From Roseitalea sp. (lineage in GTDB: Bacteria > Pseudomonadota > Alphaproteobacteria > Rhizobiales > Rhizobiaceae): 64,000 nucleotides of DNA. The position numbers were made by a program, and so were the translations under genes. Shown here in pieces: positions 1 to 64,000 of the stretch (within the stretch, counting starts at the first letter, position 1; every line of letters begins with the position of its first letter). Location of the stretch: assembly GCA_041752455.1 (NCBI GenBank), contig JBGSWL010000140.1, positions 45,423-109,422 on the forward strand, read 5' to 3'. The notes under the pieces are model-generated. The model was not told the origin of the DNA. It worked only from the letters and a program-made list of their open reading frames with translations, and did not search any database.

Positions 1-39
1 AGCACATCCGGGGCAAGACGGGGGAAGGGCATGAAATGA
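1..39 (+). CDS. 3' end of an upstream gene cut by the window edge (13 codons); possibly the ABC permease preceding the ATPase
   Basis: The frame is open from base 1 and ends at TGA 37-39, overlapping ATG 36-38 of the next gene (ATGA coupling). Too short to identify. Confidence 0.3.
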   Translation, partial: STSGARRGKGMK

Positions 40-1121
40 CCGATATCCAATTGCGCAATGTCGCCAAGGCTTACGGCGATGTGAAGGTCATCCACGGCAT
101 CGACCTGCATGTCAAAAGCGGGCAGTTCGTCGTTTTCGTCGGGCCTTCCGGCTGCGGCAAGTCCACGCTGCTGCGCATCATCGCGGGGCTTGAAAACGTC
201 ACCGGCGGCGAGGTCGTCATCGACGGCGATGTGGTCAACCGCATTCCCGCCTCCGAGCGCGGTCTTGCCATGGTGTTCCAGTCCTACGCGCTCTACCCGC
301 ATATGAGCGTTTACAAGAACATGGCTTTCGGGCTGGAAAACTCGCGCATGCCGCGCGTCGAGATCGACACCCGCGTGCGGCAAGCCGCCGAGATGCTGCA
401 GATCACGCCCTATCTGGACCGCAGGCCGAAGGCCTTGTCCGGCGGTCAGCGCCAGCGCGTGGCAATCGGCCGGGCCATCGTGCGCGATCCCAAGGCATTC
501 CTGTTCGACGAGCCGCTCTCCAACCTTGACGCGGAACTGCGCGTGACGATGCGCAAGGAACTGGCAGGACTTCACGCCAAGCTTGGTGGCACGATGATCT
601 ATGTGACGCATGACCAGGTCGAAGCGATGACGCTGGCCGATACCATCGTCGTGCTGCAAGGCGGACGCATCGAGCAGACCGGCTCGCCGCTCGAACTCTA
701 CAACAAGCCCGTCAACACGTTTGTCGCCGGGTTCATCGGCTCGCCGCGCATGAACCTTGTCGAAGGCCGGGTTGCAATCGATGGCGCGGGCACGTTCCTT
801 GTTGCCGGCGAAAACCGGATTGCCATTCCGGCGATGGCCGGGATTGCCGACGCCGACGCGGTGACGTTCGGCTTCCGGCCCGAGCATGTCCGTCTCGCCA
901 GCGCGGAGGATGCCGACATCGTCGCGCCGGTTGACCTGACTGAGCAACTCGGCGGGGAAACCTATGTGTTTTGTAAGCCTGCCGGCATGCCGCAATTGAC
1001 CGTCCACCAGATCGGCCAAGTGCCGGTCAAGCGCGGCGAACAGGTGCATCTGAAATTTGACCGGTCGGTGATGCATCTGTTTGATGCCAAAGGCCATGTC
1101 ATCGCCAATGGTCTTTCGTGA
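36..1121 (+). CDS. ABC transporter ATP-binding protein, sugar-type (MalK/UgpC-like)
   Basis: Walker A GPSGCGKST, signature LSGGQRQR, Walker B FLFDEPLS, and a C-terminal MalK-like regulatory domain. Confidence 0.9.
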   Translation: MTDIQLRNVAKAYGDVKVIHGIDLHVKSGQFVVFVGPSGCGKSTLLRIIAGLENVTGGEVVIDGDVVNRIPASERGLAMVFQSYALYPHMSVYKNMAFGLENSRMPRVEIDTRVRQAAEMLQITPYLDRRPKALSGGQRQRVAIGRAIVRDPKAFLFDEPLSNLDAELRVTMRKELAGLHAKLGGTMIYVTHDQVEAMTLADTIVVLQGGRIEQTGSPLELYNKPVNTFVAGFIGSPRMNLVEGRVAIDGAGTFLVAGENRIAIPAMAGIADADAVTFGFRPEHVRLASAEDADIVAPVDLTEQLGGETYVFCKPAGMPQLTVHQIGQVPVKRGEQVHLKFDRSVMHLFDAKGHVIANGLS

Positions 1122-2170
1122 TGGCCGACATGGACAGGCGGCCCGGATTTGCCGTGATCGGCACCGGTATGGCGGCAAAACCGCATGCGCTGGCGTTGAA
1201 ACAACTGGAAGACCGTGTTCGCGTCACCGGCGTCTACTCGCGCACGGCTGAAAAGCGCGAGGCGTTTGCGGCACGATACGGCTTCCCGGCATTTGACAGC
1301 CTTGATGCGATTGCCTCCGATCCGCACTCGCACGCCGTTCTGCTGATCACACCGCCGAACCAGCGGCACGACCTGGTCGAGCGGTTCGCCGCCGCGGGCA
1401 AGCACATCCTCATGGAAAAGCCGGTGGAGCGCACAACGGAAGCGGCGCTTCATCTGGTCGAAACATGCGAACGGGCGGGCGTCCGGCTTGGCATCGTCTT
1501 CCAGCACCGGTTCCGCGCCGCCTCGCAAAAGCTGGCGACGATGATTGCGGACGATGTTTTCGGCGCGCTGCATGTCGTCACCGTCACCGTGCCATGGTGG
1601 CGCGAGCAGGCCTATTACGATGAGCCGGGTCGCGGCACCTTTGCGCGCGATGGCGGCGGCGTCCTGATTTCGCAGGCGATCCACACACTCGACCTGATGC
1701 TGGCCTTGACCGGGCCGGTCGCCACGGTTCAGGCGATAGCCCGCACCACGGGTTACCACACCATGGAAGCCGAAGATTTCGTGGCCGCAGGGATGGTCTT
1801 TGCCAATGGCGCAGTCGGCAGCCTGATGGCCACCACCGCTGCTTTTCCCGGGGATGCGGAGGCCATCGTGCTCGGCTTTGCCAAAGCGTCGGTCCGCCTG
1901 CAGTCGGGAACGCTCACCGTTTCGTGGCGCGACGGCAGAACCGAGACATTCGGCGAAACCGCGACAACCGGCGGCGGTGCGGACCCGATGGCGTTTCCGT
2001 CCGACTGGCACCGCGACTTGATCGCCGACTTCATGGATGCGGTGGAAACAGGTCGCGAACCGGCTGTCACAGGGCGCACAGCGCTTGCGGTCCACCGGCT
2101 GATTGATGCACTCATCGCTTCGTCACAAAGCGGATCCAGAACCGACGTTCAGGCAGAACCCGGCCACTGA
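1121..2170 (+). CDS. Gfo/Idh/MocA family oxidoreductase
   Basis: N-terminal Rossmann FAVIGTGMAA and the EKP motif (LMEKPV). ATG 1121 overlaps the upstream TGA; GTG 1118 is an alternative start. Confidence 0.8.
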   Translation: MADMDRRPGFAVIGTGMAAKPHALALKQLEDRVRVTGVYSRTAEKREAFAARYGFPAFDSLDAIASDPHSHAVLLITPPNQRHDLVERFAAAGKHILMEKPVERTTEAALHLVETCERAGVRLGIVFQHRFRAASQKLATMIADDVFGALHVVTVTVPWWREQAYYDEPGRGTFARDGGGVLISQAIHTLDLMLALTGPVATVQAIARTTGYHTMEAEDFVAAGMVFANGAVGSLMATTAAFPGDAEAIVLGFAKASVRLQSGTLTVSWRDGRTETFGETATTGGGADPMAFPSDWHRDLIADFMDAVETGREPAVTGRTALAVHRLIDALIASSQSGSRTDVQAEPGH

Positions 2171-2191
2171 TTTTCAAGGAGCATGTTCACC

Positions 2192-3217
2192 ATGGCGGAA
2201 CTGACAGTTGGGGTGATCGGGGTCGATCATCGCCACATCTACGGGCAACTGGCCGGCATGCTCGGCGAGGGCGCGGTCTGCAAGGGCTGGTGGACCGAGG
2301 GCGACCCGGCGCCGGTGGAGGGCTTTGAAAAGCGCTTTCCCGATGTGCCGCGCGTTGCCGACCGGCGGACGCTTTTGGACGATCCGGAGATCGACCTGAT
2401 CCTGATGGCGGACATTCCGGCACGCCGGACCGAGCTTGCCATCGAGGCGATGCGCGCCGGCAAGGACATCATGACCGACAAGCCGGGCTGCACGACGCTG
2501 GAACAGCTGTCGGCCCTGAAAACCTGCGTCTCCGAAACAGGGCGGATCTGGTCGATCGATTTTTCCGAGCGTTTCGAGGTGCCGTCGGTACAGGTCGCGG
2601 CCGATCTGGTAGCTTCCGGTGCCATCGGCCGGGTCGTCCAGACCGTCGGCCTCGGGCCGCACCGGCTGAACCGTACGTCGCGGCCTGATTGGTTCTTCGA
2701 CGAAGCGAGCTATGGCGGCATCCTGTGCGATATCGCCTCGCACCAGATCGATCAGTTCCTGTTCTTCACGGGTTCCGATGATGCCGAGATCGCTGCGTCC
2801 AGCGTCGGCAATTTCGCCCATCCGGGCGATCCGGGCCTGCAGGACTTCGGCGACATCCTGCTGCGCTCCGACAAGGGGCAGGGCTATATCCGCGTCGATT
2901 GGTACACGCCCGACGCGCTGCCGACATGGGGTGACGGACGGCTGGTGATCCTTGGAACCGAAGGCACGATCGAACTGCGCAAATATGTCGATACTGCCGG
3001 CCGCGAAGGCACCGACCATGTCTTCCTCGTCAATGGTGAGCGCTACGAGCATATCGATGGTTCGAAGGAGCCGCTGTCCTATTTCGCGCGGCTGAAGGCC
3101 GATGTCCTGAACCGAACCGAAACCGCGATGAAGCAAAGCCACTGCTTCAAGGTGATGGAATTGGCGCTCAAGGCGCAGGCGCAGGCGGTCCGCCTTGGCG
3201 CTTTGGCTGGAGCGTGA
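2192..3217 (+). CDS. Gfo/Idh/MocA family oxidoreductase
   Basis: VGVIGVDHRH at the N-terminus and a TDKPG motif. AAGGAG at 2176-2181 favours ATG 2192 over ATG 2183. Confidence 0.75.
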   Translation: MAELTVGVIGVDHRHIYGQLAGMLGEGAVCKGWWTEGDPAPVEGFEKRFPDVPRVADRRTLLDDPEIDLILMADIPARRTELAIEAMRAGKDIMTDKPGCTTLEQLSALKTCVSETGRIWSIDFSERFEVPSVQVAADLVASGAIGRVVQTVGLGPHRLNRTSRPDWFFDEASYGGILCDIASHQIDQFLFFTGSDDAEIAASSVGNFAHPGDPGLQDFGDILLRSDKGQGYIRVDWYTPDALPTWGDGRLVILGTEGTIELRKYVDTAGREGTDHVFLVNGERYEHIDGSKEPLSYFARLKADVLNRTETAMKQSHCFKVMELALKAQAQAVRLGALAGA

Positions 3218-3221
3218 CGGA

Positions 3222-4304
3222 ATGACGCTGAATGTCGCGATCATCGGCGCCGGAATCGGTAGCCAGCATCTGGACGGCTACCTGCAACTGCCGGCGCACT
3301 ACCGCGTCGCGGTGATCTGCGATCTGGCCGAGGACAAGGCGGCGGCGCTGGCAGCGCGGGCGCCGGATGCCGTTGCGATGACCGATCTTTCCGCCGTGCT
3401 GGCCGATCCTTCGATCGACATCATCGACATCTGCCTGCCGCCGCATCTGCACGGCCCGGTCGCCCTGCAGGCCTTTGCAGCGGGCAAACATGTCATCTGC
3501 GAGAAACCGCTGGCGGGCAGCGTCATCGAAGCAGATGCGATGGCGGGGGCGGCGCTGGCCGCAGGGCGCCTTCTGGCGCCGATCTTCCAGTACCGCTACG
3601 GCCGTGGCCTTCGGCAACTTGCGGCAATGGTCGATGGGGGCATTGCCGGAAAGCCGATGGTTGCGACCATCGAGACGCACTGGAACCGCGATGCGGCCTA
3701 TTATGCGGTGCCGTGGCGCGGCAAATGGGCAAGCGAACGGGGCGGCGCCGTGCTTGGCCACGCGATCCATGCCCATGATCTGGTGACGCGGTTTTTGGGA
3801 CCGGCAACGCAGGTGATGGCGATGGCTGACACCCGCGTCAACGCCATCGAGGTCGAGGATTGTGCGGCGGTGTCCATGCGGATGGCGTCGGGTGCGCTGG
3901 TGACATCGTCGATCACGCTTGGCGCTGCGAACGACACGTCGCGCTTCCGCTTTGTTTTCGAGAACCTGACGGCTGAAAGCGGGCGCAAGCCCTATGCGCC
4001 GGGCGAGGACGCCTGGACCTTCACGGCGCGCGCTCCGTTGGCGCAGGCGACGCTCGATGCGGCGCTAGCTGAAGCCGAAACCGCCATTGCCGGTGCGCCA
4101 TCCGGTTATGCCGGCCAGTTCCTGGCGGTGGCCGAGCATCTGGCAGAGCGGCCTGCCGATCTCGTGACGGCGCAGGACGGCGTCCGTTCGCTGGAGTTTG
4201 TCGCGGCGATCTATTTGTCATCGCGCGAAGCACGCGCGGTCGATCTGCCGATGGCGCGCGACCATGCGATTTGCCGGGACTGGGTTCCGGCCCGACAGGA
4301 GTAG
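3222..4304 (+). CDS. Gfo/Idh/MocA family oxidoreductase
   Basis: NVAIIGAGIG Rossmann fold and a CEKPL motif. The ORF-track start at 3195 is TTG; the first ATG is at 3222. Confidence 0.8.
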   Translation: MTLNVAIIGAGIGSQHLDGYLQLPAHYRVAVICDLAEDKAAALAARAPDAVAMTDLSAVLADPSIDIIDICLPPHLHGPVALQAFAAGKHVICEKPLAGSVIEADAMAGAALAAGRLLAPIFQYRYGRGLRQLAAMVDGGIAGKPMVATIETHWNRDAAYYAVPWRGKWASERGGAVLGHAIHAHDLVTRFLGPATQVMAMADTRVNAIEVEDCAAVSMRMASGALVTSSITLGAANDTSRFRFVFENLTAESGRKPYAPGEDAWTFTARAPLAQATLDAALAEAETAIAGAPSGYAGQFLAVAEHLAERPADLVTAQDGVRSLEFVAAIYLSSREARAVDLPMARDHAICRDWVPARQE

Positions 4305-4308
4305 TTCG

Positions 4309-5106
4309 ATGCAATTTGCCAGCTTGAACGGGGTCGTGCTGCACTATCAGGTCGTGGCTGCCCCCAACGATCGCCCGACCATCGTGTTTGCCAATTCGCT
4401 TGGCACCGATTTTCGCATCTGGCGCGATGTGATCATCCGGCTCGTCGGCGAGGCGGGTTTCGTCATGTACGACAAGCGCGGCCACGGGCTCTCCACCACC
4501 GGTCCGACGCCTTACGCCATCGACGACCATATCGGCGATCTGGAAGCGCTGCTCGATCACCTCGGCGTGACGAAAGCCATCATCTGCGGCCTATCGGTCG
4601 GCGGCATGATTGCCATGGGACTAGCGTCCAAGCGGCGCGATCTCGTCAAGGCCCTCATCCTTTGCGACACCGCGCCGAAGATCGGCACGGCAGCGATCTG
4701 GAATGATCGCATCGCGGCCATCGAGGCAAACGGGATCGCCTCGGTCTCGGACATGATCCTCGAGCGCTGGTTCACCAAGGAATTCCGCAGTCCGGGCAGC
4801 GCCGAACTGGATGGCTACCGGATGATGCTGAACCGGCAGGATCCGGCCGGCTATGTATCGACCTGCGCAGCGATCCGCGATGCAGACCTTACCGAAAAGG
4901 CACGCGCGCTGAAACTGCCGGTTGCCTGCATTGTCGGGGCGGAAGACGGCTCGACACCGCCGTCGCTGGTGGCCGAGATGGCACGCACGATCCCCGGCGC
5001 GCTCTATGATGTGATCCCCGCCTGCGGGCATATTCCATGCGTGGAAAGGCCGGTCGAACTTACCGACATCATTCGCGGGTTCATCGGCGGGCTGGACGCG
5101 GCGTGA
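4309..5106 (+). CDS. pcaD: 3-oxoadipate enol-lactonase (alpha/beta hydrolase)
   Basis: Typical PcaD N-terminus (MQFASLNGVVLHYQ...FANSLGTDFRIW), nucleophile elbow GLSVGG and a C-terminal GHIPCVE. The start was set at an internal ATG of ORF 4198..5106. Confidence 0.8.
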   Translation: MQFASLNGVVLHYQVVAAPNDRPTIVFANSLGTDFRIWRDVIIRLVGEAGFVMYDKRGHGLSTTGPTPYAIDDHIGDLEALLDHLGVTKAIICGLSVGGMIAMGLASKRRDLVKALILCDTAPKIGTAAIWNDRIAAIEANGIASVSDMILERWFTKEFRSPGSAELDGYRMMLNRQDPAGYVSTCAAIRDADLTEKARALKLPVACIVGAEDGSTPPSLVAEMARTIPGALYDVIPACGHIPCVERPVELTDIIRGFIGGLDAA

Positions 5107-5203
5107 CAGGCGCGCCTGCGCCCGGAATTGACGGGGCGGCTCTGCACCGCTATGCCGGACCGGGTTCCAGTTGCAAATGCAACGCAACAAGGCGAGGCCG
5201 ACC

Positions 5204-5638
5204 ATGGATCAGGCAAGCGCCATGACCGCGGAAGACATGACCGAGGCGCTGCGTGCCGAGGGCATCCGCATCACGCGCCAGCGCACCGCCATCCTGCAGA
5301 CGCTTGCCGAATCGGCCGACCATCCGGATGCCAACGAGGTGTTTCGGCGCGCCAGTGCCATCGAGCCGTCGGTCTCGCTCTCGACAGTCTACCGGACGCT
5401 GAATGTTCTGGAAAAGCGCGGTGTCGTGCTGCGGCTTTCGTTTGAGGGTGCACCGTCGCGGTTTGAAACCGCCGATACCCCGCACCATGATCACATGATC
5501 GACCTCGACACCGGCGATGTGATCGAGTTCCAGTCCGACAAGATCGAAAAGCTGCAGGCGGAGATCGCTCGCGAACTGGGCTATGATCTGGTATTCCACA
5601 AGCTGGAACTCTACGGCACGCGCCAGCGCAAGGGTTGA
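5204..5638 (+). CDS. Fur family transcriptional regulator (Irr-like; lacks the CxxC pairs)
   Basis: Winged helix (RITRQRTAIL...STVYRTLNVLEKRG) and HHDH motif, with no Cys pairs. The start among several in-frame ATGs is uncertain; a GGCGAGG SD lies before 5204. Confidence 0.75.
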   Translation: MDQASAMTAEDMTEALRAEGIRITRQRTAILQTLAESADHPDANEVFRRASAIEPSVSLSTVYRTLNVLEKRGVVLRLSFEGAPSRFETADTPHHDHMIDLDTGDVIEFQSDKIEKLQAEIARELGYDLVFHKLELYGTRQRKG

Positions 5639-5653
5639 AACGGCGGGCCGGGT

Positions 5654-6760
5654 CTACTCGGCGGCCTTGAGCACCGGATCGGCTTGCTGAGGCTGAAGCT
5701 GCGGCTTCGTCTGGCTGCCGCGATCCACCAGCCAGTCGGTGACACCTGCTGAAAACCAGATGGCAAAGAGCGTGACCCAGGCGGTCATCGCAAACACGCT
5801 GGCACCCGTGACACCGGCCCCGACAGCACAGCCCCCGGCAAGCATGCCGCCAAAGCCCATCAGCGCCGCGCCAGCCAGATAGCGCTTCATCGAATCGCCG
5901 CCTTCAAATCCCTGCAGTTCCAGCTGCCCGGTCAGCCAGGCGGCAAGGAACGAACCGGCAAATACGCCGGGAACGAGCCCGACATCGAAATCGATCATCG
6001 AGCCCGGTGGCATCAGGAACAGCATCAGCGTGTCGGCGCTTGGCCCCGTGAACGTGATCGCTTCCAGTTGCACCGGCTCGAATGCCACGCCCGACATCGT
6101 GCTGGTGAACCACCAGGCCGCAGGAATGGTGATGCCGACAAATGTTGCGGCGACGGTCGTCCAGAGACCGAGCGAGCGATAGGCTGCGACTGCAAAGGCG
6201 AGCGTAAGCGCAAGCGCCGCAATCATCAGCGCCGCGCCGCTGCCAAGGCCGGTGAATGTCAGAAGATCATTGCCGCCAATGGCGTTGGTCGTGGAAATCT
6301 GCGCGATTGCATCGCGCGCCGGCGACAGAAAACCGCGAAGGCTCGCCTGCGCAACGACGGCAAAGACAAGCCCGGACAGCAGGGCACGCAGGTTGCCGGT
6401 GGCCGACAGGACGAGAAGACGGCTGGCGCAGCCGCGGGCCAGAACCATGCCGGTGCCAAACATCAGGCCGCCGACCAGGGCGCCGGACAGGCTCTGCGGC
6501 GAAGCGATCTGGCGGGCTTCACCGGTATCGACCAGTCCCGACCATGAGAGAAATTGGGTTCCGGCGACAGCAGCCGTGAAAACCAGAAGCCAGGTGGCGG
6601 TCTTTGTGCCGATGGAACCGCGGGAAAATTCGACCGATGCAGCGCGCAGGCAAAACTTGCTCTGCTGGGCAAAGGCACCGAACGCGGCACCGATCAGCGC
6701 GCCGCCGATCAGCAGCACCCAGTTTTCACCCAAGCTGTCAGTCAGTGAAAGCAGATCCAT
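5654..6760 (-). CDS. YeeE/YedE family sulfur-compound transporter (SoxT-like)
   Basis: Polytopic membrane protein with two halves carrying conserved FC...A and GGCAVGAG-type motifs. Start set at the internal ATG (MDLLSLTD). Confidence 0.8.
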   Translation of the reverse strand: MDLLSLTDSLGENWVLLIGGALIGAAFGAFAQQSKFCLRAASVEFSRGSIGTKTATWLLVFTAAVAGTQFLSWSGLVDTGEARQIASPQSLSGALVGGLMFGTGMVLARGCASRLLVLSATGNLRALLSGLVFAVVAQASLRGFLSPARDAIAQISTTNAIGGNDLLTFTGLGSGAALMIAALALTLAFAVAAYRSLGLWTTVAATFVGITIPAAWWFTSTMSGVAFEPVQLEAITFTGPSADTLMLFLMPPGSMIDFDVGLVPGVFAGSFLAAWLTGQLELQGFEGGDSMKRYLAGAALMGFGGMLAGGCAVGAGVTGASVFAMTAWVTLFAIWFSAGVTDWLVDRGSQTKPQLQPQQADPVLKAAE

Positions 6761-6853
6761 CACACACTGATTGCATGTGACCGTCAATGTGACGTTGACC
6801 TCGATCAACGAGCGGAGGATACATGCAATAAACACGATGTCTGGGAGGACGCC

Positions 6854-7780
6854 ATGAACAATCCGCTTCGGCCTGATCGCCGCCAGTTTGCCGCTGCCCT
6901 TGGTGCTTGTGCGATGCTGCCGTTTTTGCCGCGCCTCTCAACGAGCGCCAGTGCCAAGGCGGTGGGTGACTATGAACTGACTGTGCTTTCCGACGGGGCG
7001 CTGACACTGCCGCTGGATTTCCTCTATCCGGACGTGCCGCGCGATGCGCTGGATGCCATCCTGAATGCCTCGGGCCAGCCGACCGACATGTTGAGACCGG
7101 ACTGCAACGTCACGCTGCTGCGCAGTGCCGATCGCGTGGTGCTGTTTGATGTCGGGGCCGGTGGCAATTTCATGCCGACGGCAGGCCGTCTGCCGCAGAG
7201 CCTGGCCGATGCCGGTGTCGACCCGGCCGAGGTGACCGACGTGATCTTCACCCATGCGCACCCGGATCATCTCTGGGGCCTGCTGGATGAGTTCGACGAG
7301 ATCCTGTTTGCAGATGCGGCGTTCCATATCAACCAGACCGAGTGGGACTATTGGCGCGCCGACGGTACGCTCGAAGCAATGCCAGAGGAGCGCAAGAGCT
7401 TTGTCGTCGGCGCGCAAAGCCGACTGGCGGCGCTCGAAGACCGGATTACGTTCTTCAAGGCCGGTGACGAAGTGGTTTCGGGCGTCGAGGCAGTGGATAC
7501 GGCGGGTCACACGCCGGGCCATACATCGTTTGCCGTTCATGGCGGAGCGTCGCCGCTGATGATCCTTGGCGATGCCATCAGCAATTTTGCGATCTCGTTT
7601 GAAAAGCCCGATTGGCCGACCGGTTCCGATCATGATCCGGTCACCGGGGCCGCTGCGAGGGTCAAGTTGCTCGATCGCCTCGTCACCGACGGGATGGAGA
7701 TTGTCGGCTATCATCTGCCGCATCCGGCAACGGGCCGGGTCGAGCGTGCGGGAACGGCCTACCGTTTCGTGCCGGCCTGA
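6854..7780 (+). CDS. Periplasmic MBL-fold metallo-hydrolase (SoxG/SoxH-like)
   Basis: Tat-like signal (RRQFAAALGACAM...ASA) and the HAHPDH metal motif. It lies between two YeeE genes next to soxR. Confidence 0.75.
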   Translation: MNNPLRPDRRQFAAALGACAMLPFLPRLSTSASAKAVGDYELTVLSDGALTLPLDFLYPDVPRDALDAILNASGQPTDMLRPDCNVTLLRSADRVVLFDVGAGGNFMPTAGRLPQSLADAGVDPAEVTDVIFTHAHPDHLWGLLDEFDEILFADAAFHINQTEWDYWRADGTLEAMPEERKSFVVGAQSRLAALEDRITFFKAGDEVVSGVEAVDTAGHTPGHTSFAVHGGASPLMILGDAISNFAISFEKPDWPTGSDHDPVTGAAARVKLLDRLVTDGMEIVGYHLPHPATGRVERAGTAYRFVPA

Positions 7781-7788
7781 CTGTGACC

Positions 7789-8874
7789 CTATTCGGCGGG
7801 CTCTGCCCTGTTGCGGGACCGCAGGAATGCAAACGGCTCGCCTTCGATGAGCAGGGCCAGACCGATCCTTGCGCCAATCGCAATCGAGACCATGGCGAGC
7901 GGGACCGAAAGCGCCAGAACCGAAGCGGCTGAAACGCCCTGGCCGATCGTGCAGCCGAGGGCGAAGACGCCGCCGGTTCCCATCAGGAACGCGCCGAGCA
8001 GGTGACGGCTGAGCTCACGGGCATCGTCGCAGGCCTCCCACCGCATGTCATCGGCCCGCCAGGCGGCAATGGCCGCACCCAGAAAGACGCCACCGACAAG
8101 CCCGATGCCATAGTCGGGGAGCACACCGGTTACGGTGATGATCTGGAGTATGGCGTCGCCGACCGGCATGACAAATGACCCGGCCTCGACCTGGACGATC
8201 GAAAACAGCGACTGGCTGGCCAGCGTCGTGATCACCCAGCCTGCCGTGATGCAAAGCCCGATCACGATACCGACGGACCACTTGCCGCGGTCGGCCCGAA
8301 ACGCTGCGTCACGCAAGACCCACCACAGGCCGGCAGCAGCAATCAACGCGGCTGCTAGTAGGGCACCATGCCCGGCGAAAAGCGATCCGGCATGAGCAAA
8401 CCCGTTATCGGTCAGATCGAGCGAAAGCGGTTCGATCAGCGCCTCGCGAAACTGGCCGACCAGCCCCCGTTGTGCAGACAGTGCTGCGAGGCCGATGCCG
8501 GTCAATACGACAAGGGCGCGCAGGTTGCCGCCGCCAAGACGCACCACGGCACCAAAGCCGCAGGTGCCGACCAAGGCCATGCCGAACCCGAACATCAGTC
8601 CGCCGATGATCGTCCCGGCGACCGGGACCGGCTCACTGAGATAAAAACTCGAACCTGTATCGATGAAGCCGGCGATTGCGAGGACTTGCGTTGCGACAAG
8701 GGCAACGAGTGCCGCCAGTACCCATGCGCGAAGCCCGCGCGAATCGGCGGCGTACCAGTGTCGTTCAAGCGCAGACATGGTGCAGAAATGGTGGCGGCGG
8801 GCTTCATGCCCCATCAGGGTCCCAACCGCCATTCCAGCCGCCGGCACAAGCCAGCCACTTTCCAATCCGAACAT
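7789..8874 (-). CDS. YeeE/YedE family sulfur-compound transporter (SoxT-like), second copy
   Basis: Polytopic protein with FCTMSA and GCTIGQG motifs. GGGAGGAG SD precedes the internal ATG (MFGLESGW). It is downstream of soxR on the same strand. Confidence 0.8.
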   Translation of the reverse strand: MFGLESGWLVPAAGMAVGTLMGHEARRHHFCTMSALERHWYAADSRGLRAWVLAALVALVATQVLAIAGFIDTGSSFYLSEPVPVAGTIIGGLMFGFGMALVGTCGFGAVVRLGGGNLRALVVLTGIGLAALSAQRGLVGQFREALIEPLSLDLTDNGFAHAGSLFAGHGALLAAALIAAAGLWWVLRDAAFRADRGKWSVGIVIGLCITAGWVITTLASQSLFSIVQVEAGSFVMPVGDAILQIITVTGVLPDYGIGLVGGVFLGAAIAAWRADDMRWEACDDARELSRHLLGAFLMGTGGVFALGCTIGQGVSAASVLALSVPLAMVSIAIGARIGLALLIEGEPFAFLRSRNRAEPAE

Positions 8875-8950
8875 CGCCGTCTCCTCCCGCTCCTGTGTCG
8901 AAGCTTGGGATAAGCGTGTCCCCTCGGAACCCGTTTGACAATAGGTTAAG

Positions 8951-9307
8951 TCAGGCGCGATCTGCGCCTTCACGGACAGGGCGGCAAAACACGTCATACA
9001 AAGTGGCAACGACCGACGAGACATCCTCGCCGGAGACGCTGTAATAGATCATCCGGCCGTCGCGTCGTGTCTTGACGAGGCCATCGAGGCGAAGGCGCGC
9101 CAGTTGCTGGGAAACCGCCGCCTGCGGCAGGTCGAGCACGTTTTCGAGTTCCGAGACCGATTTCTCGCCTTCAGCAAGAATGCACAGGATCAGCAGCCGC
9201 GTCTCATGAGACAGCGCCTTCAGAAGGTCACTGGCTTTGCGGGCCTGTTCGTAAAGGACCTTTACGTCGGCTTCATCCATATCAGGCGTGTAGGCGGGGA
9301 GTGGCAT
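8951..9307 (-). CDS. soxR: ArsR/SmtB family repressor (SoxR)
   Basis: ArsR-type wHTH (LKALSHETRLLILCIL...SVSELE...AVSQQLARL), positioned between soxS and soxT. Confidence 0.85.
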   Translation of the reverse strand: MPLPAYTPDMDEADVKVLYEQARKASDLLKALSHETRLLILCILAEGEKSVSELENVLDLPQAAVSQQLARLRLDGLVKTRRDGRMIYYSVSGEDVSSVVATLYDVFCRPVREGADRA

Positions 9308-9369
9308 CGGAGGCTCTGCTCAATCCGTTGTGTTGAAAATGGTACCGCGTTCGATACGCATTTGCACGA

Positions 9370-9741
9370 TCATTGGATGACCTGCTGCTTTGCGGGCAGT
9401 TTTGCAATCATTTCGCCGAGCAAGAACCAGAAAAATTCGTCGCCGGCATAGCCGCGCATCCGCCCGATCTCCTTGCCGTCGTCGACGAGCACAAAAGTCG
9501 GCGTGAAGCGCTCCGGCTGGATGAAGGCCAGATCGTCGGGCATAGGCTTGTGAATGTCTACCGGGCGCAACGGCGCAGCCTGTCCCTCTGGCGTCTTGGA
9601 ATAAATCGGACCGATCTCCTTGTGCCAGCGGATACACCAGGCACAGCCTGCCTGTTCAAGCATCACAAGTTCCGCTGCGCGCGCAGGGGCGCCGGCCAAC
9701 AGGGTCAGGAGGATAGACGCGGCAATGATCGTCTTGCGCAT
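9370..9741 (-). CDS. soxS: Periplasmic thioredoxin-like protein SoxS
   Basis: Signal peptide followed by a CAWC redox motif, divergent from soxV. Start at the internal ATG (MRKTII). Confidence 0.8.
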   Translation of the reverse strand: MRKTIIAASILLTLLAGAPARAAELVMLEQAGCAWCIRWHKEIGPIYSKTPEGQAAPLRPVDIHKPMPDDLAFIQPERFTPTFVLVDDGKEIGRMRGYAGDEFFWFLLGEMIAKLPAKQQVIQ

Positions 9742-9772
9742 GGCGGTCGGCCTTTTCGGTCTTGCGGCGCCC

Positions 9773-9803
9773 AATATATAGTTTATTCTGCATATTTGAA
9801 ATG
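9773..9803. promoter_or_regulatory. AT-rich island in the soxS-soxV divergent intergenic region; candidate SoxR operator and divergent promoters
   Basis: AATATATAGTTTATTCTGCATATTTGAAATG. It contains CATATTTG (9791-9798) and the small palindrome GCAT-N7-ATGC. Confidence 0.4.
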
Positions 9804-9841
9804 CCTGTCGGCGTTTTTTGCGCTTTGGGAGGAGCGGCTGC

Positions 9842-10579
9842 ATGCTCGACGTTGGCTATGGCGCTGCTTTCCTCGCGGGGATCCTGTCGTTTGTCTCGCC
9901 CTGCGTGCTGCCGATCGTGCCGCCGTATCTCGCCTACCTCGCCGGTATCAGCTTTTCGGAGTTGAATGAGCAGGGCACCGGGAACAATGCGGTTTCGCGC
10001 CGTATTGCGCTGTCCTCGGTGGCATTCGTGCTGGGTTTCACGACGGTTTTCGTGGCGCTGGGTGCGACGGCCAGCATGATCGGCCAGTCGATTGCCCGCC
10101 ATTTCGACACCCTGTCGATGATCGCCGGTGTGCTGATCATCATCATGGGGCTGCACTTTCTCGGGGTTTTCCGGATCGGCCTTCTTTACCGCGAAGCGCG
10201 CATCGACGTCCAAAAGAAGCCGGCCGGCCTGCTTGGTGCCTATGTGATGGGGCTGGCGTTTGCCTTCGGCTGGACGCCCTGTGTCGGGCCGGTGCTGGCA
10301 GCAATCCTGTTTGTTGCAGGCACGGAAGACACAGCGTTTCGCGGTGCCGGGCTGCTTGCGCTCTATTCGCTCGGGATCGGCATCCCGTTCATCGTCGCCG
10401 GGTTGTTTGCCAGCCGCTTCATCGGCTGGGCGACCCGGTTCAAGAAACACATGCACACGGTCGAGCGTGTCATGGGCGGTCTGCTCGTCGTGACCGGCGT
10501 TCTTTTCATTACCGGCCAGATGTCGCGGATTGCGCAATGGCTTCTCGACACGTTTCCGGGGTTTGCGACGATCGGCTGA
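9842..10579 (+). CDS. soxV: CcdA/DsbD-like membrane thiol-disulfide transporter SoxV
   Basis: FVSPCVLPIVP motif and a second conserved Cys (WTPCVGP), about six TM helices, precedes soxW. Confidence 0.85.
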   Translation: MLDVGYGAAFLAGILSFVSPCVLPIVPPYLAYLAGISFSELNEQGTGNNAVSRRIALSSVAFVLGFTTVFVALGATASMIGQSIARHFDTLSMIAGVLIIIMGLHFLGVFRIGLLYREARIDVQKKPAGLLGAYVMGLAFAFGWTPCVGPVLAAILFVAGTEDTAFRGAGLLALYSLGIGIPFIVAGLFASRFIGWATRFKKHMHTVERVMGGLLVVTGVLFITGQMSRIAQWLLDTFPGFATIG

Positions 10580-10607
10580 GTGTCGCGCCCGCGCCACAGG
10601 AGGAACC

Positions 10608-11207
10608 ATGATGAGACTGGGACACTATATTGCCAGCGGCCTTGCCGCGGTTTGCCTGATGGCAAATGCCGCTTTCGCTGCGGAATTCGGCGAAGACGGC
10701 CTGCACAAGCAGGACTGGTTTGCGATCACTTTCCGCGATGTGGCGGAGGATATCCAGGCCGCAAAGGACGAGGGCAAGCGCCTCGTGATGATCTTCGAAC
10801 AGCGCGGCTGCATCTACTGCGCCAAGATGCACACGGACATTCTCTCGGTGCCGGAAGTGCGCGCCTATCTCGAGGCAAACTACAAGGTTGTGCAGTACAA
10901 CATGTTTGGCGACGAGGAGGTGACCGACCTCGACGGCGAGGTGCTGACCGAGAAGACCGCCGCGCGCAAATGGGGCCTCGTTTTCACGCCGACCATGGTT
11001 TTCATGCCGGACGAAGTGCCGGATGACGGCAAGTCGGCGGTTCAGTCCGCGGTTGCTGTGATGCCGGGTGCCTTCGGCAAGCTGACCTTTCTCAACATGT
11101 TCCGCTGGGTGAACGAGAAGGGCTATGCGGGCGAGGAGCATTTCCAGAAGTACCACGCCCGAATCATCAACGAAATGCGTGCCGCCGGCCAGCTTGTCTC
11201 CGAGTGA
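10608..11207 (+). CDS. soxW: Periplasmic thioredoxin SoxW
   Basis: Signal peptide and a thioredoxin fold with a CIYC motif. Confidence 0.8.
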   Translation: MMRLGHYIASGLAAVCLMANAAFAAEFGEDGLHKQDWFAITFRDVAEDIQAAKDEGKRLVMIFEQRGCIYCAKMHTDILSVPEVRAYLEANYKVVQYNMFGDEEVTDLDGEVLTEKTAARKWGLVFTPTMVFMPDEVPDDGKSAVQSAVAVMPGAFGKLTFLNMFRWVNEKGYAGEEHFQKYHARIINEMRAAGQLVSE

Positions 11208-11231
11208 CGCACGCATCGAAAACAACGTATT

Positions 11232-11247
11232 CAAATAATCATATTTG
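11232..11247. promoter_or_regulatory. Inverted repeat CAAATA-N4-TATTTG downstream of soxW and upstream of soxY; candidate second SoxR operator
   Basis: Perfect 6-bp arms in an AT-rich patch. It contains the same CATATTTG octamer (11240-11247) as the soxS-soxV region. Confidence 0.4.
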
Positions 11248-11355
11248 TGCATTGATAGGCGCGACGAGATGGCGTAGCCTTCCTGTCAAGCGAACGGAGT
11301 GTCGCAGGAGTGACGACGTGACGTGCCCGGCATGATCACCCGTCGAGGAGGAAAC

Positions 11356-11565
11356 ATGATTGCAGGTTCGACGACCCTGTCCGGGCGTCACGCAGCCGCA
11401 TGCTTCGCGCAGGGCCGACCCTTGAAGAGCGGTTTTGGTGGGAATGGTCCGGACCATTGCGATGGCGCGGCAATCACTGCCGTCCGCATGCCGGTCGGTC
11501 GGTTCACCTCCACCCATTTTTCGGCAAACGAACCCACGAATACCCGCAAAGGAGAAACCCAATGA
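11356..11565 (+). CDS. Candidate small protein (69 aa, 2 Cys) or leader ORF upstream of soxY
   Basis: GAGGAGG SD at 11345-11351 lies 4 nt before the ATG. The stop TGA 11563-11565 overlaps soxY ATG 11562 (ATGA). By eye the third-position GC bias is weaker than in the flanking sox genes, so coding status is uncertain. Confidence 0.3.
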   Translation: MIAGSTTLSGRHAAACFAQGRPLKSGFGGNGPDHCDGAAITAVRMPVGRFTSTHFSANEPTNTRKGETQ

Positions 11566-12014
11566 CAATGACACGACGTTCCATGTTGGCGCTGTCGTCC
11601 GGCGCCGCTGCTGCGCTGGTCGCGCTGCGCGCCATGCCGGCCTCGGCTGACGCCGAAGCCGTGATGGCCAAGATTGCCGAGTTTTCCGGCGGCACCGAGC
11701 CTGCTTCGGGTACGCTGGCGCTCAACGCTCCGGAAATCGCTGAAAACGGCAACACCGTGCCGGTCTCGTTCACCGTCGAAAGCCCGATGACGGCAGAAGA
11801 TTATGTCCAGTCGGTCGCGATCTACGCCGACGGCAACCCCTCGCCGGAAGTGATCGTCTTCAACTTCACGCCATTGAGCGGCCAGGCAACCGCCACGACG
11901 CGCGTGCGCCTTGCCAAGACCCAGAACGTCATCGCCGTCGCCAAGACGTCGACCGGCGCGGTCTTCATGGACAAGAAGGAAGTCAAAGTCACCATCGGCG
12001 GCTGCGGCGGCTGA
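11562..12014 (+). CDS. soxY: Sulfur carrier protein SoxY
   Basis: Tat signal (TRRSMLAL) and the diagnostic C-terminal GGCGG swinging arm. Confidence 0.95.
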   Translation: MTMTRRSMLALSSGAAAALVALRAMPASADAEAVMAKIAEFSGGTEPASGTLALNAPEIAENGNTVPVSFTVESPMTAEDYVQSVAIYADGNPSPEVIVFNFTPLSGQATATTRVRLAKTQNVIAVAKTSTGAVFMDKKEVKVTIGGCGG

Positions 12015-12035
12015 GCGACCTCAAGGAGCAATGAA

Positions 12036-12362
12036 ATGGCACAAGCAAAACCCCGCGTAAAACTGCAGAAGACCGCCACCGTCGGCGAAGTCGTCGTGAT
12101 CAAGAGCCTGATCAGCCATGCCATGGAATCGGGCCAGCGCAAGGATTCGGCCGGCGCCGTGATCCCGCGTCAGATCATCAACAAGTTCGAATGCACCTTC
12201 AACGGCCAGCCGGTCTTTTCGTGCGACATCGAGCCTGCGATCTCGGCAAATCCCTACATCGAGTTCACGGCCAAGGTGAATGAATCCGGCAAGTTCGCGT
12301 TCACATGGACCGATGACGACGGCACCGTGACCACGTCCGAACAGGAAATCACGGTCCAGTAA
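12036..12362 (+). CDS. soxZ: SoxZ
   Basis: About 108 aa, typical SoxZ sequence (KPRVKL...IKSLISHAMESG), immediately after soxY. Confidence 0.9.
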   Translation: MAQAKPRVKLQKTATVGEVVVIKSLISHAMESGQRKDSAGAVIPRQIINKFECTFNGQPVFSCDIEPAISANPYIEFTAKVNESGKFAFTWTDDDGTVTTSEQEITVQ

Positions 12363-12425
12363 AACGGGCGATCGGGGCGCCCGAAGAGGCGCCTCGTTTT
12401 CAGTCATTCTTTTTGGGAGGAAGAA

Positions 12426-13238
12426 ATGAGATTGTCGAAGCTATTGACGAGCGCCTTGCTCGCAGGCGCCATGATGGGTGCCGGCGTCTTTGCGGTCTCG
12501 GCGCAGGACGAGCTTGAAGAGTACAAGCGCATGCTCGCCGACCCGTTTGCCAATCCGGGCTGGCTTTACGCTGACGAAGGCGAGGCGCTTTGGGTGACCC
12601 CGTCAGGCCCGAAGAACGCCACGCTCGAACAGTGCGACCTCGGCCTTGGTGCCGGTGTTGTCGAAGGCGCCTATGCCCAGCTTCCGCGCTATTTTGCCGA
12701 TGCCGACCGGGTGATGGATGCCGATACGCGCATCGCCTGGTGCCGTCAGGAACTGCAGGGCATTCCGTTCGCCGATTCTGCCAAGACCGCATTCTCCAAA
12801 CGCGGCAAGAAGTCGGAAATGGAGCAGCTGACCGTGTATGTGGCTTCCAAGTCCGAAGGCATGGACATCAATCCGCCGATGGATCATCCCAAAGAGCAGG
12901 AAGCCCGCGATATCGGCGAGGCCCTGTTCTACCGCCGCTCGGCCAAACTCGATTATTCGTGCTCGACATGCCACGGCGTGACCGGCTCGCGTATTCGTCT
13001 GCAGGAGCTTTCCAACCTGACGGATCAGGCCGAAACCGGTGCTGTCATGGCGACATGGCCGACTTATCGTGTCAGCCATGAAAGCGTGCGCACGATGCAG
13101 CACCGCATGTGGGACTGCAATTGGCAGATGCGCATGCCGAACCTGCAATTCGGTTCGGAAGCGGCTGTCGCATTGATCGCTTACCTGAATGACACCGGAC
13201 GTGGCTCGCCGATGGCGTCGCCTGGTCTCAAGCGTTGA
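12426..13238 (+). CDS. soxA: Cytochrome c SoxA (single CxxCH, monoheme type)
   Basis: Signal peptide, one heme motif (CSTCH) and a conserved C-terminal region. Position is soxZ-soxA-soxX. Confidence 0.85.
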   Translation: MRLSKLLTSALLAGAMMGAGVFAVSAQDELEEYKRMLADPFANPGWLYADEGEALWVTPSGPKNATLEQCDLGLGAGVVEGAYAQLPRYFADADRVMDADTRIAWCRQELQGIPFADSAKTAFSKRGKKSEMEQLTVYVASKSEGMDINPPMDHPKEQEARDIGEALFYRRSAKLDYSCSTCHGVTGSRIRLQELSNLTDQAETGAVMATWPTYRVSHESVRTMQHRMWDCNWQMRMPNLQFGSEAAVALIAYLNDTGRGSPMASPGLKR

Positions 13239-13252
13239 GGGCGGAAAACATC

Positions 13253-13864
13253 ATGAAAATGAATATCAAGATTGCCGCAGCATCGGTTCTGATGGCTTGC
13301 CTGTCGCCTGCGATTGCCGGCGAAGTCGATCCGGCTCGCGTCGAAGCGGTCGTGCAGGCCTCGTTCGGCGAGCTGACCCCTGAGCTTCAAGCCCTGATCG
13401 ATCAGGACGAGACGATGAAGGAATGCTCGCTGCACCGCGATCTGCCGCCGTCCGAAGTTGCCGATGCCATCATTGCACGCGAAACTGCCAGTATCGTCTA
13501 TCCGGCCGACGGTGTCCTGATGGGCGACTGGAAGGTTGCTATCAAGGAATCCAACAACGGCTTCGGCTGGCGCCTGGGTGATGATCCTGCCAAGACCGTG
13601 GGCGGCAACTGCACCGCCTGCCACCAACTGGTCTCGACGGAAGTCGCCTACGGCAATCTCGGCCCGAGCCTGATGGGCTATGGTCAAGGTCAGACCGTGG
13701 ATGATGAACTGATAAAGGCCACTTACAACAAGATCTACAATTCTCAGTCGGTGCTGGCCTGTTCGCAGATGCCGCGCTTCGGTGCGACCGGGTTCCTGAC
13801 GCCGGAGCAGATCCGCGACTATGTCGCCATGCTCCTGTCGCCGGAAAGCCCGGTCAACCAGTAA
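13253..13864 (+). CDS. soxX: Cytochrome c SoxX
   Basis: Signal peptide and the heme motif GNCTACHQL. The ORF-track start at 13235 is TTG overlapping the soxA stop; the first ATG is at 13253. Confidence 0.8.
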   Translation: MKMNIKIAAASVLMACLSPAIAGEVDPARVEAVVQASFGELTPELQALIDQDETMKECSLHRDLPPSEVADAIIARETASIVYPADGVLMGDWKVAIKESNNGFGWRLGDDPAKTVGGNCTACHQLVSTEVAYGNLGPSLMGYGQGQTVDDELIKATYNKIYNSQSVLACSQMPRFGATGFLTPEQIRDYVAMLLSPESPVNQ

Positions 13865-13980
13865 CCGGGCCTGTCGCCGCCCCTGACGGGCGGCACACCT
13901 CCCAAGCCCGGCGATGCCCCTTCGCGTCGCCGGGAAGGGCTTCCCCGGATTTGTCCGATCAAAGACCAGGCGAGAGACGA

Positions 13981-15678
13981 ATGTATTCAAGACGCGATTT
14001 CATGCAGTTGATGGTCAATGCCGGTGTCGTCATCGGTGCGGCTGGTCTTGGCGGCAACGTGACTCGGGCGCTTGCGCAGCAGAAACTGACGCAGGACGAT
14101 CTCCTGAAGTTCGATAACAAGGGTCAGGTGACGCTTCTCCACATCACCGACATCCATGCGCAACTGAAGCCGATCTATTTCCGTCCGCCTGACACCAATA
14201 TCGGCGTTGGGGCCTATGCCGGGATTCCGCCGCATCTCGTCGCCGAGGAGTTTCTCAAGACCTTCGGCATCGAGGCGGGTACAGCGCTCGCCTATGCCCA
14301 CACGATGGTCAACTATGAAGAACTCGCCCGGACCTATGGCCGCCTCGGCGGACTGGACCGCACGGCAACCCTGATCAAGGCGATCCGCGCCGATCGCGGC
14401 GAGGACAAGGTCCTGCTGCTTGATGGCGGCGATACCTGGCAGGGTTCCTACACATCGCTGAAGACCAACGGCCAGGACATGGTCGACTGCATGGCCGCGC
14501 TGAAGCCGGAAGCCATGGTCGGGCACTGGGAGTTCACCTTCGGCGCCGACCGGGTGATGGAAATCGTCGAGGCGATGGACTACCCGTTCCTTGCCTCGAA
14601 CATTTTCGATGCCGAATGGGATGAGCCGGTCTTTGAATCGACGATGATGGTCGAAAAAGGCGGCGTCCAGGTCGCCGTCATCGGTCAGGCCATGCCCTAT
14701 ACGCCGATTGCAAATCCCAGATGGATGTTCCCGAACTGGTCGTTCGGCATCCGCCCCGAGGCCATCCAGGCCAATGTTGACAAGGCGCGCGATGAAGGCG
14801 CGCAAATCGTCGTGCTGCTGTCGCACAATGGCTTCGACGTCGACCGCAAGCTGGCCTCGGTTGTCACTGGCATCGACGTCATCCTCACCGGCCATACCCA
14901 TGACTCGGCGCCGCGCGCCATCGAAGTGGGCAGCACCCTGCTTCTGGCCTCCGGCTCGCACGGGAAGTACATGGGCCGCGTCGATCTCGAAGTGACAGGC
15001 GGCAAGGTGACGGGCTATGCGTCCAATGTCATCCCGATCTTCTCCGACGTGATCACACCGGATCCGGAAATGGCGGCGTTGATCGATGAAGTGCGCGCGC
15101 CGTTCGAAGCCGAGTGCCAGCGGGTGATCGGCAAGACCAACGGGACGCTGTATCGCCGTGGCAACTTCAACGGCACCTGGGATGATGTGATCTGCGAAGG
15201 CATCATCCAGGAGCGCGACACACAGATTGCGCTGTCGCCCGGCTTCCGTTGGGGCACGACGCTTCTTGCTGGCGACAACATCACCATCGACGATCTCTAT
15301 GCGGCAACATCGATGAGCTACCCGGCGGTCTACCGCTCGGAGTTCACCGGCATGCAGCTCAAGGAGATCATGGAGGATGTCTGCGACAACCTCTTCAACA
15401 AGGACCCGTTCTTCCAGCAGGGCGGCGACATGGTTCGGGTCGGCGGCATGACCTACACCTGCGCGCCGAACAACGAGATGGGTTCGCGCATCTCCGACAT
15501 GAAACTCGCATCGACCGGCGAAGCGCTTGAAGCCGACAAGACCTATGTGGTCGGCGGCTGGGCGAGCGTCAACGAAGGCACGGAAGGTCCGGCAATCTAC
15601 GACCTGATGGAAACCTACATCACCGGCAAGGGCACCATCGACCTGCCGACCGGTCAGGCTGTGAAGGTCGTCCTGTAG
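13981..15678 (+). CDS. soxB: Thiosulfohydrolase SoxB (dimanganese, 5'-nucleotidase family)
   Basis: Tat signal (SRRDFMQL), metallophosphoesterase motifs (HITDIH, GGDTWQG, GHWEF, LSHNG, GHTH) and a 5'-nucleotidase C-domain. Confidence 0.95.
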   Translation: MYSRRDFMQLMVNAGVVIGAAGLGGNVTRALAQQKLTQDDLLKFDNKGQVTLLHITDIHAQLKPIYFRPPDTNIGVGAYAGIPPHLVAEEFLKTFGIEAGTALAYAHTMVNYEELARTYGRLGGLDRTATLIKAIRADRGEDKVLLLDGGDTWQGSYTSLKTNGQDMVDCMAALKPEAMVGHWEFTFGADRVMEIVEAMDYPFLASNIFDAEWDEPVFESTMMVEKGGVQVAVIGQAMPYTPIANPRWMFPNWSFGIRPEAIQANVDKARDEGAQIVVLLSHNGFDVDRKLASVVTGIDVILTGHTHDSAPRAIEVGSTLLLASGSHGKYMGRVDLEVTGGKVTGYASNVIPIFSDVITPDPEMAALIDEVRAPFEAECQRVIGKTNGTLYRRGNFNGTWDDVICEGIIQERDTQIALSPGFRWGTTLLAGDNITIDDLYAATSMSYPAVYRSEFTGMQLKEIMEDVCDNLFNKDPFFQQGGDMVRVGGMTYTCAPNNEMGSRISDMKLASTGEALEADKTYVVGGWASVNEGTEGPAIYDLMETYITGKGTIDLPTGQAVKVVL

Positions 15679-15761
15679 GCGCAACAAGCGTTCGACAGCG
15701 ATGTCACTGTCTGATACATACGAAATACTGAATATGTATGCCTTTGATCCGGGAGGGAAAA

Positions 15762-17057
15762 ATGGCTGAAAAATCATCAAAAGCGAAGGGCGGCGTCGAT
15801 CAATCGCGCCGCAACTTCCTGGCCGCTGGCATTGCCGGCGGCGCTGCACTGGCGTCGGGCGGCGTTGCGCGCGCCAACGGCGACCCGCTGATCACCGAGG
15901 TGCAGGACTGGGCCTCCGTCTTCGGTGACGGCGTCGATGCAACGCCTTATGGCCTACCGATCGAGTTCGAGAGTGACGTCATCCGCCGCAACGTGCCTTG
16001 GCTCACGGCCGATGTGACGTCTTCGATCAACTTCACGCCGATCCACGCCCTTGACGGCACGATCACGCCGGCGGGCTGTGCCTTCGAGCGTCATCATTCG
16101 GGTGCGATCGAACTGAAGAAGGAAGACTACCGGCTGATGATCAACGGTCTCGTCGATCAGCCGCTGGTCTTCACCTATGCGGATCTGGAGCGCTTCCCGC
16201 GCATCAACCAGATCCTTTTCTGCGAGTGCGCCGCCAATACCGGCATGGAATGGGCCGGTGCGCAGCTTAACGGTGCGCAGTTCACGCATGGCATGATCCA
16301 CAACATGGAATATTCCGGCATACCGTTGCGCACGCTGCTGGAAGAAGCCGGGCTTGGCGCAGCCGGTGACTTCAAGGACAAGTGGGTCTATGTGGAAGGG
16401 GCCGATGCCTCGTCCAATGGCCGCTCGATCCCGCTCGAAAAGGCGCTGGACGATTGCCTTGTCGCCATCAAGGCCAATGGCGAGGCGCTTCGCAAGGAGC
16501 ACGGCTATCCGGTCCGTCTCGTCGTTCCCGGCTGGGAAGGCAATATGTGGGTCAAGTGGCTGCGGCGCATCGAGGTGACCGACGGCGCGGTGGAAAGCCG
16601 CGAGGAAACCTCGAAGTACACCGACACCCTGGCCGATGGCACGTCGCGCAAATGGACCTGGGTGATGGATGCCAAGTCGGTGATCACCTCGCCGTCGCCG
16701 CAGATGCCGATCACGCACGGCAAAGGCCCGTTGGTCATCACCGGGCTTGCCTGGTCCGGCCATGGCCGCATCACCCGCGTCGATGTCTCCAAGGATGGCG
16801 GCAAGACCTGGGAAACGGCGCGCCTCGGCGAGACGCAAGGGGCGACCAAGGCGCTCACCCGCTTCTATCTCGACACGACCTGGAACGGCGAAGACATGCT
16901 GCTGCAGTCGCGTGCCATTGACGAGACGGGCTATGTCCAGCCGACCAAGGACCAGCTGCGCGAAGTGCGTGGGCTGAACTCGGTTTACCACAACAACTGC
17001 ATCCAGACCTGGCATGTGAATCCTGACGGGACGGCGGAAAATGTCGAAGTATCGTGA
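15762..17057 (+). CDS. soxC: Sulfane dehydrogenase molybdopterin subunit SoxC
   Basis: Tat signal (SRRNFLAAG) and a sulfite-oxidase-family molybdopterin domain, followed by overlapping soxD. Confidence 0.9.
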   Translation: MAEKSSKAKGGVDQSRRNFLAAGIAGGAALASGGVARANGDPLITEVQDWASVFGDGVDATPYGLPIEFESDVIRRNVPWLTADVTSSINFTPIHALDGTITPAGCAFERHHSGAIELKKEDYRLMINGLVDQPLVFTYADLERFPRINQILFCECAANTGMEWAGAQLNGAQFTHGMIHNMEYSGIPLRTLLEEAGLGAAGDFKDKWVYVEGADASSNGRSIPLEKALDDCLVAIKANGEALRKEHGYPVRLVVPGWEGNMWVKWLRRIEVTDGAVESREETSKYTDTLADGTSRKWTWVMDAKSVITSPSPQMPITHGKGPLVITGLAWSGHGRITRVDVSKDGGKTWETARLGETQGATKALTRFYLDTTWNGEDMLLQSRAIDETGYVQPTKDQLREVRGLNSVYHNNCIQTWHVNPDGTAENVEVS

Positions 17058-18111
17058 TCTCATCCTTGCAGCGACGGCACTCGTCGCCCTGACCTCCACT
17101 GTCCATGCCGGCGATCCTGCCGCCGGTGAAGCCGTGTTCAAGAAGTGCGCTGCCTGCCATGCGGTGGGCGAGGGCGCCAAGAACAAGGTCGGGCCGATGC
17201 TCAACGACATCATCGGCCGCACGGCCGGTACCGTCGAGGGGTTCAAGTATTCGCCGGCGATGATTGCTGCGGGCGAAGGCGGCCTCATATGGACGCCCGA
17301 AAACATCGCCGCCTACATGAAGGACCCGAAGGGCTTTGTTCCGAAGAACAGGATGTCTTTCGCCGGCCTGAAGAAGGACGAGGATATCGACAATCTGAAC
17401 GCTTATCTGGCGACATATTCCGCCGGACAGGCGTCCGAAGCGGCGCCGGTCGAAGCACCTGCTGCGGCGACAGAGACGGCTGCAGCCGCACCTGCGGCTG
17501 CTGCAACCGAAGCACCGGTCATGACCGACGTGGTGGCTTCCAAGGGCAAGTTCGGTCTCGGCCGGCAGGCAAGTGAAGACGAGATCCTGGCATGGGACGT
17601 CAAGGTCATGCCGGACGGGCGCGGCCTGCCGGACGGTTCCGGTTCGGTCGAAGACGGTGAACCGATCTTCTCGGAGAAATGCGCGGCCTGCCATGGCGAG
17701 TTCGCCGAAGGTGTCGACAACTGGCCGAAGCTGGCTGGCGGCGAAGACACGCTTGCCGATGATGATCCGCTGAAGACGGTCGGGTCTTACTGGCCCTACC
17801 TGTCGACGGTCTGGGATTACGTGCACCGGTCGATGCCGTACGGCAGCGCCGGCACACTGACCGCTGACGAGACCTACGCGATCACCGCCTACATCCTCTA
17901 CTCCAACAACCTGGTCGACGACGACTTCGTTCTGTCCAAGGAGAACTTCCTCGACGTTGAAATGCCCAATGCCGGCAACTTCGTCGTCGATGACCGGGCG
18001 GAGACCGAGTACAGCAAATGGCGTGCCGAGCCTTGCATGGAAAACTGCAAGGAGACGGTCGAAATCACCAAGAAGGCGACAGTCCTCGACGTCACCCCGG
18101 ACGGCGGCTGA
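17041..18111 (+). CDS. soxD: Diheme cytochrome c SoxD
   Basis: Two CAACH heme motifs, an Ala/Pro-rich linker, and an overlap with the soxC 3' end. Confidence 0.9.
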   Translation: MSKYRDLILAATALVALTSTVHAGDPAAGEAVFKKCAACHAVGEGAKNKVGPMLNDIIGRTAGTVEGFKYSPAMIAAGEGGLIWTPENIAAYMKDPKGFVPKNRMSFAGLKKDEDIDNLNAYLATYSAGQASEAAPVEAPAAATETAAAAPAAAATEAPVMTDVVASKGKFGLGRQASEDEILAWDVKVMPDGRGLPDGSGSVEDGEPIFSEKCAACHGEFAEGVDNWPKLAGGEDTLADDDPLKTVGSYWPYLSTVWDYVHRSMPYGSAGTLTADETYAITAYILYSNNLVDDDFVLSKENFLDVEMPNAGNFVVDDRAETEYSKWRAEPCMENCKETVEITKKATVLDVTPDGG

Positions 18112-18168
18112 CCAAGCTGCCGCAACCGGCATCCAAAATCCGCGCTCGGCTTTGGGAGGAGACAGCGC

Positions 18169-18918
18169 TTGAACAAGACCTGGAATAGCCGTGCCACCGG
18201 AGTGGTCCGGCGGATCGCATCAACCGCCGCGTTCGGGCTGTTGCTCTCCGCTGCGGCAGGTGCAACCGAGGCAGGCCTGACCGAGAGTGGCAAGGGCCTG
18301 TTTGAAAAGGAATGCGCCCGTTGCCACGAGATCGGCGCAGGCGCTCGCAACAAGGTCGGGCCGCATCTCGATGCGCTTTTCGGTCGTGTGGCGGGTTCCA
18401 TTTCCGAATTCAGGTATTCGACCGCAGTGAAGACAGCCGGCGAGGGCGGTCTGGTCTGGGACGAAGACACGCTTTCTCACTATGTGGAAAAGCCGCGCGA
18501 GTTCCTCAAAGGCAACCGCATGTCGTATCGCGGCATGGCCTCTGCCGACGACCGCGCAGCACTGATCGCCTATCTGAAATCGTCTGCCGATGCGGCGCCG
18601 ACCGGCGATCTTGCTGCAACGGCTTCGGTGTCTGAAACCGGTGCGCCCGGCTTCGCCGACATCATCCTGCAGATCGACGGCGACAGGGCGTATGGCGAAT
18701 ATCTGTCAGGTGACTGCGTGACCTGCCATCAGATATCCGGTCAGGTTTCCGGTATTCCATCCATCGTCGGCGTGCCGCGCGATTATTTCGTGCGGGCGAT
18801 GGTCGAGTACAAGACCAATGTCCGTACAAACGAGGTCATGAAACTGCGTGTGCAGAACCTCGACAATGAAGATATTGCGGCACTTGCGGCCTATTTCAGC
18901 GAGATTGTGCCTCAGTAA
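18169..18918 (+). CDS. soxE: Diheme cytochrome c SoxE (FCSD cytochrome subunit-like)
   Basis: Heme motifs CARCH and CVTCH. TTG start is preceded by GGGAGGAG. It precedes soxF. Confidence 0.8.
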   Translation: MNKTWNSRATGVVRRIASTAAFGLLLSAAAGATEAGLTESGKGLFEKECARCHEIGAGARNKVGPHLDALFGRVAGSISEFRYSTAVKTAGEGGLVWDEDTLSHYVEKPREFLKGNRMSYRGMASADDRAALIAYLKSSADAAPTGDLAATASVSETGAPGFADIILQIDGDRAYGEYLSGDCVTCHQISGQVSGIPSIVGVPRDYFVRAMVEYKTNVRTNEVMKLRVQNLDNEDIAALAAYFSEIVPQ

Positions 18919-18951
18919 GACCGAAATCTGTCCAAGGACCAGGAGGATACC

Positions 18952-20226
18952 ATGACAGGATTGACCAGACGCCATTTTACTGCGCTGCTAGGGGCCGGGA
19001 CTGCAACCTTTGCATTGCCGACCCATCTTCGCGCGCAGAGCAAGCCCAAGGTCGTCGTTGTCGGCGGCGGGGCGGGCGGCGCGACTGCGGCGCGTTATAT
19101 CGCCAAGGACAGCGAAGGCGCGATCGATGTCACGCTGATCGATGCAAGCGAAACCTACACAACCTGCTTCTTCTCCAATCTTTATCTCGGCGGGTATCGC
19201 GACTTCGCATCGATCCAGCATTCCTATGACAAGTTGCAGTCCGACTACGGGATCACCAAAGTGACCGGCATGGCGATGGCTGTCGACAAGGCTGCCAAGA
19301 CCGTGACGATGGCCGATGGTGCGGTGATTGCCTATGACCGCCTTGTGATCGCGCCGGGCATCGACATCATCTATGACAGCGTTCCCGGCTACTCGCAGGA
19401 AGCGGCCGAAATTGCGCCCCACGCCTGGAAGGCTGGTCCGCAGACGCAGCTTCTGCACGACAAGCTGAATGCGCTCACCGATGGCCAGAATGTCATCATG
19501 ATCGCGCCGCCAAACCCGTATCGCTGCCCGCCCGGACCGTACGAGCGGGTGTCGATGATGGCGCATGTGCTGAAAGCCAAGGGCTTTGCCAACTCGAAGA
19601 TCATCATCATCGATCCGAAGGACAAGTTCTCCAAGCAGGGCCTGTTCGAAGAAGGCTGGGCCAAGCACTATCCCGGCATGGTGGAATGGTATGGTCCCGA
19701 TGTGCACGGCGGCATCAAGAGTGTCGATGTTGCGACCGGGACTGTCGAGACCGATCTCGATACCTTCACCGGCGGCTTGCTGAACATCATTCCGGCACAG
19801 CGCGCCGGACAGATCGCGGTTGCAGCCGGGCTGACCGATGACAAGGGCTTCTGCCCGATCGATCCTGAAACGATGCGCTCGACGATGGATGCCAACATCT
19901 TCGTCATCGGCGATGCGTCGATTGCGGGCGACATGCCGAAGTCGGGCTTCTCGGCCAACAGCCAGGCCAAGGTTGCGGCGATGAACATTCGCGCCGAACT
20001 GACCGGCTCGAAAGCCTTCCCGGCACGGTATTCCAACACCTGCTGGAGCCTCATCGAGACCGATGACGGCGTGAAGGTTGGCGGCCAGTACGAGCCGAAG
20101 GATGGCAAGATCACCTCGACCGCCAACTTCATCAGCCAGACCGGCGAAGATGGCGCGGTGCGCAAGGCCACCTACGAGGAATCCATCGGCTGGTATGCCG
20201 GCATCACAGCCGACATGTTCGGCTGA
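18952..20226 (+). CDS. soxF: Flavoprotein SoxF (flavocytochrome c sulfide dehydrogenase FccB-like)
   Basis: Tat signal (TRRHFTALL) and the FAD motif VVVVGGGAGGATAA, about 424 aa. Confidence 0.85.
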   Translation: MTGLTRRHFTALLGAGTATFALPTHLRAQSKPKVVVVGGGAGGATAARYIAKDSEGAIDVTLIDASETYTTCFFSNLYLGGYRDFASIQHSYDKLQSDYGITKVTGMAMAVDKAAKTVTMADGAVIAYDRLVIAPGIDIIYDSVPGYSQEAAEIAPHAWKAGPQTQLLHDKLNALTDGQNVIMIAPPNPYRCPPGPYERVSMMAHVLKAKGFANSKIIIIDPKDKFSKQGLFEEGWAKHYPGMVEWYGPDVHGGIKSVDVATGTVETDLDTFTGGLLNIIPAQRAGQIAVAAGLTDDKGFCPIDPETMRSTMDANIFVIGDASIAGDMPKSGFSANSQAKVAAMNIRAELTGSKAFPARYSNTCWSLIETDDGVKVGGQYEPKDGKITSTANFISQTGEDGAVRKATYEESIGWYAGITADMFG

Positions 20227-20234
20227 CTCCCGGC

Positions 20235-20263
20235 GGCCGGTCCGGATCATATCCGGGCCGGCC
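20235..20263 (+). terminator. Hairpin after soxF (13-bp stem, one G-U pair)
   Basis: GGCCGGTCCGGAT-cat-ATCCGGGCCGGCC, 9 nt after the soxF stop. The T tract is weak. Confidence 0.5.
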
Positions 20264-20278
20264 GTTCCAATTTGGCGA

Positions 20279-20336
20279 TTATCGATCAACTTATCGATGT
20301 CGCGGCACTTGATATATTCGCGATCGTCTATATATC
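20279..20336. promoter_or_regulatory. Repeat-rich AT island upstream of the PDO-like gene
   Basis: Direct repeat TTATCGAT at 20279 and 20291. Inverted repeat GATATAT-N12-ATATATC at 20311-20336. Confidence 0.35.
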
Positions 20337-20385
20337 TTCGGTCATGAGCGGCGGTGTTGACGCTGCCCCACCCAACAGACCGGAG

Positions 20386-21276
20386 ATGACGATGACCGCC
20401 TATCCCGTTGACATGACTGTCCACCCGCAGGTTCAGGCCTTCTTCGACCCTGCCACCAACACCATTTCCTATGTCGTGCGCGATCCGAAGTCGCAGTCCT
20501 GCGCTGTCATCGATCCTGTGATGGACATCGACTATGCAGCGGGGCGCATCACCTACAAATCAGCCGACGAGATTATTGCCTTCATCGAGAGCAATGACCT
20601 GACGCTCGAGTGGATCATCGAAACCCACGTGCACGCAGACCATCTGTCGGCGGCGCCGTACCTCCAGCAAAAGCTTGGCGGCAAGATCGGCATCGGCGAC
20701 AAGATCATGGTCGTGCAGGACACTTTCGGGAAGATTTTCAACGAAGGCACCGAATTCCAACGCGATGGCTCGCAGTTCGATGCGCTGTTTGAGGATGGCG
20801 ACACCTACATGATCGGGCAGATGCAGGCGATTGCGCTTTACACGCCTGGCCATACGCCGGCCTGCATGACGCATGTGATGGGCGATGCCGCGTTTGTCGG
20901 CGATACGCTGTTCATGCCTGACGGCGGTTCGGCACGCGCCGATTTCCCCGGCGGCGATGCAGGCACGCTGTATGATTCGATCCAGAAGGTTCTGGCGCTG
21001 CCGGACGACATGCGTTTGTTCATGTGCCACGACTATGGTCCGAACGGCCGCGACATCCAGTGGGAAACCACGGTCGGTTCGGAAAAGGCGCACAACATCC
21101 ATGTGGGTGGCGGCAAGACAAAGGACGATTTCATCGCCTTCCGCACCGCGCGCGATGCGACACTCGACATGCCCAAGCTGATCATTCCGTCGTTGCAGGT
21201 GAACATGCGCGCAGGCGAAATTCCGCGCGATGCCGATGGCCGACCGATGCTGAAGGTTCCCGTCAACGGCCTTTGA
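20386..21276 (+). CDS. Cytoplasmic MBL-fold protein, persulfide dioxygenase-like (proteobacterial type II PDO-like)
   Basis: No signal peptide. Has FFDPATNTISYVVRD...CAVIDPV and ETHVHADHLSAAPYL, which resemble my recollection of Pseudomonas/Cupriavidus PDO2 proteins. Confidence 0.65.
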   Translation: MTMTAYPVDMTVHPQVQAFFDPATNTISYVVRDPKSQSCAVIDPVMDIDYAAGRITYKSADEIIAFIESNDLTLEWIIETHVHADHLSAAPYLQQKLGGKIGIGDKIMVVQDTFGKIFNEGTEFQRDGSQFDALFEDGDTYMIGQMQAIALYTPGHTPACMTHVMGDAAFVGDTLFMPDGGSARADFPGGDAGTLYDSIQKVLALPDDMRLFMCHDYGPNGRDIQWETTVGSEKAHNIHVGGGKTKDDFIAFRTARDATLDMPKLIIPSLQVNMRAGEIPRDADGRPMLKVPVNGL

Positions 21277-21338
21277 CGTTGCAAAGGTCTGGCGGCATTG
21301 TCTGCCCGCCAGACCTCCCTCTTTTTTCGGAAACAATC

Positions 21339-21764
21339 ATGGATATCCGCAAGATCAATGACGCGATCAGCGTCAGCCCGCAAATTGCACCCGAGGACAT
21401 CGCAGTCCTTGCGGCGCTCGGCTTCAAAACGCTGATGGCCAATCGCCCGGACGGTGAAGATCCGGGCCAGCCGGACTTTGCCGAACTTGCGGCTCTGGCA
21501 ACGCGGCACGGCATGGCAGTCGTCCATGCGCCGATCGTTTCCGGTGCACCCGATCCGCAGGCGGTCGCGTTGTTTGCGCAAGCGCTGGATGAGGCGACCG
21601 GCCCGGTCTTTGCCTATTGCCGCAGCGGCACGCGTTCCGCGATGCTTTATGCGTTGGCGCGGCTTGAAAAAGGCGATGCGCCGGCCGCGATTTTTCCAGA
21701 TGTCCGTCAGGCGGGATACGCCTTTCCCGGACTTGAAATGATGCACGGATACCGCCCGCAATGA
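21339..21764 (+). CDS. DUF442/TIGR01244-type sulfurtransferase-like (phosphatase-fold) protein
   Basis: MDIRKINDAISVSPQI...ANRPDGE and a CRSGTRS active-site-like loop. The same domain is the N-terminal half of Blh-type PDO fusions. The long ORF from 21024 is an out-of-context extension. Confidence 0.65.
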   Translation: MDIRKINDAISVSPQIAPEDIAVLAALGFKTLMANRPDGEDPGQPDFAELAALATRHGMAVVHAPIVSGAPDPQAVALFAQALDEATGPVFAYCRSGTRSAMLYALARLEKGDAPAAIFPDVRQAGYAFPGLEMMHGYRPQ

Positions 21765-23572
21765 CCCTCAACCTTGGCGGCGCCGAGCCGATTGCGCGGT
21801 CCGCACTCGGCCTTGCGCGCCGCTACATGCCGATCCTGGACTGGGGCCGGCGCTACAACCGCGATACCCTGACCAACGATCTGGTGGCGGCGCTGATCGT
21901 GACGATCATGCTGATCCCGCAATCGCTGGCTTATGCGCTGCTCGCCGGCCTGCCGCCGGAAGCGGGCATCTATGCCTCGATCGTGCCGATCATGCTTTAT
22001 TCGCTGTTCGGCACGTCACGCGCGCTGGCGGTTGGCCCCGTCGCGGTCGTCTCGCTGATGACGGCGGCATCGATCGGCACCATCGTCGAGCAAGGCACCG
22101 CCGGCTATGCCGCTGCTGCGCTGACGCTGGCGTTTCTTTCCGGCACCATGCTTTTGGCCATGGGCTTTTTCCGGCTCGGCTTCATCGCCAACTTCCTGTC
22201 GCATCCGGTGATCGCAGGGTTCATCACCGCTTCGGGCGTCTTGATTGCCGCTAGCCAGATCCAGCACATCGCCGGGATCAAGTCCGGTGGCCACACCCTG
22301 CCGGAAATCCTCTACGGGCTCTGGAACGGTCTCGGCACGACCAGTTTCATCACGCTGGTGATCGGCGTCGCGGCGACAGCGTTTCTGTTCTGGGTGCGCA
22401 AGGGCATGAAGCCGATGCTCCGCCGCCTTGGCATGGCGGCAAAGCCTGCCGATTTCGTCACCAAAGCCGGGCCTGTCGCTGCCGTTGTGGCAACGACGCT
22501 GGTGGTTGCGCTGTTCAGCCTCGACCAGAGCGGCGTCGCGATCGTCGGCGCAGTGCCGCAAGCGCTGCCGCCCTTTACGTTCCCGCCGCTCGGACCGGCG
22601 CTGGTTGGCCAGTTGTTCGTGCCGGCCCTGCTGATCTCGGTCATCGGCTTTGTCGAATCCGTCTCCGTCGCGCAGACGCTGGCCGCCAAGAAGCGCCAGC
22701 GTATCGATCCGGACCAGGAACTGATCGGCCTTGGCGCAGCCAATATCGGCGCGGCCCTGACCGGCGGATATCCGGTGACCGGCGGTTTTGCGCGCTCGGT
22801 CGTCAACTTCGATGCCGGCGCTGAAACGCCAGCTGCCGGTGCCTTCACGGCCATCGGATTGGCCATCGCCGCTGTCGCCCTGACGCCGCTGATCTACTAT
22901 CTGCCGAAGGCAACGCTCGCCGCGACGATTATCGTCGCCGTGCTGTCGCTGGTCGATTTCTCGATCCTGAAAAAGACCTGGAACTATTCGAAGGCCGACT
23001 TCCTGGCAGTTGCGGCAACGATCCTGCTCACGCTCGGGGTCGGGGTTGAAGCCGGTGTCTCGGCGGGTGTCGGCTTGTCGCTGGTCTTGTTCCTCTACAA
23101 GACATCGCGGCCGCATATCGCCGAAGTCGGGCTGGTGCCGGGCACTCACCACTTCCGCAATGTGACGCGCCATACGGTGATCACCGACCCGACTCTGCTG
23201 TCGATCCGCATCGATGAGAGCCTCTATTTTGCCAATTCGCGCTATCTGGAAGACTATTTGCTCGCGCGGGTGGCGGGCGACAAGGCGCTGAAGCACGTGG
23301 TGCTGATGTGCTCTGCGGTCAACGAGATCGACATGAGCGCGCTGGAAACACTTGAAGCGCTGAACACGCGGCTCAAGGATTCCGGTGTCACGCTGCATCT
23401 TTCCGAGGTCAAGGGCCCGGTGATGGACCGGTTGAAACGCACGCATTTTCTGCACGAGCTGACCGGGCAGGTGTTCCTGTCGCAATACGATGCGGTGCAT
23501 GCGCTGACGCCGGATGTCACCGCACGGCGGGATCGCACGCGCGCCGACGATGGCGCCCGCGCGGGAGAGTAG
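21761..23572 (+). CDS. SulP family anion transporter with C-terminal STAS domain
   Basis: The SulP signature region (LIVTIMLIPQSLAYALLAGLPP), many TM helices and a STAS-like tail. The start overlaps the upstream stop. Confidence 0.85.
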   Translation: MTLNLGGAEPIARSALGLARRYMPILDWGRRYNRDTLTNDLVAALIVTIMLIPQSLAYALLAGLPPEAGIYASIVPIMLYSLFGTSRALAVGPVAVVSLMTAASIGTIVEQGTAGYAAAALTLAFLSGTMLLAMGFFRLGFIANFLSHPVIAGFITASGVLIAASQIQHIAGIKSGGHTLPEILYGLWNGLGTTSFITLVIGVAATAFLFWVRKGMKPMLRRLGMAAKPADFVTKAGPVAAVVATTLVVALFSLDQSGVAIVGAVPQALPPFTFPPLGPALVGQLFVPALLISVIGFVESVSVAQTLAAKKRQRIDPDQELIGLGAANIGAALTGGYPVTGGFARSVVNFDAGAETPAAGAFTAIGLAIAAVALTPLIYYLPKATLAATIIVAVLSLVDFSILKKTWNYSKADFLAVAATILLTLGVGVEAGVSAGVGLSLVLFLYKTSRPHIAEVGLVPGTHHFRNVTRHTVITDPTLLSIRIDESLYFANSRYLEDYLLARVAGDKALKHVVLMCSAVNEIDMSALETLEALNTRLKDSGVTLHLSEVKGPVMDRLKRTHFLHELTGQVFLSQYDAVHALTPDVTARRDRTRADDGARAGE

Positions 23573-23649
23573 CGCTTCCGGCACCTCTCGCTTTTCACCG
23601 GTCGGCGCTTTAAGTCTCGGCGCAAACGCGTGGCGGGAGATCAGGCACC

Positions 23650-24852
23650 ATGACGACAGCAACCGATTTTTCGCGCACGCGCGGGCAGTTCCATCTGCCT
23701 GACGGCGTTACCTATCTTGATGGCAACTCGCTCGGGCCGATGCCGCACGGTGCGATGGCCGCTGCAACCCGTGCCATCGAGGGCGAATGGGCGCAGATGC
23801 TGATCGGCGGCTGGAACAAGGCCGGATGGATGGCGATGCCGGAGCGGCTCGGCAACCGGATCGGCCGGCTGATCGGCGCGCCGGAGGGAACCGTCGTCGT
23901 CGGCGACACCCTGTCGCTGAAGGTCTACCAGGTGCTCGCGAGCGCGCTGGCGCTGCGACCGGATCGCCGGGTGGTGCTGTCTGACACCGGCAATTTCCCG
24001 ACCGATCTCTACATGGCTGACGGCCTCATCAAGATGCTTGGCGATGGTTACGAACTCGAGCTTGTGGCCCCGGAAGACGTGGCCGATGCCATCGGCGAAC
24101 GTCATGGCGCGGTGATGCTGACGCATGTCGATTATCGCACCGGGCGGATGCACGACATGGCGGCGATCACCCGCAAGGCCCATGCGGCAGGCGCCGTCAT
24201 GGTCTGGGATCTCGCCCACTCGGCCGGTGCCGTGCCGGTCGATCTTGCTGCCTGCGGAGCCGAGTTTGCGGCCGGCTGCACTTACAAGTATCTGAACGGC
24301 GGCCCTGGTTCCCCGGCCTTTGCCTATTGCCGCGCCGACCTTTGCGATGATGCGTCGATCGCGTTGCAGGGCTGGCTTGGCCATGCGGCACCGTTTGCCT
24401 TCGACCCTCACTACAGGCCGGCGCAGGGCATTGCCCGGCTGCGGATCGGTACACCGCCGGTGATCCAGATGGCGGTGCTCGATGCGGCGCTTGATGTCTG
24501 GGACAGTGTCTCGATGAAAGACATCCGCGCCCGGTCGTTATTCCTGACCGACCGGTTCATCGCAGCGGTCGAGGCCAAGTGCCCGGACCTTCAGCTCGTC
24601 ACGCCGCGTGACCATGCCAGCCGCGGGTCGCAGGTCTCGCTTTCACACGAAGACGGCTATGCGATCATGCAGGCGCTGATTGCCGAAGGCATCATCGGCG
24701 ATTTCCGTGCGCCGGACATTTTGCGCTTCGGGTTCTGCCCGCTCTACAACACCGACGCCGATGTGGACCGGGCAGTTGATGTCCTTGCGCAGGTGCTGGC
24801 TGAAAAACGCCATGAACAACCGCGGTTCCGTGTTCGCCATGCGGTGACCTGA
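23650..24852 (+). CDS. kynU: Kynureninase
   Basis: Typical N-terminus (FHLPDGVTYLDGNSLGP) and the PLP-Lys region (CTYKYLNGGPG), about 400 aa. Confidence 0.85.
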   Translation: MTTATDFSRTRGQFHLPDGVTYLDGNSLGPMPHGAMAAATRAIEGEWAQMLIGGWNKAGWMAMPERLGNRIGRLIGAPEGTVVVGDTLSLKVYQVLASALALRPDRRVVLSDTGNFPTDLYMADGLIKMLGDGYELELVAPEDVADAIGERHGAVMLTHVDYRTGRMHDMAAITRKAHAAGAVMVWDLAHSAGAVPVDLAACGAEFAAGCTYKYLNGGPGSPAFAYCRADLCDDASIALQGWLGHAAPFAFDPHYRPAQGIARLRIGTPPVIQMAVLDAALDVWDSVSMKDIRARSLFLTDRFIAAVEAKCPDLQLVTPRDHASRGSQVSLSHEDGYAIMQALIAEGIIGDFRAPDILRFGFCPLYNTDADVDRAVDVLAQVLAEKRHEQPRFRVRHAVT

Positions 24853-24864
24853 GGATCGGAATAA

Positions 24865-24897
24865 GCCTGCCGCGGCGAGGGGGTAGCCGCGGCAGGC
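24865..24897. terminator. Perfect 12-bp GC hairpin between convergent kynU and the S8 protease gene
   Basis: GCCTGCCGCGGC, a 9-nt loop, then GCCGCGGCAGGC. The weak T tract makes efficiency uncertain. Confidence 0.5.
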
Positions 24898-24980
24898 CGT
24901 CCGGTTTGGCCCGGCAATCCATGCGACGGGGGTCAGATGTGACGGGCGCCCGGCATGTGCTCAACGCGTGGCGCCGCGCC

Positions 24981-26420
24981 TTATTCCCCGGAAACGGCAA
25001 AGACAGCGCTGGCGTCGCAAATGGCTGCGACCTTGATCAGCCCGTGGCCGAAAATGTCGTCGCGGCCGGCCTCGCCAAGGTCCTCGCTCAAGTCGGCCAG
25101 CCGCTTGGCAATCGCTTCCGGCGTGCTGTCCGGCTCGAGCGAGCGAAGAAGCCCCGCTGCTGCGGCAACGAATGGCGCAGCAAAGGAGGTGCCGGTCTTC
25201 GTACGGGCCCCGCGGATTGAAGCTGCTGCCCAGACATCGACCCCCGGCGCGGCAAAATCGATATGGCCGCCGCGTACGGCTCTGCGATAGGGATTGAGGG
25301 CGCGATCGACGCCGGTTACCGCGATCACGTCATCGTAGGCAGCCGGATAGAGCGGTTCTGACGCAGGCCCGGCGTTCCCGGCGGCGGCGACAACCACGGT
25401 CCTTGTCGAGATGATCTGCCCGATCAGGGATTCGAGGACTGCATTGTCCGGGCCTGCCAGCGACAGGTTGATGACATCGACCCCGGCTTTTGCCACCGCA
25501 TCTATGGCCAGGACGAGACTGTAGACATCGGTGCGTTCGTCACCGTTGACCGTTTCGAACGGATCGGCGGCGGTCACACTGGCCCAGGGCAAGAGGCCCG
25601 GCGTGCGGGAGGATGGCGATCCGACAAGAAGCGCCGCAACTGCGGTTCCGTGCTGGCGATCGGACGGCGCGGCAAGCCCGGACCTGTCATTTTGCACGAA
25701 CTGAAGGTCTGCATCGACCAATGCCTCATGCGCCGCATTGATGCCGGTATCGACCAGCCCGATGCGGATCGGGCGCTTGCACGCAGCCGGCAGGGCATTC
25801 GGCTCCGGCCAACCGATCAGTGAACGGTCCGCGCAGTGGTTCCCGGTGCAGGCGGTGCCCTCCGGGGCCGCGCCCGGACGGTAATAGTGGTTGAAATCGG
25901 CGGCAGCAGCCGGATTGGCGGCGCGCACGGCAGCGCGTGCGTCTTCGAGGTTGGTTCCTTGCGGAACACCAAGCCGGATGACCGATACGGAGCCGGCAGA
26001 CAGGGCGCTTCGGCTGAGAACCGTGTAGCCGTTGCCTTGAAGTGCGGAAAGTTGATCGTCTGCAAGGCCGATCGCAATGACCTGCGCCGGGGCCTGTACC
26101 GGCCGGATCACGGGCGCTGGCTGTCGCGCGGCTGTCGGCGCGGGGCGTCTTGCACCCTGCTGTTCCGCTTTCGGTTTTGGAGCGGACTGAAGCTGGCGGG
26201 GGGAAGGGCCCGACGAGATGCTTCCGCTTCCAACACTCGTCGCGGCGCCGTCATCATCGTCATCAACATCATCATCGTCATCGCCGTCATCATCATCGCC
26301 GCCGTCGTCATAATCATCCGCATGGGCAATCGCACCGTCAAAGCCGGGTAGTGAAACCGGTACCGTCACGACGGCGGCAACGAGCGTGGCGGCGAGGATA
26401 GTCTGGATGATGTTTTTCAT
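24981..26420 (-). CDS. Secreted S8 (subtilisin-like) serine peptidase with an N-terminal poly-Asp tract and propeptide-like region
   Basis: Signal peptide ending AHA. Triad contexts are LVDTGI (Asp), HGTAVA (His) and GTSFAAP (Ser). AGGAGAG SD precedes ATG 26420. Confidence 0.85.
   Translation of the reverse strand: MKNIIQTILAATLVAAVVTVPVSLPGFDGAIAHADDYDDGGDDDDGDDDDDVDDDDDGAATSVGSGSISSGPSPRQLQSAPKPKAEQQGARRPAPTAARQPAPVIRPVQAPAQVIAIGLADDQLSALQGNGYTVLSRSALSAGSVSVIRLGVPQGTNLEDARAAVRAANPAAAADFNHYYRPGAAPEGTACTGNHCADRSLIGWPEPNALPAACKRPIRIGLVDTGINAAHEALVDADLQFVQNDRSGLAAPSDRQHGTAVAALLVGSPSSRTPGLLPWASVTAADPFETVNGDERTDVYSLVLAIDAVAKAGVDVINLSLAGPDNAVLESLIGQIISTRTVVVAAAGNAGPASEPLYPAAYDDVIAVTGVDRALNPYRRAVRGGHIDFAAPGVDVWAAASIRGARTKTGTSFAAPFVAAAAGLLRSLEPDSTPEAIAKRLADLSEDLGEAGRDDIFGHGLIKVAAICDASAVFAVSGE
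26247..26318 (-). repeat. Low-complexity GAT/GAC tract encoding DDYDDGGDDDDGDDDDDVDDDDDG
   Basis: Read directly from the S8 protease translation, immediately after the predicted signal-peptide cleavage site. Confidence 0.9.
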
Positions 26421-26510
26421 GGGGCCGGCTCTCCTGCCTTGGAAAATGGGTTGGCTCCGCCAGATGTCCACTACGGGACATGCTGACATCGAAAAATCTG
26501 ATGGCGGCAC

Positions 26511-26541
26511 GGAATAAACGCTTGGGCGGGCGCGTTATTCC
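26511..26541. promoter_or_regulatory. Palindromic element containing ECF-type promoter motifs in both directions
   Basis: Sequence is GGAATAAACG-N12-CGTTATTCC. On the + strand it reads GGAATA-N16-CGTT, 43 nt before the sigma gene ATG. On the - strand it reads GGAATA-N15-CGTT, facing the S8 protease gene. Confidence 0.5.
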
Positions 26542-26578
26542 ATCATGACGGATCAAATGGCGCTGAGGGGGCGTCCTG

Positions 26579-27073
26579 ATGACTGACGACAGTTTTGCCG
26601 ATGCCGTTGTCGCGCAATTGGCGGCAATGCGTCGTTACGGATTGATGCTGTGCCGCTCGCCGGACCTCGCTGACGATCTTGTCCAGATCGCCTGCGAGAA
26701 AGCGTTTGCCAACCGCGGATCGTTCGACCCCGCGACCAATATGCGGGCCTGGCTGTTCCGGATATTGCGGAACAGTTTCATCGACTCAACGCGTCGCGGA
26801 CGGCCGCTCAAGGATGCGGTCGATATCGATGAGCAACCCGACCTGTTGTCGGTCGATGGCGTGCGCCTGCAGGAAAACCGCATGTTGGTGGCGGAGGTTT
26901 GCGATGCACTTGCCAGTCTGCCGCCGGCACAGCAGGAAATCCTGATTCTGACCTGCGTCGATGAATTGACCTATCGCGAGGCAGCGGACCTGCTCGAAAT
27001 TCCGATCGGAACGGTGATGAGCCGGTTGGCACGGGCGCGGATCGCCCTTGGCGAGCAGCTTGGAATAAACTGA
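26579..27073 (+). CDS. ECF-type RNA polymerase sigma-70 family factor
   Basis: Sigma-2 region (DLVQIACEKAF...WLFRILRNSFID) and sigma-4 region (LTYREAADLLEIPIGTVMSRLARAR), about 164 aa. Confidence 0.9.
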   Translation: MTDDSFADAVVAQLAAMRRYGLMLCRSPDLADDLVQIACEKAFANRGSFDPATNMRAWLFRILRNSFIDSTRRGRPLKDAVDIDEQPDLLSVDGVRLQENRMLVAEVCDALASLPPAQQEILILTCVDELTYREAADLLEIPIGTVMSRLARARIALGEQLGIN

Positions 27074-27112
27074 CCATGGCAGCGTTTCCATGACGACAAT
27101 GGAGCTTGGATC

Positions 27113-27901
27113 ATGACACAGACCCACACACCCGGCGGGTTCGATGACGAAACGCTGATGGCGTATGCCGACGGGCTGCTTTCGTCCGTGCGCGCGACCG
27201 AAATCGAGACTGCCGCCGCTAGTGATGCCAGTCTGCGCAAACGGATCGACGTGTTTGTCGAAACCCGCCGCAGGCTTGCCGCAGCGTTTGGCGCCGCCGA
27301 TCCGACACCTATGCCCGACGGGTTTGAAGCGCGCATCCGGGCGCTGGCGGCACCCGCTTCGGCACGCAGGGAGACTGAGGCCGTTGTCGATCTTGCTGCG
27401 GCGAGGGCCGGCCGTGCGCAGGAGTCGGTACGCAAGGGCGCTCCCTGGTTTGTCGTGCCGTTGGCGGCGTCACTGGCGCTGGTTGCCGGCGGTTTGCTCG
27501 GCCGCCTGACGGCTGTGCCCGTTCAAGGCAATCCCGTGTCGCCATTGGCGACCCTTGCCAGCGCCGATGTGTCGGTCGCGCTGTCTTCGGTTCCGGCTGG
27601 CGAGCGCATCAAACTGACGGGCGGCGACCAGTTTCAGGTGGTCTCGACCTTCCGCGATGGTGCAGGTTCGCTTTGTCGGGAATTCGAGATCGATACGGCT
27701 ACCGGGGCTGCAACGGTCGCCGTCGCCTGTCGGGCAGATGCCGTCTGGGCTGTCCAGTTTGCCGCAGCGTCTGCTACCGGCACCGACGGTTATGCGCCGG
27801 CGTCCTCGATGGAGGCGCTGGACGCATGGCTTGCGGCGACCGGGGCCGGTGCACCTCTGGACGCTGCGGCGGAAAAGACCGCCTTGCAGCAACGGCCCTG
27901 A
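27113..27901 (+). CDS. Membrane-spanning anti-sigma factor (no zinc-binding HxxxCxxC motif)
   Basis: N-terminal anti-sigma helix pattern (DDETLMAYADGLL), a single TM helix (WFVVPLAASLALVAGGLLG) and a periplasmic C-domain. It lies directly downstream of the ECF sigma gene. Confidence 0.75.
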   Translation: MTQTHTPGGFDDETLMAYADGLLSSVRATEIETAAASDASLRKRIDVFVETRRRLAAAFGAADPTPMPDGFEARIRALAAPASARRETEAVVDLAAARAGRAQESVRKGAPWFVVPLAASLALVAGGLLGRLTAVPVQGNPVSPLATLASADVSVALSSVPAGERIKLTGGDQFQVVSTFRDGAGSLCREFEIDTATGAATVAVACRADAVWAVQFAAASATGTDGYAPASSMEALDAWLAATGAGAPLDAAAEKTALQQRP

Positions 27902-27925
27902 CATGTTCGCGAAAGGACATCGGAG

Positions 27926-28645
27926 ATGAATTTTCTGGCACGCCGCCCGCAGCCCGCGCCGGTCATCCGGTTCCTGTGCCGGCCGGAGGACGAAGGCGTC
28001 ATTGCGCCACCTGTTCCCGCCAAGGCCTATCTGCCGGACTGGTTCCGCAAACTGCCAGCGGTCGATCCGGACGCCGCCGGGCTCGACAATACGGGGCTGA
28101 CCGTCAAGCGCTGCATGCCATTTCTCGATGCGATGACGACCGGATGGATCATTCCACTGGCAGCGACCGTTCGCATGCAGGTGTCGGAGAACGGCACCCG
28201 CGTGGACAGTGCCTGGGATTTTGACCGCACGCTGGTCTCCGGCCATGGTGTGCATCAGGTCAAGGGGCACCCGATGAGCGACCGTCCGCCCTGCAAGTTC
28301 CACAACTATTGGACGATCGTGACGCCGCCCGGCTGGAGTTGCCTGTTCGTCAATCCGCTGAACCGCCCCAACGGCCTGTTCGAGGTGGTGGCAGGCGTTG
28401 TTGATACGGACACCTATGCCTCCGAGATCCACTTCCCGTTTTTCGCAACCGCCGAAGACGGGCTTCACGTCATCGAAAAGGGATCACCGATCGTTCAGGT
28501 CATTCCGTTCCGGCGTGATACGGCGATGCTTGATGCCGAGATCCGCGCCGAAACCACCGACGAAAAACGTCATCGCGAGACCATTCTGCGCAACACCAAG
28601 GCAAGCGAGGGCTGGTACCGCGAGCATGCGCGCGCCAAGCGCTGA
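27926..28645 (+). CDS. Conserved-looking hypothetical protein, cytoplasmic, function unknown
   Basis: 239 aa with no signal peptide or TM helix. It starts 24 nt after the anti-sigma stop, so it is probably co-transcribed. I cannot name a domain with confidence. Confidence 0.6.
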   Translation: MNFLARRPQPAPVIRFLCRPEDEGVIAPPVPAKAYLPDWFRKLPAVDPDAAGLDNTGLTVKRCMPFLDAMTTGWIIPLAATVRMQVSENGTRVDSAWDFDRTLVSGHGVHQVKGHPMSDRPPCKFHNYWTIVTPPGWSCLFVNPLNRPNGLFEVVAGVVDTDTYASEIHFPFFATAEDGLHVIEKGSPIVQVIPFRRDTAMLDAEIRAETTDEKRHRETILRNTKASEGWYREHARAKR

Positions 28646-28674
28646 GAAGGGGCTTTCGCTGTCAAACACGTCCA

Positions 28675-28707
28675 CGAAAAAGGGCCGGTTTCCCGGCCCT
28701 TCTTTTT
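28675..28707. terminator. Bidirectional rho-independent terminator
   Basis: GAAAAA-AGGGCCGG-tttc-CCGGCCCT-TCTTTTT. There is a T-run after the stem on both strands, between convergent genes. Confidence 0.8.
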
Positions 28708-28721
28708 GCGGTCTGCCCGTC

Positions 28722-29174
28722 TCAGTTGCTCGAATTGCTGCTCGAGTTGGACGACGAGTTGCTGCTCGAGTTGGACGATGAGTTCGATGAAGAATTGCTG
28801 CTCGAGTTGGACGATGAGTTGCTGTTCGAATTCGACGACGAGTTGGAGTTTGAATTCGACGACGAGTTGCTGTTCGAATTGCTGTTGGAATTGGACGAGG
28901 AGTTCGAGTTGGCGTTGCTGTTGGAATTGGACGACGAGTTGGAGCTGGAGTTCGACGACGAATTGCTGTTGGAATTCGAGCTTCCGCCGACACCCTTGGT
29001 GCGCTTCAGCTTTTTGGTGCGGAACTGGACCTGCGCGACGTCCTGATATTCCGAAGCGACCGGGCCGGTCTGGGTCGGGGCATGTGGTGCCTTCAGGCTG
29101 GCCGAGGCTGGCACGATGGCGGTTGCCGCTGCCAACAGGCCGGCGGTCAGGGTGGTGAGATGCTTTTTCAACAT
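28722..29174 (-). CDS. Secreted Ser/Asn-repeat protein (150 aa; the C-terminal 86 aa are S/N only, with one A)
   Basis: AGGAAA SD; signal peptide MLKKHLTTLTAGLLAAATAIVPASA; basic patch RTKKLKRTKG; then (SSN/SN)n up to the stop codon. Confidence 0.7.
   Translation of the reverse strand: MLKKHLTTLTAGLLAAATAIVPASASLKAPHAPTQTGPVASEYQDVAQVQFRTKKLKRTKGVGGSSNSNSNSSSNSSSNSSSNSNSNANSNSSSNSNSNSNSNSSSNSNSNSSSNSNSNSSSNSSSNSSSNSSSNSSSNSSSNSSSNSSN
28725..28982 (-). repeat. Degenerate 6/9-bp tandem repeat (higher-order period about 60 bp) encoding the Ser/Asn tract
   Basis: Units such as ttgctgctcgagttggacga recur. Serine is written with several different codons (AGC, TCG, TCC) and Asn with AAC/AAT. Confidence 0.9.
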
Positions 29175-29221
29175 GGCGATTTCCTTTGCTGCGACCCGCA
29201 ACAAGCGCGGGACAAAAGATC

Positions 29222-29247
29222 AACGCAGCGGGCTCCTCGACTATTCC
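29222..29247 (-). promoter_or_regulatory. ECF-type promoter candidate for the Ser/Asn-repeat gene
   Basis: The minus strand reads GGAATA-N16-CGTT, about 48 nt upstream of the ATG. The hexamer, spacing and -10 are the same as upstream of the ECF sigma gene. Confidence 0.5.
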
Positions 29248-29467
29248 CTGCTGTTTTTGCAGGCAGACGCGTGCCTGTTTCTTTCCCATGCAAGCGTCTC
29301 TGATTGAACAAAGCCGGCAAAACGACGCCAAAGCAGTTGGCATGCGTGATGCATGTTCATAAGTGCCTCCCAGGGCTTTGGAACGGTGGTGTGGGTCCCG
29401 TGTCCAACGCAACGCCGGTTGTGCTGCCAGCTTTCCTCCAGCGGGCGCATTGCCGGCGTTGTCCGTT

Positions 29468-30526
29468 CTAGGACAACTGAGGTGTGACAGCGGCAAGCAG
29501 TTCGGACGTCTTGCGAAGCGCGGCGCCTGTCGCGACTGTCATTTGCGGCAGCAACATCCACTCAAGCGTCCATGCGGCACCCGACCGCTCCTGCTCGTGG
29601 ACCATCGACTGTTGCATGCCGGCGGAAAGGGTGGCGTTGAAACGGGCGAGGGTGACGAGCGTTTCGGCAGCCACGGGATTGTTCTTGTGGGCCATGGCCG
29701 AAGACGTCCCGCCGCCTTCGAGCACAAGATCGTCGATGCCGTTCTGCGCCATCAGCGCCACATCCATGCCGATCTTGCCGAGCGAACCGGTCAGCCGTGC
29801 CATCCAGTCTGTGAGCGCCACAAGGCCGGAACGGTCGGCGTGCCAGCAGCGGCCCGGGTCGGCAAGACCAAGCCTTGCAGCGAGTGCGGCGCGGACGGCG
29901 GGACCATTTTCGCCAAGCATGTCGAGGGTTCCGGCTGCCCCGCCCAATTGCACGGCAAGCACGCGTTGCTTCAGGACGTGCAGATCATGCGCGTGGTTTG
30001 CAGGCGGTGCGCGCCACGCCGACAGCCTGTCACCCCATGTGATCGGGATCGCCGTCTGCATGCGCGTGCGGGCCATCAATGGTGTTTTGCCATGCGATTC
30101 AATCATTTGTGCGAGAGCGCTGTCGATCAGATTCAATCGGCTCAGAAACAGATTCAGCACCGGAACAAGGCGCAGCGCGAGGCTGGTGTCGATCGCGTCT
30201 TGGCTGGTCGCGCCAAAATGCACCGACCCGTCATGCGGCGCGCCGACAGCGATGCGCAATTGCCTGACGAGTTCCGGCACGGCAACGCCATCGCGTGCAG
30301 TTGCCATGCCGATAGCCCGGATATCCGGCTCGAAGGCAGTGATCGCCGCATTGATGGCATTGGCAGCTTCGCCCGAAATGATGCCGCAGGACGCCTGCGC
30401 CTCGGCGAGGGCAGCTTCGAAGCCAAGCATGGCGTCAAGGTCTGCCTTGATCGAAAAGGCAGAAGTGGTCTCGCCATCACCCAGAAGGACGGAGAGGAGC
30501 GGGGCGTTGAAGGGCGTGTAGGACAT
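29468..30526 (-). CDS. pcaB: 3-carboxy-cis,cis-muconate cycloisomerase
   Basis: Fumarate-lyase superfamily (SSAMAHKNNP signature), typical PcaB N-terminus, pca operon context. Confidence 0.9.
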   Translation of the reverse strand: MSYTPFNAPLLSVLLGDGETTSAFSIKADLDAMLGFEAALAEAQASCGIISGEAANAINAAITAFEPDIRAIGMATARDGVAVPELVRQLRIAVGAPHDGSVHFGATSQDAIDTSLALRLVPVLNLFLSRLNLIDSALAQMIESHGKTPLMARTRMQTAIPITWGDRLSAWRAPPANHAHDLHVLKQRVLAVQLGGAAGTLDMLGENGPAVRAALAARLGLADPGRCWHADRSGLVALTDWMARLTGSLGKIGMDVALMAQNGIDDLVLEGGGTSSAMAHKNNPVAAETLVTLARFNATLSAGMQQSMVHEQERSGAAWTLEWMLLPQMTVATGAALRKTSELLAAVTPQLS

Positions 30527-30532
30527 GCCGCC

Positions 30533-31735
30533 TTATACACGCTCCAGCGCGATCGCGATGCCCTGTCCGACGCCGACACACATCGTGGCGAGCGCAAGGC
30601 GTCCGCCGGTCTCGGTCAGTTGCAGCGCGGCGGTTCCGGTGATCCGTGCACCCGACATGCCGAGCGGATGGCCGAGCGCGATGGCGCCGCCATTGGCGTT
30701 CACATGGGCTGCGTCTTCGGCGATGCCGAGTTCGCGCAACACGGCGATGCCCTGGCTGGCAAAGGCCTCGTTCAGTTCGATGACATCGAAATCGCTCGGC
30801 GCAATGCCAAGGCGCGCGCAGAGCTTTTTCGTCGCGGGTGCCGGGCCGATGCCCATGATGCGTGGTGGCACGCCTGCGGATGCACCACCGAGGACGCGGG
30901 CAATCGGTGTCAGACCGTGGCGGCGGGCAGCCTCCTCCGACGCGATGATCAGCGCAGCGGCGCCATCGTTGACGCCCGATGCATTGCCGGCTGTGACCGA
31001 ACCATCCTTGCGGAACGGGGTTGCCAGTTTGGCAAGCGTTTCGATGGTCGTCGCGCGGGGGTGTTCATCCTTGTCGATGACGATTGGATCGCCCTTGCGC
31101 TGAGGGATCGTTACCGGCGTGATCTCGCGGGCAAGGCGGCCGTTCTCTTGCGCCGCTGATGCGCGGGCCTGCGAGCGGACGGCAAAGGCATCCTGGTCGG
31201 CGCGGCTGACCGAAAAATCTTCGGCGACGTTCTCGCCGGTCTCCGGCATGGAATCGACGCCGTACTGCGCCTTCATCAGCGGGTTGACGAAGCGCCAGCC
31301 GATGGTGGTGTCGTAGATCTCTGCTTGGCGGGAAAAGGCCGTCTCGGCTTTGGGCATCACGAACGGTGCGCGGCTCATGCTTTCGACGCCACCAGCGATG
31401 ATCATGTCGGCTTCGCCGGCCTTTATCGCACGCGCGGCGGCGATCACCGCGTCCATGCCCGAACCGCAGAGGCGGTTCATCGTGGTGCCCGGGATCGAGA
31501 CGGGCAGACCGGCCAGCAGCGTCACCATGCGCGCCACATTGCGGTTGTCTTCGCCAGCCTGGTTGGCGCAACCGTAAATCACTTCGTCGACTGCTTCCCA
31601 GTCGAGGCCATTGTGGCGCGCCATCAGGGCTTTGAGCGGCACGGCGCCAAGGTCGTCGGCGCGAACCGAAGACAGGGCGCCGCCGAAGCGGCCGATCGGC
31701 GTGCGCACGTAAGAGCAGATATAGGCTTCGGCCAT
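30533..31735 (-). CDS. pcaF: 3-oxoadipyl-CoA thiolase
   Basis: Thiolase motifs (NRLCGSG, GGAIALGHPLG, CVGVGQG). Start at the internal ATG (MAEAYICSYVRTPIGRF). Confidence 0.9.
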   Translation of the reverse strand: MAEAYICSYVRTPIGRFGGALSSVRADDLGAVPLKALMARHNGLDWEAVDEVIYGCANQAGEDNRNVARMVTLLAGLPVSIPGTTMNRLCGSGMDAVIAAARAIKAGEADMIIAGGVESMSRAPFVMPKAETAFSRQAEIYDTTIGWRFVNPLMKAQYGVDSMPETGENVAEDFSVSRADQDAFAVRSQARASAAQENGRLAREITPVTIPQRKGDPIVIDKDEHPRATTIETLAKLATPFRKDGSVTAGNASGVNDGAAALIIASEEAARRHGLTPIARVLGGASAGVPPRIMGIGPAPATKKLCARLGIAPSDFDVIELNEAFASQGIAVLRELGIAEDAAHVNANGGAIALGHPLGMSGARITGTAALQLTETGGRLALATMCVGVGQGIAIALERV

Positions 31736-31739
31736 GATG

Positions 31740-32549
31740 CTATGCTTTCGCTTGTTGGGTGCTGCGACCCGCCCCTTCATGGGCGGCCTTGGTGCGCGCC
31801 ATCAGGTCACGCAGGGTTGCAAGTTCGAGCTCCGTCGGTGCCGGCGTCTCGTCGACCTGATCGGCAAAGCGCACGAGCCAGCCGCAGGTCGCCTGCACGT
31901 CCTCACGGGTGACGCCGGGGTGCAGCGACACGACGGTGAACTCCTTCGTCTCCGGATCAGGTTTCCAGATCGCCAGATCGGTGATCAAAAGGGTCGGCCC
32001 TTTGGTCGGGATGCCGAGACGGGCGCGATGATCGCCGCCATCGCCATGGCCGAACGAGGTGTAGAAATCGATCTTGTCCACCATGCCGCGCTTGGTCTGT
32101 TTTATGGTGATATAGATTTCACCCGATGACGTTGCGATTTCCGGCGCACCGCCACCGCCGGGCAGGCGGGTCTTCGGATTGTGGTAGTCACCGATGACGG
32201 TGGTGTTGATGTTGCCGAAGCGGTCGAGCTGGGCGGCGCCGAGAAAACCGATGGTGATGCGCCCGCCCATCAGCCAATAACGGAACATCTCCGGCACCGA
32301 GACCGTGGTCAGCGCTGTGTCGCACAATTCGCCATCGCCGATCGACAGCGGCAGGACGTCGGGCGCCGTGCCGATGGTGCCGCTCTCATAAATCAGCGTG
32401 ATGTCCGGAGCATGGGTCAGGCGCGCCACATTGCAGGCGGCCGATGGCGCGCCGATGCCGACAAAGCAGACATCGGTATTGGTGAGGACGCGCGAGGCGG
32501 CAATCGTCATCATCTCGTCGGGCGTGAAAGACAGGTTTGCCATGGTCAT
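31740..32549 (-). CDS. pcaJ: 3-oxoadipate CoA-transferase subunit B
   Basis: The conserved glutamate region (IYESG) of CoA-transferase beta subunits. GAGGAG SD; the start overlaps the pcaI stop. Confidence 0.9.
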   Translation of the reverse strand: MTMANLSFTPDEMMTIAASRVLTNTDVCFVGIGAPSAACNVARLTHAPDITLIYESGTIGTAPDVLPLSIGDGELCDTALTTVSVPEMFRYWLMGGRITIGFLGAAQLDRFGNINTTVIGDYHNPKTRLPGGGGAPEIATSSGEIYITIKQTKRGMVDKIDFYTSFGHGDGGDHRARLGIPTKGPTLLITDLAIWKPDPETKEFTVVSLHPGVTREDVQATCGWLVRFADQVDETPAPTELELATLRDLMARTKAAHEGAGRSTQQAKA

Positions 32550-33397
32550 ACGCTCCTCAAGTCGGCGATCCGGGTCTCGAAGACCTCCGGTCCGCAGTCC
32601 ATGACATTGGCCTGCATCCAGGCGGCAAAGCGGTCGCGGTCGGCGGCGATCTCGTCCCATTCGAGATAGGACGCGTTGTCGCGGCCATAGTATCCATGGG
32701 TGTAGGACGGGTGGGCGCCGCCCGGCACGACGCTGATGGCGGTCACGGTCCAGTGCGGCAGGACGCAGGCGTTGGGGTGGCTCTCAAGAAAGTCCACGAC
32801 CTCTTCGACAGTGACCACGGCGCGCTTGGCGGCGAGAACCGCTTCCTTCTGGATGCCGATGATGCCCTCGATCAGCACATTGCCCTTTCGGTCGGCTTTT
32901 TGCGCATGGATGAAGGACACGTCAGGCCGGATCGACGGCACTGCGGCAAGTTCCTCGCCGGTGAACGGGCAGATGACCGAGCGGATGTTCGGATTGACCT
33001 CTTTCAGGCCGGCGCCCTTGTAGCCGCGAAAGATCGCGCAGGGCAGGCCCGATGCACCGGCTTCATAGGCCTGTGCCATCGCCGAATGGGAATGCTCCTC
33101 GATTTCGGGCCGGTTCGGCCAGCCGTTCTCCACCGCATCGCGCAAGCGCCGCAGCAGGCCGACGCCGGGATTGCCCGCATAGGAGAAGACGAGTTTCTTC
33201 GCCATGCCCATGCCGATCATCTGGTCATAGACGATGTCCGGCGTCATGCGGATCAGCGTCAGGTCGGTAAAGCCCTGGCGGATCGCCTCATGGGCGGCCG
33301 CATGCGGGATCAGGTGGGTGAAACCCTCGAAGGCGACAGTGTCACCGCTGTGAAGGCTTTGCGCGACCGCCTGTGACAGCGGCAGAAATTCGGCCAT
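32546..33397 (-). CDS. pcaI: 3-oxoadipate CoA-transferase subunit A
   Basis: CoA-transferase family I alpha subunit, adjacent to pcaJ. Confidence 0.9.
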   Translation of the reverse strand: MAEFLPLSQAVAQSLHSGDTVAFEGFTHLIPHAAAHEAIRQGFTDLTLIRMTPDIVYDQMIGMGMAKKLVFSYAGNPGVGLLRRLRDAVENGWPNRPEIEEHSHSAMAQAYEAGASGLPCAIFRGYKGAGLKEVNPNIRSVICPFTGEELAAVPSIRPDVSFIHAQKADRKGNVLIEGIIGIQKEAVLAAKRAVVTVEEVVDFLESHPNACVLPHWTVTAISVVPGGAHPSYTHGYYGRDNASYLEWDEIAADRDRFAAWMQANVMDCGPEVFETRIADLRSV

Positions 33398-33407
33398 GGC
33401 GAATGCC

Positions 33408-34022
33408 TCAAATGTCGAAGAAGACGGTTTCGTTGTCGCCCTGAAGGCGGATGTCGAAGCGGACTGTGTCGCCGTCGCGCTTGCCGATCAGTGTCGGCAC
33501 GCGCACCTTGTGCTCGATGCGTGCCAGCACGGGATCTTCGGCGTTTGCTGCGTCCTCGTCCGAGAAATACATCCGGGTATGCAGGCCGAGATTGAAGCCG
33601 CGCGCGACGATCCAGACCATGACATGCGGCGCTTGGAGGCGGCCATCGATCCAAGGCACGCGGCCCGGTTTGATCGTCTCGAAGCGGAACGTGCCGGTGT
33701 CGAAATCGACCGCCCTGCGGCCCCAGCCGGTGAACTCCGGATCGGCAACGCCTCGCGTTTCGGAACGGCTGTTGAACAGTCCGGCAGCGTCCGCCTGCCA
33801 GATCTCAAGCATGGCATCGCGCAGGACCGTGCCCGATCCGTCGATCACCTGTCCTTCGATGGCGATGCGTTCGCCTTGCGTGCGCTCGTTGACCATCGAC
33901 GCGCCAAGATCGGCGTCCCAGACACCGGTATTGCCGATGACGTTCGGCGTGCAGCCGATATGCACATAGGGGCCGGCGGTCTGTGACGCGGTTTCCTTGA
34001 AGGTGTCTGCAAACCGGCTCAT
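33408..34022 (-). CDS. pcaG: Protocatechuate 3,4-dioxygenase alpha subunit
   Basis: TASQTAGPYVHIG motif, about 204 aa, directly downstream of pcaH. Confidence 0.9.
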   Translation of the reverse strand: MSRFADTFKETASQTAGPYVHIGCTPNVIGNTGVWDADLGASMVNERTQGERIAIEGQVIDGSGTVLRDAMLEIWQADAAGLFNSRSETRGVADPEFTGWGRRAVDFDTGTFRFETIKPGRVPWIDGRLQAPHVMVWIVARGFNLGLHTRMYFSDEDAANAEDPVLARIEHKVRVPTLIGKRDGDTVRFDIRLQGDNETVFFDI

Positions 34023-34023
34023 G

Positions 34024-34767
34024 TCAGTTGCCCTCCGGCCGGTTTTCAAAGCGCGTCGAGCGGCGACCGCGCAGCGTGATGTCGAAGCGGTATGCGCGGG
34101 CATCCATCGGGATGGTGTTGGCCATGTCGAGACGGGCGGTCAACTGGTCGATCGCCGCCGGGTCGTTGATCGTGTTGACGATCGGACAGAGCGTAATGTG
34201 CGGGTCGCCCTCGAAATAGAACTGGCTGATCAGGCGCTGGGCAAAGCCGGAGCCGAACACCGAAAAATGGATGTGCGAGGGGCGCCAGTCATTGGCATTG
34301 TTCGGCCAGGGATAAGGGCCCGGCTTGATCGTGCGGAAGGCATAGGTGCCGTCATGGCCGGTGATCGTGCGCCCGAACCCGCCGAAATTCGGATCGAGCG
34401 GCGCCAGATACCCGTCCTTCTTGTGCCGATAGCGCCCGCCTGCATTGGCCTGCCAGACTTCAAGCAGGACATCGGGCACCGGGCGCCCGCGTTCGTCGCG
34501 GATGACGCCGTGGACAATGATGCGCTCGCCGATGGCGCTTTCGCCAGCCTTGGCAAAGTTGGTGACGAGGTCATCGTCGCGCGCGCCGAGAATGTTGTGG
34601 CCGAAAGCCGGGCCGTTGATTTCGCCAGGACCATTCGGCAGCGAGATCATCGCCTTTTGCGGCGAGCGCAGCACGGATGTCTTGTAGCCGGGCGTGAAAG
34701 CCTTGGGATGCCAATCGAGATCGCGCGGATAAAAGCCACCGGTTTCCGGCTTTTCATTTCGGATCAT
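34024..34767 (-). CDS. pcaH: Protocatechuate 3,4-dioxygenase beta subunit
   Basis: Intradiol dioxygenase motifs ([19 protein letters not shown]). Confidence 0.9.
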
Positions 34768-35171
34768 GGCTGGCTTGCTCCCCCGTTAGCGGCAAAGACC
34801 TGCTTGGCGATCTTGAAGGCCCGGTTGGCCGCCGGCACGCCTGCATAGAGCGCAACATGCATGAAGACGGCGCGGATGTCCTCGGTGGTCGCACCCGTAT
34901 TGGCGGCGGCGCGTACATGCATGGCGATTTCCTCGTCATGGCCGAGCGTTGCGAGAATCGCCAGCGTCACGATCGACCGCTCGCGGCGGGTCAGGTCGTC
35001 GCCGCTCCACACATCATGCCAGGCAGCGCCGGTGATGTATTCCTGAAACGGCGCATCGAACGGGGTCTTGTCGGCCTCGGCGCGGGCGACATGGGCATCG
35101 CCCAGCACGGCGCGGCGGGTTTCCATGCCCTTGCGATGGCGCGCGTTGGCAGCGTCAGCGGCGTCTGTCAT
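34764..35171 (-). CDS. pcaC: 4-carboxymuconolactone decarboxylase
   Basis: CMD family (AhpD-like) protein, about 135 aa, first gene of the pca operon. Confidence 0.85.
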
Positions 35172-35228
35172 GCAATCCTCCCCGATCGGCTCAACGGCAA
35201 CCAGTCGCATGATTGCATTCTTGTTCCG

Positions 35229-35251
35229 GCATGAATAATCAAATTCAATGC
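35229..35251. promoter_or_regulatory. Inverted repeat in the pcaQ-pcaC divergent region; candidate LysR (PcaQ) site
   Basis: GCATGAAT-N6-ATTCAATGC (one indel), 22-44 nt upstream of the pcaQ ATG. Confidence 0.3.
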
Positions 35252-35272
35252 GGTTTTCATAACGAGGTTGCA

Positions 35273-36196
35273 ATGGGACGCCTGACTTCCATCCGTCTGC
35301 GGCATCTGGAAATCTTCACGGAAGTGGCGCGGCTCGGATCGGTCAGCCGGGCGGCCGACAGTCTGGGAATGACGCAGCCGGGCGTGACGCGCACGATCCG
35401 CGAACTGGAAGCGATCTGTGGCCGCGCGCTCGTAGCCAAGGATGGACGCGGCATTCGCATCACACCCCATGGCGAGGTGTTCCTGCGCCATGCGGGCGGC
35501 AGCATCGCGGCGGTGCGAAACGGGTTGACGGCGCTCGAGCAGCTTGATCTCGATGATGGGCCGCCGCTCCGGATCGGCGCGCTGCCGACGGTTTCTGCAA
35601 CACTCATGCCCGAAGCGGTGGCGCGGTTTCTGGAAAGCGGCGCGCGGACGCCGCTTGTCATCATCACCGGTGACAACCGTGTCCTGCTCGACCAGTTGCG
35701 GCGTGGCGATCTCGACCTCGTCATGGGTCGCTTGTCGGCGCCCGAACTGATGCACGGCCTGGAATTCGAGCCGCTCTATACCGACCGCATCGTGTTTTGT
35801 GTCGCCGCCGACCATCCGCTTGCCGGGGCCCGGCAGATCACCGCGGATGACTTGCAGGCGTGGCCAGTGATGGTGCCGACGCGCAACGCGATCATCCGGC
35901 CGGTGGTGGAGCGGTTCTTCATCGAACAGGGGTTCATCGTGCCGCCGCGCGCCATCGAGACGGTATCGGACTCGTTCGGCCATGCCTTCGTGCGCAAGCA
36001 CCGGGCGATCTGGATCATTTCGCGCGGGGTCGTTGCCGCCGAACTGGAAACCGGCGAGTTCGCCGCGCTTCCGATCGATACCCGCACGACGCTTGGCCCG
36101 GTCGGCATCAACCTGCGTGTCGATGGTGACCGGCATCCGGCGGTCGACATGTTCGTGCCGATGCTGCGTGCGGCGATCGTGCCGCCTGTCGCATAA
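35273..36196 (+). CDS. pcaQ: LysR family regulator of pca genes
   Basis: LysR HTH (LRHLEIFTEVARLGSVSRAADSLGMTQPGVTRTIRELE), divergent from pcaC as in Agrobacterium/Sinorhizobium. Confidence 0.85.
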   Translation: MGRLTSIRLRHLEIFTEVARLGSVSRAADSLGMTQPGVTRTIRELEAICGRALVAKDGRGIRITPHGEVFLRHAGGSIAAVRNGLTALEQLDLDDGPPLRIGALPTVSATLMPEAVARFLESGARTPLVIITGDNRVLLDQLRRGDLDLVMGRLSAPELMHGLEFEPLYTDRIVFCVAADHPLAGARQITADDLQAWPVMVPTRNAIIRPVVERFFIEQGFIVPPRAIETVSDSFGHAFVRKHRAIWIISRGVVAAELETGEFAALPIDTRTTLGPVGINLRVDGDRHPAVDMFVPMLRAAIVPPVA

Positions 36197-36261
36197 CCGT
36201 TGCGCCATGCAATCAGCCTGAAAAATGATTATTCATTCCAGATCGGGGATGCCAGATTTGA

Positions 36262-37973
<1,712 letters not shown>

Positions 37974-37992
37974 GGAACGCGGCTTCCGCTCG

Positions 37993-38021
37993 TTGACATG
38001 TATGCTTATAGTATGCATACC
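37993..38021. promoter_or_regulatory. Candidate gentisate-operon promoter overlapped by a MarR-type operator
   Basis: TTGACA (37993-37998)-N17-CATACC. Inverted repeat GTATGC-N9-GCATAC at 38000-38020. Confidence 0.4.
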
Positions 38022-38059
38022 TATCAATATCAAGATGCCGCGACGTTTGGGAGGACACC

Positions 38060-39088
38060 ATGGCAGAGACGCTCGGAACGCTGGAAGAGCTTCCGCAGGA
38101 TTACCGCGATGCGATGACCGCCGCCGGTGTTGCGCCGCTCTGGCCGATGATGCGCAATGTCCTGCCGCATGGTGCGCCGAACCCCGTCACCCGCCCGACC
38201 CATTGGGCCTATGACAGCGTTCGCCCGCTTCTGATGCGCGCCGGTGAACTGACGCCGGTGGAAAAGGCCGAGCGGCGGGTTCTTGTCCTCTCCGATTCTG
38301 GCCGTGGTGCGGGTGCGATGCAGGCAACCGCGTCGATCTATCTCGGGATGCAATTGTTGCTCCCGGGCGAAACCGCGCCCGCCCATGTGCACACGCCGTC
38401 GGCGGTGCGGATCATCGTCGAAGGACAGGGCGGGTACACGGTCGTCGACGGCGAAAAGCTGCCAATGGAAGAGGGCGATCTCGTGCTGACGCCCGGCGGC
38501 GAATGGCATGACCATGGCCATGAGGGCACCGATCCGGTGATCTGGCTCGATGCGCTCGACCTGCCACTGTTCGTTTTCCTGGAGGGCTCCTACGCAAAGG
38601 AAGGCCCGCTGCAGGCGCAGCGCAACCGTCCCGATGCCAGCGCGGTCGAGTATCTTTCTGCAGGGCTTGCGCCATCGCGCTCGGTCTCGCGGGCCCGCCG
38701 CTACCCGATGATGCGCTACCCTTGGAGCCGCACCCGCTCAGCGCTTGATGCCATGGCGGCGCATGGCGAGACGCCGGAACTCGACTTCGTCAATCCGGAA
38801 ACGGGCACCGATGTGTTGCCGACGATGGGCTTCACCGCCATGCGGATCGATGCCGGCGCGACGATCTCGCCACCACTTCGTTCGGTTTCCTCCGCCTTTC
38901 ATGTGGTTGCAGGCAGGGGCCGCAGCCGGATCAATGGCGAGACGGTGGAATGGTCGGCCAAGAGCACATTCACCGCGCCGGTGTTTGCCGCCATCGACCA
39001 TGTGGCCGACGAGACGGCCTACCTGATCCGCATTCATGACCGGCCGCTGCAGGACAAGCTCGGCTACTACGAGGAGCGCGCCCGATGA
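38060..39088 (+). CDS. Gentisate 1,2-dioxygenase
   Basis: Bicupin with the His motif region (APAHVHTPSAVRIIVEG...EWHDHGHEG), about 342 aa. Confidence 0.85.
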   Translation: MAETLGTLEELPQDYRDAMTAAGVAPLWPMMRNVLPHGAPNPVTRPTHWAYDSVRPLLMRAGELTPVEKAERRVLVLSDSGRGAGAMQATASIYLGMQLLLPGETAPAHVHTPSAVRIIVEGQGGYTVVDGEKLPMEEGDLVLTPGGEWHDHGHEGTDPVIWLDALDLPLFVFLEGSYAKEGPLQAQRNRPDASAVEYLSAGLAPSRSVSRARRYPMMRYPWSRTRSALDAMAAHGETPELDFVNPETGTDVLPTMGFTAMRIDAGATISPPLRSVSSAFHVVAGRGRSRINGETVEWSAKSTFTAPVFAAIDHVADETAYLIRIHDRPLQDKLGYYEERAR

Positions 39089-39780
39089 GCCTGCTGTTTC
39101 CCGCTCCCGAATTGCCGCTGCTGCCGATTGTCGGCACCGACAGTTTTTACCCGGTCGCGCGCGTCTTTTGCGTCGGTCGCAACTATGTGGCGCATGCCGC
39201 CGAGATGGGGGCGGAAGTTGATCGTGAAGCGCCCTGGTATTTCACCAAGTCGGCCTTTGCCGTCTGCCAGAGCGGACGGACGGTCGCCTATCCGCCGGGC
39301 ACCGCAAACTATCATCACGAGATGGAACTGGTGATCGCCATCGGCGCTCCGGCGTTCAGGATTGCCAAGGAAGACGCGTCTTCGGCTATCTACGGCTATG
39401 CCTGCGGCCTCGACATGACGCGGCGTGACCGGCAGCAGGACGGCAAGGACAATCGCCGTCCGTGGGATCTTGGCAAGGATGTCGAGGATTCCGCGGTCAT
39501 CGCGGCGATCACGCCGCTGGCTGAAGCGGGTGAACTTGGCGCCAAGCGCATCGCGCTCACCGTCAATGGCGAAACCCGGCAGGATGCAACGCTGTCCGAC
39601 ATGGTCTGGAGCGTTGCGGAAATCGTCGCGCACCTGTCGAACTATTATCATCTGGCGCCAGGCGACCTGATCATGACCGGCACACCGGCGGGTGTCGGAC
39701 CGGTTGTTTCAGGAGATGTGATCCACGGGACGATCGACGGCCTTGCGCCTGTGCATCTGACGATCGGGCCGGCCGAATGA
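39085..39780 (+). CDS. Fumarylpyruvate hydrolase (FAH family)
   Basis: FAH-family motifs (CVGRNYVAHAAEMG, HHEMELV) in a gentisate-pathway context. Confidence 0.8.
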   Translation: MSLLFPAPELPLLPIVGTDSFYPVARVFCVGRNYVAHAAEMGAEVDREAPWYFTKSAFAVCQSGRTVAYPPGTANYHHEMELVIAIGAPAFRIAKEDASSAIYGYACGLDMTRRDRQQDGKDNRRPWDLGKDVEDSAVIAAITPLAEAGELGAKRIALTVNGETRQDATLSDMVWSVAEIVAHLSNYYHLAPGDLIMTGTPAGVGPVVSGDVIHGTIDGLAPVHLTIGPAE

Positions 39781-40424
39781 TCACCGTGCACGGCTATTTC
39801 CGATCGTCGTCATCGTACCGGCTGCGGATCGCGCTCAACCTGAAGGGTTTGGACAGCACGTTGGTGCCGGTGCATCTGGTGCGCGACGGCGGTCAGCAAA
39901 AGACGGATGCTTACAAGGCGCTCAACCCGCAAATGCTGGTGCCGACGCTCGAAGTCGACGGTGCCGTGCTGACGCAATCGCCAGCGATTCTTGAATGGCT
40001 GGAAGAGACCCATCCCGAACCGGCGCTGCTGCCCGCCGACCCTTTGGCGCGGGCAGGGGTGCGTGCGTTCTGTGCGGCCATCGCCTGCGACATCCATCCG
40101 CTGCAGAACCTTCGCGTCCTTGGCTATTTACGTGCCGAATACGGGCAAGACCAGGCGGGCGTTGAGCGCTGGTGCCAGCGCTGGATCGGCGACGGCCTTG
40201 CGGCGTGCGAGGCCCTGCTGGAGCGGCGCACCGAAGCGACGCCCTTCGCCTTCAGTGACCAACCGGGCATGGCCGACCTCTACCTCGTGCCGCAGGTGTT
40301 CTCCGCGCGGCGCTTTGGCGTCGACATGGACCGCTTTCCGCTGTTGTCGGCTATCGATGCCCGGTGCGCGACGCTGGACGAATTTTCGCGCGCGCACCCG
40401 TCGCGCCAGCCGGACGCCGAATGA
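39777..40424 (+). CDS. maiA: Maleylpyruvate/maleylacetoacetate isomerase (GST zeta class)
   Basis: GST zeta N-terminus (FRSSSSYRLRIALNLKG...NPQMLVPTL). Confidence 0.8.
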   Translation: MITVHGYFRSSSSYRLRIALNLKGLDSTLVPVHLVRDGGQQKTDAYKALNPQMLVPTLEVDGAVLTQSPAILEWLEETHPEPALLPADPLARAGVRAFCAAIACDIHPLQNLRVLGYLRAEYGQDQAGVERWCQRWIGDGLAACEALLERRTEATPFAFSDQPGMADLYLVPQVFSARRFGVDMDRFPLLSAIDARCATLDEFSRAHPSRQPDAE

Positions 40425-40434
40425 GGAGTTTGCC

Positions 40435-41631
40435 GTGACCGAACGTATACTCATTGCCGGCGGCGGAATTGGCGGGCTTGCCGCCGCCATCGGTCTTGCC
40501 AACAAGGGCATCGCTTCGCTGGTTCTGGAAAAGGCCGCAGAACTTGGCGAGATCGGCGCCGGTATCCAGCTTGGCCCGAACGCGTTCCATGCCTTCGATT
40601 ATCTCGGCGTCGGCGATGCTGCCCGCCAGATGGCGGTCTATATCGACAGCCTGCGTCTGATGGATGCCATCGGCGGCGAAGAGATCACCCGCATACCGCT
40701 GGACGAGCGGTTTCGCGCGCGGTTCGGCAATCCCTATGCCGTCGTGCACCGGGGCCACATGCACGGCGTCTTTCTGGAGGCCTGCCGTGCCCATCCGATG
40801 GTCGAATTGCGCACCAGCGCCGCGGTCATCGGTTACGATCAGGATGGCGCATCGGTCACGGCAATGCTGGACACCGGCGAACGCGTTACGGGTCGGGCGT
40901 TGATCGGTGCCGACGGCCTCTGGTCGAAAATCCGCCAGCAACTGGTCGGCGACGGTGCGCCACGCGTTTCCGGCCATACGACCTACCGCTCGGTCATCCC
41001 GACCGAGGAAATGCCCGAGGATCTGCGCTGGAATGCGGCAACACTCTGGGCCGGGCCGAAGTGCCATATCGTGCACTATCCGCTGGCCGGCGGGAACCTT
41101 TTCAATCTTGTCGTCACCTACCACAACGATGCGCCCGAACCGGTTGCTGGCAAGCCGGTGTCGCATGACGAAGTGCGACGCGGGTTCGAACATGTGCATC
41201 CGGTGGCCCGCCAGGTGATTGAGAAGGGGCGCGACTGGAAGCTGTGGGTGCTGTGTGACCGCGATCCGGTCACCAACTGGGTCGATGGCCGTGTGGCGCT
41301 GCTCGGCGATGCGGCCCATCCTATGCTGCAATATTTTGCGCAAGGCGCCTGCATGGCGATGGAGGATGCGGTGTGCTTGTCAGCAGAACTGGACGGTGCC
41401 GACGACATCGGTGCCGCGCTTGGCCGCTACCGCGACCGGCGGATGCTGCGGACAGCGCGCGTGCAGTTGCAATCACGAGCCATCGGCGAGCATGTCTACC
41501 ACCCGGCCGGCGCCCATGCACTGCTGCGCAACCGGATCATGGGCAGCAAGACGCCGGACGAGTGGTATGAGCAGATCGCCTGGCTCTACGGTTCGACGGG
41601 GCTGGAAGGGCGTGTCGGAGGCAATGTCTGA
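40435..41631 (+). CDS. 3-hydroxybenzoate 6-monooxygenase (FAD-dependent)
   Basis: GTG start after a GAGGAG SD. Has ILIAGGGIGGLAAA and GDAAHPMLQYFAQGACMAMED motifs. The ORF from 39991 is an artefactual extension across maiA. Confidence 0.8.
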   Translation: MTERILIAGGGIGGLAAAIGLANKGIASLVLEKAAELGEIGAGIQLGPNAFHAFDYLGVGDAARQMAVYIDSLRLMDAIGGEEITRIPLDERFRARFGNPYAVVHRGHMHGVFLEACRAHPMVELRTSAAVIGYDQDGASVTAMLDTGERVTGRALIGADGLWSKIRQQLVGDGAPRVSGHTTYRSVIPTEEMPEDLRWNAATLWAGPKCHIVHYPLAGGNLFNLVVTYHNDAPEPVAGKPVSHDEVRRGFEHVHPVARQVIEKGRDWKLWVLCDRDPVTNWVDGRVALLGDAAHPMLQYFAQGACMAMEDAVCLSAELDGADDIGAALGRYRDRRMLRTARVQLQSRAIGEHVYHPAGAHALLRNRIMGSKTPDEWYEQIAWLYGSTGLEGRVGGNV

Positions 41632-41753
41632 TGCCAGCCAGATTATGCATCGGCTGCGAAATGTAATTTGACATAATCATTCCGGATGGATTCGATAGCG
41701 TACGTGCGGAAGGGCCGAAACGAAAATCTCTATTGCAGTTTCATGCACAAGAT

Positions 41754-41765
41754 GCACTATAGTGC
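41754..41765. promoter_or_regulatory. Perfect 12-bp palindrome GCACTATAGTGC overlapping a TATAGT -10-like hexamer upstream of the TRAP genes
   Basis: Preceded by the direct repeat ATGCAC-N3-ATGCAC, 26 nt before the dctP-like ATG. Confidence 0.35.
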
Positions 41766-41790
41766 TAAACCGGTTACCAGGGAGGAAACC

Positions 41791-42837
41791 ATGACGACAC
41801 GCAGAAAACTGATGAGCCTTGTCGGCGGGATGGCGCTTGCGACCATGACTGCAGGCCTGACCGCCACCACCGCTCTTGCCCAGGAAGTGACGCTGAAGCT
41901 GCACCAGTTCCTGCCGGCGCAGGCCAACGTGCCCAAGCTGGTGCTCGATGTCTGGGCTGACAATGTCGAGAAGGATTCCGGCGGCCGCATCAAGGTCGAA
42001 CGCTATCCGTCGATGCAGCTTGGCGGTACCCCGCCGGAACTGATCGACCAGGCAATCGACGGCATCGCCGACGTCGTCTGGACCGTCGTCGGCTACACCC
42101 CCGGCCGTTTCCCGCGCACGGAAGTGTTCGAGCTGCCGTTCATGACCTCGGATGCCGATGCGGCGAGCCGGGCCTATTGGACGATGTTCGAAAAGCACAT
42201 GAAGGACACCGATTTCAAGGATGTCCACATTGTCGGCACCTGGGTGCACGGCCCGGGCATGTTCCACTCCAAGACGCCGATCAACAAGCCGGAAGATCTT
42301 GCCGGCCTGAAGATCCGTGGCGGCTCGCGCATGGTCAACCAGCTGCTTGAAAAGCTCGGTGCAACGCCCGTCGGCATGCCGGTTCCGGCCGTGACCGAAG
42401 CGCTCTCGAAAGGTGTGCTCGATGCAACGACCATTCCGTGGGAAGTGACGACGGCGCTGAAAGTGCCGGAACTGGTCAAGAACCATACCGAATTCACTGG
42501 CGCGGCGCTCTACAACATCACCTTCGTGCTCGCCATGAACAAGGCGCGCTATGAAGGCCTGCCGGATGACCTGAAGGCCGTGATTGACAAGAACTCGGGT
42601 ATCGAGTTTTCGGCCTTTGCCGGCTCGACGCAGGCCGGTGCCGATGGCCCGGCACGTCAGGCTGCGGTCGATCTCGGCAATTCCATCGTCACCCTCGACG
42701 AAGCAGAGACCGCCAAGTGGCGCGAAATTGCCCAGCCGATCTATGACGCCTGGGTTGCCGACATGACCTCGAAGGGTATCGACGGCCAGGCGCTGATCGA
42801 CGAAGCCCGCGAACTGATGGCTTCGTTCAAGAAGTAA
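41791..42837 (+). CDS. TRAP transporter substrate-binding protein (DctP family)
   Basis: Signal peptide and DctP-family sequence, followed by Q and M components. Confidence 0.85.
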   Translation: MTTRRKLMSLVGGMALATMTAGLTATTALAQEVTLKLHQFLPAQANVPKLVLDVWADNVEKDSGGRIKVERYPSMQLGGTPPELIDQAIDGIADVVWTVVGYTPGRFPRTEVFELPFMTSDADAASRAYWTMFEKHMKDTDFKDVHIVGTWVHGPGMFHSKTPINKPEDLAGLKIRGGSRMVNQLLEKLGATPVGMPVPAVTEALSKGVLDATTIPWEVTTALKVPELVKNHTEFTGAALYNITFVLAMNKARYEGLPDDLKAVIDKNSGIEFSAFAGSTQAGADGPARQAAVDLGNSIVTLDEAETAKWREIAQPIYDAWVADMTSKGIDGQALIDEARELMASFKK

Positions 42838-42909
42838 GTGCTACTGTTGCCGGGGCGGCGGTTTTTTGCCGCCGCTCCGGTGAACAGGCAGTTTGCCCCG
42901 GGGGCCACG

Positions 42910-43434
42910 ATGTACCAATTCTTTCATGGACTGTCGCGGCTGATGGCTGCGATCGGTGGCCTCGTCTTGACGGGCCTTATCATCATGGTCTGCTATTCCA
43001 TTGTGGGGCGCGCGCTGATCCAGTTCGGACTGGCGCCGGTGCATGGCGACTATGAACTCGTCGAGGCCGGGATCGCCTTTGCGATCTTCAGCTTTTTGCC
43101 TCTGTGCCAGATCACGTCTGGCCATGCGAGCGTCGATCTGTTCACCGACATGATGCCGGACCGGGTGCAGCGGATTCTGCGAATGCTGATCGAAATCCTG
43201 TTTGCTGCCGTCCTGATCATGATCGCGGTGCAGCTCTACTACGGCATGGAAAGCAAGATCCGCTCCGGCCAGACGACTTTCCTGCTGCAGTTTCCGATCT
43301 GGTGGGCCTATGCGGCCAGCCTTGTCAGCGCAACAGTGGCTGCCGTGGTTGCCATCTACATGGCATTTATCCGGACCACCGAAGCGTTTACCGGGCGGAC
43401 ACTGATCGCTGACGACCAAGGGGCTGAGCATTGA
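42910..43434 (+). CDS. TRAP transporter small permease (DctQ family)
   Basis: About 174 aa with four TM helices; start at the internal ATG (MYQFFHGL). Confidence 0.8.
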   Translation: MYQFFHGLSRLMAAIGGLVLTGLIIMVCYSIVGRALIQFGLAPVHGDYELVEAGIAFAIFSFLPLCQITSGHASVDLFTDMMPDRVQRILRMLIEILFAAVLIMIAVQLYYGMESKIRSGQTTFLLQFPIWWAYAASLVSATVAAVVAIYMAFIRTTEAFTGRTLIADDQGAEH

Positions 43435-44744
43435 GCAATCTTGAAATCGGGATCTGGTCGTTTCCCGTCCTGCTGTTGATGATTTTTTTGCGGGTACCGA
43501 TCGGCCTTGCCATGTTCGCCGCCGGATTTGCCGGTCTCTGGCTGGTCAACGGTTCTGCGGCGATTGCGCTGGCGCGCATGAAGACGGAAACCTTCACGAC
43601 TTTTTCCAACTACTCGTTGTCGATCGTGCCGATGTTCCTGCTGATGGGATACTTTGCGACGCTCGGCGGCATGAGCCAGGCGCTGTTCAAGGCTGCTGCG
43701 GCATGGCTCGGACATCGCAAGGGCGGTGTTGCCATGGCGGCCATCGGCGCATGCGCCGGGTTTGGCGCGATCTGCGGTTCGTCGCTGGCAACCGCGGCAA
43801 CCATGGGCCGCGTCGCCTTGCCGGAACTCAAGGCCTACGGATATGCCGGCGGACTATCCACGGCAACACTGGCTGCCGGCGGCACGCTCGGCATCCTCAT
43901 TCCGCCGTCAGTCGTGCTTGTGATCTATGCGATCCTCACCGAGCAAAACATCGCCAAGCTGTTTCTGGCCGCCTTCATTCCAGGCATCATTGCGGCGATC
44001 GGCTACATCATCACGATCCGCATCTATGTGGCGATCAATCCCGGTTCTGCCGGCACCCGTGAGCGCGTCGCCTATGGCGACCGGTTTCGCGCCCTGTTTG
44101 CCGTCTGGCCGGTTCTGGTCGTGTTCATCGCCGTCGTCGGCGGTATCTATGGCGGCATCTTCACGCCAACCGAAGGGGCAGCGGTCGGCGCCTTCGGCAC
44201 AGGCCTGATTGCGCTTTTGAACGGCGGCCTGAACCGGAAAACGCTGGTTGCCAGCTTCATGTCGACCGGCCGCTCGACCGCGATGATCTTCTTCATCGTC
44301 CTCGGCGCTGCCTTCTACAACGGGTTCCTTGCATTGACGCAGGTGCCGCAGGAAATCTCCAATTATGTCGTCAGCCAAGGCTTTTCGCCGACATTGGTTC
44401 TGGTGCTGATCCTCGTCTTCTATTTGATCCTCGGCTGCTTCATGGATTCGCTGTCGATGATCCTCCTGACGATCCCGATCTTTTATCCCGTGATTTCCGG
44501 CCTCGATTTCGGCCTTTCACCAGAGCACACGGCGATCTGGTTCGGCATCCTGGTGCTGATCGTTGTGGAGGTAGGGCTGATCACGCCGCCGGTCGGGATG
44601 AACCTTTTCATCATCAATGCGATGGAGCGATCGACGCCAATCACGCAGACCTATGCGGCGGTGATGTATTTCGTGGCGTCGGACCTGTTGCGCGTGGCGT
44701 TGCTGATCGCGTTTCCGTCCATCACGCTGTTCCTGCTGTCCTGA
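43431..44744 (+). CDS. TRAP transporter large permease (DctM family)
   Basis: 437 aa polytopic protein with typical DctM sequence; it overlaps the Q stop. Confidence 0.9.
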   Translation: MSNLEIGIWSFPVLLLMIFLRVPIGLAMFAAGFAGLWLVNGSAAIALARMKTETFTTFSNYSLSIVPMFLLMGYFATLGGMSQALFKAAAAWLGHRKGGVAMAAIGACAGFGAICGSSLATAATMGRVALPELKAYGYAGGLSTATLAAGGTLGILIPPSVVLVIYAILTEQNIAKLFLAAFIPGIIAAIGYIITIRIYVAINPGSAGTRERVAYGDRFRALFAVWPVLVVFIAVVGGIYGGIFTPTEGAAVGAFGTGLIALLNGGLNRKTLVASFMSTGRSTAMIFFIVLGAAFYNGFLALTQVPQEISNYVVSQGFSPTLVLVLILVFYLILGCFMDSLSMILLTIPIFYPVISGLDFGLSPEHTAIWFGILVLIVVEVGLITPPVGMNLFIINAMERSTPITQTYAAVMYFVASDLLRVALLIAFPSITLFLLS

Positions 44745-44775
44745 CTTGCCGACAATTCCCGGCCTTGACGATGAA

Positions 44776-44790
44776 ATGGATATGATCCAT
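44776..44790. promoter_or_regulatory. Inverted repeat ATGGAT-N3-ATCCAT upstream of the enoyl-CoA hydratase/MarR/ligase cluster
   Basis: Perfect 6-bp arms next to TTGACG (44765-44770). Candidate operator for the MarR protein at 45621. Confidence 0.3.
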
Positions 44791-44851
44791 CATCGTTATG
44801 GCAGGTCACCAAATTGTCGCGTGCGTGCCCTGCCGCGCTGAGGAGAGCTTC

Positions 44852-45613
44852 TTGTCCTTCGTCGACGTCACCATCGATGGCCCGGTCGCCACCTTGACCA
44901 TGAACCGGCCCGACAAGCGCAATGCGGTTTCCGATGCGCTGATTGCGGAGATCGGTGCGTTCTTCGACCGGCCGCCGTCGGGCATCAAGGTTGCAATCCT
45001 CACCGGCACCGCCGGACATTTCTGCTCTGGTCTCGACTTGGCTGAGCATGTGGCGCGCAATGCCGAAGAAGGCATCCATCATTCGCGCGGCTGGCACCGC
45101 ATCCTTGACCAGATCCAATATGGCGGCTTGCCGGTCGTCTCGGCGATGTTCGGTGCGGTGATCGGCGGCGGGCTGGAAATTGCGGCGTCCACCCATGTGC
45201 GCATCGCCGAGCCGTCGACAATCTTCCAACTGCCCGAAGGCCGCCGCGGCATCTTCGTCGGCGGTGGTGCGACGGTGCGCATCGGGCGCATTCTCGGGCC
45301 GGACCGGATGGTCGAGATGATGCTCACCGGGCGAAAATACGATGCGGCCGAAGGACATCGGTTGGGCCTTGCGCATTATCTGGTCGGCGAGGGCGAAGCA
45401 CTCGCTCTGGCGACGAAGCTTGCGCACCAGATTGCCGGCAATGCGCCGCTTTCCAACTATTTCATGATCCAGGCGATTGCCCGCATCAACGACATGTCGC
45501 GCGCCGATGGCCTTTTCACCGAGAGCCTGTGCGCTGCGCTCGCCCAATCCAGCCCCGATGCCGAGGAAGGCCTGAAAGCGTTCCTTGAAAAGCGCGCGCC
45601 GCAGTTCCGGTGA
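44852..45613 (+). CDS. Enoyl-CoA hydratase/isomerase (crotonase) family protein
   Basis: Crotonase fold (LTMNRPDKRNA...FCSGLDL...GGGLE). TTG 44852 is preceded by AGGAGA; ATG 44798 is an alternative. Confidence 0.8.
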   Translation: MSFVDVTIDGPVATLTMNRPDKRNAVSDALIAEIGAFFDRPPSGIKVAILTGTAGHFCSGLDLAEHVARNAEEGIHHSRGWHRILDQIQYGGLPVVSAMFGAVIGGGLEIAASTHVRIAEPSTIFQLPEGRRGIFVGGGATVRIGRILGPDRMVEMMLTGRKYDAAEGHRLGLAHYLVGEGEALALATKLAHQIAGNAPLSNYFMIQAIARINDMSRADGLFTESLCAALAQSSPDAEEGLKAFLEKRAPQFR

Positions 45614-45620
45614 GGTACTC

Positions 45621-46088
45621 ATGATCCCGGCTGACACCACGCTTCGCCAGTTCTCCGGATACGCCATGAAGCGGGCGTTCAATGCGATCCAGGCCGATGT
45701 GAACGCGACGCTGGAGCCGTTCGGCCTTCGCATGGTGACGTTTTCGGCGATTGTTGTGATCGTGGACAATCCGGGGCTGCGCCAATCGCAACTGGCCGAG
45801 ATCCTTGCGATCGAGCGGCCCAATCTGGTGCTGATCATCGACGATCTGGAGAACCGCAAATTGATCACCCGCGAGCGCGCGCCCGATGACCGAAGGGCCC
45901 ATGCGCTGAACGTGACGCTGAAGGGCCGCCGCTTGCACGACAAGGCGCTCAAAGCGGTCAAGGACCACGAGGCACGCATGACGGCCGGGCTTTCGCTGGA
46001 GGAGCGCGAAGCCCTGATTGCCGCACTGTTTGCCATTGAACGCAACGGGAGGAGCGTTGACGATGCAGGACAGGTATCGGCCTCATAG
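45621..46088 (+). CDS. MarR family transcriptional regulator (CouR/FerR-like by context)
   Basis: MarR wHTH (RQSQLAEILAIERPNLVLIIDDLE...RAPDDRRAHAL). It sits between the hydratase and the CoA ligase. Confidence 0.8.
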   Translation: MIPADTTLRQFSGYAMKRAFNAIQADVNATLEPFGLRMVTFSAIVVIVDNPGLRQSQLAEILAIERPNLVLIIDDLENRKLITRERAPDDRRAHALNVTLKGRRLHDKALKAVKDHEARMTAGLSLEEREALIAALFAIERNGRSVDDAGQVSAS

Positions 46089-47853
46089 GACGGTTCGCGA
46101 AGACCGCCCTAACGGCAGCATTCTTCTGACCTCGGGCTACCCGATGCGCGATTTTGCCCGCTGTACCGGCGAGTGGCTGCACCACTTTGCCGACGTGACA
46201 CCCGACGCCGTGTTCATCGCCGAGCGGTCGGGCGCCGGTTGGCGGGAAGTCACCTACCGCGAAGCCTTGCAGATGGCCCGCGCCATTGGCGCTGCGCTTC
46301 TGGACCGGGGCATGGGTGCGCACACGCCGATCCTCGTCATATCCGGCAACGGGGTCGATCACGGGCTTCTGACACTTGGCGCGCAGTATGTCGGCGTGCC
46401 GACGGTTCCGATTGCCGAGCAATATGCGCTGATCGAAGCGGCGCACGGCCAGATCGACTTCATTGCAAAGCTGATCCGCCCCGCCATGGTCTATGCGGTT
46501 GACGGCGTCCGCTATGGCAAGGCGCTGGCGCTGGAAAGCCTTGCCGGCCTTGAGCACGTCGCCAGCGCCAACGTGCCGGCAAACGCGACAGCTTTTTCAT
46601 CGCTTCTGGCAGGCGCATCGCCGGTGGATGACGCGTTTGCGGCGATCGGGCCGGACACCGTCGCGAAAATCCTGATGACATCGGGTTCGACCTCGCACCC
46701 CAAGGGCGTGGAGACCACGCACCGGATGATGTGCGCCAACCAGGCGCAGTTGCAGGATGCGCTGCCGTTCCTGACCGCGCGGCCACCGCGCATCGTCGAC
46801 TGGCTGCCATGGAACCACGTGTTCGGCGGCTCGCACAACTTCAACCTGATGCTGGCCAATGGCGGCGCGCTTTATATCGATGCGGGCAAGCCGGTGCAGC
46901 CGCTGATCGCCACGACGCTGGAAAACCTCAACATGCTTGCGGGCACGATCGCCTTCAACGTGCCGGTCGGCTTTGCCATGCTACGCGATGCCATGCGCGA
47001 GGATGGCGATCTGCGCCGGCGCTATTTCGAGGAACTCGACATGCTGTTCTACGCGGGGGCCTCGCTGCCGCAGGATGTCTGGGCCGATCTTGAGGACATG
47101 GGACGCGAGGTGCGGGGCGACATGCCGCTGTTCACGTCGTCCTGGGGGCTGACGGAGACCGCGCCCGCCTGCCTGATCCAGCACGAGCCGACGACGATGT
47201 CCGGTATTGTCGGCGTGCCGGTGACCGGCGTCACGGTCAAGTTGATCCCCGATGCGGAGATGCGCTGCGAAGTGCGCGTCAAAGGGCCGAGCATTTTCAC
47301 CGGCTACTACCAGGACGCGGAGAAGACGGCGGAAGCCTTTGACGAGGAAGGCTTCTTCAAGACCGGCGATGCGATGAAGTTTGTTGACCCTGACAATGCG
47401 AACATGGGGATGCGCTTTGACGGGCGCATTTCCGAAGATTTCAAGCTGACCAGCGGCACATGGGTGCGCGCGGCCAATTTGCGGCTCGATTTTCTGACAT
47501 GCCTTGCGGGCCTTGCACAAGACGTGATCCTGACCGGTGCCGACCGCGACCAGATCGGCCTGTTGGTGGTGCCGTCGCCGGCTGTGCGTGCCCGCGGCGA
47601 TGTGACGGATGACAATGGCGCCATGGTCAGCCAATCGGCGTCGGCCGAGATCGCGGCTCGGATCGGCGAACTGCCTGTGCATGGTTCGTCGACGCGCATC
47701 CGCCGGGTTATGCTCCTGACGGAACTGCCTTCGATCGCCGACGGCGAGATCACGGCCAAGGGCAATCTCAACTTCCGCAAGCTGCTGACACGTCGCGCCG
47801 CGCTGCTCGAACGCCTTTATGACGACACCGACCGCGCTACCTTTGTGCTCTGA
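46063..47853 (+). CDS. AMP-dependent acyl-CoA synthetase, feruloyl/hydroxycinnamoyl-CoA synthase-like
   Basis: AMP-binding motif (MTSGSTSHPKGV), about 596 aa. The N-terminus resembles the long Pseudomonas-type Fcs family. Substrate is inferred from context only. Confidence 0.7.
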   Translation: MQDRYRPHRTVREDRPNGSILLTSGYPMRDFARCTGEWLHHFADVTPDAVFIAERSGAGWREVTYREALQMARAIGAALLDRGMGAHTPILVISGNGVDHGLLTLGAQYVGVPTVPIAEQYALIEAAHGQIDFIAKLIRPAMVYAVDGVRYGKALALESLAGLEHVASANVPANATAFSSLLAGASPVDDAFAAIGPDTVAKILMTSGSTSHPKGVETTHRMMCANQAQLQDALPFLTARPPRIVDWLPWNHVFGGSHNFNLMLANGGALYIDAGKPVQPLIATTLENLNMLAGTIAFNVPVGFAMLRDAMREDGDLRRRYFEELDMLFYAGASLPQDVWADLEDMGREVRGDMPLFTSSWGLTETAPACLIQHEPTTMSGIVGVPVTGVTVKLIPDAEMRCEVRVKGPSIFTGYYQDAEKTAEAFDEEGFFKTGDAMKFVDPDNANMGMRFDGRISEDFKLTSGTWVRAANLRLDFLTCLAGLAQDVILTGADRDQIGLLVVPSPAVRARGDVTDDNGAMVSQSASAEIAARIGELPVHGSSTRIRRVMLLTELPSIADGEITAKGNLNFRKLLTRRAALLERLYDDTDRATFVL

Positions 47854-47870
47854 AACCGGAAGAGGCGGCC

Positions 47871-48746
47871 ATGATCGATCTCGACAAAATCCGCGCCATC
47901 GACATCCACACCCATGCGGAAGAACCGTGCGGATGCCATGGCGATGATGGCTATGACGATCTGCAGTCGACCATGGCGACCTATTTCGGCGCGCCCTGGA
48001 AGCATCCGCCGACCGTGCAGGATACGGCGGCGCATTACCGCGCGCAGAACATCGCCGCGGTGATCTTTCCCGTCGATGCGGAGCGTGAGACCGGCTACCG
48101 CCGCTACAAGAACGAGGAAGTGGCCGAACTTGCCGCGGAAAACGCTGATGTGCTGATCCCGTTCGCCTCCATCGACCCGTGGAAAGGCAAGATGGCGGTG
48201 CGCGAGGCCAAGCGGCTGATGGCCGACTTCGGCATCAAGGGGTTCAAGTTCCATCCGACCATGCAGGGCTTTTTTCCGAACGACCGCATGACTTATCCGT
48301 TCTATGAGGCGATTGCCGAAGAAGGCGCCATCGCGCTGTTCCACACCGGCCAGACCGGCGTCGGTTCCGGCATGCCGGGCGGCAACGGCATGCGGCTGAA
48401 ATATTCAAACCCGATGTATCTCGATGATGTCGCGGTCGACTTTCCGGCGATGAAGATCATCATGGCGCACCCGTCCTTCCCCTGGCAGGAGGAAGCGCTG
48501 GCCGTTGCGCAGCACAAGCCGAATGTCTGGATCGACCTGTCAGGCTGGTCGCCGAAGTATTTTCCGGACATCCTCGTGCGCTACTGCAATTCGATCCTGA
48601 AAAAGAAGGTGCTGTTCGGCTCGGACTGGCCGATGATCGCGCCGGAGCGCTGGCTGTCGGACTTCGAAAAGATCGCGATCAAGGATGAGATCCGTCCGGA
48701 CATCATCAAGAACAATGCGGCGCGGCTTCTGGGGATGATGGCATGA
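47871..48746 (+). CDS. Amidohydrolase-2 family protein (possibly a beta-ketoacyl-CoA hydrolase of the hydroxycinnamate pathway)
   Basis: N-terminal metal ligands (IDIHTHA) and ACMSD/LigI-type family features. The specific role is inferred from neighbours. Confidence 0.65.
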   Translation: MIDLDKIRAIDIHTHAEEPCGCHGDDGYDDLQSTMATYFGAPWKHPPTVQDTAAHYRAQNIAAVIFPVDAERETGYRRYKNEEVAELAAENADVLIPFASIDPWKGKMAVREAKRLMADFGIKGFKFHPTMQGFFPNDRMTYPFYEAIAEEGAIALFHTGQTGVGSGMPGGNGMRLKYSNPMYLDDVAVDFPAMKIIMAHPSFPWQEEALAVAQHKPNVWIDLSGWSPKYFPDILVRYCNSILKKKVLFGSDWPMIAPERWLSDFEKIAIKDEIRPDIIKNNAARLLGMMA

Positions 48747-50308
48747 AGGCATTTTCGGCACCGCTCGATGATATCCTGTTCAGCCTTCGCCATGTCGCGC
48801 AGGCCGACCGGATCGACGGATGGGACGGCGACTTTGCCACCGAGATCGGCGGACACTTTGCGCGCCTTGCCGAAGACATCATCGCGCCGACCGATGCTAT
48901 CGGCGACACCGAGGGTGCGCGGCTGGAAAACGGCCGTGTTCGCATGCCGCAGGCGCTGAAGCAGGCGTTCGAGCAATACCGCGAACAGGGCTGGTGCGGG
49001 CTCACGCTGCCGGAGGAATATGGCGGGCAGGGGCAGAACGGTGTCATTCTTGCCATCGTGTCGGAGATTTTCACTGGCGCCAATGTGACTCTGCAGATGG
49101 TGACTAGCCTTGCGCCGGGCTGCGCGCGCACGCTGCTGGCGTTCGGAACAGAGGCGCAGAAGGCGCGCAACCTGCCGCCGATTGCCTCCGGCGAGTGGCT
49201 CTCGACCATGTGTCTGACAGAACCGGGTGCAGGCTCGGACCTCGGCCGTATCCGCACGCGGGCTGTGCGTTTGGGCGGTCACCATGCGATCACCGGCGAG
49301 AAGATCTTCATCTCGGGCGGTGACCACGACCTGACCGACGCCATCATCCATCTGGTGCTGGCACGCACCGGCGACGATCCGATCCGCGGGTTGTCGCTGT
49401 TCATCGTGCGCTCGGCGCGCGAGGACGGAACGCGCAACGGCGTCACCGTCGCGCGCATCGAAGACAAGATGGGCATGCATGCCTCGCCGACCTGCAACCT
49501 GATCTTCGACAATGCCGAGGCCGAGCTTCTGGGAGCGGAAGGGCAGGGGCTCGCCGCCATGTTCACGATGATGAACCACGCCCGCCTTGATGTCGGGCTG
49601 CAGGGCGTCGGGCTTTCCGCGCGCGCCCACGACATCGCCGCATCCTATGCGGCGGGGCGGATACAGGGGCGTGGCCAGTCGATCGACAGCCATGCGGATG
49701 TCCGCCGGATGCTCGACGAGATGGACATGCTCGCCGTTGGCGGGCGCGGCATCGTGCATCTGGCTGCTGTCATGCTGGAAACCGGAGAGAACCCGGACCT
49801 CGTCGAACTCTTGACGCCGGTCGCCAAGGTGTTCGGGACCGAGGGCGCCACGCGCGCCGCCGATCTCGGCATCCAGGTGCTCGGCGGCTACGGGTATCTG
49901 CGCGAATACCGGATGGAGCAGGTGGCGCGCGATGCGCGCATCACCCGCATCTATGAAGGCACCAACGGCATCCATGCGCTGGCGCTGGCAACGCGGCTCC
50001 TCAAGCTTGGCGCGCCGCTGGATGCGCTGGACGCATATGCAGCGGGTCACGACGGGAAGGCAGTCGCGGACGTTCTCGCCGCGTGGCGTCTGGCGAGGGC
50101 GGATCTGCAAGGTCTTGCCGATCCGACAGCACTTGCGACACCGTTCATGGCGCTGACGGTCGAGGTCGTGCACCAATGCGTCTGGGCGCGGATCGAAGCG
50201 GCTGCCGGACAGCACGCCGACCCCGAGCGCCTGATACGGCTCGCGCGCATGGCACGTCGCCGTGTGCCTGTGGCGGTTGCCGGGTTCAAAGCTGAAAAGG
50301 ACATCTAG
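48743..50308 (+). CDS. Acyl-CoA dehydrogenase family protein
   Basis: ACAD middle and C-terminal domains (CLTEPGAGSD, IYEGTNGI), 521 aa. Confidence 0.85.
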   Translation: MKAFSAPLDDILFSLRHVAQADRIDGWDGDFATEIGGHFARLAEDIIAPTDAIGDTEGARLENGRVRMPQALKQAFEQYREQGWCGLTLPEEYGGQGQNGVILAIVSEIFTGANVTLQMVTSLAPGCARTLLAFGTEAQKARNLPPIASGEWLSTMCLTEPGAGSDLGRIRTRAVRLGGHHAITGEKIFISGGDHDLTDAIIHLVLARTGDDPIRGLSLFIVRSAREDGTRNGVTVARIEDKMGMHASPTCNLIFDNAEAELLGAEGQGLAAMFTMMNHARLDVGLQGVGLSARAHDIAASYAAGRIQGRGQSIDSHADVRRMLDEMDMLAVGGRGIVHLAAVMLETGENPDLVELLTPVAKVFGTEGATRAADLGIQVLGGYGYLREYRMEQVARDARITRIYEGTNGIHALALATRLLKLGAPLDALDAYAAGHDGKAVADVLAAWRLARADLQGLADPTALATPFMALTVEVVHQCVWARIEAAAGQHADPERLIRLARMARRRVPVAVAGFKAEKDI

Positions 50309-50328
50309 TCCGACCGGTGAATTGATTA

Positions 50329-50364
50329 CGCATTATCTTGCATAATATGCGGTAAAATGCATAA
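50329..50364. promoter_or_regulatory. AT-rich island with TGCA repeats upstream of the benzoate-CoA ligase gene; candidate BoxR operator
   Basis: CGCATTATCTTGCATAATATGCGGTAAAATGCATAA. TGCATAA occurs twice, 19 bp apart, plus a partial palindrome. Confidence 0.45.
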
Positions 50365-50463
50365 CGTGACGAGCGCACTTGCCGGGCCGGGGAGGGTCCG
50401 GCGTGATGCGGTTGTCGCTGGCCTTGATCAGCGCGCGACAGTTGGGTTTGGGAGGATCCGGAC

Positions 50464-52011
50464 ATGGCCGAGAACAGCAACGGCAACGCGTTTGTCCATT
50501 TCGTGGACAGGCATCTGGCCGAGGGTCGGGGCGACAAGGTTGCCTTTCGCGAGGCGTTCGGCGCCAATCGCGAATTGACTTATGGCGACCTTGGCGAGGC
50601 TGCGTCGGTGTTTTCCGGCGCGCTGGCTGCGGCCGGCATCGCGCGTGAGGAACGAATGGCGATGCTGGTCCTTGACCAGATCGAGTTTCCCGTCGCCTTC
50701 TGGGGTGCCATAGCCGCCGGTGTCGTGCCGATCCCGCTCAACACGCTTTTGGCGACATCGGTCTATGACGTGATCTTCCATGACAGCCGCGCATCAAGCC
50801 TTGTCGTCTCGGCAGCGCTGTACGAGACGATTGCGCCCGCCTTGCCGCTCAACCCGTTCATCCGCACGGTGATCGTGATCGGCGGTGAGGCGCCGGAAGG
50901 AACAATCAGCTGGGACGCCTTCATGGCGGCGGGGGCTGCCCGCGCTGCGATCAAGGCGAGCGGCGATGATGTGGCCTTCTGGCTCTATTCGTCCGGTTCG
51001 ACCGGCGAACCCAAAGGCGTGCGTCATGTGCATGCCAGCCTGCAGGCCACAGCGGACACTTATGGTGCGCAGGTGCTCGGCATCCGTGAAGATGACATCG
51101 TCTATTCTGCGGCCAAGCTGTTTTTCGCCTACGGGCTCGGCAATGCCATGACCTTCCCGATGTCGGTCGGCGCGACGACGCTTTTGTTCAATGCCCGTCC
51201 GACACCGGAAAGCGTCAGTGCGATCCTTGCGGACCACCAGCCGACGGTCTTTTGCGGGGTGCCGACGCTTTATGCGGCTCTCGTGCACAAGTTCGAAACC
51301 GAAGGGCATCGCCCTTTCGGCCTGCTGCGCACCTGCATTTCCGCAGGCGAGGCGCTACCGGAAGAGATCGGCCGCAAATGGCAGGCGCTTTCCGAGGTCG
51401 ATATTCTCGACGGGGTCGGCTCAACCGAGATGCTGCACATTTTTCTCTCCAACCGGCCAGGCGACATCGTTTACGGCACGTCCGGCGTGGCGGTGCCCGG
51501 CTACGAAGTGCGGCTGGTCGATGAAGACGGGCGGGATGTCGGCGCCGGTCATGTCGGCGAACTTCTGGTCAAGGGGGCATCCGCCGCCGACGGCTACTGG
51601 AACAAGCGCGACAAGAGCCGCTCGACCTTCGAAGGCCACTGGACCCGCACCGGCGACAAGTACGAGCTGACGCCGGAAGGACGCTTTGTCTACTGCGGGC
51701 GCACCGACGACATGTTCAAGGTCTCGGGAATTTGGGTTTCGCCCTTCGAGGTGGAGCAGGCGCTGGTTTCGCACCCTGCCGTGCTGGAAGCGGCGGTTGT
51801 TGCGCGCCGCGACGAAGACGGCCTTGAAAAACCGAAGGCCTTCATCGTTGCCAAGGGCGCGCCGGCGGCAAACCTTGCCGAAGACCTCAAGGATTTCGTC
51901 AAGGACAAGATCGGCAAGTGGAAGTATCCGCGCTGGATCGAGATCGTCGATGACCTGCCAAAAACCGCAACCGGCAAAATCCAGCGGTTCAAGCTGCGGG
52001 AGATCGCGTGA
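50464..52011 (+). CDS. bclA: Benzoate-CoA ligase
   Basis: AMP-binding motifs (YSSGSTGEPKGV, GDKY, PKTATGKIQRFKLR). N-terminus is typical of benzoate-CoA ligases; box cluster context. Confidence 0.85.
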   Translation: MAENSNGNAFVHFVDRHLAEGRGDKVAFREAFGANRELTYGDLGEAASVFSGALAAAGIAREERMAMLVLDQIEFPVAFWGAIAAGVVPIPLNTLLATSVYDVIFHDSRASSLVVSAALYETIAPALPLNPFIRTVIVIGGEAPEGTISWDAFMAAGAARAAIKASGDDVAFWLYSSGSTGEPKGVRHVHASLQATADTYGAQVLGIREDDIVYSAAKLFFAYGLGNAMTFPMSVGATTLLFNARPTPESVSAILADHQPTVFCGVPTLYAALVHKFETEGHRPFGLLRTCISAGEALPEEIGRKWQALSEVDILDGVGSTEMLHIFLSNRPGDIVYGTSGVAVPGYEVRLVDEDGRDVGAGHVGELLVKGASAADGYWNKRDKSRSTFEGHWTRTGDKYELTPEGRFVYCGRTDDMFKVSGIWVSPFEVEQALVSHPAVLEAAVVARRDEDGLEKPKAFIVAKGAPAANLAEDLKDFVKDKIGKWKYPRWIEIVDDLPKTATGKIQRFKLREIA

Positions 52012-52826
52012 TGGCTGACTGGACCGACACCGCTTTCCTGACGGTGGGCGGCAAGGCGTTGGAGTATGCATGCCACGGCCCGTCGCCGGATCAGGCGCCG
52101 ACCATCGTTTTGTTGCACGAGGGGCTTGGTTGCGTGGCGCTCTGGCGCGACTTTCCGGCAAAGCTTGCCGAAGCAACCGGTTGGGGCGTGTTCGCTTGGT
52201 CGCGCGCCGGTTACGGCCAGTCTGACCCTGCCGACCTGCCGCGCCCGCTCGACTACATGACGCGCGAGGCTGTCGATGTGCTGCCGCAGGTGCTGGATGC
52301 CATCGGCTTCAAGCGCGGCATCCTTGTCGGCCATTCAGATGGTGCGACGATCGCCGGCATCCATGCGGGCAGTGTCGAGGATTTCCGCGTGCGTGGGATC
52401 GTGCTGATGGCGCCGCATTTCTTCACCGAAGAGATGGGGCTGGCGGAAATCGCCAAGGCCAAGGACGCCTTCGAGACAACCGATCTGCGCGCGCGGCTCG
52501 GCAAATACCATCGCGACCCGGACAATGCCTTTCGCGGCTGGAACGATGCCTGGCTGCATCCGGACTTCGTGCGCTGGAATGTTGCCGAGGTGATCGACTA
52601 CTGGCGCATTCCGGCGCTGGTCATCCAGGGGCGCGATGACCAATACGGCACGCTTGACCAGATCGCGGAGATCGAGGCGCGGACCTACAGCCCGGTCGAC
52701 ACCGTCATCATCGATGAGTGCCGGCATTCGCCGTTCATCGACAAGCCGGAAGAAACGCTGGCCGCCGTTTGCGAGTTCGTTGCGCGCCTTGCCCGTATCG
52801 AGGCTGCCGAGGTCGAAGCGGCGTGA
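52008..52826 (+). CDS. Alpha/beta hydrolase
   Basis: HEGLGC and a GHSDG nucleophile elbow, within the box cluster. Confidence 0.75.
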   Translation: MMADWTDTAFLTVGGKALEYACHGPSPDQAPTIVLLHEGLGCVALWRDFPAKLAEATGWGVFAWSRAGYGQSDPADLPRPLDYMTREAVDVLPQVLDAIGFKRGILVGHSDGATIAGIHAGSVEDFRVRGIVLMAPHFFTEEMGLAEIAKAKDAFETTDLRARLGKYHRDPDNAFRGWNDAWLHPDFVRWNVAEVIDYWRIPALVIQGRDDQYGTLDQIAEIEARTYSPVDTVIIDECRHSPFIDKPEETLAAVCEFVARLARIEAAEVEAA

Positions 52827-53299
52827 GCTTGGACCCCGGCGGCTGGCTGCCGCCCCATGCCCATGTGCCGGGCGCCAACCGCCGCCATGACGAGGGCCTG
52901 TTCGATGCGTTTCGCACGACGGTTCGCCCGGGCATGAGCGCGGCAACCCTTGCGCAGTCGCCGGCGTTTCGCGCCGGTTTGCGGTTCCATCGCGCCGGAT
53001 ATCATTGGGAAGCCCATGAGGTCTGGGAGGCCGTCTGGATGGCTTGTCCGGATGACAGCGCCGAACGCGCGCTGGTTCAGGGGCTGATCCAGATCGCCAA
53101 CGCAAGGCTGAAGATCGCGATGGGCAAGCCCAAAGCTTCGGTCCGGCTGTGCGGGATTGCTGCCGAATGCCTCCGACAATCTGCCGAGCGCGCTGGCGCA
53201 TCCGGTCTTGTTCTGGGCGTCGATCTTGAGGCACTTCGGCGCGAAATCGCGGCCATCGAGAAGACCGTAAACGCAATTGTGCAAAATAATGCAAAATGA
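52823..53299 (+). CDS. DUF309-like small helical protein
   Basis: GTG start overlapping the upstream stop (GTGA). Has F..G..LF..G.YWEAHEVWE..W motifs as I recall for DUF309. Confidence 0.55.
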   Translation: MSLDPGGWLPPHAHVPGANRRHDEGLFDAFRTTVRPGMSAATLAQSPAFRAGLRFHRAGYHWEAHEVWEAVWMACPDDSAERALVQGLIQIANARLKIAMGKPKASVRLCGIAAECLRQSAERAGASGLVLGVDLEALRREIAAIEKTVNAIVQNNAK

Positions 53300-53346
53300 G
53301 AGCGATGAAGGCTTGAATATTCCGTCAGATTAAGCAATAAAATGCA
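53280..53346. promoter_or_regulatory. Three TGCAAAA(A/T) boxes upstream of boxC; candidate BoxR operator/promoter region
   Basis: TGCAAAATAATGCAAAATGA (10-bp phasing) at 53280-53299, and ATGCAAAAAT at 53342-53351. Confidence 0.45.
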
Positions 53347-53402
53347 AAAATCCGCTTTACGGCATGGCCAGGCGGCGCTATGACATCATCAGGGAGGCTC
53401 AC

Positions 53403-55064
53403 GTGAGCAAGATCATCGATTTCCGCACAGATCCGTCGCGTTACCGCCACTGGCGCGTTGCCTATGACGGGCCGGTTGCGACCGTCTTCATGGATGTGGA
53501 CGAGAACGGCGGGCTGTTCGAGGGCTATCAGCTGAAGCTGAACTCCTACGATCTGGGTGTCGATATCGAGCTTGCCGATGTGGTGCAGCGCATGCGGTTC
53601 GAGCATCCGGAAGTCAAAGTCGTCGTGATGCGGTCGGGCAAGGAACGCGTGTTCTGCGCTGGTGCCAACATCTGCATGCTCGGCGGTGCTGCCCATGCCC
53701 ACAAGGTCAATTTCTGCAAATTCACCAACGAGACGCGCAACACGTTCGAGGCTGCAGAAGCCGACAGCGGTCAGAAATGGATCGCCGCAGTCAAGGGCGC
53801 TTGCGCCGGTGGCGGCTACGAGCTGGCGCTTGCCTGCAACCACATCATGCTGACGGACGATTCCTCGTCGTCGGTGTCGTTGCCGGAAGTGCCGCTTTTG
53901 GCGGTGCTACCCGGCACAGGCGGGCTGACCCGTGTCACCGACAAGCGCAAGGTGCGCCGTGACCTGGCTGATGTGTTCTGTTCGGTGGAAGAGGGCGTCA
54001 AGGGCAAGCGCGCCGTCGATTGGCGGCTGGTCGATGAAGTGATCCCGAATTCGAAGTTTGACGATGTGGTCGCGCAGCGCGCAGCAGAGTTTGCTGCCGC
54101 ATCCAGCAAGCCGGACGTCGCCGAAGGCATCGCGCTCACCCCGCTCGAACGGACCATCGGCGATGATGGATCGCTTGCCTATTCGCTGGTCGAGGTCACT
54201 GTCGATCGCGCGGCGCGCAAGGCGACGATCACGCTGTCCGGTCCCGATTGCGATGTTCCGGCCGATGCCGATGCGCTGGTTGCCTTGGGCGACAAGAGCT
54301 ATTTCCTTCGCCTTTCGCGCGAACTGGACGATGCAATCCTGCATCTGCGCCTCAACGAGATGGAACTCGGCCTGCTGGTCTTCCGCAGCCAGGGCGATGC
54401 GGCAAGCGTGATGGCGCAGGAAGCGGCGCTCAACGCCATGGGCGACCACTGGCTCGCCAACGAGATCGTCCAGTACTGGAAGCGCCTGATGAAGCGCATC
54501 GACGTGACATCGCGCTCGCTTGTGGCGCTCGTCGAGAACGGTTCGTGCTTTGCCGGCATGCTCGCCGAGATCGTGTTTGCTGTCGACCGGACCTACATGA
54601 TGGAAGGCGACTTCGAGGGCGACAACCGTCCGGTCGCAGCGATCACGCTGACAGCTGCCAATTTCGGCCCGTTCCCTATGGCCAACGGCCTCACGCGCCT
54701 TCAGACCCGCTTTCTCGGCGAGCCGGAGCGGGTTGATGCGGCCGAGGCACGCAAAGGCGAGGCGCTGGAAGCTTTCGATGCTAACGACCTTGGCCTCGTC
54801 ACCTTTGCTTTCGATGACGTGGACTGGGAAGACGAAGTGCGCATCTTCATGGAGGAACGCGCCTCGTTCTCGCCCGATGCGATGACCGGCATGGAAGCCA
54901 ATCTGCGCTTTGCCGGCCCGGAAACCATGGAAACCCGGATCTTCGGGCGGCTGACCGCCTGGCAGAACTGGATTTTCCAACGGCCGAACGCAGTCGGCAG
55001 CGATGGCGCGCTGCAGCGCTATGGCACCGGCGTTCGCGGCGACTACAACATGCAGAGGGTGTGA
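53403..55064 (+). CDS. boxC: 2,3-epoxybenzoyl-CoA dihydrolase (benzoyl-CoA-dihydrodiol lyase)
   Basis: FRTDPSRYRHW...LKLNSYDLGVDIEL...FCAGANI is typical of BoxC. GTG 53403 is preceded by AGGGAGG; ATG 53364 is an alternative. Confidence 0.9.
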   Translation: MSKIIDFRTDPSRYRHWRVAYDGPVATVFMDVDENGGLFEGYQLKLNSYDLGVDIELADVVQRMRFEHPEVKVVVMRSGKERVFCAGANICMLGGAAHAHKVNFCKFTNETRNTFEAAEADSGQKWIAAVKGACAGGGYELALACNHIMLTDDSSSSVSLPEVPLLAVLPGTGGLTRVTDKRKVRRDLADVFCSVEEGVKGKRAVDWRLVDEVIPNSKFDDVVAQRAAEFAAASSKPDVAEGIALTPLERTIGDDGSLAYSLVEVTVDRAARKATITLSGPDCDVPADADALVALGDKSYFLRLSRELDDAILHLRLNEMELGLLVFRSQGDAASVMAQEAALNAMGDHWLANEIVQYWKRLMKRIDVTSRSLVALVENGSCFAGMLAEIVFAVDRTYMMEGDFEGDNRPVAAITLTAANFGPFPMANGLTRLQTRFLGEPERVDAAEARKGEALEAFDANDLGLVTFAFDDVDWEDEVRIFMEERASFSPDAMTGMEANLRFAGPETMETRIFGRLTAWQNWIFQRPNAVGSDGALQRYGTGVRGDYNMQRV

Positions 55065-55069
55065 GGGGC

Positions 55070-55140
55070 GGTGAATGGTGAATGGAAAATGGTGAATGGT
55101 AACGGGATTGCGCTTTGCCATTCACTATTCACCATTCACC
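55070..55140. repeat. Hairpin-forming intergenic element built from GGTGAAT heptads (copy A, after boxC)
   Basis: Left arm GGTGAATGGTGAATGGAAAATGGTGAATGG, right arm CCATTCACTATTCACCATTCACC, loop about 18 nt. It starts 6 nt after the boxC stop. Confidence 0.85.
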
Positions 55141-55196
55141 GATGGCACCCTCGGCTTTCGCTTTTGAGGCACTGAATTTCGACCAGAGGAGAAACC

Positions 55197-56648
55197 ATGC
55201 TCGACCTGATCAATGTTTCCTACGACACGCAGATCCCGAACAATGTCGGGCTATCGACCGACAAGCGCGTGCTCAAGGCGCTGGAAAAGTGGCATCCGGG
55301 CTATATCAGCTGGTGGAATGACCTGATCCCCGACAACTTCCAGCAGTCTCTGGTCTATCTGCGCACCGCCGTCTCGGTCGATCCGAAGGGCTGGGCCAAG
55401 TTCGACTACGTGAAGATGCCGGAATACCGCTGGGGTGTTCTGCTCGCGCCGCAGGTCGAGGGACGCACGATCCCTTGCGGCGAACATGCCGGTCAGCCTG
55501 CCTGGCAGGATGTGCCCGGTGAATACCGCAACATGCTGAAGCGCATGATTGTCATCCAGGGCGACACCGAGCCGGCATCTGTCGAACAGCAGCGTTTCCT
55601 CGGCCGCACTGCGCCGTCGCTCTATGACATGCGCAACCTGTTCCAGGTGAACGTGGAAGAGGGCCGTCACCTGTGGGCGATGGTCTACCTCTTGCACAAG
55701 TATTTCGGGGCCGATGGCCGCGAAGAGGCCGACGACATGCTGCGCCGGTCGTCCGGCTCGGAAGAAGCGCCGCGCATGCTCGGCGCTTTCAACGAAGAGA
55801 CGCCGGACTGGCTGTCGTTCTTCATGTTCACCTACTTCACCGACCGCGACGGCAAGATGCAGCTGGAATCGCTGGCGCAGTCGGGCTTCGATCCGCTCAG
55901 CCGCACCTGCCGCTTCATGCTGACGGAAGAAGCGCACCACATGTTCGTCGGCGAAACCGGCGTCGGCCGCACCATCGAGCGCACCTGCCAGGTAATGGTC
56001 GAAAACGGCATCGACGACCCTTACGACATCGACCGCATCCGCGCGCTCGGCGTCATCGATCTTCCGACGATCCAGAAGAAGCTCAACCTGCACTACACGC
56101 TGTCGCTGGACCTGTTCGGACAGGAAGTCTCGACCAACGCTGCCAACGCCTTCAATGCCGGCATCAAGGGCCGGTACATGGAGCACCGGCTGGAAGACGA
56201 CCATCAGCTCAAGAGCGCGACCTATCCGGTCTGGGATTTCGAAGATGGCAGACTGGTCCGCAAGGACGTTCCGGCGCTGACCGCCATCAACATGCGCCTT
56301 CGCGATGACTATACCCGCGATGCCTCGGGCGGCGTTGGCCGGTGGAACAAGCTGATCGAGAAGGCCGGCGTGAGCTTTGCGATGAAGCTTCCGCACGAGG
56401 CGTTCAACCGCAAGATTGGCGTCTTTGCCAACCATCTGTTCAACCCGGAAGGCCAGATGGTCAGCGGCGCCGAGTATGATGCAGGCCTGCTGCATTGGCT
56501 GCCGACCAAGGCCGATGGCGACTACATCGCCTCGCTGATGACCCCGGTCTATGAACCCGGCAAATTTGCCGGCTGGATCGCACCGCCGAAGGTCGGCATC
56601 GACAACAAGCCGGGCGATTTTGAGTATGTGAAGTTGTATATGGCGTGA
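55197..56648 (+). CDS. boxB: Benzoyl-CoA 2,3-epoxidase, di-iron oxygenase subunit
   Basis: Typical BoxB N-terminus (INVSYDTQIPNNVGL) and di-iron EExH motifs (VEEGRHLW, TEEAHHMF). Confidence 0.95.
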   Translation: MLDLINVSYDTQIPNNVGLSTDKRVLKALEKWHPGYISWWNDLIPDNFQQSLVYLRTAVSVDPKGWAKFDYVKMPEYRWGVLLAPQVEGRTIPCGEHAGQPAWQDVPGEYRNMLKRMIVIQGDTEPASVEQQRFLGRTAPSLYDMRNLFQVNVEEGRHLWAMVYLLHKYFGADGREEADDMLRRSSGSEEAPRMLGAFNEETPDWLSFFMFTYFTDRDGKMQLESLAQSGFDPLSRTCRFMLTEEAHHMFVGETGVGRTIERTCQVMVENGIDDPYDIDRIRALGVIDLPTIQKKLNLHYTLSLDLFGQEVSTNAANAFNAGIKGRYMEHRLEDDHQLKSATYPVWDFEDGRLVRKDVPALTAINMRLRDDYTRDASGGVGRWNKLIEKAGVSFAMKLPHEAFNRKIGVFANHLFNPEGQMVSGAEYDAGLLHWLPTKADGDYIASLMTPVYEPGKFAGWIAPPKVGIDNKPGDFEYVKLYMA

Positions 56649-56651
56649 GCC

Positions 56652-56730
56652 GGTGAATGGAAAATGGTGAATGGTGAATGGTTTCGGCCACTCACTCTCT
56701 GCCATTCACCATTCACAATTCACCATTCAC
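56652..56730. repeat. Hairpin-forming intergenic element built from GGTGAAT heptads (copy B, after boxB)
   Basis: Left arm GGTGAATGGAAAATGGTGAATGGTGAATGG, right arm CCATTCACCATTCACAATTCACCATTCAC. The loop is unrelated to that of copy A. Confidence 0.85.
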
Positions 56731-56740
56731 GGAAACTTCC

Positions 56741-57928
56741 ATGAACGCCCCCGTCAAACAGCACCTGATCGATCCGGAAATCTGCATCCGCTGCTACACC
56801 TGCGAGATGACGTGTCCGATCGGCGCGATCACCCACGATGATGTCAATGTTGTCGTGGATGCGGCGACGTGCAATTTTTGCATGGACTGCATTCCGGTGT
56901 GCCCGACCGGTTCGATCGACGAATGGCGCGTGGTTTTAGCGCCGTATTCGCTCGACGAGCAGTATTCGTGGAGCGAGTTGCCGGCGCAGGCCGATCTCGG
57001 CCAGGACGAGGCGGCAACAAGCCTTGAAGCGCTGGACGAGGCGATGGCCGCGCTTTTGGCCGATGCGCACAAGGGCGCAGGCGGCAAGGCCAAGGCGCCG
57101 GCGAGCGCAGGCAAGCCGACCGTCAACATGTACACGCTCGGCAAACCGGCCACCGCGCGGGTGCAAGGCAACTACCGGCTGACCGATGATGACGGCCATG
57201 ATGTCCGCCACATCATTCTCGACTTTGGCGGTCAGCCGTTTCCGGTTCTGGAGGGCCAGTCGGTCGGGATCATTCCGCCCGGCACCGGCGCGGACGGCAA
57301 GCCGCACCTGCCACGGCTCTATTCGGTCTCCTCGCCGCGTGACGGGGAACGCGCCAATTTCAACAACCACTCGCTGACGGTGAAACGTGAACCGGGCGGC
57401 CTCTGCTCGAACTATCTCTGCGACCTTCAAAAGGGTGATGAGGTTGCCGTTACCGGTCCGTTCGGCGCGACATTCCTGCTGCCCGACGATCCGTCGGCGC
57501 GTTTGCTGATGATCTGCACCGGCACCGGTTCAGCGCCGATGCGCGCTTTCACCATGCGCCGCCAGCGCACGGTCGGCGCCAAATCCGGCGGCATGGTGAT
57601 GTTCTTCGGCGCGCGCTCGCCGCAGGCGCTGCCGTATTTCGGCCCGCTCGCCAAAGTGCCCGAAAGCCTTCTGAAAAAACACCTCGTCTTCAGCAGGGCG
57701 GACGGTCAGGCCAAGGAGTATGTGCAGGACCGCCTGCGGACTGAGGAAGACGAAGTGGCGGAGATGTTGCAGGATCCTGCGACGCACATCTATATCTGTG
57801 GCCTGCGCGGCATGGAGGAGGGGGTCGAGAAGGCCTTCGCCAACATAGCCGAATCCATCGGCCAATCCTGGACGGCCCTGCGCGACGGGATGCGCGAAGA
57901 GGGCCGCTATCACGTGGAAACCTACTGA
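56741..57928 (+). CDS. boxA: Benzoyl-CoA 2,3-epoxidase reductase subunit
   Basis: Two 4Fe-4S ferredoxin motifs (CIRCYTCEMTCP, CNFCMDCIPVCP) plus an FNR-type reductase domain (RLYSVSS). Confidence 0.9.
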   Translation: MNAPVKQHLIDPEICIRCYTCEMTCPIGAITHDDVNVVVDAATCNFCMDCIPVCPTGSIDEWRVVLAPYSLDEQYSWSELPAQADLGQDEAATSLEALDEAMAALLADAHKGAGGKAKAPASAGKPTVNMYTLGKPATARVQGNYRLTDDDGHDVRHIILDFGGQPFPVLEGQSVGIIPPGTGADGKPHLPRLYSVSSPRDGERANFNNHSLTVKREPGGLCSNYLCDLQKGDEVAVTGPFGATFLLPDDPSARLLMICTGTGSAPMRAFTMRRQRTVGAKSGGMVMFFGARSPQALPYFGPLAKVPESLLKKHLVFSRADGQAKEYVQDRLRTEEDEVAEMLQDPATHIYICGLRGMEEGVEKAFANIAESIGQSWTALRDGMREEGRYHVETY

Positions 57929-57930
57929 CC

Positions 57931-58365
57931 ATGACCGACAGCGCCTTCGAACACGTCATCTCGGTTACCTGGGGTGACTGCGACCCGGCGCGCATCGCCT
58001 ATACCGGGCGTCTGCCTGCCTTTGCCCTGGAAGCGATCAATGCCTGGTGGGAGCATCATCTTGGCGGCGACGGCTGGTTCCAGATGGAAATCGACCGCAA
58101 TGTCGGCACCCCCTTCGTCCATATGAGCCTGAACTTCCGTTCGCCGGTGACACCACGCCACAAGCTTGTGTGCCGCGTCTGGCCGAACAGGCTCGGGGAA
58201 ACCTCGGTCGGGTTCCGTGTCGAAGCGTTTCAGGATGGCAAATTGTCGTTCGAGGGCGACTTCGTCTGCGTCTTCATCGTGGCGCGCGAATTTCGCAAGA
58301 ACCCGCCGCCAGCCGACATCCGCGCCGTTGTCGAGCGGCATCTGCGACCGGCAAAGGCCGATTGA
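57931..58365 (+). CDS. Hotdog-fold acyl-CoA thioesterase (4HBT family)
   Basis: 144 aa with a WGDCDPARIAY N-terminal catalytic Asp context; box cluster context. Confidence 0.7.
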   Translation: MTDSAFEHVISVTWGDCDPARIAYTGRLPAFALEAINAWWEHHLGGDGWFQMEIDRNVGTPFVHMSLNFRSPVTPRHKLVCRVWPNRLGETSVGFRVEAFQDGKLSFEGDFVCVFIVAREFRKNPPPADIRAVVERHLRPAKAD

Positions 58366-58380
58366 CGCCAGTGCTGACAG

Positions 58381-58417
58381 TGCATTGCGGTTTTGCCGAA
58401 TCCGGCTACCTTATGCA
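58381..58417. promoter_or_regulatory. TGCA-containing region upstream of boxR; candidate autoregulatory operator
   Basis: TGCATTGCGG...TTATGCATTATTTT. The ATGCATTAT motif resembles CGCATTAT upstream of bclA. Confidence 0.35.
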
Positions 58418-58445
58418 TTATTTTACACAAAGCAGGCACGGCGCG

Positions 58446-59363
58446 ATGAGCGAAATCACCGATTTCAAGGGCAAGGCGGTCGAGGCCCTGCCAGCCGCCG
58501 ACACCGATGCGCTGGTGGCTGCGGTCATGCGCAAGGTTGGCGAAAGGGTTCGCAAGGCGCGCGAGCTGAAAGGCATACCGCGCCGCGTATTGTCTGACAT
58601 TTCGGGTGTTTCGCCGCGCTATCTCGCACAGCTTGAAGCCGGCGAAGGCAATATCTCGATCGGCCTGTTGCAGAAGGTGGCGTTTGCGCTCGACCATCAG
58701 ATCGAATGGTTCATGAGTGACGATGATCCATGGACGTCGGATGTGCATCATTTTGCACGCCTCTACCGGCGGGCAGGCAGCGATCTCAAGGCGCAGGTGC
58801 GCGATCTGTTGGCCCCGGACTTTGCCGGGGGCAAGCGCGCCAACCGCGTTGCGCTGGTCGGGCTGCGCGGGGCCGGCAAGTCGACGCTCGGCGCTCTGGC
58901 TGGAGCGGCGCTCGGCGTGCCGTTTGTCGAACTCAACCGCGAAATCGAGGAGCAGAGCGGCATGCCGGTCAACGAACTTCTCGCCTTCTATGGCCAGGAA
59001 GGCTACCGGCGGCTGGAAGCCCAAGCGCTGGAACGGGTCATCGCCACCCATGACACGATGGTGCTGGCGGTCGCGGGCGGCGTTGTCGCTGATCCCGATG
59101 TCTACAACGTGCTGCTCAGCCATTTTCACACGATCTGGCTGCGCGCAACGCCGGAAGACCACATGGCGCGCGTGCGGGCGCAGGGCGATACGCGGCCAAT
59201 GGCAGGAAATCCCGAGGCGATGGACCAATTGCGCTCGATCCTGACGAGCCGCGAAGCGCTTTATGCGCGCGCACTCGTGCAACTCGACACCAGCGGCAAG
59301 CCGCTTGAAACGTCCCGCGATGAACTTGTCGCGCTGATCCGGGACAACGGCTTTGTCGGGTGA
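58446..59363 (+). CDS. boxR: BoxR/BzdR-type regulator (XRE HTH fused to a shikimate-kinase-like domain)
   Basis: HTH (RRVLSDISGVSPRYLAQLEAGEGNISI) plus the P-loop GLRGAGKST and SK-like domain. ATG 58413 is an alternative start. The ORF from 58047 is an artefactual extension. Confidence 0.85.
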   Translation: MSEITDFKGKAVEALPAADTDALVAAVMRKVGERVRKARELKGIPRRVLSDISGVSPRYLAQLEAGEGNISIGLLQKVAFALDHQIEWFMSDDDPWTSDVHHFARLYRRAGSDLKAQVRDLLAPDFAGGKRANRVALVGLRGAGKSTLGALAGAALGVPFVELNREIEEQSGMPVNELLAFYGQEGYRRLEAQALERVIATHDTMVLAVAGGVVADPDVYNVLLSHFHTIWLRATPEDHMARVRAQGDTRPMAGNPEAMDQLRSILTSREALYARALVQLDTSGKPLETSRDELVALIRDNGFVG

Positions 59364-59385
59364 AATTGATGTGCCGAAGTCGCAG

Positions 59386-61455
59386 ATGACTGTGACCTGC
59401 AAGCGCGACGGCGCGACCGGCATCGTGACGATTGCCAATCCGCCGGTCAATGCGATCGGCCTTGCCGTGCGCGAAGGTCTGATGGCGGCGGTCCGCTGGG
59501 CGGAAAGCGAGCCCGGTCTGGAACGGATTGTGCTGACCGGCAGCGACAAGGTTTTTGCCGCCGGCGGCGATGCGCGCGAGTTCGACGGTCCGCCGATTGC
59601 GCCGCATCTTCCCGATGTCTGCACGGCGATCGAAACCTCCACCGTGCCGTGGATCGCTGCGGCGCAGGGCGCAGCGCTTGGCGGTGGCGCGGAACTGATG
59701 CTGGCGTGCCGCTACAGGATCGGTGCGCCGACAATGCAGTTCGGCCTGCCGGAGGTGACGCTTGGCGTGGTGCCCGGTTCCGGTGGCTCCCAGCGTATGC
59801 CGCGCCTGTGCGGTCTGGCCAAGGCGCTCGATCTGGTGACATCCGGCAAGCCATTGTCTGCCCGGGAAGCACGGGAGGCCGGGCTGATTGATGCGATTGC
59901 AGACGATCCGGTCGCCGAAGCGATGGCGATTTCGCGCGCCGATCTGGATGCGATCATCCCGGTCTCGCTGCGCCCGGCACCGGCGCTCGATGAAACCGCG
60001 CTTGCCAAGGCGCGCGCGGCTGTTGCCGCGCGCATGCGCGGGCAGGTCGCGCCGCAGCGAGCCATTGATCTGGTGGCCTTGTCGGCGACCGAGCCATTCG
60101 ACGCTGCTATGGTGCGCGAGCGGGAAACCTTCATAACCTTGCGGAACGAGCCTCAGGCGCGGGCGTTGCGCCATATCTTCTTTGCCGAGCGGGGTGCGAA
60201 GGCACCCGGCTGGCTGACAGCCGTGCCGCGCGATGTGCGCAAGTTGATTGTCGTCGGCGGCGGCACGATGGGCGCGGGGATCGCCTATGCCTTTATGAGC
60301 GCCGGGATCGCGGTGGTTCTGGTCGAGACCGACGATGCCGGTGTCGAGCGTGCGCGCAACAACGTGGAGAACATCATCGGTCAAGGCCTCAAGCGCGGGC
60401 TGCTCAGCGAAACCAACGCCGATGCCCTGCGCGCACGGCTGACGCTGACCACCGATCCGGCCGACGGTGCGGATGCCGACCTAGCGATCGAAGCGGCGTT
60501 CGAGAGCATGGACGTCAAGCGGCAGGTGTTTGCCCGCCTCGAGGGCGCGCTTTCGCCGGATGCGGTCCTCGCCACCAACACGTCCTATCTGGATATCAAT
60601 GCCATGGCGGCGGGACTGACCGATCCGTCGCGGCTGGTCGGCCTGCATTTCTTTGCGCCCGCCCACATCATGAAATTGCTGGAGATCGTGCGCGCTGCCG
60701 ACACTTCGGATGTCGCGCTGGCGACCGGGTTTGCGCTTGCAAAACGGTTGAAGAAAACGCCGGTGCTGGCCGGTGTCTGCGACGGCTTCATCGGCAACCG
60801 CATCCTTGCCCGCTACCGCGAGGCTGCCGACACGCTGTTGATGGATGGCTCGACACCGCCGGAAATCGACGAAGCGATGGTCGATTTCGGTTACGCGATG
60901 GGCCCTTACGAAGCTCAGGACCTCTCCGGTCTCGACATTGCCTTTGCCAACCGCCGCCGGCTCGACGCGACGCGCGATCCGCGCCGCCGTTACATCCCGA
61001 TTGCCGACCGCATGGTGGAACTCGGCAAACTCGGCAAGAAGACCGGCGCTGGCTGGTACCGTTATCCCGGCGGCAACGGCAAGGTCGAAGACCCGATTGT
61101 CGCCGATCTGTGCATCGAGGAAGCTTATTTCGCCAAGGTCACACGGCGCGACATCCCCGCTGACGAGATCCGCCACCGGCTGCTGCTGGCGATGATCAAC
61201 GAAGCCGCCGACATTCTCGCCGAAGGCATTGCCGCCTCGGCTGCCGACATCGATCTGGTGACGGTTGCCGGATACGGGTTTCCCCGTTGGCGCGGCGGCC
61301 TGATGCACCACGCCGATGCCATCGGCGCAGCATCGATCCTTGCCAGTCTGCGGGTTCTGGAGACGGAGGACCCGATTGTCTGGCGGCCGAGCGCGGCCAT
61401 CATTGCTTGTGCCGAGCGCGGCATCACCTTTGCCGATTACCGCCGGGACGCCTGA
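59386..61455 (+). CDS. Fused enoyl-CoA hydratase / 3-hydroxyacyl-CoA dehydrogenase (FadB/FadJ-like)
   Basis: N-terminal crotonase domain (AAGGDAREF...GGGAEL) and an NAD Rossmann fold ([12 protein letters not shown]) with a 3HCDH C-domain. The start (TTG 59353, GTG 59371 or ATG 59386) is uncertain. Confidence 0.85.
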
Positions 61456-61485
61456 CAAACGGTGGCCAGCTTCGCCTGAAAAGGC

Positions 61486-61529
61486 TTGGCAGATCGCCTT
61501 GTCTGATTTATAGTCTGACCGGTCGGTCA
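61486..61529 (+). promoter_or_regulatory. Candidate sigma-70 promoter and overlapping operator for the paa operon
   Basis: TTGGCA-N17-TATAGT (61486-61514), followed by the inverted repeat TGACCG-GT-CGGTCA (61516-61529), about 40 nt before the paaA ATG. Confidence 0.5.
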
Positions 61530-61565
61530 ATGATTGGCGAAGACAAGCCGCGGGAGGAAAGCGAC

Positions 61566-62555
61566 ATGTATGCGCAGATGGTCACATCCACAGGCACGCT
61601 GAAAAGCCGCGAAGCGATGGACGAGCGCGAGCGCGCGTTTCAGGATCGTATCGATCGCGGCGAGAAGATCGAGCCGCAGGACTGGATGCCGGAAGGCTAT
61701 CGCAAGACGCTGATCCGGCAGATCGGCCAGCATGCGCATTCGGAAATCGTCGGCCAATTGCCTGAGGGCAACTGGATCACCCGTGCGCCGACCCTGGAAC
61801 GCAAGGCGATCCTGCTGGCCAAGGTGCAGGATGAGGCCGGCCACGGCCTTTACCTCTATTGCGCCGCTGAAACGCTGGGCGTCAGCCGTGACGAACTGTT
61901 GGCAAAGCTGCACGACGGCTCGATGAAATATTCCTCGATCTTCAATTATCCGACGCTGACCTGGGCCGATATCGGCGCGGTCGGCTGGCTGGTCGATGGG
62001 GCGGCGATCATGAACCAGGTGCCGCTGCAGCGCACATCCTACGGTCCCTATGCGCGCGCCATGGTGCGCATCTGCAAGGAAGAAAGCTTCCACCAGCGCC
62101 AGGGCTTTTCGATCATGATGAAGATGGCGAACGGCACGCAGGACCAGAAGCGGATGGCGCAGGATGCGCTGAACCGGTTCTGGTACCCCTCATTGATGAT
62201 GTTCGGCCCGTCCGACACCGAAAGCGTGCATTCGGCGCAATCCATGGCGTGGCGGATCAAGATCACGTCCAATGACGAACTGCGCCAGAAATTCGTCGAC
62301 CAGACCGTGCCGCAGGCGCATTTCCTCGGCCTCACGGTTCCGGACGACAAGCTCGCGTGGAATGAGGAAAAGGGCGGATACGACTTTTCCCAGCCTGACT
62401 GGCAGGAGTTCTACGACGTGCTTGCCGGCAATGGCCCCTGCAACAAGGAGCGCCTCGGCGCGCGGCGCAAGGCCTGGGACGATGGCGCATGGTTCCGCGA
62501 CGGCCTGACGGCGCATGCGCAAAAGCGTGCCATGGCGCGCATGGCGGCGGAGTGA
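61566..62555 (+). CDS. paaA: 1,2-phenylacetyl-CoA epoxidase subunit A
   Basis: Di-iron ligand regions ([17 protein letters not shown]) and a typical PaaA sequence. The ORF from 61287 is an extension over the upstream gene. Confidence 0.9.
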
Positions 62556-62559
62556 GCCG

Positions 62560-62844
62560 GTGAGCAAGGAATGGCCGCTCTGGGAAATCTTCATCCGCGG
62601 ACAGTCGGGCCTCAGCCACCGTCACGTCGGTTCGCTGCATGCGCCCGACGCCGAAATGGCGATCAAAAATGCCCGCGATGTCTATACCCGTCGCAATGAG
62701 GGCGTTTCGATCTGGGTGGTGAAGTCCATCGACATCGCCGCGTCGTCACCGTCCGACAAGGGGCCGCTGTTCGAGCCTGCCCAGTCCAAGGTCTATCGGC
62801 ACCCGACCTTCTTCGAGATCCCCGACGACGTGGGGAACATGTGA
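62560..62844 (+). CDS. paaB: 1,2-phenylacetyl-CoA epoxidase subunit B
   Basis: GTG start; WPLWEIFIR...HVGSLHA...A..NARDVYTRR is typical of PaaB, about 94 aa. Confidence 0.9.
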   Translation: MSKEWPLWEIFIRGQSGLSHRHVGSLHAPDAEMAIKNARDVYTRRNEGVSIWVVKSIDIAASSPSDKGPLFEPAQSKVYRHPTFFEIPDDVGNM

Positions 62845-63608
62845 TGCAGCCGCAGACCATTCCTCCAATTGTCCGGTTTTGCCTTCGCATGGGCGACAAC
62901 ACGCTGATCCTGTCGCACCGCGTTTCGCAGTGGTGCGGCCATGCGCCGGTGCTGGAAGAGGACATCGCGCTTGCCAACGTGGCGCTGGATCTGATCGGCC
63001 AGACACAGATGTGGCTTGGCCTTGCCGGAGATCTGGAAGGTGCGGGCCGGTCCGCTGACGATATCGCCTATCGCCGCGACGCGATGGATTTTCTCAACGT
63101 GCTGCTGGTCGAACGACCCAACGGCGATTTCGGCCAGACGCTGATGCGCCAGTTCCTGTTCGATGCCTGGCACCACACCATGCTCACCGCGCTGATGACC
63201 TCGTCCGAGCCGCGCGTTGCGGAAATCGCAACCAAGGCTGTCCGTGAAGTTGCCTATCATCTGGAACGCTCGTCCGATCTCGTCATCCGCCTTGGCGACG
63301 GCACGGCTGAAAGCCATGCCCGCATGCAGGCCGCACTCCACGACCAGTGGACTTTTGCTGGTGAAATGTTCGATGTCGACGAGGCTGATCACGCGCTAGC
63401 CGAGGCGGGTATTGCGCCCGATCCCGCCAGCCTGAAGCCGCGCTGGGATGCCCTTGTCGGCGATATTCTCGCCGAGGCGACGCTGGCCATTCCCGACAAC
63501 CGCTTTGTGCATCGCGGCGGGCGCGTCGGCCGGCACACCGAGCATCTCGGCCACATCCTCTCGGACATGCAGTTCCTGCAGCGGGCCTATCCCGATGCCA
63601 GTTGGTGA
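62841..63608 (+). CDS. paaC: 1,2-phenylacetyl-CoA epoxidase subunit C
   Basis: PaaC-like sequence (LGDNTLILSHRVSQWCGHAPVLEEDIALANVALDLIGQ); overlaps the paaB stop. Confidence 0.9.
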   Translation: MMQPQTIPPIVRFCLRMGDNTLILSHRVSQWCGHAPVLEEDIALANVALDLIGQTQMWLGLAGDLEGAGRSADDIAYRRDAMDFLNVLLVERPNGDFGQTLMRQFLFDAWHHTMLTALMTSSEPRVAEIATKAVREVAYHLERSSDLVIRLGDGTAESHARMQAALHDQWTFAGEMFDVDEADHALAEAGIAPDPASLKPRWDALVGDILAEATLAIPDNRFVHRGGRVGRHTEHLGHILSDMQFLQRAYPDASW

Positions 63609-64000
63609 AGCGCTGATCCCGGTCGAGACGATCCGGAACTGGCTGAATGAGGTGCCGGACCCGGAAATACCAGTCGTGTCCGTCGTCGAGATCGGCATTG
63701 TGCGCGACATCGCCTTCGATGGCGAAACGCTGGTCGTGGCGGTGACACCGACCTATTCCGGCTGCCCGGCGACTTCCGTCATCACCATCGACATCGAGGC
63801 GGCGCTGCGCGCACACGGGATTTCGGATCTGCGGATCGAGCGGCGCCTGTCTCCGCCCTGGACTACCGACTGGATCGGTGCTGAAGCGCGGGAAAAGCTG
63901 CGCGCCTATGGCATCGCGCCGCCGATCGACGGCACCGCGTCCACCGGTGCGCGGATCGAACGTATCCTCACCGGCGGCAACAGCCAGGTCGAATGTCCTC
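63595..64000 (+). CDS. paaD: Phenylacetate-CoA oxygenase subunit PaaD (PaaJ), 3'-truncated by the window end
   Basis: Not in the ORF track because it has no stop in the window. My translation is MPVGEALIPVETIRNWLNEVPDPEIPVVSVVEIGIVRD...PTYSGCPAT...VECP, typical of PaaD. It overlaps the paaC stop. Confidence 0.85.
   Translation, partial: MPVGEALIPVETIRNWLNEVPDPEIPVVSVVEIGIVRDIAFDGETLVVAVTPTYSGCPATSVITIDIEAALRAHGISDLRIERRLSPPWTTDWIGAEAREKLRAYGIAPPIDGTASTGARIERILTGGNSQVECP

Follow-up and report, generated by a model that had tools for sequence, protein, structure and literature searches.

Genes and sites at the locus

The window (the whole stretch of DNA analysed, 64,000 nucleotides) contains five neighbouring genes, for a secreted protease, a sigma factor, a membrane anti-sigma factor, a DUF6065 protein and a Ser/Asn repeat protein, all placed as the original prediction had stated. 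The genes and the elements assigned to them are as follows.

24860..24987, minus strand: orphan ECF promoter (24987-24963) with a possible hairpin RNA of ~95 nt downstream
24963-24987, minus strand: orphan ECF site overlapping the protease stop codon (motif match)
24981..26420, minus strand: secreted S8 (subtilase) serine protease (Pfam Peptidase_S8, E 1e-30)
26511-26536, plus strand: ECF promoter of the sigma operon, GGAATA-N16-CGTT
26517-26541, minus strand: ECF promoter facing the protease gene, GGAATA-N15-CGTT
26579..27073, plus strand: ECF sigma factor, RpoE6-type (Sigma70_r2, Sigma70_r4_2 and PhyR_sigma2 matches)
27062-27086, plus strand: internal ECF promoter at the sigma stop codon, before the anti-sigma gene (motif match)
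27113..27901, plus strand: membrane anti-sigma factor, EcfR6-like (weak anti-sigma HMM match; hydropathy)
27926..28645, plus strand: DUF6065 protein, cytoplasmic, dUTPase-like fold (PF19541)
28680..28701: terminator hairpin where the DUF6065 and Ser/Asn genes converge (plus-strand terminator call)
28722..29174, minus strand: Sec-exported Ser/Asn repeat protein (signal peptide and repeat composition)
29222-29247, minus strand: ECF promoter of the Ser/Asn gene, 48 nt 5′ of the start codon, GGAATA-N16-CGTT

Comparisons were made with 80 species-representative loci and 1.15 Mb of related-locus DNA. In the protease, a signal peptide and a poly-Asp tract (residues 35–58; 26318-26247) accompany an S8 domain in which the catalytic motifs are intact (D223/H257/S412; VDTGI, HGTAVA and GTSFAAP). 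Its start is likely the ATG at 26420 rather than the GTG at 26510; a database record holds the exact 479-aa form that begins at this ATG. Orthologs of the protease (39–51% identity) adjoin the sigma gene in 53 of the 80 loci, and the poly-Asp tract is kept in 39 of 55 orthologs. The anti-sigma factor (262 aa) consists of an N-terminal sigma-binding part, one hydrophobic/transmembrane segment (residues 112–132) and a periplasmic domain, which in an alignment of 39 orthologs contains two invariant cysteines (C188 and C206) and a CREFE motif. The DUF6065 gene follows after a gap of 24 nt and lacks a separate promoter.

The product of the gene at 27926 had been described as an unknown protein; profile search and structure prediction give a DUF6065 protein with a dUTPase-like fold. 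The AF2 model (pLDDT 95.8) has as its best Foldseek matches dUTPases or dCTP deaminase throughout (E about 1e-4), and the predicted fold resembles that of the trimeric dUTPase/dCTP deaminase superfamily (target-normalised TM 0.5–0.72). The motifs GVVDTDTY (28394-28417) and PIVQVIPF (28487-28510) align with dUTPase motifs III and IV. However, the protein is only 10–16% identical to dUTPases, the profile alignment has a probability of just 7.8%, the chain is ~90 residues longer and, by inspection, the C-terminal glycine-rich motif V is missing. The modelled fold suggests that DUF6065 is probably nucleotide-binding. Orthologs are 66–79% identical across Rhodobacterales and Hyphomicrobiales; the closest relatives outside this clade (37–54% identity, also in BFVD) are phage proteins found in nucleotide-metabolism/replication modules, and phrog_7084 matches with E 1e-52.

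The Ser/Asn protein starts with a signal peptide (residues 1–25), followed by a basic segment and a repeat region, (N-S / N-S-S-S)n (28982-28725), of 86 residues, the length originally predicted; 56 are Ser, 29 Asn and one Ala. The (NSS)n protein is probably disordered. An SD-like AGGAAA lies 5′ of the ATG. In 77 of 78 informative loci, DUF6065 adjoins a homologous gene for a signal peptide and an (NSS)n region, which in most cases has a poly-Asp end, and DUF6065 with the signal-peptide–(NSS)n–polyAsp gene forms the tightest linkage of the module, whether a sigma factor is nearby or not. Like the Gram-positive serine-rich repeat surface proteins (ClfB SD repeats, SRRPs), the window protein is secreted, of low complexity and dominated by Ser. 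Unlike them, it lacks both an LPXTG anchor and a ligand-binding domain; the family is small (80–330 aa), has the N-S / N-S-S-S repeat, occurs in a Gram-negative host and is predicted to be under ECF control, and the matches to ClfB/serine-rich models are weak, driven by composition and far under cut-off. The hairpin at 28680-28701 is followed by a T-run on the plus strand, as expected for the shared terminator that had been proposed; on the minus strand the run is weaker (4 of 8 bases), so that bidirectional function is plausible but less well supported.

Distribution of the promoter motif

GGAATA-N15-17-CGTT occurs five times in the 64-kb window (0.06 expected), always within the module, and none of 100 shuffled windows gave five matches. 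A relaxed ECF26 pattern was not enriched elsewhere in the window. The two N16 sites, before the sigma operon and the Ser/Asn gene, and the palindromic N15 site facing the protease gene (26517-26541, minus strand) are real and lie where the original prediction had put them; two further sites had been overlooked, at 27062-27086 (plus strand) and 24963-24987 (minus strand). The sites at 26511-26536 and 26517-26541 overlap as a palindrome, and the element 26511..26541 thus comprises two divergent promoters. Separate, non-overlapping divergent sites of the same kind are present at four related loci (L017, L018, L025 and L052).

In the related-locus DNA, GGAATA-N15-CGTT occurs 184 times, as compared to one occurrence each for N14 and N17 and 17 for N16, the minority form carried by two of the main window sites. 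Most sites are directly 5′ of module genes in the 80 loci: DUF6065 (47 loci), Ser/Asn (55 of 69, same strand, median distance 48 nt), anti-sigma (28 of the 43 genes found, with the same placement at the sigma stop), protease (22) and sigma (19 of 51). The promoter of the Ser/Asn gene is kept in both arrangements, with the gene facing DUF6065 and with the two running in the same direction. From its position, the site at 27062..27086 would drive the anti-sigma and DUF6065 genes in the window. Linkage of the genes for the protease, sigma factor, anti-sigma factor and DUF6065 is seen in about 50 of the 80 loci, where they are arranged in at least four different orders. In Rhizobiaceae the module is plasmid-borne; in other lineages it has additional members (RTX proteins, an SLC13 permease and glycerate kinase).

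The site that overlaps the protease stop codon precedes a candidate hairpin RNA with a fold z-score of −4.8, whose match to Rfam ar7 (28.6 bits) is below the cut-off of 60. This element was absent from the five related loci checked, and we include the promoter and the RNA in the module only tentatively.

The S. meliloti counterpart

The five genes are very probably the local regulon of a group ECF26 sigma factor, the counterpart of the RpoE6/EcfR6 system on pSymA of S. meliloti. RpoE6 belongs to ECF26 (PMC6180224; PMC10880074), and the window sigma factor is assigned to the group by orthology to RpoE6. The same five genes are syntenic on pSymA (SMa0142–SMa0148), with identities to the window proteins of 48% for the protease, 48% for the sigma factor, 39% for the anti-sigma factor (EcfR6) and 66.5% for DUF6065. 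The original prediction knew of no characterised system of this composition; that is incorrect, as the regulon had already been mapped in S. meliloti by sigma overexpression (Lang et al. 2018, PMC6180224). Upon RpoE6 overexpression, the protease gene SMa0142, ecfR6 and SMa0148, the DUF6065 ortholog and strongest target, were induced (log2 fold change 4.7, 3.6 and 6.5, respectively), and the mapped start sites fall 3′ of GGAATA..CGTT (PMC6180224). The published promoter strings of SMa0148 and SMa0142 sit exactly 5′ of the DUF6065 and S8 genes on pSymA. According to the same study, a serine protease gene divergent from a sigma gene of this kind is a widely conserved arrangement in ECF26 (PMC6180224). 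A single ECF sigma factor controlling the protease gene, the sigma/anti-sigma/DUF6065 operon and the Ser/Asn gene, as originally proposed, is strongly supported by the motif, which precedes each of them in dozens of genomes and several gene orders, and by the S. meliloti counterpart.

The two loci differ in arrangement. On pSymA the sigma and anti-sigma genes run towards DUF6065 and converge with it, the protease gene is divergent from the sigma gene, and GGAATA-N15-CGTT precedes the protease, anti-sigma, DUF6065 and repeat genes. The RpoE6-dependent ecfR6 promoter sits within the rpoE6 ORF (PMC6180224). DUF6065 has its own promoter there, which is missing in the window. Conversely, rpoE6 has an RpoD/RpoH-type promoter and no ECF-type one, whereas the window sigma gene has an N16 site that overlaps the protease promoter; positive autoregulation through this site, suggested by its position, would therefore not be universal among relatives. 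S. meliloti has an additional target, SMa0139 (glyoxalase). In both loci the repeat protein lacks the poly-Asp tail that most others carry. For the S. meliloti repeat gene, the annotation (SMa0146) is on the incorrect strand and the probes and primers for SMa0146 target that strand, so the published induction data do not read the Ser/Asn gene.

RpoE1 and RpoE4 of S. meliloti, which respond to sulfite and target sulfite dehydrogenase genes (PMC3511301), belong to the same ECF group, and share the anti-sigma architecture (N-terminal anti-sigma domain, one transmembrane segment and periplasmic domain) and a related −35 element, GGAATA. However, they have CGTC, not CGTT, as the −10 element.

Alternative readings and a proposed response

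The sites could instead be general-stress (EcfG/ECF15) promoters, which would place the genes in a genome-wide stress regulon and not under the adjacent sigma factor. The geometry fits the EcfG consensus GGAAC-N16-CGTT, the window sigma factor is related in its sigma2 sequence (PhyR_sigma2 match), and 67% of RpoE6 targets in S. meliloti overlap the RpoE2 regulon, the similarity of the motifs having been remarked by the authors (PMC6180224). We nevertheless regard this reading as very unlikely. Every window site has T, not C, at position 5 and A at position 6; against the 184 GGAATA-N15-CGTT sites, the related loci contain 15 of the EcfG type and 13 of GGAAT[C/G/T]-N15-CGTT. The sigma partner is a membrane anti-sigma factor in place of NepR, the locus encodes no PhyR partner switch, the regulon is small and local, and the single EcfG-type site of the window is distant, at 60143. 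Just as improbable is an anti-phage or mobile-element function, with the phage-derived dUTPase-fold protein and the subtilase as outputs rather than envelope-stress effectors. The phage relatives of DUF6065 and the plasmid location in Rhizobiaceae would fit it, as would the matches of the protease to IetS/IteS models, although these are weak, far under cut-off and reflect generic subtilase similarity. The sigma, anti-sigma, DUF6065 and Ser/Asn proteins match no PADLOC model, and in being stably conserved across two orders and having a sigma factor of its own, the gene set differs from typical defence islands.

Still less probable is that the Ser/Asn frame is no gene and that the real product is the opposite-strand Glu/Leu-rich ORF, or that the repeat is non-coding DNA. 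PGAP (strain ml47), the SMa0146 annotation and the gene calls in two related loci (L001 and L002) chose the opposite strand, and the window Ser/Asn protein, tried in four forms, was not in the protein collection. However, a typical signal peptide opens the frame in 69 loci, the non-repeat parts of these 69 genes have a GC content of 0.59/0.52/0.75 at codon positions 1/2/3, and the conserved ECF promoter lies on the Ser/Asn strand in either orientation to DUF6065. Ser is spread over five different codons, which speaks for selection on the protein, and the frame is annotated in A. tumefaciens Ach5.

For the ECF26 regulon we propose the following response. By analogy with the family, the single-pass anti-sigma factor would keep the sigma factor inactive until an extracytoplasmic cue acts on the periplasmic domain with its two invariant cysteines. 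The released sigma factor would bring RNA polymerase to the GGAATA-N15/16-CGTT promoters, as motif conservation suggests here and as overexpression and start-site mapping showed in S. meliloti. The promoter before the sigma operon would give positive autoregulation, and the one at the sigma stop codon would combine negative feedback (anti-sigma) with output (DUF6065). The predicted outputs are the Sec-exported S8 protease with its poly-Asp segment, the Sec-exported (NSS)n protein and the cytoplasmic DUF6065 protein. The roles suggested originally, cleavage of the repeat protein by the protease and feedback on the anti-sigma factor, are speculative. Our best guess is that the regulon serves an accessory response of the envelope or the cell exterior, with the protease and the repeat protein both working beyond the cytoplasm.

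Genes of the module and their S. meliloti counterpart

The five genes of the module span window positions 24981-29174, and all are preceded by Shine-Dalgarno-like sequences.

Features of the module
24981-26420 (-): S8 protease with a signal peptide; Pfam Peptidase_S8, E 1e-30 over the full profile
26579-27073 (+): ECF sigma factor; Sigma70_r2, Sigma70_r4_2 and TIGR02937 sigma70-ECF above cut-off
27113-27901 (+): anti-sigma factor, 262 aa; one hydrophobic (transmembrane) segment at residues 112-132; weak anti-sigma HMM match
27926-28645 (+): DUF6065 protein (PF19541)
28680-28701: strong hairpin followed by a T-run; DUF6065 and the Ser/Asn gene converge on it
28722-29174 (-): Ser/Asn protein, 150 aa; signal peptide, basic stretch, then repeat

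The protease contains the Asp-His-Ser triad in subtilase order and the oxyanion Asn (VDTGI at 223, HGTAVA at 257, AAGNAG at 346 and GTSFAAP at 410). It also carries a 24-residue tract that is nearly all Asp, kept in 39 of 55 protease orthologs. The recorded start is the ATG at 26420; the alternative GTG at 26510 of the original prediction would cross the promoter region. The sigma factor has the ECF architecture, with sigma-70 regions 2 and 4 only, and the anti-sigma gene begins 39 nt past its stop codon. The N-terminal domain match of the anti-sigma factor is weak; the ortholog in the related locus L001 gives a weak match to zf-HC2. In the periplasmic domain, which has a CREFE motif, C188 (27674-27676) and C206 (27728-27730) are invariant in 39 of 39 orthologs and could be disulfide-bonded or serve in redox or thiol sensing. 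The 86 residues of the Ser/Asn repeat (56 Ser, 29 Asn and 1 Ala) are arranged in N-S and N-S-S-S units. Megablast matches to plasmids were limited to the flanking pca genes (about 75%), and no link of the module to the neighbouring sulfur genes was found.

The original prediction knew of no characterised system with this composition, which is incorrect; the module is the counterpart of the RpoE6/EcfR6 regulon (PMC6180224), encoded on S. meliloti pSymA. RpoE6 (SMa0143) and EcfR6 (SMa0144) were classed as ECF26 (Lang et al. 2018, PMC6180224), and a later classification keeps RpoE6 in this group (PMC10880074). [quoted passage not shown] Upon overexpression of RpoE6, log2 induction on arrays was 4.7 for SMa0142, 3.6 for ecfR6, 2.3 for SMa0146 and 6.5 for SMa0148 (PMC6180224). 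Start sites were mapped by 5'-RACE/RNA-seq behind GGAATA..CGTT, that of ecfR6 inside the rpoE6 ORF (PMC6180224). The authors found no function or inducing stress of RpoE6 (PMC6180224). Two other sigma factors of ECF26, RpoE1 and RpoE4, are sulfite-responsive, reportedly unlike rpoE6 (PMC3511301).

When the pSymA region was mapped, SMa0148 proved to be the DUF6065 gene (66.5% identical to that of the window), and the promoter strings published for SMa0148 and SMa0142 were located precisely in front of the DUF6065 and S8 genes. Between DUF6065 and ecfR6 lies a 160-aa ORF with a signal-peptide-like N-terminus, an (NSS)n repeat and its own motif. The window anti-sigma factor is 39% identical to EcfR6; 48% identity and five-gene synteny with RpoE6 would place the window sigma factor in ECF26, RpoE6 type. 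The module adds another member to the known ECF26 RpoE6-type regulons and is not a new kind of system. Such regulons are widely distributed among Rhodobacterales and Hyphomicrobiales, and rhizobia and agrobacteria often carry them on symbiotic or accessory plasmids.

Promoter motif and proposed regulatory logic

The 64-kb window contains five copies of GGAATA-N15-17-CGTT against 0.06 expected, all of them in the module. A motif scan bore out the three sites of the original prediction (one preceding the sigma gene, one directed towards the protease gene and one preceding the Ser/Asn gene) and located two others.

Additional promoter motif sites
27062-27086 (+): fourth GGAATA..CGTT site; overlaps the stop codon of the sigma gene and lies 27 nt ahead of the anti-sigma start codon
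24963-24987 (-): fifth site, an orphan with N15 spacing; overlaps the protease stop codon

The window promoters fit the ECF26 pattern, with GGAATA at -35 and GT (here CGTT) at -10 (consensus per PMC6180224); matches to the relaxed pattern GGAAT-N15-18-GTC show no enrichment there, numbering 7 where 8.7 are expected. Most sites in 1.15 Mb of related loci are directly upstream of DUF6065, Ser/Asn, protease, sigma or anti-sigma genes, and in loci with no local sigma gene, both DUF6065 and the Ser/Asn gene are still preceded by the motif. Spacing is dominated by N15, with 184 copies against one with N14, 17 with N16 and one with N17. The comparison yields a very clean promoter consensus, GGAATA(A/G)a-N13-CGTTnT(c/t)C in extended form.

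The motif could have been the consensus of EcfG (ECF15), the alphaproteobacterial general stress sigma, a possibility that the original prediction itself had raised. It is not: EcfG promoters read GGAAC-N16/17-CGTT, whereas all module sites have T at position 5, and the EcfG form has just 15 copies in the same related loci. The partner protein is different too. The EcfG/NepR/PhyR system employs a small NepR-type anti-sigma factor, whereas the window partner is a 262-residue transmembrane protein; no PhyR or NepR gene was found in the locus. Elsewhere in the window there is one EcfG-type GGAAC-N16-CGTT site (60143-60167, +), far from and unrelated to the module, and one GGAATA-N14-CGTT site (17398-17421, -), also far from it.

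The regulatory logic can be proposed with high confidence. The membrane anti-sigma factor, presumably sensing a signal, would release the ECF26 sigma factor. Freed sigma would read the GGAATA-N15/16-CGTT promoters, as induction and start sites show for the S. meliloti counterpart. Sigma would thereby activate its own gene, the internal anti-sigma promoter would supply negative feedback, and there would be three outputs. The interpretation of the genes as one regulon was right in substance, given the conserved promoters here and RpoE6-dependent induction in the S. meliloti counterpart.

The roughly 95 nt downstream of the orphan site (24860-24957, -; 24860-24987 with the site) contain two hairpins with C-rich loops and a terminator-like stem (z-score -4.8). 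This stretch matches Rfam ar7, an alphaproteobacterial sRNA, with 28.6 bits (cut-off 60); the ar7-like element is absent from five related loci. It could represent a regulon small RNA, a relic or chance.

Conservation and the coding strand of the Ser/Asn gene

DUF6065 orthologs (66-79% identity) are found in many Alphaproteobacteria. Taking one genome per species gave 80 loci from Rhodobacterales, Rhizobiaceae, Aminobacter, Mesorhizobium, Salinarimonas, Stappiaceae and others. Synteny of the module genes extends to relatives; protease, sigma and anti-sigma orthologs are found within 8 kb in some 50 of these 80 loci and show at least four gene orders, and the sigma and S8 genes adjoin in every locus whose contig permits. 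The persistence of this linkage through rearrangement is good evidence that the genes are functionally tied. A tblastn search with the Ser/Asn protein matched nothing because of its composition, and its gene was located by a composition scan. A signal-peptide-(NSS)n gene, mostly poly-Asp-ended, adjoins DUF6065 in 72 loci and is truncated, masked or split in five more; it is clearly missing only in L016, and two contigs end too soon. DUF6065 and the Ser/Asn gene are adjacent in 77 of 78 informative loci, and the pair is kept in about 25 loci with no sigma or protease gene nearby. Contigs end in the repeat in L004, L011, L019, L025, L040 and L043, a run of N interrupts it in L007 and the ORF is split in L050. 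Since assemblies often break, mask or split within the repeat, its length is unreliable in draft genomes.

Several annotations place a gene on the strand opposite the Ser/Asn frame. In S. meliloti, the RACE primers and array probe-set prefix put SMa0146 on the SMa0148 strand, opposite the Ser/Asn ORF; PGAP calls a Glu/Leu-rich ORF opposite the Ser/Asn frame in strain ml47, and so do automatic gene calls in L001 and L002. The opposite-strand calls are Glu/Leu-rich or Cys/Ser/Trp-rich ORFs.

Loci in which the Ser/Asn gene is called on the opposite strand
L083 (S. meliloti pSymA) 6899-7381 (-)
L084 (related locus) 5963-6352 (+)
L001 (related locus) 6841-7335
L002 (related locus) 6855-7442

The Ser/Asn frame starts with a typical signal peptide in 69 loci. 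An ECF promoter is located a median of 48 nt upstream on its strand, in either orientation relative to DUF6065. GC in the non-repeat parts is 0.59/0.52/0.75 for codon positions 1/2/3, Ser uses five different codons and the A. tumefaciens Ach5 annotation corresponds to this frame. Judged from such sequence features, the coding frame is the Ser/Asn frame. With SMa0146 annotated on the wrong strand, its published RACE primers and array probes target the antisense strand, and its 2.3 log2 signal is probably read-through from SMa0148.

The window Ser/Asn protein was not in the protein collection (four forms tried); the other four module proteins were present. Matches to NCBIfam serine-rich models are far below cut-off. 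Gram-positive serine-rich repeat adhesins have a cell-wall anchor, a ligand-binding region and a long SRR, whereas the window protein is without these.

DUF6065 and further putative members of the regulon

The product of the gene at 27926, an unknown protein in the original prediction, matches PF19541 (DUF6065) and is predicted to have a dUTPase-like beta fold. The AlphaFold (AF2) model from a diverse alignment has a pLDDT of 95.8; a model from a shallow alignment of close orthologs (pLDDT 43) was dropped. Among the PDB matches listed for the model, the best 50 are all trimeric dUTPases or dCTP deaminase, with E about 1e-4, target-normalised TM 0.5-0.72 and 10-16% identity. A sequence-profile search of the PDB gave no significant match. 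In a profile alignment with E. coli Dut (probability 7.8%), GVVDTDTY corresponds to motif III and PIVQVIPF to motif IV; the likeness of PFLDAM and LNRPNG to motifs I and II is visual only, and motif V was not seen in DUF6065. No mention of DUF6065 was found in the literature.

Outside the alphaproteobacterial clade, DUF6065 is most closely related to phage proteins (phrog_7084, E 1e-52; BFVD, E 3e-19). Relatives with 37-54% identity lie in phage-like metagenomic contigs (L086, L087, L090 and L092), and neighbours of the phage relatives encode thymidylate synthase, YfbR-like nucleotidase, DNA polymerase A, RNase T and endonuclease VII. The cellular clade resembles a phage gene that has been domesticated. 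The predicted fold, together with phage relatives beside nucleotide genes, makes a nucleotide-handling role plausible.

The best-conserved outputs are a dUTPase-fold protein of apparent phage ancestry and a homopolymer-like secreted Ser/Asn protein. Our preference, a weak one, is for an accessory extracytoplasmic role in which protease and repeat protein take part. A more specific reading, which we consider rather doubtful, is that DUF6065 and the (NSS)n-polyAsp protein form a coupled unit in an undescribed extracytoplasmic process, the repeat protein being its hidden and systematically mis-annotated component. If so, the process might be a calcium-dependent surface or matrix layer, for example, or an envelope response to phage. 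This reading draws on the lasting adjacency of the pair, with a GGAATA-N15-CGTT promoter for each gene, on the phage-like character of DUF6065, on the hints of calcium described below and on the permease and kinase genes. As regards known defence systems, PADLOC gave generic subtilase matches only, which do not support one.

In certain lineages the motif precedes other genes. It lies upstream of an RTX calcium-binding repeat protein (HemolysinCabind) in 12 Rhodobacterales loci and of an SLC13 permease and glycerate kinase in Rhizobiaceae, Stappiaceae and one Paracoccaceae MAG. None of these genes is present in the window.

Lineage-specific genes preceded by the motif
L003 6807-7882, L052 3859-4939 and 10 other Rhodobacterales loci: RTX protein
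L074 9278-12203, L030 112-3394 and L027 5571-8709: SLC13 permease and glycerate kinase

The permease and kinase appear to be recurrent extra members of the regulon. Poly-Asp on the protease and the repeat protein, with the RTX members, hints at a calcium theme. The list of RTX, permease and kinase genes could steer phenotype screens; this extended regulon stands beside the mis-annotated repeat gene, the predicted fold and apparent phage ancestry of DUF6065, and the precise promoter consensus as side results of the comparison. In L052 (Pseudotabrizicola algicola), a terC RNA motif (3657-3709, -; 51 bits, above the gathering score) follows closely on the RTX gene and precedes a small ORF and a Na/Ca exchanger gene.

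Follow-up and report, generated by a model that had tools for sequence, protein, structure and literature searches.

The window, by which we mean the whole 64-kb stretch of DNA analysed here, carries an ECF sigma factor gene on the forward strand and an S8 peptidase gene on the reverse strand, separated by a 158-bp spacer from which the two genes diverge. A 31-base near-palindrome (26511-26541) lies within this spacer. The genes of the cluster that bear on its interpretation are the following.

24981..26420, reverse strand: secreted S8 (subtilase) peptidase, 479 aa (Pfam Peptidase_S8, E = 1e-30), with an acidic low-complexity N-terminal region
26579..27073, forward strand: ECF sigma factor, 164 aa, RpoE6-like, probably of group ECF26 (Pfam Sigma70_r2 and Sigma70_r4_2; TIGR02937, ECF superfamily)
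27113..27901, forward strand: anti-sigma factor, 262 aa (anti-sigma region at the N-terminus, a single hydrophobic span, periplasmic part)
27926..28645, forward strand: DUF6065 protein (Pfam DUF6065), 24 nt after the anti-sigma gene

The sigma factor has no regions besides 2 and 4. Over 158 aa it shares 48% identity with Sinorhizobium meliloti RpoE6, and its membership of ECF26 rests on this homology together with the gene context; its nearest database relatives are 55-57% identical. The peptidase shares 48% identity with S. meliloti SMa0142; its start (26420) is preceded by a GGAGAG ribosome-binding site, and its N-terminus is signal-peptide-like. The anti-sigma protein is 39% identical to the S. 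meliloti EcfR6 region (its NCBIfam anti-sigma match is weak), and its hydrophobic span can be read from the sequence near residues 110-132. The DUF6065 gene is probably co-transcribed with the anti-sigma gene, since the gap between them is only 24 nt; its product shares 66.5% identity with the S. meliloti region that the SMa0148 promoter immediately precedes. Judged by these similarities, the locus is an RpoE6-like ECF26 module of S8 peptidase, sigma factor, anti-sigma factor and DUF6065 protein. A profile search of the five cluster proteins (24981-29204) found no regulator gene besides those for sigma and anti-sigma; the other ORFs between 21.7 and 31.8 kb were read by eye only.

The source organism is known only from hot-spring and biofilm metagenomes, and only DNA runs contain the window. 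The exact sigma protein occurs on two metagenomic contigs only; metagenome contigs are identical to the window across the spacer and thus show no natural variation there. A search of the plasmid collection found no near-identical DNA.

Two ECF26-type promoter motifs on one near-palindrome

The palindrome reads GGAATAAACG-CTTGGGCGGGCG-CGTTATTCC, where the inner CTTGGGCGGGCG corresponds to N12. Its arms of 10 and 9 nt are complementary save for a one-base bulge (AAA versus AA), which bears out the near-perfect inverted repeat noted in an earlier, sequence-only reading of this DNA. Because the bulge leaves only 7 nt of ungapped complementarity, the palindrome was absent from an ungapped repeat search. 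The central 12 nt are asymmetric and the symmetry is limited to the promoter hexamers. The palindrome and the other sites in the window that match the ECF26 promoter motif are listed below.

26511..26541, both strands: 31-bp pseudo-palindrome holding two complete predicted ECF26-type core promoters on opposite strands
26511..26536, forward strand: predicted rightward promoter of the sigma/anti-sigma/DUF6065 operon (-35 GGAATA at 26511-16, N16, -10 CGTT at 26533-36)
26517..26541, reverse strand: predicted leftward promoter of the S8 peptidase gene (-35 GGAATA at 26541-36, N15, -10 CGTT at 26520-17)
27062..27086, forward strand: internal ECF26-type promoter, candidate for the anti-sigma gene, overlapping the sigma stop codon (GGA ATA AAC TGA) 26 nt before the anti-sigma ATG
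29222..29247, reverse strand: predicted ECF26-type promoter (GGAATA-N16-CGTT) preceding the gene of a Ser/Asn-rich secreted protein, 28722-29174, reverse strand
24963..24987, reverse strand: ECF26-type promoter-like site that overlaps the stop codon of the peptidase gene and precedes a structured stretch of ∼ 95 nt (24957-24855)

The same earlier reading had described a rightward GGAATA-N16-CGTT and a leftward GGAATA-N15-CGTT close to the two start codons, each -35 adjoining the other promoter's -10, and the sequence agrees on all of these points. The rightward CGTT lies 42 nt from the sigma ATG (26579) and the leftward CGTT 96 nt from the peptidase ATG (26420); each -35 abuts, or overlaps by one base, the -10 of the opposite promoter. 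The two -10 motifs (26517-20 and 26533-36) do not overlap but are 12 bp apart, and each -35 is found on the far side of the other's -10.

The motif GGAATA-N15-17-CGTT occurs five times in the window against an expectation of 0.06, and none of 100 shuffled sequences reached five. All five sites fall within 24963-29247, 4.3 kb around the sigma gene, and share the form GGAATA-N14/15-GCGTT; two of them are the two strands of the palindrome, which is also the only facing GGAAT...ATTCC pair with a span of 29-31 in the window. As a bare inverted repeat the palindrome is unexceptional (the window has 49 bulged inverted repeats of comparable kind versus ∼ 25 in shuffles, and the DNA hairpin energy of a single-strand fold, z = -1.45, is not significant), but its motif content exceeds chance. 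A motif scan of the 158-bp spacer found no other ECF-type or sigma70-type promoter. The energy and position of the palindrome led us to reject hairpin, cruciform and terminator readings; its place between divergent genes means that it is not a terminator.

We consider it likely that the palindrome serves the adjacent sigma factor (ECF26, RpoE6-like) as a promoter in both directions, with one promoter per strand on the same 31 bp. An overlapping pair of ECF promoters had been proposed in the sequence-only reading, and the proposal gains support from the cluster of five sites, from the homology of the locus to the RpoE6 module of S. meliloti, in which the promoters of protease and anti-sigma have this motif and mapped starts, and from the presence of the same layout in 40 of 69 spacers between a different pair of divergent genes (see below).

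S. meliloti RpoE6 and the sigma/S8 spacers of relatives

S. meliloti RpoE6 was assigned to ECF26 with ECFfinder (Lang et al., 2018; PMC6180224). The consensus of this group is -35 GGAATA / -10 GT, and the divergent arrangement of sigma gene and serine protease gene (SMa0142) is widely conserved within it (PMC6180224). SMa0142 is induced by RpoE6 from a promoter (GGGAATAGACCGACGACTCAGCCGTT...) whose start was mapped by RNA-seq and 5'-RACE; ecfR6, which encodes the anti-sigma factor, is likewise RpoE6-induced and is possibly transcribed, as the authors suggest, from a motif inside the rpoE6 ORF (PMC6180224). Mapped starts are available for both the protease promoter and the internal anti-sigma promoter (PMC6180224). 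SMa0148 is a further RpoE6 target, with the highest RpoE6 log fold change among the Table 1 genes examined, and its promoter carries the same motif; GGAATA-N15-CGT is common to the SMa0142, ecfR6 and SMa0148 promoters (PMC6180224). The mapped promoter of rpoE6 itself is RpoD/RpoH-like (PMC6180224). The ECF26 family and its motif, the protease as a target and an internal promoter for the anti-sigma gene are already known.

The mapped start of the protease promoter is 8 nt after CGTT. When we placed the published starts on the sequence, the divergent promoters were seen to overlap in S. meliloti too, with the rpoE6 start at L281 3910(+) and the SMa0142 start at 3901(-), 9 bp apart. The window resembles this pSymA locus in its gene set (S8 and sigma genes in divergent orientation, an anti-sigma gene downstream of sigma, and a DUF6065 target; 39-67% identity), in its -35 GGAATA and -10 CGT(T), and in an internal anti-sigma promoter at the 3' end of the sigma gene. 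The position of the peptidase-side -35 relative to the sigma ATG is also comparable (∼ -32 to -40 in S. meliloti, depending on the ATG chosen, and -38 in the window). The two loci differ on the sigma side. The RpoD/RpoH-like rpoE6 promoter of S. meliloti has its start upstream of the protease -35, whereas the predicted sigma-side promoter of the window is a mirror-image ECF26 promoter on the same 31 bp. Relative to S. meliloti, the window would thus have apparent positive autoregulation added, and both its sets of promoter elements lie between the two predicted starts.

We sampled 80 distant relatives of the sigma factor, ∼ 20 of which have an S8 gene adjoining the sigma gene. GGAATAA-N15/16-CGT is present 39-82 nt before the sigma start in nine of 16 S8-linked relatives, and an S8-side motif on the opposite strand in more than 20 relatives. 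In L004, L013, L016, L021 and L237 both motifs occur in one spacer, back-to-back and serving sigma and S8, as in the window. However, the promoters of these five loci are separate (-35 hexamers 5-57 bp apart, -35 starts 11-63 bp), so that two polymerases could in principle bind together, whereas those of the window share base pairs.

A second subgroup is made up of S. meliloti, Paracoccus denitrificans, many Rhodobacterales and, from metagenomes, the closest relatives (L282-L287). Here the peptidase-side -35 is located at -4 to -47 from the sigma ATG (S. meliloti, P. denitrificans and ∼ 20 other relatives), and an internal motif at the 3' end of the sigma gene is present in 23 of the 25 loci of a set chosen by HTTM homology (described below) and also in the closest relatives. 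These closest relatives (S. meliloti, Rhodobacterales, L282-L287) mostly lack an ECF26 motif for the sigma gene, and autoregulation is therefore not the rule in the subgroup. The window combines a sigma-side motif with the internal anti-sigma motif and is the sole case of full overlap among ∼ 30 sigma/S8 spacers. P. denitrificans PD1222 was considered as a model of the overlap and rejected: it has the module, but with the peptidase-side motif only.

The rarity of sigma autoregulation among the closest relatives makes it the main alternative to our reading that only the leftward, peptidase-side promoter works. The rightward match would then be inactive or negligible, and the sigma operon would be transcribed from some other, unrecognised promoter, as in those relatives. 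Indeed, among the 25 loci of the subgroup that has the internal anti-sigma promoter, only three show an ECF26 motif upstream of the sigma gene. At the same position, L282-L287 and P. denitrificans have the peptidase-side motif alone, and the mapped S. meliloti rpoE6 start uses RpoD/RpoH-like hexamers. Yet the rightward site of the window is a perfect match to the consensus, down to the extended GGAATAAAC and the G preceding CGTT. Six particular bases are required for its -35, and the unidirectional promoters of the family lack them downstream of the -10; simple arithmetic puts the chance of such a match in a 158-bp spacer at ∼ 3e-4. The spacer offers no sigma70-like promoter in its place, and the distance of the rightward -35 from the sigma ATG (-68) is inside the range of relatives (-39 to -82). 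On these grounds we regard a purely leftward promoter as unlikely.

On the sigma-side strand of L282 (2920-2965), L283 and L285, a sigma70-like TTGCAA-N16/17-(T)CTATT appears interdigitated with the ECF promoter of the peptidase. The -10 of this putative promoter uses TATTCC, the reverse of GGAATA, at the place where the window has an ECF -35. The comparison hints that the predicted autoregulatory promoter of the window arose by replacement within a conserved overlapping geometry.

Recurrence of the overlapping layout

We scanned one genome per species with the pattern GGAATA-N0-1-ACG-N10-14-CGTTATTCC, which returned at least 119 stretches, a mixture that includes hairpins of low-GC genomes. 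Among the matches listed with perfect 9-nt arms from high-GC genomes, the inner spacer is 12 nt in 21 of 33 (chi-square p = 9e-9); the corresponding figure among the matches listed from low-GC genomes is two of 32. With 9-nt arms, a 12-nt inner spacer amounts to GGAATA-N15-CGTT on both strands. At least 11 of the high-GC matches separate two divergent genes, one for an HTTM/VKGC-like membrane protein and the other for a DCC1-like thiol-disulfide oxidoreductase, whose start codons are each 26-31 nt away; others precede DUF6065 genes or are near S8 genes. The window itself contains no HTTM or DCC gene.

The pattern scan carried selection bias, and we therefore took a sample of 80 loci picked by HTTM protein homology alone, 69 of which have a divergent DCC gene. 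A facing GGAAT...ATTCC pair with a span of 29-31 bp is present in 40 of these 69 divergent DCC/HTTM spacers (50-130 bp). In the 40 elements the inner ACG ends at position 8, 9 or 10 and CGT starts at 22 or 23, but the two positions co-vary, which keeps the -35/-10 spacing at 15 or 16 on either strand of all 40. The form of the half-site differs among relatives (GGAATACG, GGAATAACG, GGAATAAACG). Part of the conservation of the aligned arms stems from the search patterns themselves. Neither the spacer nor the flanks are conserved, whereas the A at position 6 is invariant although the search did not require it. Of the loci that have an ECF26 sigma gene within 3 kb, 24 of 27 carry the element, versus 16 of 42 of those that do not (Fisher p = 4e-5). 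A typical gene order is S8 (leftward), sigma and anti-sigma (rightward), DCC (leftward), HTTM (rightward).

The DCC/HTTM elements, which come from Rhodobacterales, Azospirillaceae, Rhodomicrobium, Bosea and others, have an architecture identical to that of the window but serve another gene pair. In Paracoccus siganidrum (L247), GGAATAAACG-N12-CGTAATTCC matches the window in span (31) and spacing (16/15). Further examples of two-way elements among L202-L280 are L205 2909-2938 and L218 2888-2917. The linkage of the divergent pair of an HTTM protein with a VKGC lumenal domain and a DCC1-like protein to ECF26 sigma/anti-sigma/S8 clusters was seen in Rhodobacterales and other Alphaproteobacteria. 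From their sequences, these loci suggest that the bacterial gamma-carboxylase homologue belongs to an ECF26 envelope-stress-type regulon. We found no description of HTTM/DCC under ECF control in the searchable literature (subscription journals outside its scope). Cultured carriers of the DCC/HTTM element include Celeribacter persicus, Roseovarius atlanticus and P. siganidrum. As to transcript data, the one RNA run found for R. atlanticus, compared with the relative L218, yielded patchy low-depth contigs only, uninformative as to starts, and no RNA runs were found for Bosea sp. Root381, a carrier of the two-way element.

The layout was also encountered with other neighbours. Window-like GGAATAAACG-N12-CGTTATTCC is present at L106 3889-3919, L114 7171-7201 and L177 5475-5505 (Xanthobacteraceae and other alphaproteobacterial MAGs), where it precedes a secreted SAM-methyltransferase-like protein and has no convincing gene on the opposite side. 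The spacers of these three elements lengthen the stem by 2-3 bp, and a hairpin role is possible there. A two-way motif precedes DUF6065 in two Bradyrhizobium loci; DUF6065 has its own motif in L004 and, judging from the position of the motif, probably in L021.

These data bear on a reading in which the palindrome is the operator of a dimeric transcription factor for both divergent genes and its likeness to ECF hexamers is incidental; a dimeric repressor site had been offered as the alternative in the sequence-only reading. A near-dyad centred between two divergent genes is what such an operator would look like, and strictly conserved arms with variable spacers, as in the related DCC/HTTM elements, are what it would show. 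But the window palindrome has an internal one-base bulge between its arms and an asymmetric centre, in place of rigid half-sites at a fixed distance, and among relatives there are half-sites of three lengths with a constant -35/-10 spacing of 15-16. The same hexamers occur in unidirectional form at three further sites of the window and in mapped RpoE6-dependent promoters, and the presence of the element tracks that of the sigma gene. The cluster encodes no regulator other than sigma and anti-sigma among the five proteins scanned, although a distant regulator could serve. The recurrent 29-31 bp layout, with its fixed spacing and variable half-sites, fits two promoters better than a dimeric operator, and we hold the operator to be quite improbable. 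An inverted repeat that arose by chance, or a DNA/RNA hairpin, in either case without a role as a promoter, would be in keeping with the abundance of comparable bulged repeats in the window and the insignificant hairpin energy, but is hardly credible against the clustered enrichment of the motif and the recurrence of the layout in dozens of species.

Proposed mechanism and possible wider occurrence of two-way ECF promoters

Our preferred reading remains that of two ECF26 promoters sharing 31 bp. In this model the rightward GGAATA-N16-CGTT would drive the sigma, anti-sigma and DUF6065 genes and the leftward GGAATA-N15-CGTT the secreted S8 peptidase gene. Once the membrane anti-sigma factor releases sigma, the holoenzyme could dock on the palindrome in either orientation. 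With the S. meliloti protease start 8 nt after CGTT as a guide, transcription is predicted to start just outside the ends of the palindrome, near 26544(+) and 26509(-) (ranges ∼ 26543-26546 and ∼ 26510-26507, ∼ 35 bp apart), and the transcripts would for that reason diverge without overlap. Of the two arrangements that the sequence-only reading had left open, back-to-back is thus the one that stands, albeit with complete overlap of the promoters, and face-to-face does not agree with the predicted starts.

Each -35 hexamer would be at ∼ -9 to -4 of the other promoter, inside the open-complex bubble, and the polymerase footprints would coincide. One initiation should therefore exclude the other; this expectation draws on general properties of RNA polymerase open complexes. 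The element would in effect split sigma-dependent initiations between positive feedback on the sigma operon and peptidase output, and the internal motif at the 3' end of the sigma gene would add extra anti-sigma factor, that is, negative feedback. We infer sigma dependence, binding in both orientations, the start sites, mutual exclusion and the partition of initiations for the window from its sequence and that of its relatives. Since the two directions share bases, neither can be optimized independently, and one of them may be weak.

Bidirectional promoters for sigma70 were described in Escherichia coli by Warman, Grainger and colleagues (PMC12825309). There, polymerase can bind a single pseudo-symmetrical sequence either way round, binding in one orientation precludes binding in the other, and competition is seen when one direction is strongly activated (PMC12825309). 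The two directions share a -10 with the -35 hexamers outside, and the distance between the starts is typically 18 bp, with 10 and 23 bp also seen (PMC12825309). At the level of sequence the window is similar, in that a pseudo-symmetrical sequence offers promoter elements both ways. Unlike the sigma70 type, however, it has separate -10 motifs 12 bp apart, each abutting the other's -35, and the pair is contained in 31 bp (29-31 in relatives), with predicted starts ∼ 35 bp apart and an ECF sigma factor. The element therefore resembles sigma70 bidirectional promoters in principle but lacks their defining geometry, and by its sequence is an interdigitated ECF pair. In the searchable literature, which excludes subscription journals, we found no description of overlapping or bidirectional ECF promoters of such type.

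We are inclined, with less confidence than for the window itself, to regard interdigitated two-way ECF promoters (GGAATA-A0-2-CG ... CGT-A/T-ATTCC, 29-31 bp) as a distinct and conserved regulatory class in which the orientation of the polymerase picks the gene. In the window such an element would tie sigma autoregulation to the protease; in at least 40 other species it would co-express the DCC1-like and HTTM proteins and place them in the ECF26/S8 regulon. If this is true, ECF sigma factors reach bidirectionality by a different and more compact geometry than the shared -10 of sigma70. This geometry would arise because the reverse complement of the ECF26 -10 (CGTT) is all but present in the extended -35 of the same promoters (GGAATAA(A)CG). 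The elements would then provide a natural test bed for polymerase competition at two promoters that answer to one inducible sigma factor, an orthogonal part of 31 bp for two-way expression in synthetic circuits, and a regulatory lead on the roles of the RpoE6-type module and of bacterial HTTM/DCC pairs. If the reading holds, the window can be seen as a small local regulon of the peptidase, sigma/anti-sigma/DUF6065, the Ser/Asn-rich secreted protein and possibly a small RNA.

The candidate small RNA concerns the motif at the peptidase stop codon, which has no ORF downstream because the convergent gene ends at 24852. The ∼ 100 nt stretch that follows folds strongly (-54.4 kcal/mol, z = -4.0), with a 13-bp hairpin and then UUAUU at its end; its match to the alphaproteobacterial sRNA ar7 of Rfam is sub-threshold (28.6 bits against a gathering score of 60, E = 0.0099). 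We consider 24855-24987(-) a candidate for a sigma-dependent small RNA that would share the terminator of the peptidase gene, by analogy with MicL, which depends on sigmaE in E. coli. A plausible protein gene follows the motif downstream of S8 in most of the relatives checked.

The secreted protein encoded at 28722-29174(-) has 150 aa, mostly Ser/Asn repeats, and its own ECF26 motif. An analogous motif precedes an analogous Ser/Asn-rich secreted protein in L004, and other low-complexity secreted proteins follow the motif in L010 and L021. The S8 peptidase of the window has a poly-Asp/Gly N-terminal stretch. We speculate that the low-complexity secreted proteins may be substrates or partners of the peptidase.

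The -35 of the predicted anti-sigma promoter is coded by the last sigma codons, GGA ATA AAC TGA (Gly-Ile-Asn-stop). An overlap of the C-terminal codons with GGAATAA was also observed in S. meliloti, P. denitrificans, Pseudochrobactrum and 23 of the 25 loci of the HTTM set, and the C-terminus of the protein and the promoter thus constrain each other.

What the first reader, a model, noticed from the sequence alone, without database searches (positions are those of the whole stretch)
28725..28982. 86-residue Ser/Asn-only C-terminal tract, maintained at the protein rather than the DNA level
The repeat is degenerate as DNA: Ser is written as AGC, TCG or TCC and Asn as AAC or AAT, with units such as gctgct, gctgtt, ggagtt and cgacga. 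On the minus strand it nevertheless translates to only S and N, plus one A. The two plus-strand frames give a five-letter L/E/D/F/A mix and lack a start context. Together with the SD, signal peptide and ECF-type promoter, this argues for selection on an S/N polymer. The tract is far less GC-rich than its surroundings and runs to the stop codon with no anchor motif. Candidate roles are a hydrophilic surface or matrix polymer, a glycosylation scaffold, an amyloid or prion-like polar zipper, or a protease substrate. The length may vary between strains.
Basis: seen in the sequence. Interest (0 to 1): 0.6.

Follow-up and report, generated by a model that had tools for sequence, protein, structure and literature searches.

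The report
Hidden secreted Ser/Asn polymer gene
This is a real gene for a small exported protein whose last 86 residues are almost only serine and asparagine; it belongs to a stress-sigma-factor gene module found across alphaproteobacteria, is routinely missed or annotated on the wrong strand, and has no known function.

Summary
Window 28725..28982 (minus strand) encodes 86 residues (56 Ser, 29 Asn, 1 Ala) at the C-terminus of a 150-aa ORF (29174..28722). The ORF has a Sec-type signal peptide, a Shine-Dalgarno site, a GGAATA-N16-CGTT promoter and a terminator.

It is not a one-off. All 78 related loci with enough sequence carry the same kind of gene beside a DUF6065 gene. About 58 of 80 also carry an S8 protease, an ECF sigma factor and an anti-sigma factor. 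In 66 of 75 loci the same promoter motif sits 67-79 nt (two at 155-166 nt) before the start codon.

The module is the Sinorhizobium meliloti RpoE6 (group ECF26) locus. There the orthologue has a published mapped transcription start 8 nt after the motif, and a proposed ORF, SMa_ORF_1. The databases instead carry the antisense frame as SMa0146.

Tract length changes in frame between near-identical strains. AlphaFold predicts disorder. DUF6065 has a dUTPase-like fold.

Function is unknown. My best reading is a sigma-induced, exported, disordered polar polymer that works with the cytoplasmic DUF6065 protein and the exported protease. Direct modification by DUF6065 is plausible but untested.

The parts
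29222..29247 (-). ECF26-type promoter of the S/N gene: -35 GGAATA (29247..29242), 16-nt spacer, -10 CGTT (29225..29222). The predicted TSS is about 29213-29215, giving a 5'UTR of about 40 nt.
   Evidence: 6 GGAATA-N14-17-CGTT matches in the window against 0.14 expected, 5 of them in 24963-29247; the same motif lies 67-79 nt before the ATG in 64 of 75 loci (66 of 75 within 250 nt); in S. meliloti the mapped TSS lies 8 nt after CGTT.
29181..29186 (-). Shine-Dalgarno site AAGGAA, 6 nt before the ATG at 29174.
   Evidence: AGGAG/AAGGA sits at the same distance in the related loci.
29100..29174 (-). Sec-type signal peptide, residues 1-25: MLKKHLTTLTAGLLAAATAIVPASA, with cleavage after ASA. It has no Cys, so it is not a lipoprotein.
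   Evidence: by inspection (basic n-region, 16-residue hydrophobic core, A-x-A). It is the only helix in the AF2 model. An equivalent peptide was found in 72 of 77 related genes.
28983..29099 (-). Mature N-terminal linker, residues 26-64. It contains the motif VAQVQF shared with Rhodobacter-type relatives (VEQVDFK) and a basic patch, RTKKLKRTKGVGG, just before the tract.
   Evidence: AF2 pLDDT rises to 68-76 over residues 41-60.
28725..28982 (-). Ser/Asn tract, residues 65-150 (S56 N29 A1), in the register (N/S)-S. It is predicted disordered. This copy lacks the poly-Asp tail usual in relatives.
28722..28724 (-). Stop codon TGA.
28680..28701 (.). GC-rich hairpin flanked by A and T runs. It is a bidirectional terminator shared with the convergent DUF6065 gene.
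27926..28645 (+). DUF6065 protein, 239 aa, with no signal peptide. It is the constant partner of the S/N gene and the orthologue of S. meliloti SMa0148. It has a dUTPase-like beta-barrel fold and an invariant GVVDTDxY motif.
27113..27901 (+). Transmembrane anti-sigma factor (EcfR6-like), with its own GGAATA..CGTT motif at 27062..27086 inside the end of the sigma gene.
   Evidence: The same internal promoter was reported for ecfR6.
26579..27073 (+). ECF sigma factor (RpoE6-like).
26511..26541 (.). Near-palindrome carrying GGAATA..CGTT on both strands, between the sigma gene and the protease gene.
24981..26420 (-). Exported S8 serine protease with a poly-Asp tract directly after its signal peptide (SMa0142-like).

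Best explanation
**What it is.** The tract is the working part of a real 150-aa pre-protein: Sec signal peptide, 39-residue linker, then an 86-residue Ser/Asn polymer. The gene is a member of a five-gene module conserved across alphaproteobacteria, and this is the S. meliloti RpoE6 (group ECF26) module:
- ECF sigma factor
- membrane anti-sigma factor
- exported S8 protease with a poly-Asp tract
- cytoplasmic DUF6065 protein
- the S/N protein

**Shown.**
- The frame and strand.
- The dedicated GGAATA-N15/16-CGTT promoter, SD site and terminator.
- Conservation of the architecture, while only composition and register are conserved in the tract.
- Rapid in-frame length change between strains.
- Predicted disorder.
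- Constant pairing with DUF6065.

**Inferred mechanism.**
1. When the anti-sigma factor releases the sigma factor, the cell transcribes the S/N gene from its own promoter.
2. The cell exports the unfolded product through Sec and removes the signal peptide.
3. A neutral, strongly hydrogen-bonding, disordered polymer is delivered to the periplasm or envelope, together with the protease.
4. DUF6065 is an enzyme-like cytoplasmic protein. It stays next to the S/N gene even where the other three genes lie elsewhere, so it most likely acts on the precursor before export, by modifying or escorting it.
5. The S8 protease may cut at the basic junction before the tract.

**My odds.**
- Real exported protein: 0.95.
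- Member of the ECF26/RpoE6-type regulon: 0.9.
- Direct functional coupling to DUF6065: 0.45.
- Covalent modification of the tract: 0.3.
For: **Gene anatomy.** ORF, signal peptide, SD site, promoter and terminator are all present.

**Conservation.**
- 77 of 80 loci found through DUF6065 hold an S/N-tract ORF. One more has the gene with the tract masked as N. The other two contigs end before it.
- The gene is convergent with DUF6065 in most lineages and co-directional in the Rhizobium, Shinella and Agrobacterium lineages. The pairing therefore survives rearrangement.
- S8, sigma and anti-sigma lie within 6 kb in about 58 loci, in several different orders.

**Promoter and transcription.**
- The motif lies 67-79 nt before the ATG in 64 of 75 loci, and within 250 nt in 66.
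- Each module gene carries its own copy of the motif. In S. meliloti 1021 the other three copies are the experimentally mapped RpoE6-dependent promoters.
- A published mRNA TSS, SMa_TSS0230 at pSymA 80344 (+), has a 42-nt 5'UTR. The new ORF SMa_ORF_1 (80386..80772) equals the S/N protein. The TSS lies 8 nt after CGTT.
- RNA-run contigs of an R. leguminosarum-type strain show a gap after DUF6065. A separate unit then starts at 4832-4856 (predicted TSS about 4832) and ends near 5295. Its depth is 3-fold higher than DUF6065.

**Selection on the protein.**
- Synonymous codons occur in genome-typical proportions, with 1 non-S/N residue in 86.
- Across 80 tracts about 4,480 S/N codons stand against about 200 others, mostly D and R.
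- Length changes are always in frame.

**Structure.**
- AF2 gives pLDDT of about 40 across the tract.
- DUF6065 is 68-77% identical across orders with 70 invariant columns. Its model has pLDDT 80.5, and its best PDB fold matches are trimeric dUTPases.
Against: - There is no transcript or protein evidence for this organism. No RNA run holds the window.
- The RNA contigs for the Rhizobium orthologue carry no strand information.
- The RpoE6-overexpression array measured the antisense annotation (SMa0146, logFC 2.3), not the S/N strand.
- No inducing signal and no mutant phenotype are known for RpoE6.
- Any direct action of DUF6065 or of the protease on the S/N protein is inferred from gene neighbourhood only.
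- Distant DUF6065 paralogues (27-32% identity) have no S/N neighbour. They sit by aldo-keto reductases and methyltransferases, so the family may act on small molecules.
- This copy lacks the acidic tail found in most relatives.
- The signal peptide was judged by eye, not by a predictor.
Confidence: 0.6

Rival explanations
1. The S/N protein is an unmodified hydrophilic polymer that acts on its own in the periplasm or envelope. It might serve in hydration, crowding, gel or polar-zipper formation, or surface coating. DUF6065 is merely co-regulated and does something unrelated in the cytoplasm.
For: The tract is predicted disordered. Tract length is free to vary between 29 and 91 residues, which suits a bulk material. 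Distant DUF6065 paralogues work without any S/N partner. The (N/S)-S register would put Ser on one face of a beta-strand and Asn/Ser on the other.
Against: DUF6065 and the S/N gene stay together in 78/78 loci, including about 20 where the rest of the module is not within 6 kb. The extreme purity and fixed register suggest recognition by a specific partner. A plain Sec signal leaves the protein in the periplasm, not in an extracellular matrix.
Confidence: 0.25
2. The protein is a RiPP-like multi-core precursor. DUF6065 modifies the repeated N-S-x-S units in the cytoplasm. After Sec export the S8 protease cuts the tract into many small modified peptides, and these are the active product.
For: The architecture is signal peptide plus conserved short N-terminal motif plus repeated units. 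An S8 protease is co-regulated, with weak similarity to the QhpE and PatA/G maturation proteases. A basic junction precedes the tract in most members. One distant DUF6065 sits in an operon with an amidohydrolase and methyltransferases, near an S8 peptidase.
Against: No chemistry is known for DUF6065. There are no cleavage sites inside the tract. About 20 loci lack the protease nearby. No transporter or immunity gene is conserved in the module.
Confidence: 0.12
3. The S/N protein is a decoy substrate or ligand in the signalling circuit. It might occupy the S8 protease, or bind the periplasmic domain of the anti-sigma factor, to set feedback on the sigma factor.
For: It is co-regulated with the sigma factor, the anti-sigma factor and the protease from separate copies of one promoter type.
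Against: The DUF6065 + S/N pair persists in loci without sigma or anti-sigma genes nearby. Nothing links the tract to the anti-sigma domain. This model leaves the DUF6065 pairing unexplained.
Confidence: 0.08
4. The real gene is the antisense Leu/Glu/Asp/Phe frame, as annotated for S. meliloti (SMa0146) and by PGAP.
For: That frame is open in 79 of 80 tracts. It is in the public databases as a hypothetical protein with 73 cluster members. S. meliloti has 5' ends on that strand inside it.
Against: It cannot contain a stop in S/N-coding DNA, so its openness is automatic. It has no conserved start, SD site, promoter motif or non-repeat domain. In the window it begins just past the terminator of the upstream gene. 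The 5'-RACE aimed at it yielded no reported TSS. The S/N strand has the signal peptide, the SD site, the promoter motif and the mapped TSS.
Confidence: 0.02
5. The tract is a non-coding DNA repeat or an assembly artefact.
For: TRF reports degenerate tandem periods. Short-read assemblies sometimes break here: the L005 tract is N-masked and L002 is frame-shifted.
Against: Four metagenome runs give the identical tract with 0 differences. The codons are heterogeneous yet 85 of 86 are S/N. The architecture is conserved across orders.
Confidence: 0.01

Closest known systems
Sinorhizobium meliloti RpoE6-EcfR6 locus on pSymA (SMa0142 protease, SMa0143 rpoE6, SMa0144 ecfR6, SMa_ORF_1/'SMa0146', SMa0148), group ECF26. 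Sources: Lang et al. 2018 (PMC6180224) and Schlueter et al. 2013 (PMC3616915).
   Same: The five genes are the same and the promoter type is the same (-35 GGAATA, -10 CGTT). The protease is divergent from the sigma gene. The DUF6065 protein is 66.5% identical. The S/N protein has the same build. A TSS has been mapped for the S/N ORF.
   Different: Gene order differs: here DUF6065 is the third cistron of the sigma operon. This tract is longer (86 against 59 residues). This copy ends at the tract, whereas the Sinorhizobium and Mesorhizobium copies end in a basic/aromatic tail and most others in poly-Asp. No function is known there either. The literature treats the locus as 'hypothetical proteins' and uses the antisense annotation.
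Bufferins and other RiPP precursors that carry Sec signal peptides and are modified in the cytoplasm before export.
   Same: A small exported precursor is encoded beside a cytoplasmic enzyme-like protein of a DUF family and placed under stress or ECF-type control. This is a resemblance in logic only.
   Different: There is no MNIO/DUF692 enzyme and no Cys-containing core. The 'core' here is a long low-complexity polymer. No modification has been shown.
Ser-Asp repeat (Clf/Sdr) and serine-rich repeat surface proteins of Gram-positive bacteria.
   Same: Both have a long Ser-based low-complexity tract in an exported protein. NCBIfam gives only composition-driven, far sub-threshold hits (ClfB 29.8 bits against a cut-off of 999).
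   Different: This protein has no ligand-binding domain, no LPXTG anchor, no accessory Sec system and no known glycosyltransferases. It is 150 aa against more than 800, and the host is Gram-negative.
Trimeric dUTPases (for the DUF6065 partner).
   Same: The predicted beta-barrel fold is similar (Foldseek E 1e-4, TM 0.73 on the target). The invariant G-V-V-D-T-D-x-Y resembles dUTPase motif III; that comparison is from memory.
   Different: There is no significant sequence match (Pfam dUTPase E 0.19 in 2 of 30 members; none in PDB). DUF6065 is about 90 residues longer. Its C-terminus is helical rather than the Gly-rich motif V arm.

Membership tests
RpoE6-type ECF26 module (S. meliloti SMa0142-SMa0148) | ECF sigma factor followed by a transmembrane anti-sigma factor. 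| tested here: met
   Pfam Sigma70_r2/r4_2 and an NCBIfam anti-sigma hit. The sigma is 41-57% identical to sigma genes of the related loci. Formal ECF26 assignment with ECFfinder was not run.
RpoE6-type ECF26 module (S. meliloti SMa0142-SMa0148) | S8 serine protease transcribed divergently from the sigma gene. | tested here: met
   Peptidase_S8 E 1e-30. It is divergent at 26420/26579 with a shared promoter palindrome.
RpoE6-type ECF26 module (S. meliloti SMa0142-SMa0148) | Target promoters with -35 GGAATA and -10 (C)GT(T). | tested here: met
   Six matches against 0.14 expected, five of them in the module. The consensus is quoted in PMC6180224.
RpoE6-type ECF26 module (S. meliloti SMa0142-SMa0148) | SMa0148-type DUF6065 gene and an S/N ORF (SMa_ORF_1) in the module. 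| tested here: met
   DUF6065 is 66.5% identical to pSymA 80963-81670. SMa_ORF_1 has the same build.
RpoE6-type ECF26 module (S. meliloti SMa0142-SMa0148) | Sigma-dependent transcription of the S/N gene. | not testable with these tools
   The evidence is limited to the motif and the mapped TSS in S. meliloti. The array probe was on the antisense strand.
Sec-exported protein with a cleavable type I signal peptide | Basic n-region, hydrophobic h-region of 10-16 residues, A-x-A cleavage site, no lipobox Cys. | tested here: met
   By inspection of MLKKH / LTTLTAGLLAAATAIV / PASA|S. No signal-peptide predictor was available. Export itself is untested.
RiPP precursor | Post-translational modification of a core by a co-encoded enzyme, and leader removal. 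| not testable with these tools
   The only evidence is gene neighbourhood.
Trimeric dUTPase family (for DUF6065) | The five conserved sequence motifs, including the C-terminal Gly-rich motif V, and a significant match to PF00692. | tested here: not met
   PF00692 scores E 0.19 in 2 of 30 members. There is no PDB sequence hit. The C-terminus is helical. Only the fold is similar.
SD-repeat / serine-rich repeat adhesins | Ligand-binding domain, cell-wall anchor, SD or SRR repeats. | tested here: not met
   No Pfam domain was found. NCBIfam scores are far below cut-off. The tract runs to the stop codon.
Prion-like / polar-zipper amyloid domain | N/Q-rich composition and self-templating aggregation. 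| tested here: inconclusive
   The tract is 34% Asn with no Gln and is predicted disordered as a monomer. Aggregation cannot be tested here.

The most novel reading that the evidence does not exclude
DUF6065 would be a new kind of peptide-modifying enzyme with a dUTPase-like fold. It would use a (pyrimidine) nucleotide or nucleotide-activated donor to decorate the Ser or Asn side chains of the S/N tract in the cytoplasm. The decorated polymer would then be exported by Sec and trimmed by the poly-Asp S8 protease. This would be a widespread, sigma-factor-controlled 'polymer RiPP' or protein-glycosylation-like system in alphaproteobacteria. It would have stayed hidden because the substrate gene is missed or called on the wrong strand.
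Probability: 0.2. Interest if true: 0.85.

Novelty: new variant of a known kind. Interest (0 to 1): 0.6.

Why it matters
The RpoE6-type ECF26 module is present in many rhizobia, agrobacteria, Rhodobacterales and relatives, often on symbiotic plasmids. Yet no signal, phenotype or product function is known for it.

This work shows that one of its best-conserved members is an exported Ser/Asn polymer that annotation pipelines overlook. Only about 8 family members were found called in the S/N frame, against 1,650 clusters of its neighbour. In the model organism the gene is recorded on the antisense strand, and that misdirected at least one published 5'-RACE experiment.

Correcting the annotation gives a concrete, easily tagged read-out for the regulon. 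It also gives a defined candidate substrate for two uncharacterised proteins, DUF6065 and the poly-Asp S8 protease.

It is also a clean example of a low-complexity protein kept by selection on composition and register while its length drifts.

Tried and rejected
The window's own genome and its relatives could not be searched.

**Searches that found nothing**
- Searches with the non-repeat N-terminus found nothing: the word-indexed search and full HMMER over 1.84 billion representatives. The linker is too short and variable, so the family can only be traced through its neighbour.
- An exact look-up of the window's DUF6065 protein and of my delimited S/N proteins found none on record.
- No RNA run holds the window.
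- Rfam gave no credible RNA family in 28300-29600.
- Pfam gave nothing for the S/N protein, and NCBIfam only compositional noise.

**Results of limited use**
- Several 'RNA' runs of the Rhizobium orthologue assemble into contigs of 12-47 kb and look DNA-like. Only the fragmented runs (X9-X13) were informative, and they carry no strand.
- The sigma-70 promoter scan found nothing near the gene. That is consistent with ECF control.

**Ideas rejected**
- I rejected using open antisense frames or third-position substitution bias as evidence. Both are automatic for S/N-coding DNA.
- I rejected the GGAATA..CGTT matches at 24963-24987 and 17398-17421 as promoters. The first overlaps the protease stop codon and faces the end of a convergent gene. 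The second lies inside a gene on the other strand.
- Literature searches for DUF6065 and the SMa locus tags gave no functional study.
Full report
**1. What is in the sequence**

On the minus strand, an ORF runs from the ATG at 29174 to the TGA at 28724..28722 and encodes 150 residues:
- Residues 1-25 (MLKKHLTTLTAGLLAAATAIVPASA) have the basic start, hydrophobic core and A-x-A end of a Sec signal peptide. There is no lipobox cysteine.
- Residues 26-64 are a unique linker that ends in a basic patch (RTKKLKRTKGVGG).
- Residues 65-150 (28982..28725) are 56 Ser, 29 Asn and one Ala, and run straight to the stop codon.

The flanking signals fit a gene on this strand:
- An AAGGAA Shine-Dalgarno site lies 6 nt before the ATG.
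- GGAATA-N16-CGTT lies at 29247..29222.
- A GC-rich hairpin (28680..28701) lies between this gene and the convergent gene and can terminate both.

**2. Is it kept at the protein level?**

The evidence points to selection on the protein:
- Tandem Repeats Finder sees only degenerate periods of 12-60 nt at 67-71% matches. A fresher part at 90-93% lies in 28731-28820.
- The Ser and Asn codons occur in the same proportions as in nine neighbouring genes. TCG:TCC:AGC:TCA:TCT is 25:12:14:4:1 in the tract against 73:35:30:11:10 in the neighbours. AAC:AAT is 20:9 against 53:26.
- Only about 2-3 of the 9 single-base changes to an S or N codon keep S or N. Forty non-modal synonymous codons beside a single foreign residue is therefore far from neutral drift of a DNA repeat.

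In DNA that codes only S and N, the antisense L/E/D/F frame and one shifted sense frame cannot contain a stop codon. That antisense frame also shares its wobble position with the S/N frame. Open frames and third-position bias therefore prove nothing. The frame has to be assigned from what lies outside the tract.

**3. Relatives**

The non-repeat N-terminus finds nothing by sequence, neither in the word-indexed search nor by HMMER over 1.84 billion representatives. The family was traced instead through the convergent neighbour at 27926..28645, a DUF6065 protein.

A genome scan with DUF6065 returned 80 loci from Rhodobacterales and Hyphomicrobiales, 68-77% identical:
- 77 of them hold an ORF with an S/N tract of 29-91 residues (median 59) next to or within 2 kb of DUF6065.
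- One more (L005) has the gene with its tract masked as N.
- The remaining two contigs end too early.
- One locus (L002, a long-read MAG) has a frame break inside the tract.

The build is constant: signal peptide, a variable linker of 20-70 residues, the tract in the register (N/S)-S, then usually a tail.
- The linker often carries a D-P-x-x-R-F-hydrophobic or V-E-Q-V-D-F-K motif and a basic junction.
- The tail is usually one to five Asp. The Mesorhizobium and Sinorhizobium lineages have a basic/aromatic tail instead.
- The window copy has one of the longest tracts and no tail.

The gene is convergent with DUF6065 in most lineages and co-directional in the Rhizobium, Shinella and Agrobacterium lineages. 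The pairing therefore survives rearrangement.

About 58 loci also carry homologues of the window's S8 protease, ECF sigma and anti-sigma factor within 6 kb, in several different orders. About 20 loci (Aminobacter and others) have only the DUF6065 + S/N pair.

**4. Promoter and transcription**

GGAATA-N14-17-CGTT occurs six times in the window against 0.14 expected. Five of the six lie within 24963-29247. Four of them sit before the protease, the sigma gene, the anti-sigma gene and the S/N gene.

Across loci, 66 of 75 S/N genes have the motif within 250 nt of the ATG. In 64 of these it starts 67-79 nt before the ATG. An AGGAG-type site follows closer in.

Earlier notes of this scan pointed to the S. 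meliloti RpoE6 locus. I checked that lead against the papers and the sequence:
- Lang et al. 2018 place RpoE6 in group ECF26. They give the consensus as -35 GGAATA / -10 GT, and list the protease SMa0142, ecfR6 and SMa0148 as top targets with mapped promoters.
- In pSymA these three promoters are three of the four motif copies of the locus. The fourth copy sits before the S/N ORF.
- The paper's 'SMa0146' is the antisense E/L/D/F frame. The array probe carries the same strand prefix as SMa0148. The 5'-RACE primers for SMa0146 anneal to the antisense-strand transcript. The database protein AAK64735.1 is that frame.
- PGAP makes the same call in strain ml47.
- Schlueter et al. 2013 had mapped an mRNA start, SMa_TSS0230, at 80344 on the other strand. 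They proposed a new ORF, SMa_ORF_1 (80386..80772). I confirmed that this ORF is the S/N protein (MAKNW...), and that the start lies 8 nt after the CGTT of the fourth motif.

By the same spacing, the window's transcript should start near 29214.

Independent but weaker support comes from an R. leguminosarum-type strain:
- RNA-run contigs stop just after DUF6065 and leave the intergenic region uncovered.
- They resume at 4832-4856, where the promoter predicts a start near 4832.
- They end near 5295, with 3-fold higher depth than DUF6065.
- These contigs carry no strand.

No RNA run holds the window itself.

**5. Annotation gap**

A profile of 26 family members, searched against 5.8 billion protein clusters, returned only about eight true members called in the S/N frame. 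DUF6065 returned 1,650 clusters. The profile search scored only the 8,000 best word-sharing candidates, so the count is a lower bound. The gap is large all the same.

**6. Length variation**

| Comparison | Flank identity (150 nt upstream) | Tract lengths (residues) |
|---|---|---|
| S. meliloti 1021 vs ml47 | 100% | 59 vs 51 |
| R. leguminosarum-type strains | 97-99% | 62, 64, 68 |
| A Rhizobium/Allorhizobium group | 91-95% | 47 to 69 |

All changes are in frame. Four metagenome runs from the source study hold the window's tract with no difference. Assembled contigs would hide rare variants.

**7. Structure**

*S/N protein.* AlphaFold2 with the family alignment gives mean pLDDT 50.8, and about 40 across the tract. 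The only helix is in the signal peptide. There is a small rise over the conserved linker motif. As a monomer the tract is disordered.

*DUF6065.*
- Its model has pLDDT 80.5.
- Its best PDB fold matches are all trimeric dUTPases or dCTP deaminase. E is about 1e-4. TM is 0.39 on the query and up to 0.73 on the target.
- Sequence-level support is marginal: Pfam dUTPase scores E 0.19 in 2 of 30 members, and no PDB sequence matches.
- It has no signal peptide.
- It has 70 invariant columns across orders, including G-V-V-D-T-D-x-Y and several His, Lys and Arg.
- It looks like an enzyme, but I cannot name the reaction.

*Distant paralogues.* Two plasmid paralogues (27-32% identity) have no S/N neighbour and no GGAATA motif. 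They sit with aldo-keto reductases. In one case they also sit with an amidohydrolase and two methyltransferases, near a large S8 peptidase.

*Module proteases.* Most carry poly-Asp/Gly directly after the signal peptide. In 33 of 55, some 20-residue window holds at least 10 Asp.

**8. Interpretation**

Shown:
- The gene is real and lies on this strand.
- It carries an ECF26-type promoter.
- It is a conserved member of the RpoE6-type module.
- Selection acts on composition and register, not on length.
- It is always paired with DUF6065.

Inferred:
- On release of the sigma factor, the cell makes the pre-protein, exports it by Sec and cleaves it.
- This places a neutral, hydrogen-bonding, disordered polymer in the periplasm alongside a poly-Asp protease.

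The pairing with a cytoplasmic enzyme-like protein holds even without the rest of the module. It is the strongest clue to mechanism. It makes action on the precursor before export (modification or escort) my leading idea, at about 0.45. Covalent modification alone I put at about 0.3.

The main rival is an unmodified bulk polymer with DUF6065 only co-regulated. Less likely readings are a multi-core RiPP cut into small peptides, or a decoy in the signalling loop. The antisense-frame protein and a non-coding repeat are effectively excluded.

**9. Novelty**

The locus, its sigma factor and its promoter type are published. A supplementary table even lists the ORF in S. meliloti.

As far as the searchable literature shows, these points are not described:
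- that this ORF is a Ser/Asn polymer family conserved across two orders;
- its constant pairing with DUF6065;
- its length dynamics;
- the wrong-strand annotation that obscures it.

I class it as a new variant of a known kind: an exported low-complexity repeat protein inside a known ECF regulon. There is a real but unproven chance of new enzymology.

Noticed in passing
window 26511-26541: A 31-nt near-palindrome, GGAATAAACGCTTGGGCGGGCGCGTTATTCC, carries a complete GGAATA..CGTT motif on each strand. It lies between the divergent sigma and S8 protease genes.
   Followed up: partly
window 24963-24987 (-): A further GGAATA-N15-CGTT match overlaps the stop codon of the S8 protease gene. A hairpin follows at about 24866-24900, and then the 3' end of a convergent kynureninase-like gene. 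It is probably chance, or an antisense start.
   Followed up: partly
window 15738-18111 and 17398-17421: Genes for a sulfite-dehydrogenase-like molybdoenzyme and a cytochrome c lie about 9 kb from the module. A lone GGAATA..CGTT match lies inside the cytochrome gene on the opposite strand. ECF26 paralogues control sulfite oxidation in S. meliloti (PMC6180224), but no link is shown here.
   Followed up: no
L081 / pSymA 80666-80764 (-): Schlueter et al. list 5' ends on the antisense strand inside the S/N gene of S. meliloti (SMa_TSS0231-0233, up to 410 reads). This is more than the 95 reads of the S/N mRNA start. It could be an antisense RNA or 3' fragments of the convergent SMa0148 transcript.
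   Followed up: no
L083 1140-2937 (also L084): A 44%-GC, cyanobacterium-like metagenome contig encodes a signal-peptide protein with an S/N/E repeat tract that ends in WDWLTW. A JmjC/Cupin_8 oxygenase gene follows directly. This is a possible second enzyme type paired with S/N-rich exported proteins.
   Followed up: partly
L087 2898-8951 (S. medicae plasmid pMl1): A distant DUF6065 paralogue (27% identity) lies in an apparent operon: amidohydrolase, SAM methyltransferase, DUF6065, then an unannotated aldo-keto-reductase-like ORF. It sits beside a 795-aa S8 peptidase. There is no S/N gene and no GGAATA motif. A second paralogue (L088) also sits by an aldo-keto reductase.
   Followed up: partly
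L001-L080, S8 protease genes; window 26270-26350: The module's S8 proteases carry poly-Asp or Asp/Gly tracts directly after the signal peptide. Here the tract is DDYDDGGDDDDGDDDDDVDDDDDG. Most S/N proteins end in poly-Asp, and many begin A|DD after cleavage. Acidic tags are a shared theme of the module's exported proteins.
   Followed up: partly
L002 6720-7114; L005 about 6900-7010; L085 655-951: The S/N tract is a weak point for assemblies and genomes. There is a frame break in a long-read MAG (L002). There is an N-masked tract in a short-read MAG (L005). One copy is truncated next to a phage-integrase-like gene (L085).
   Followed up: no
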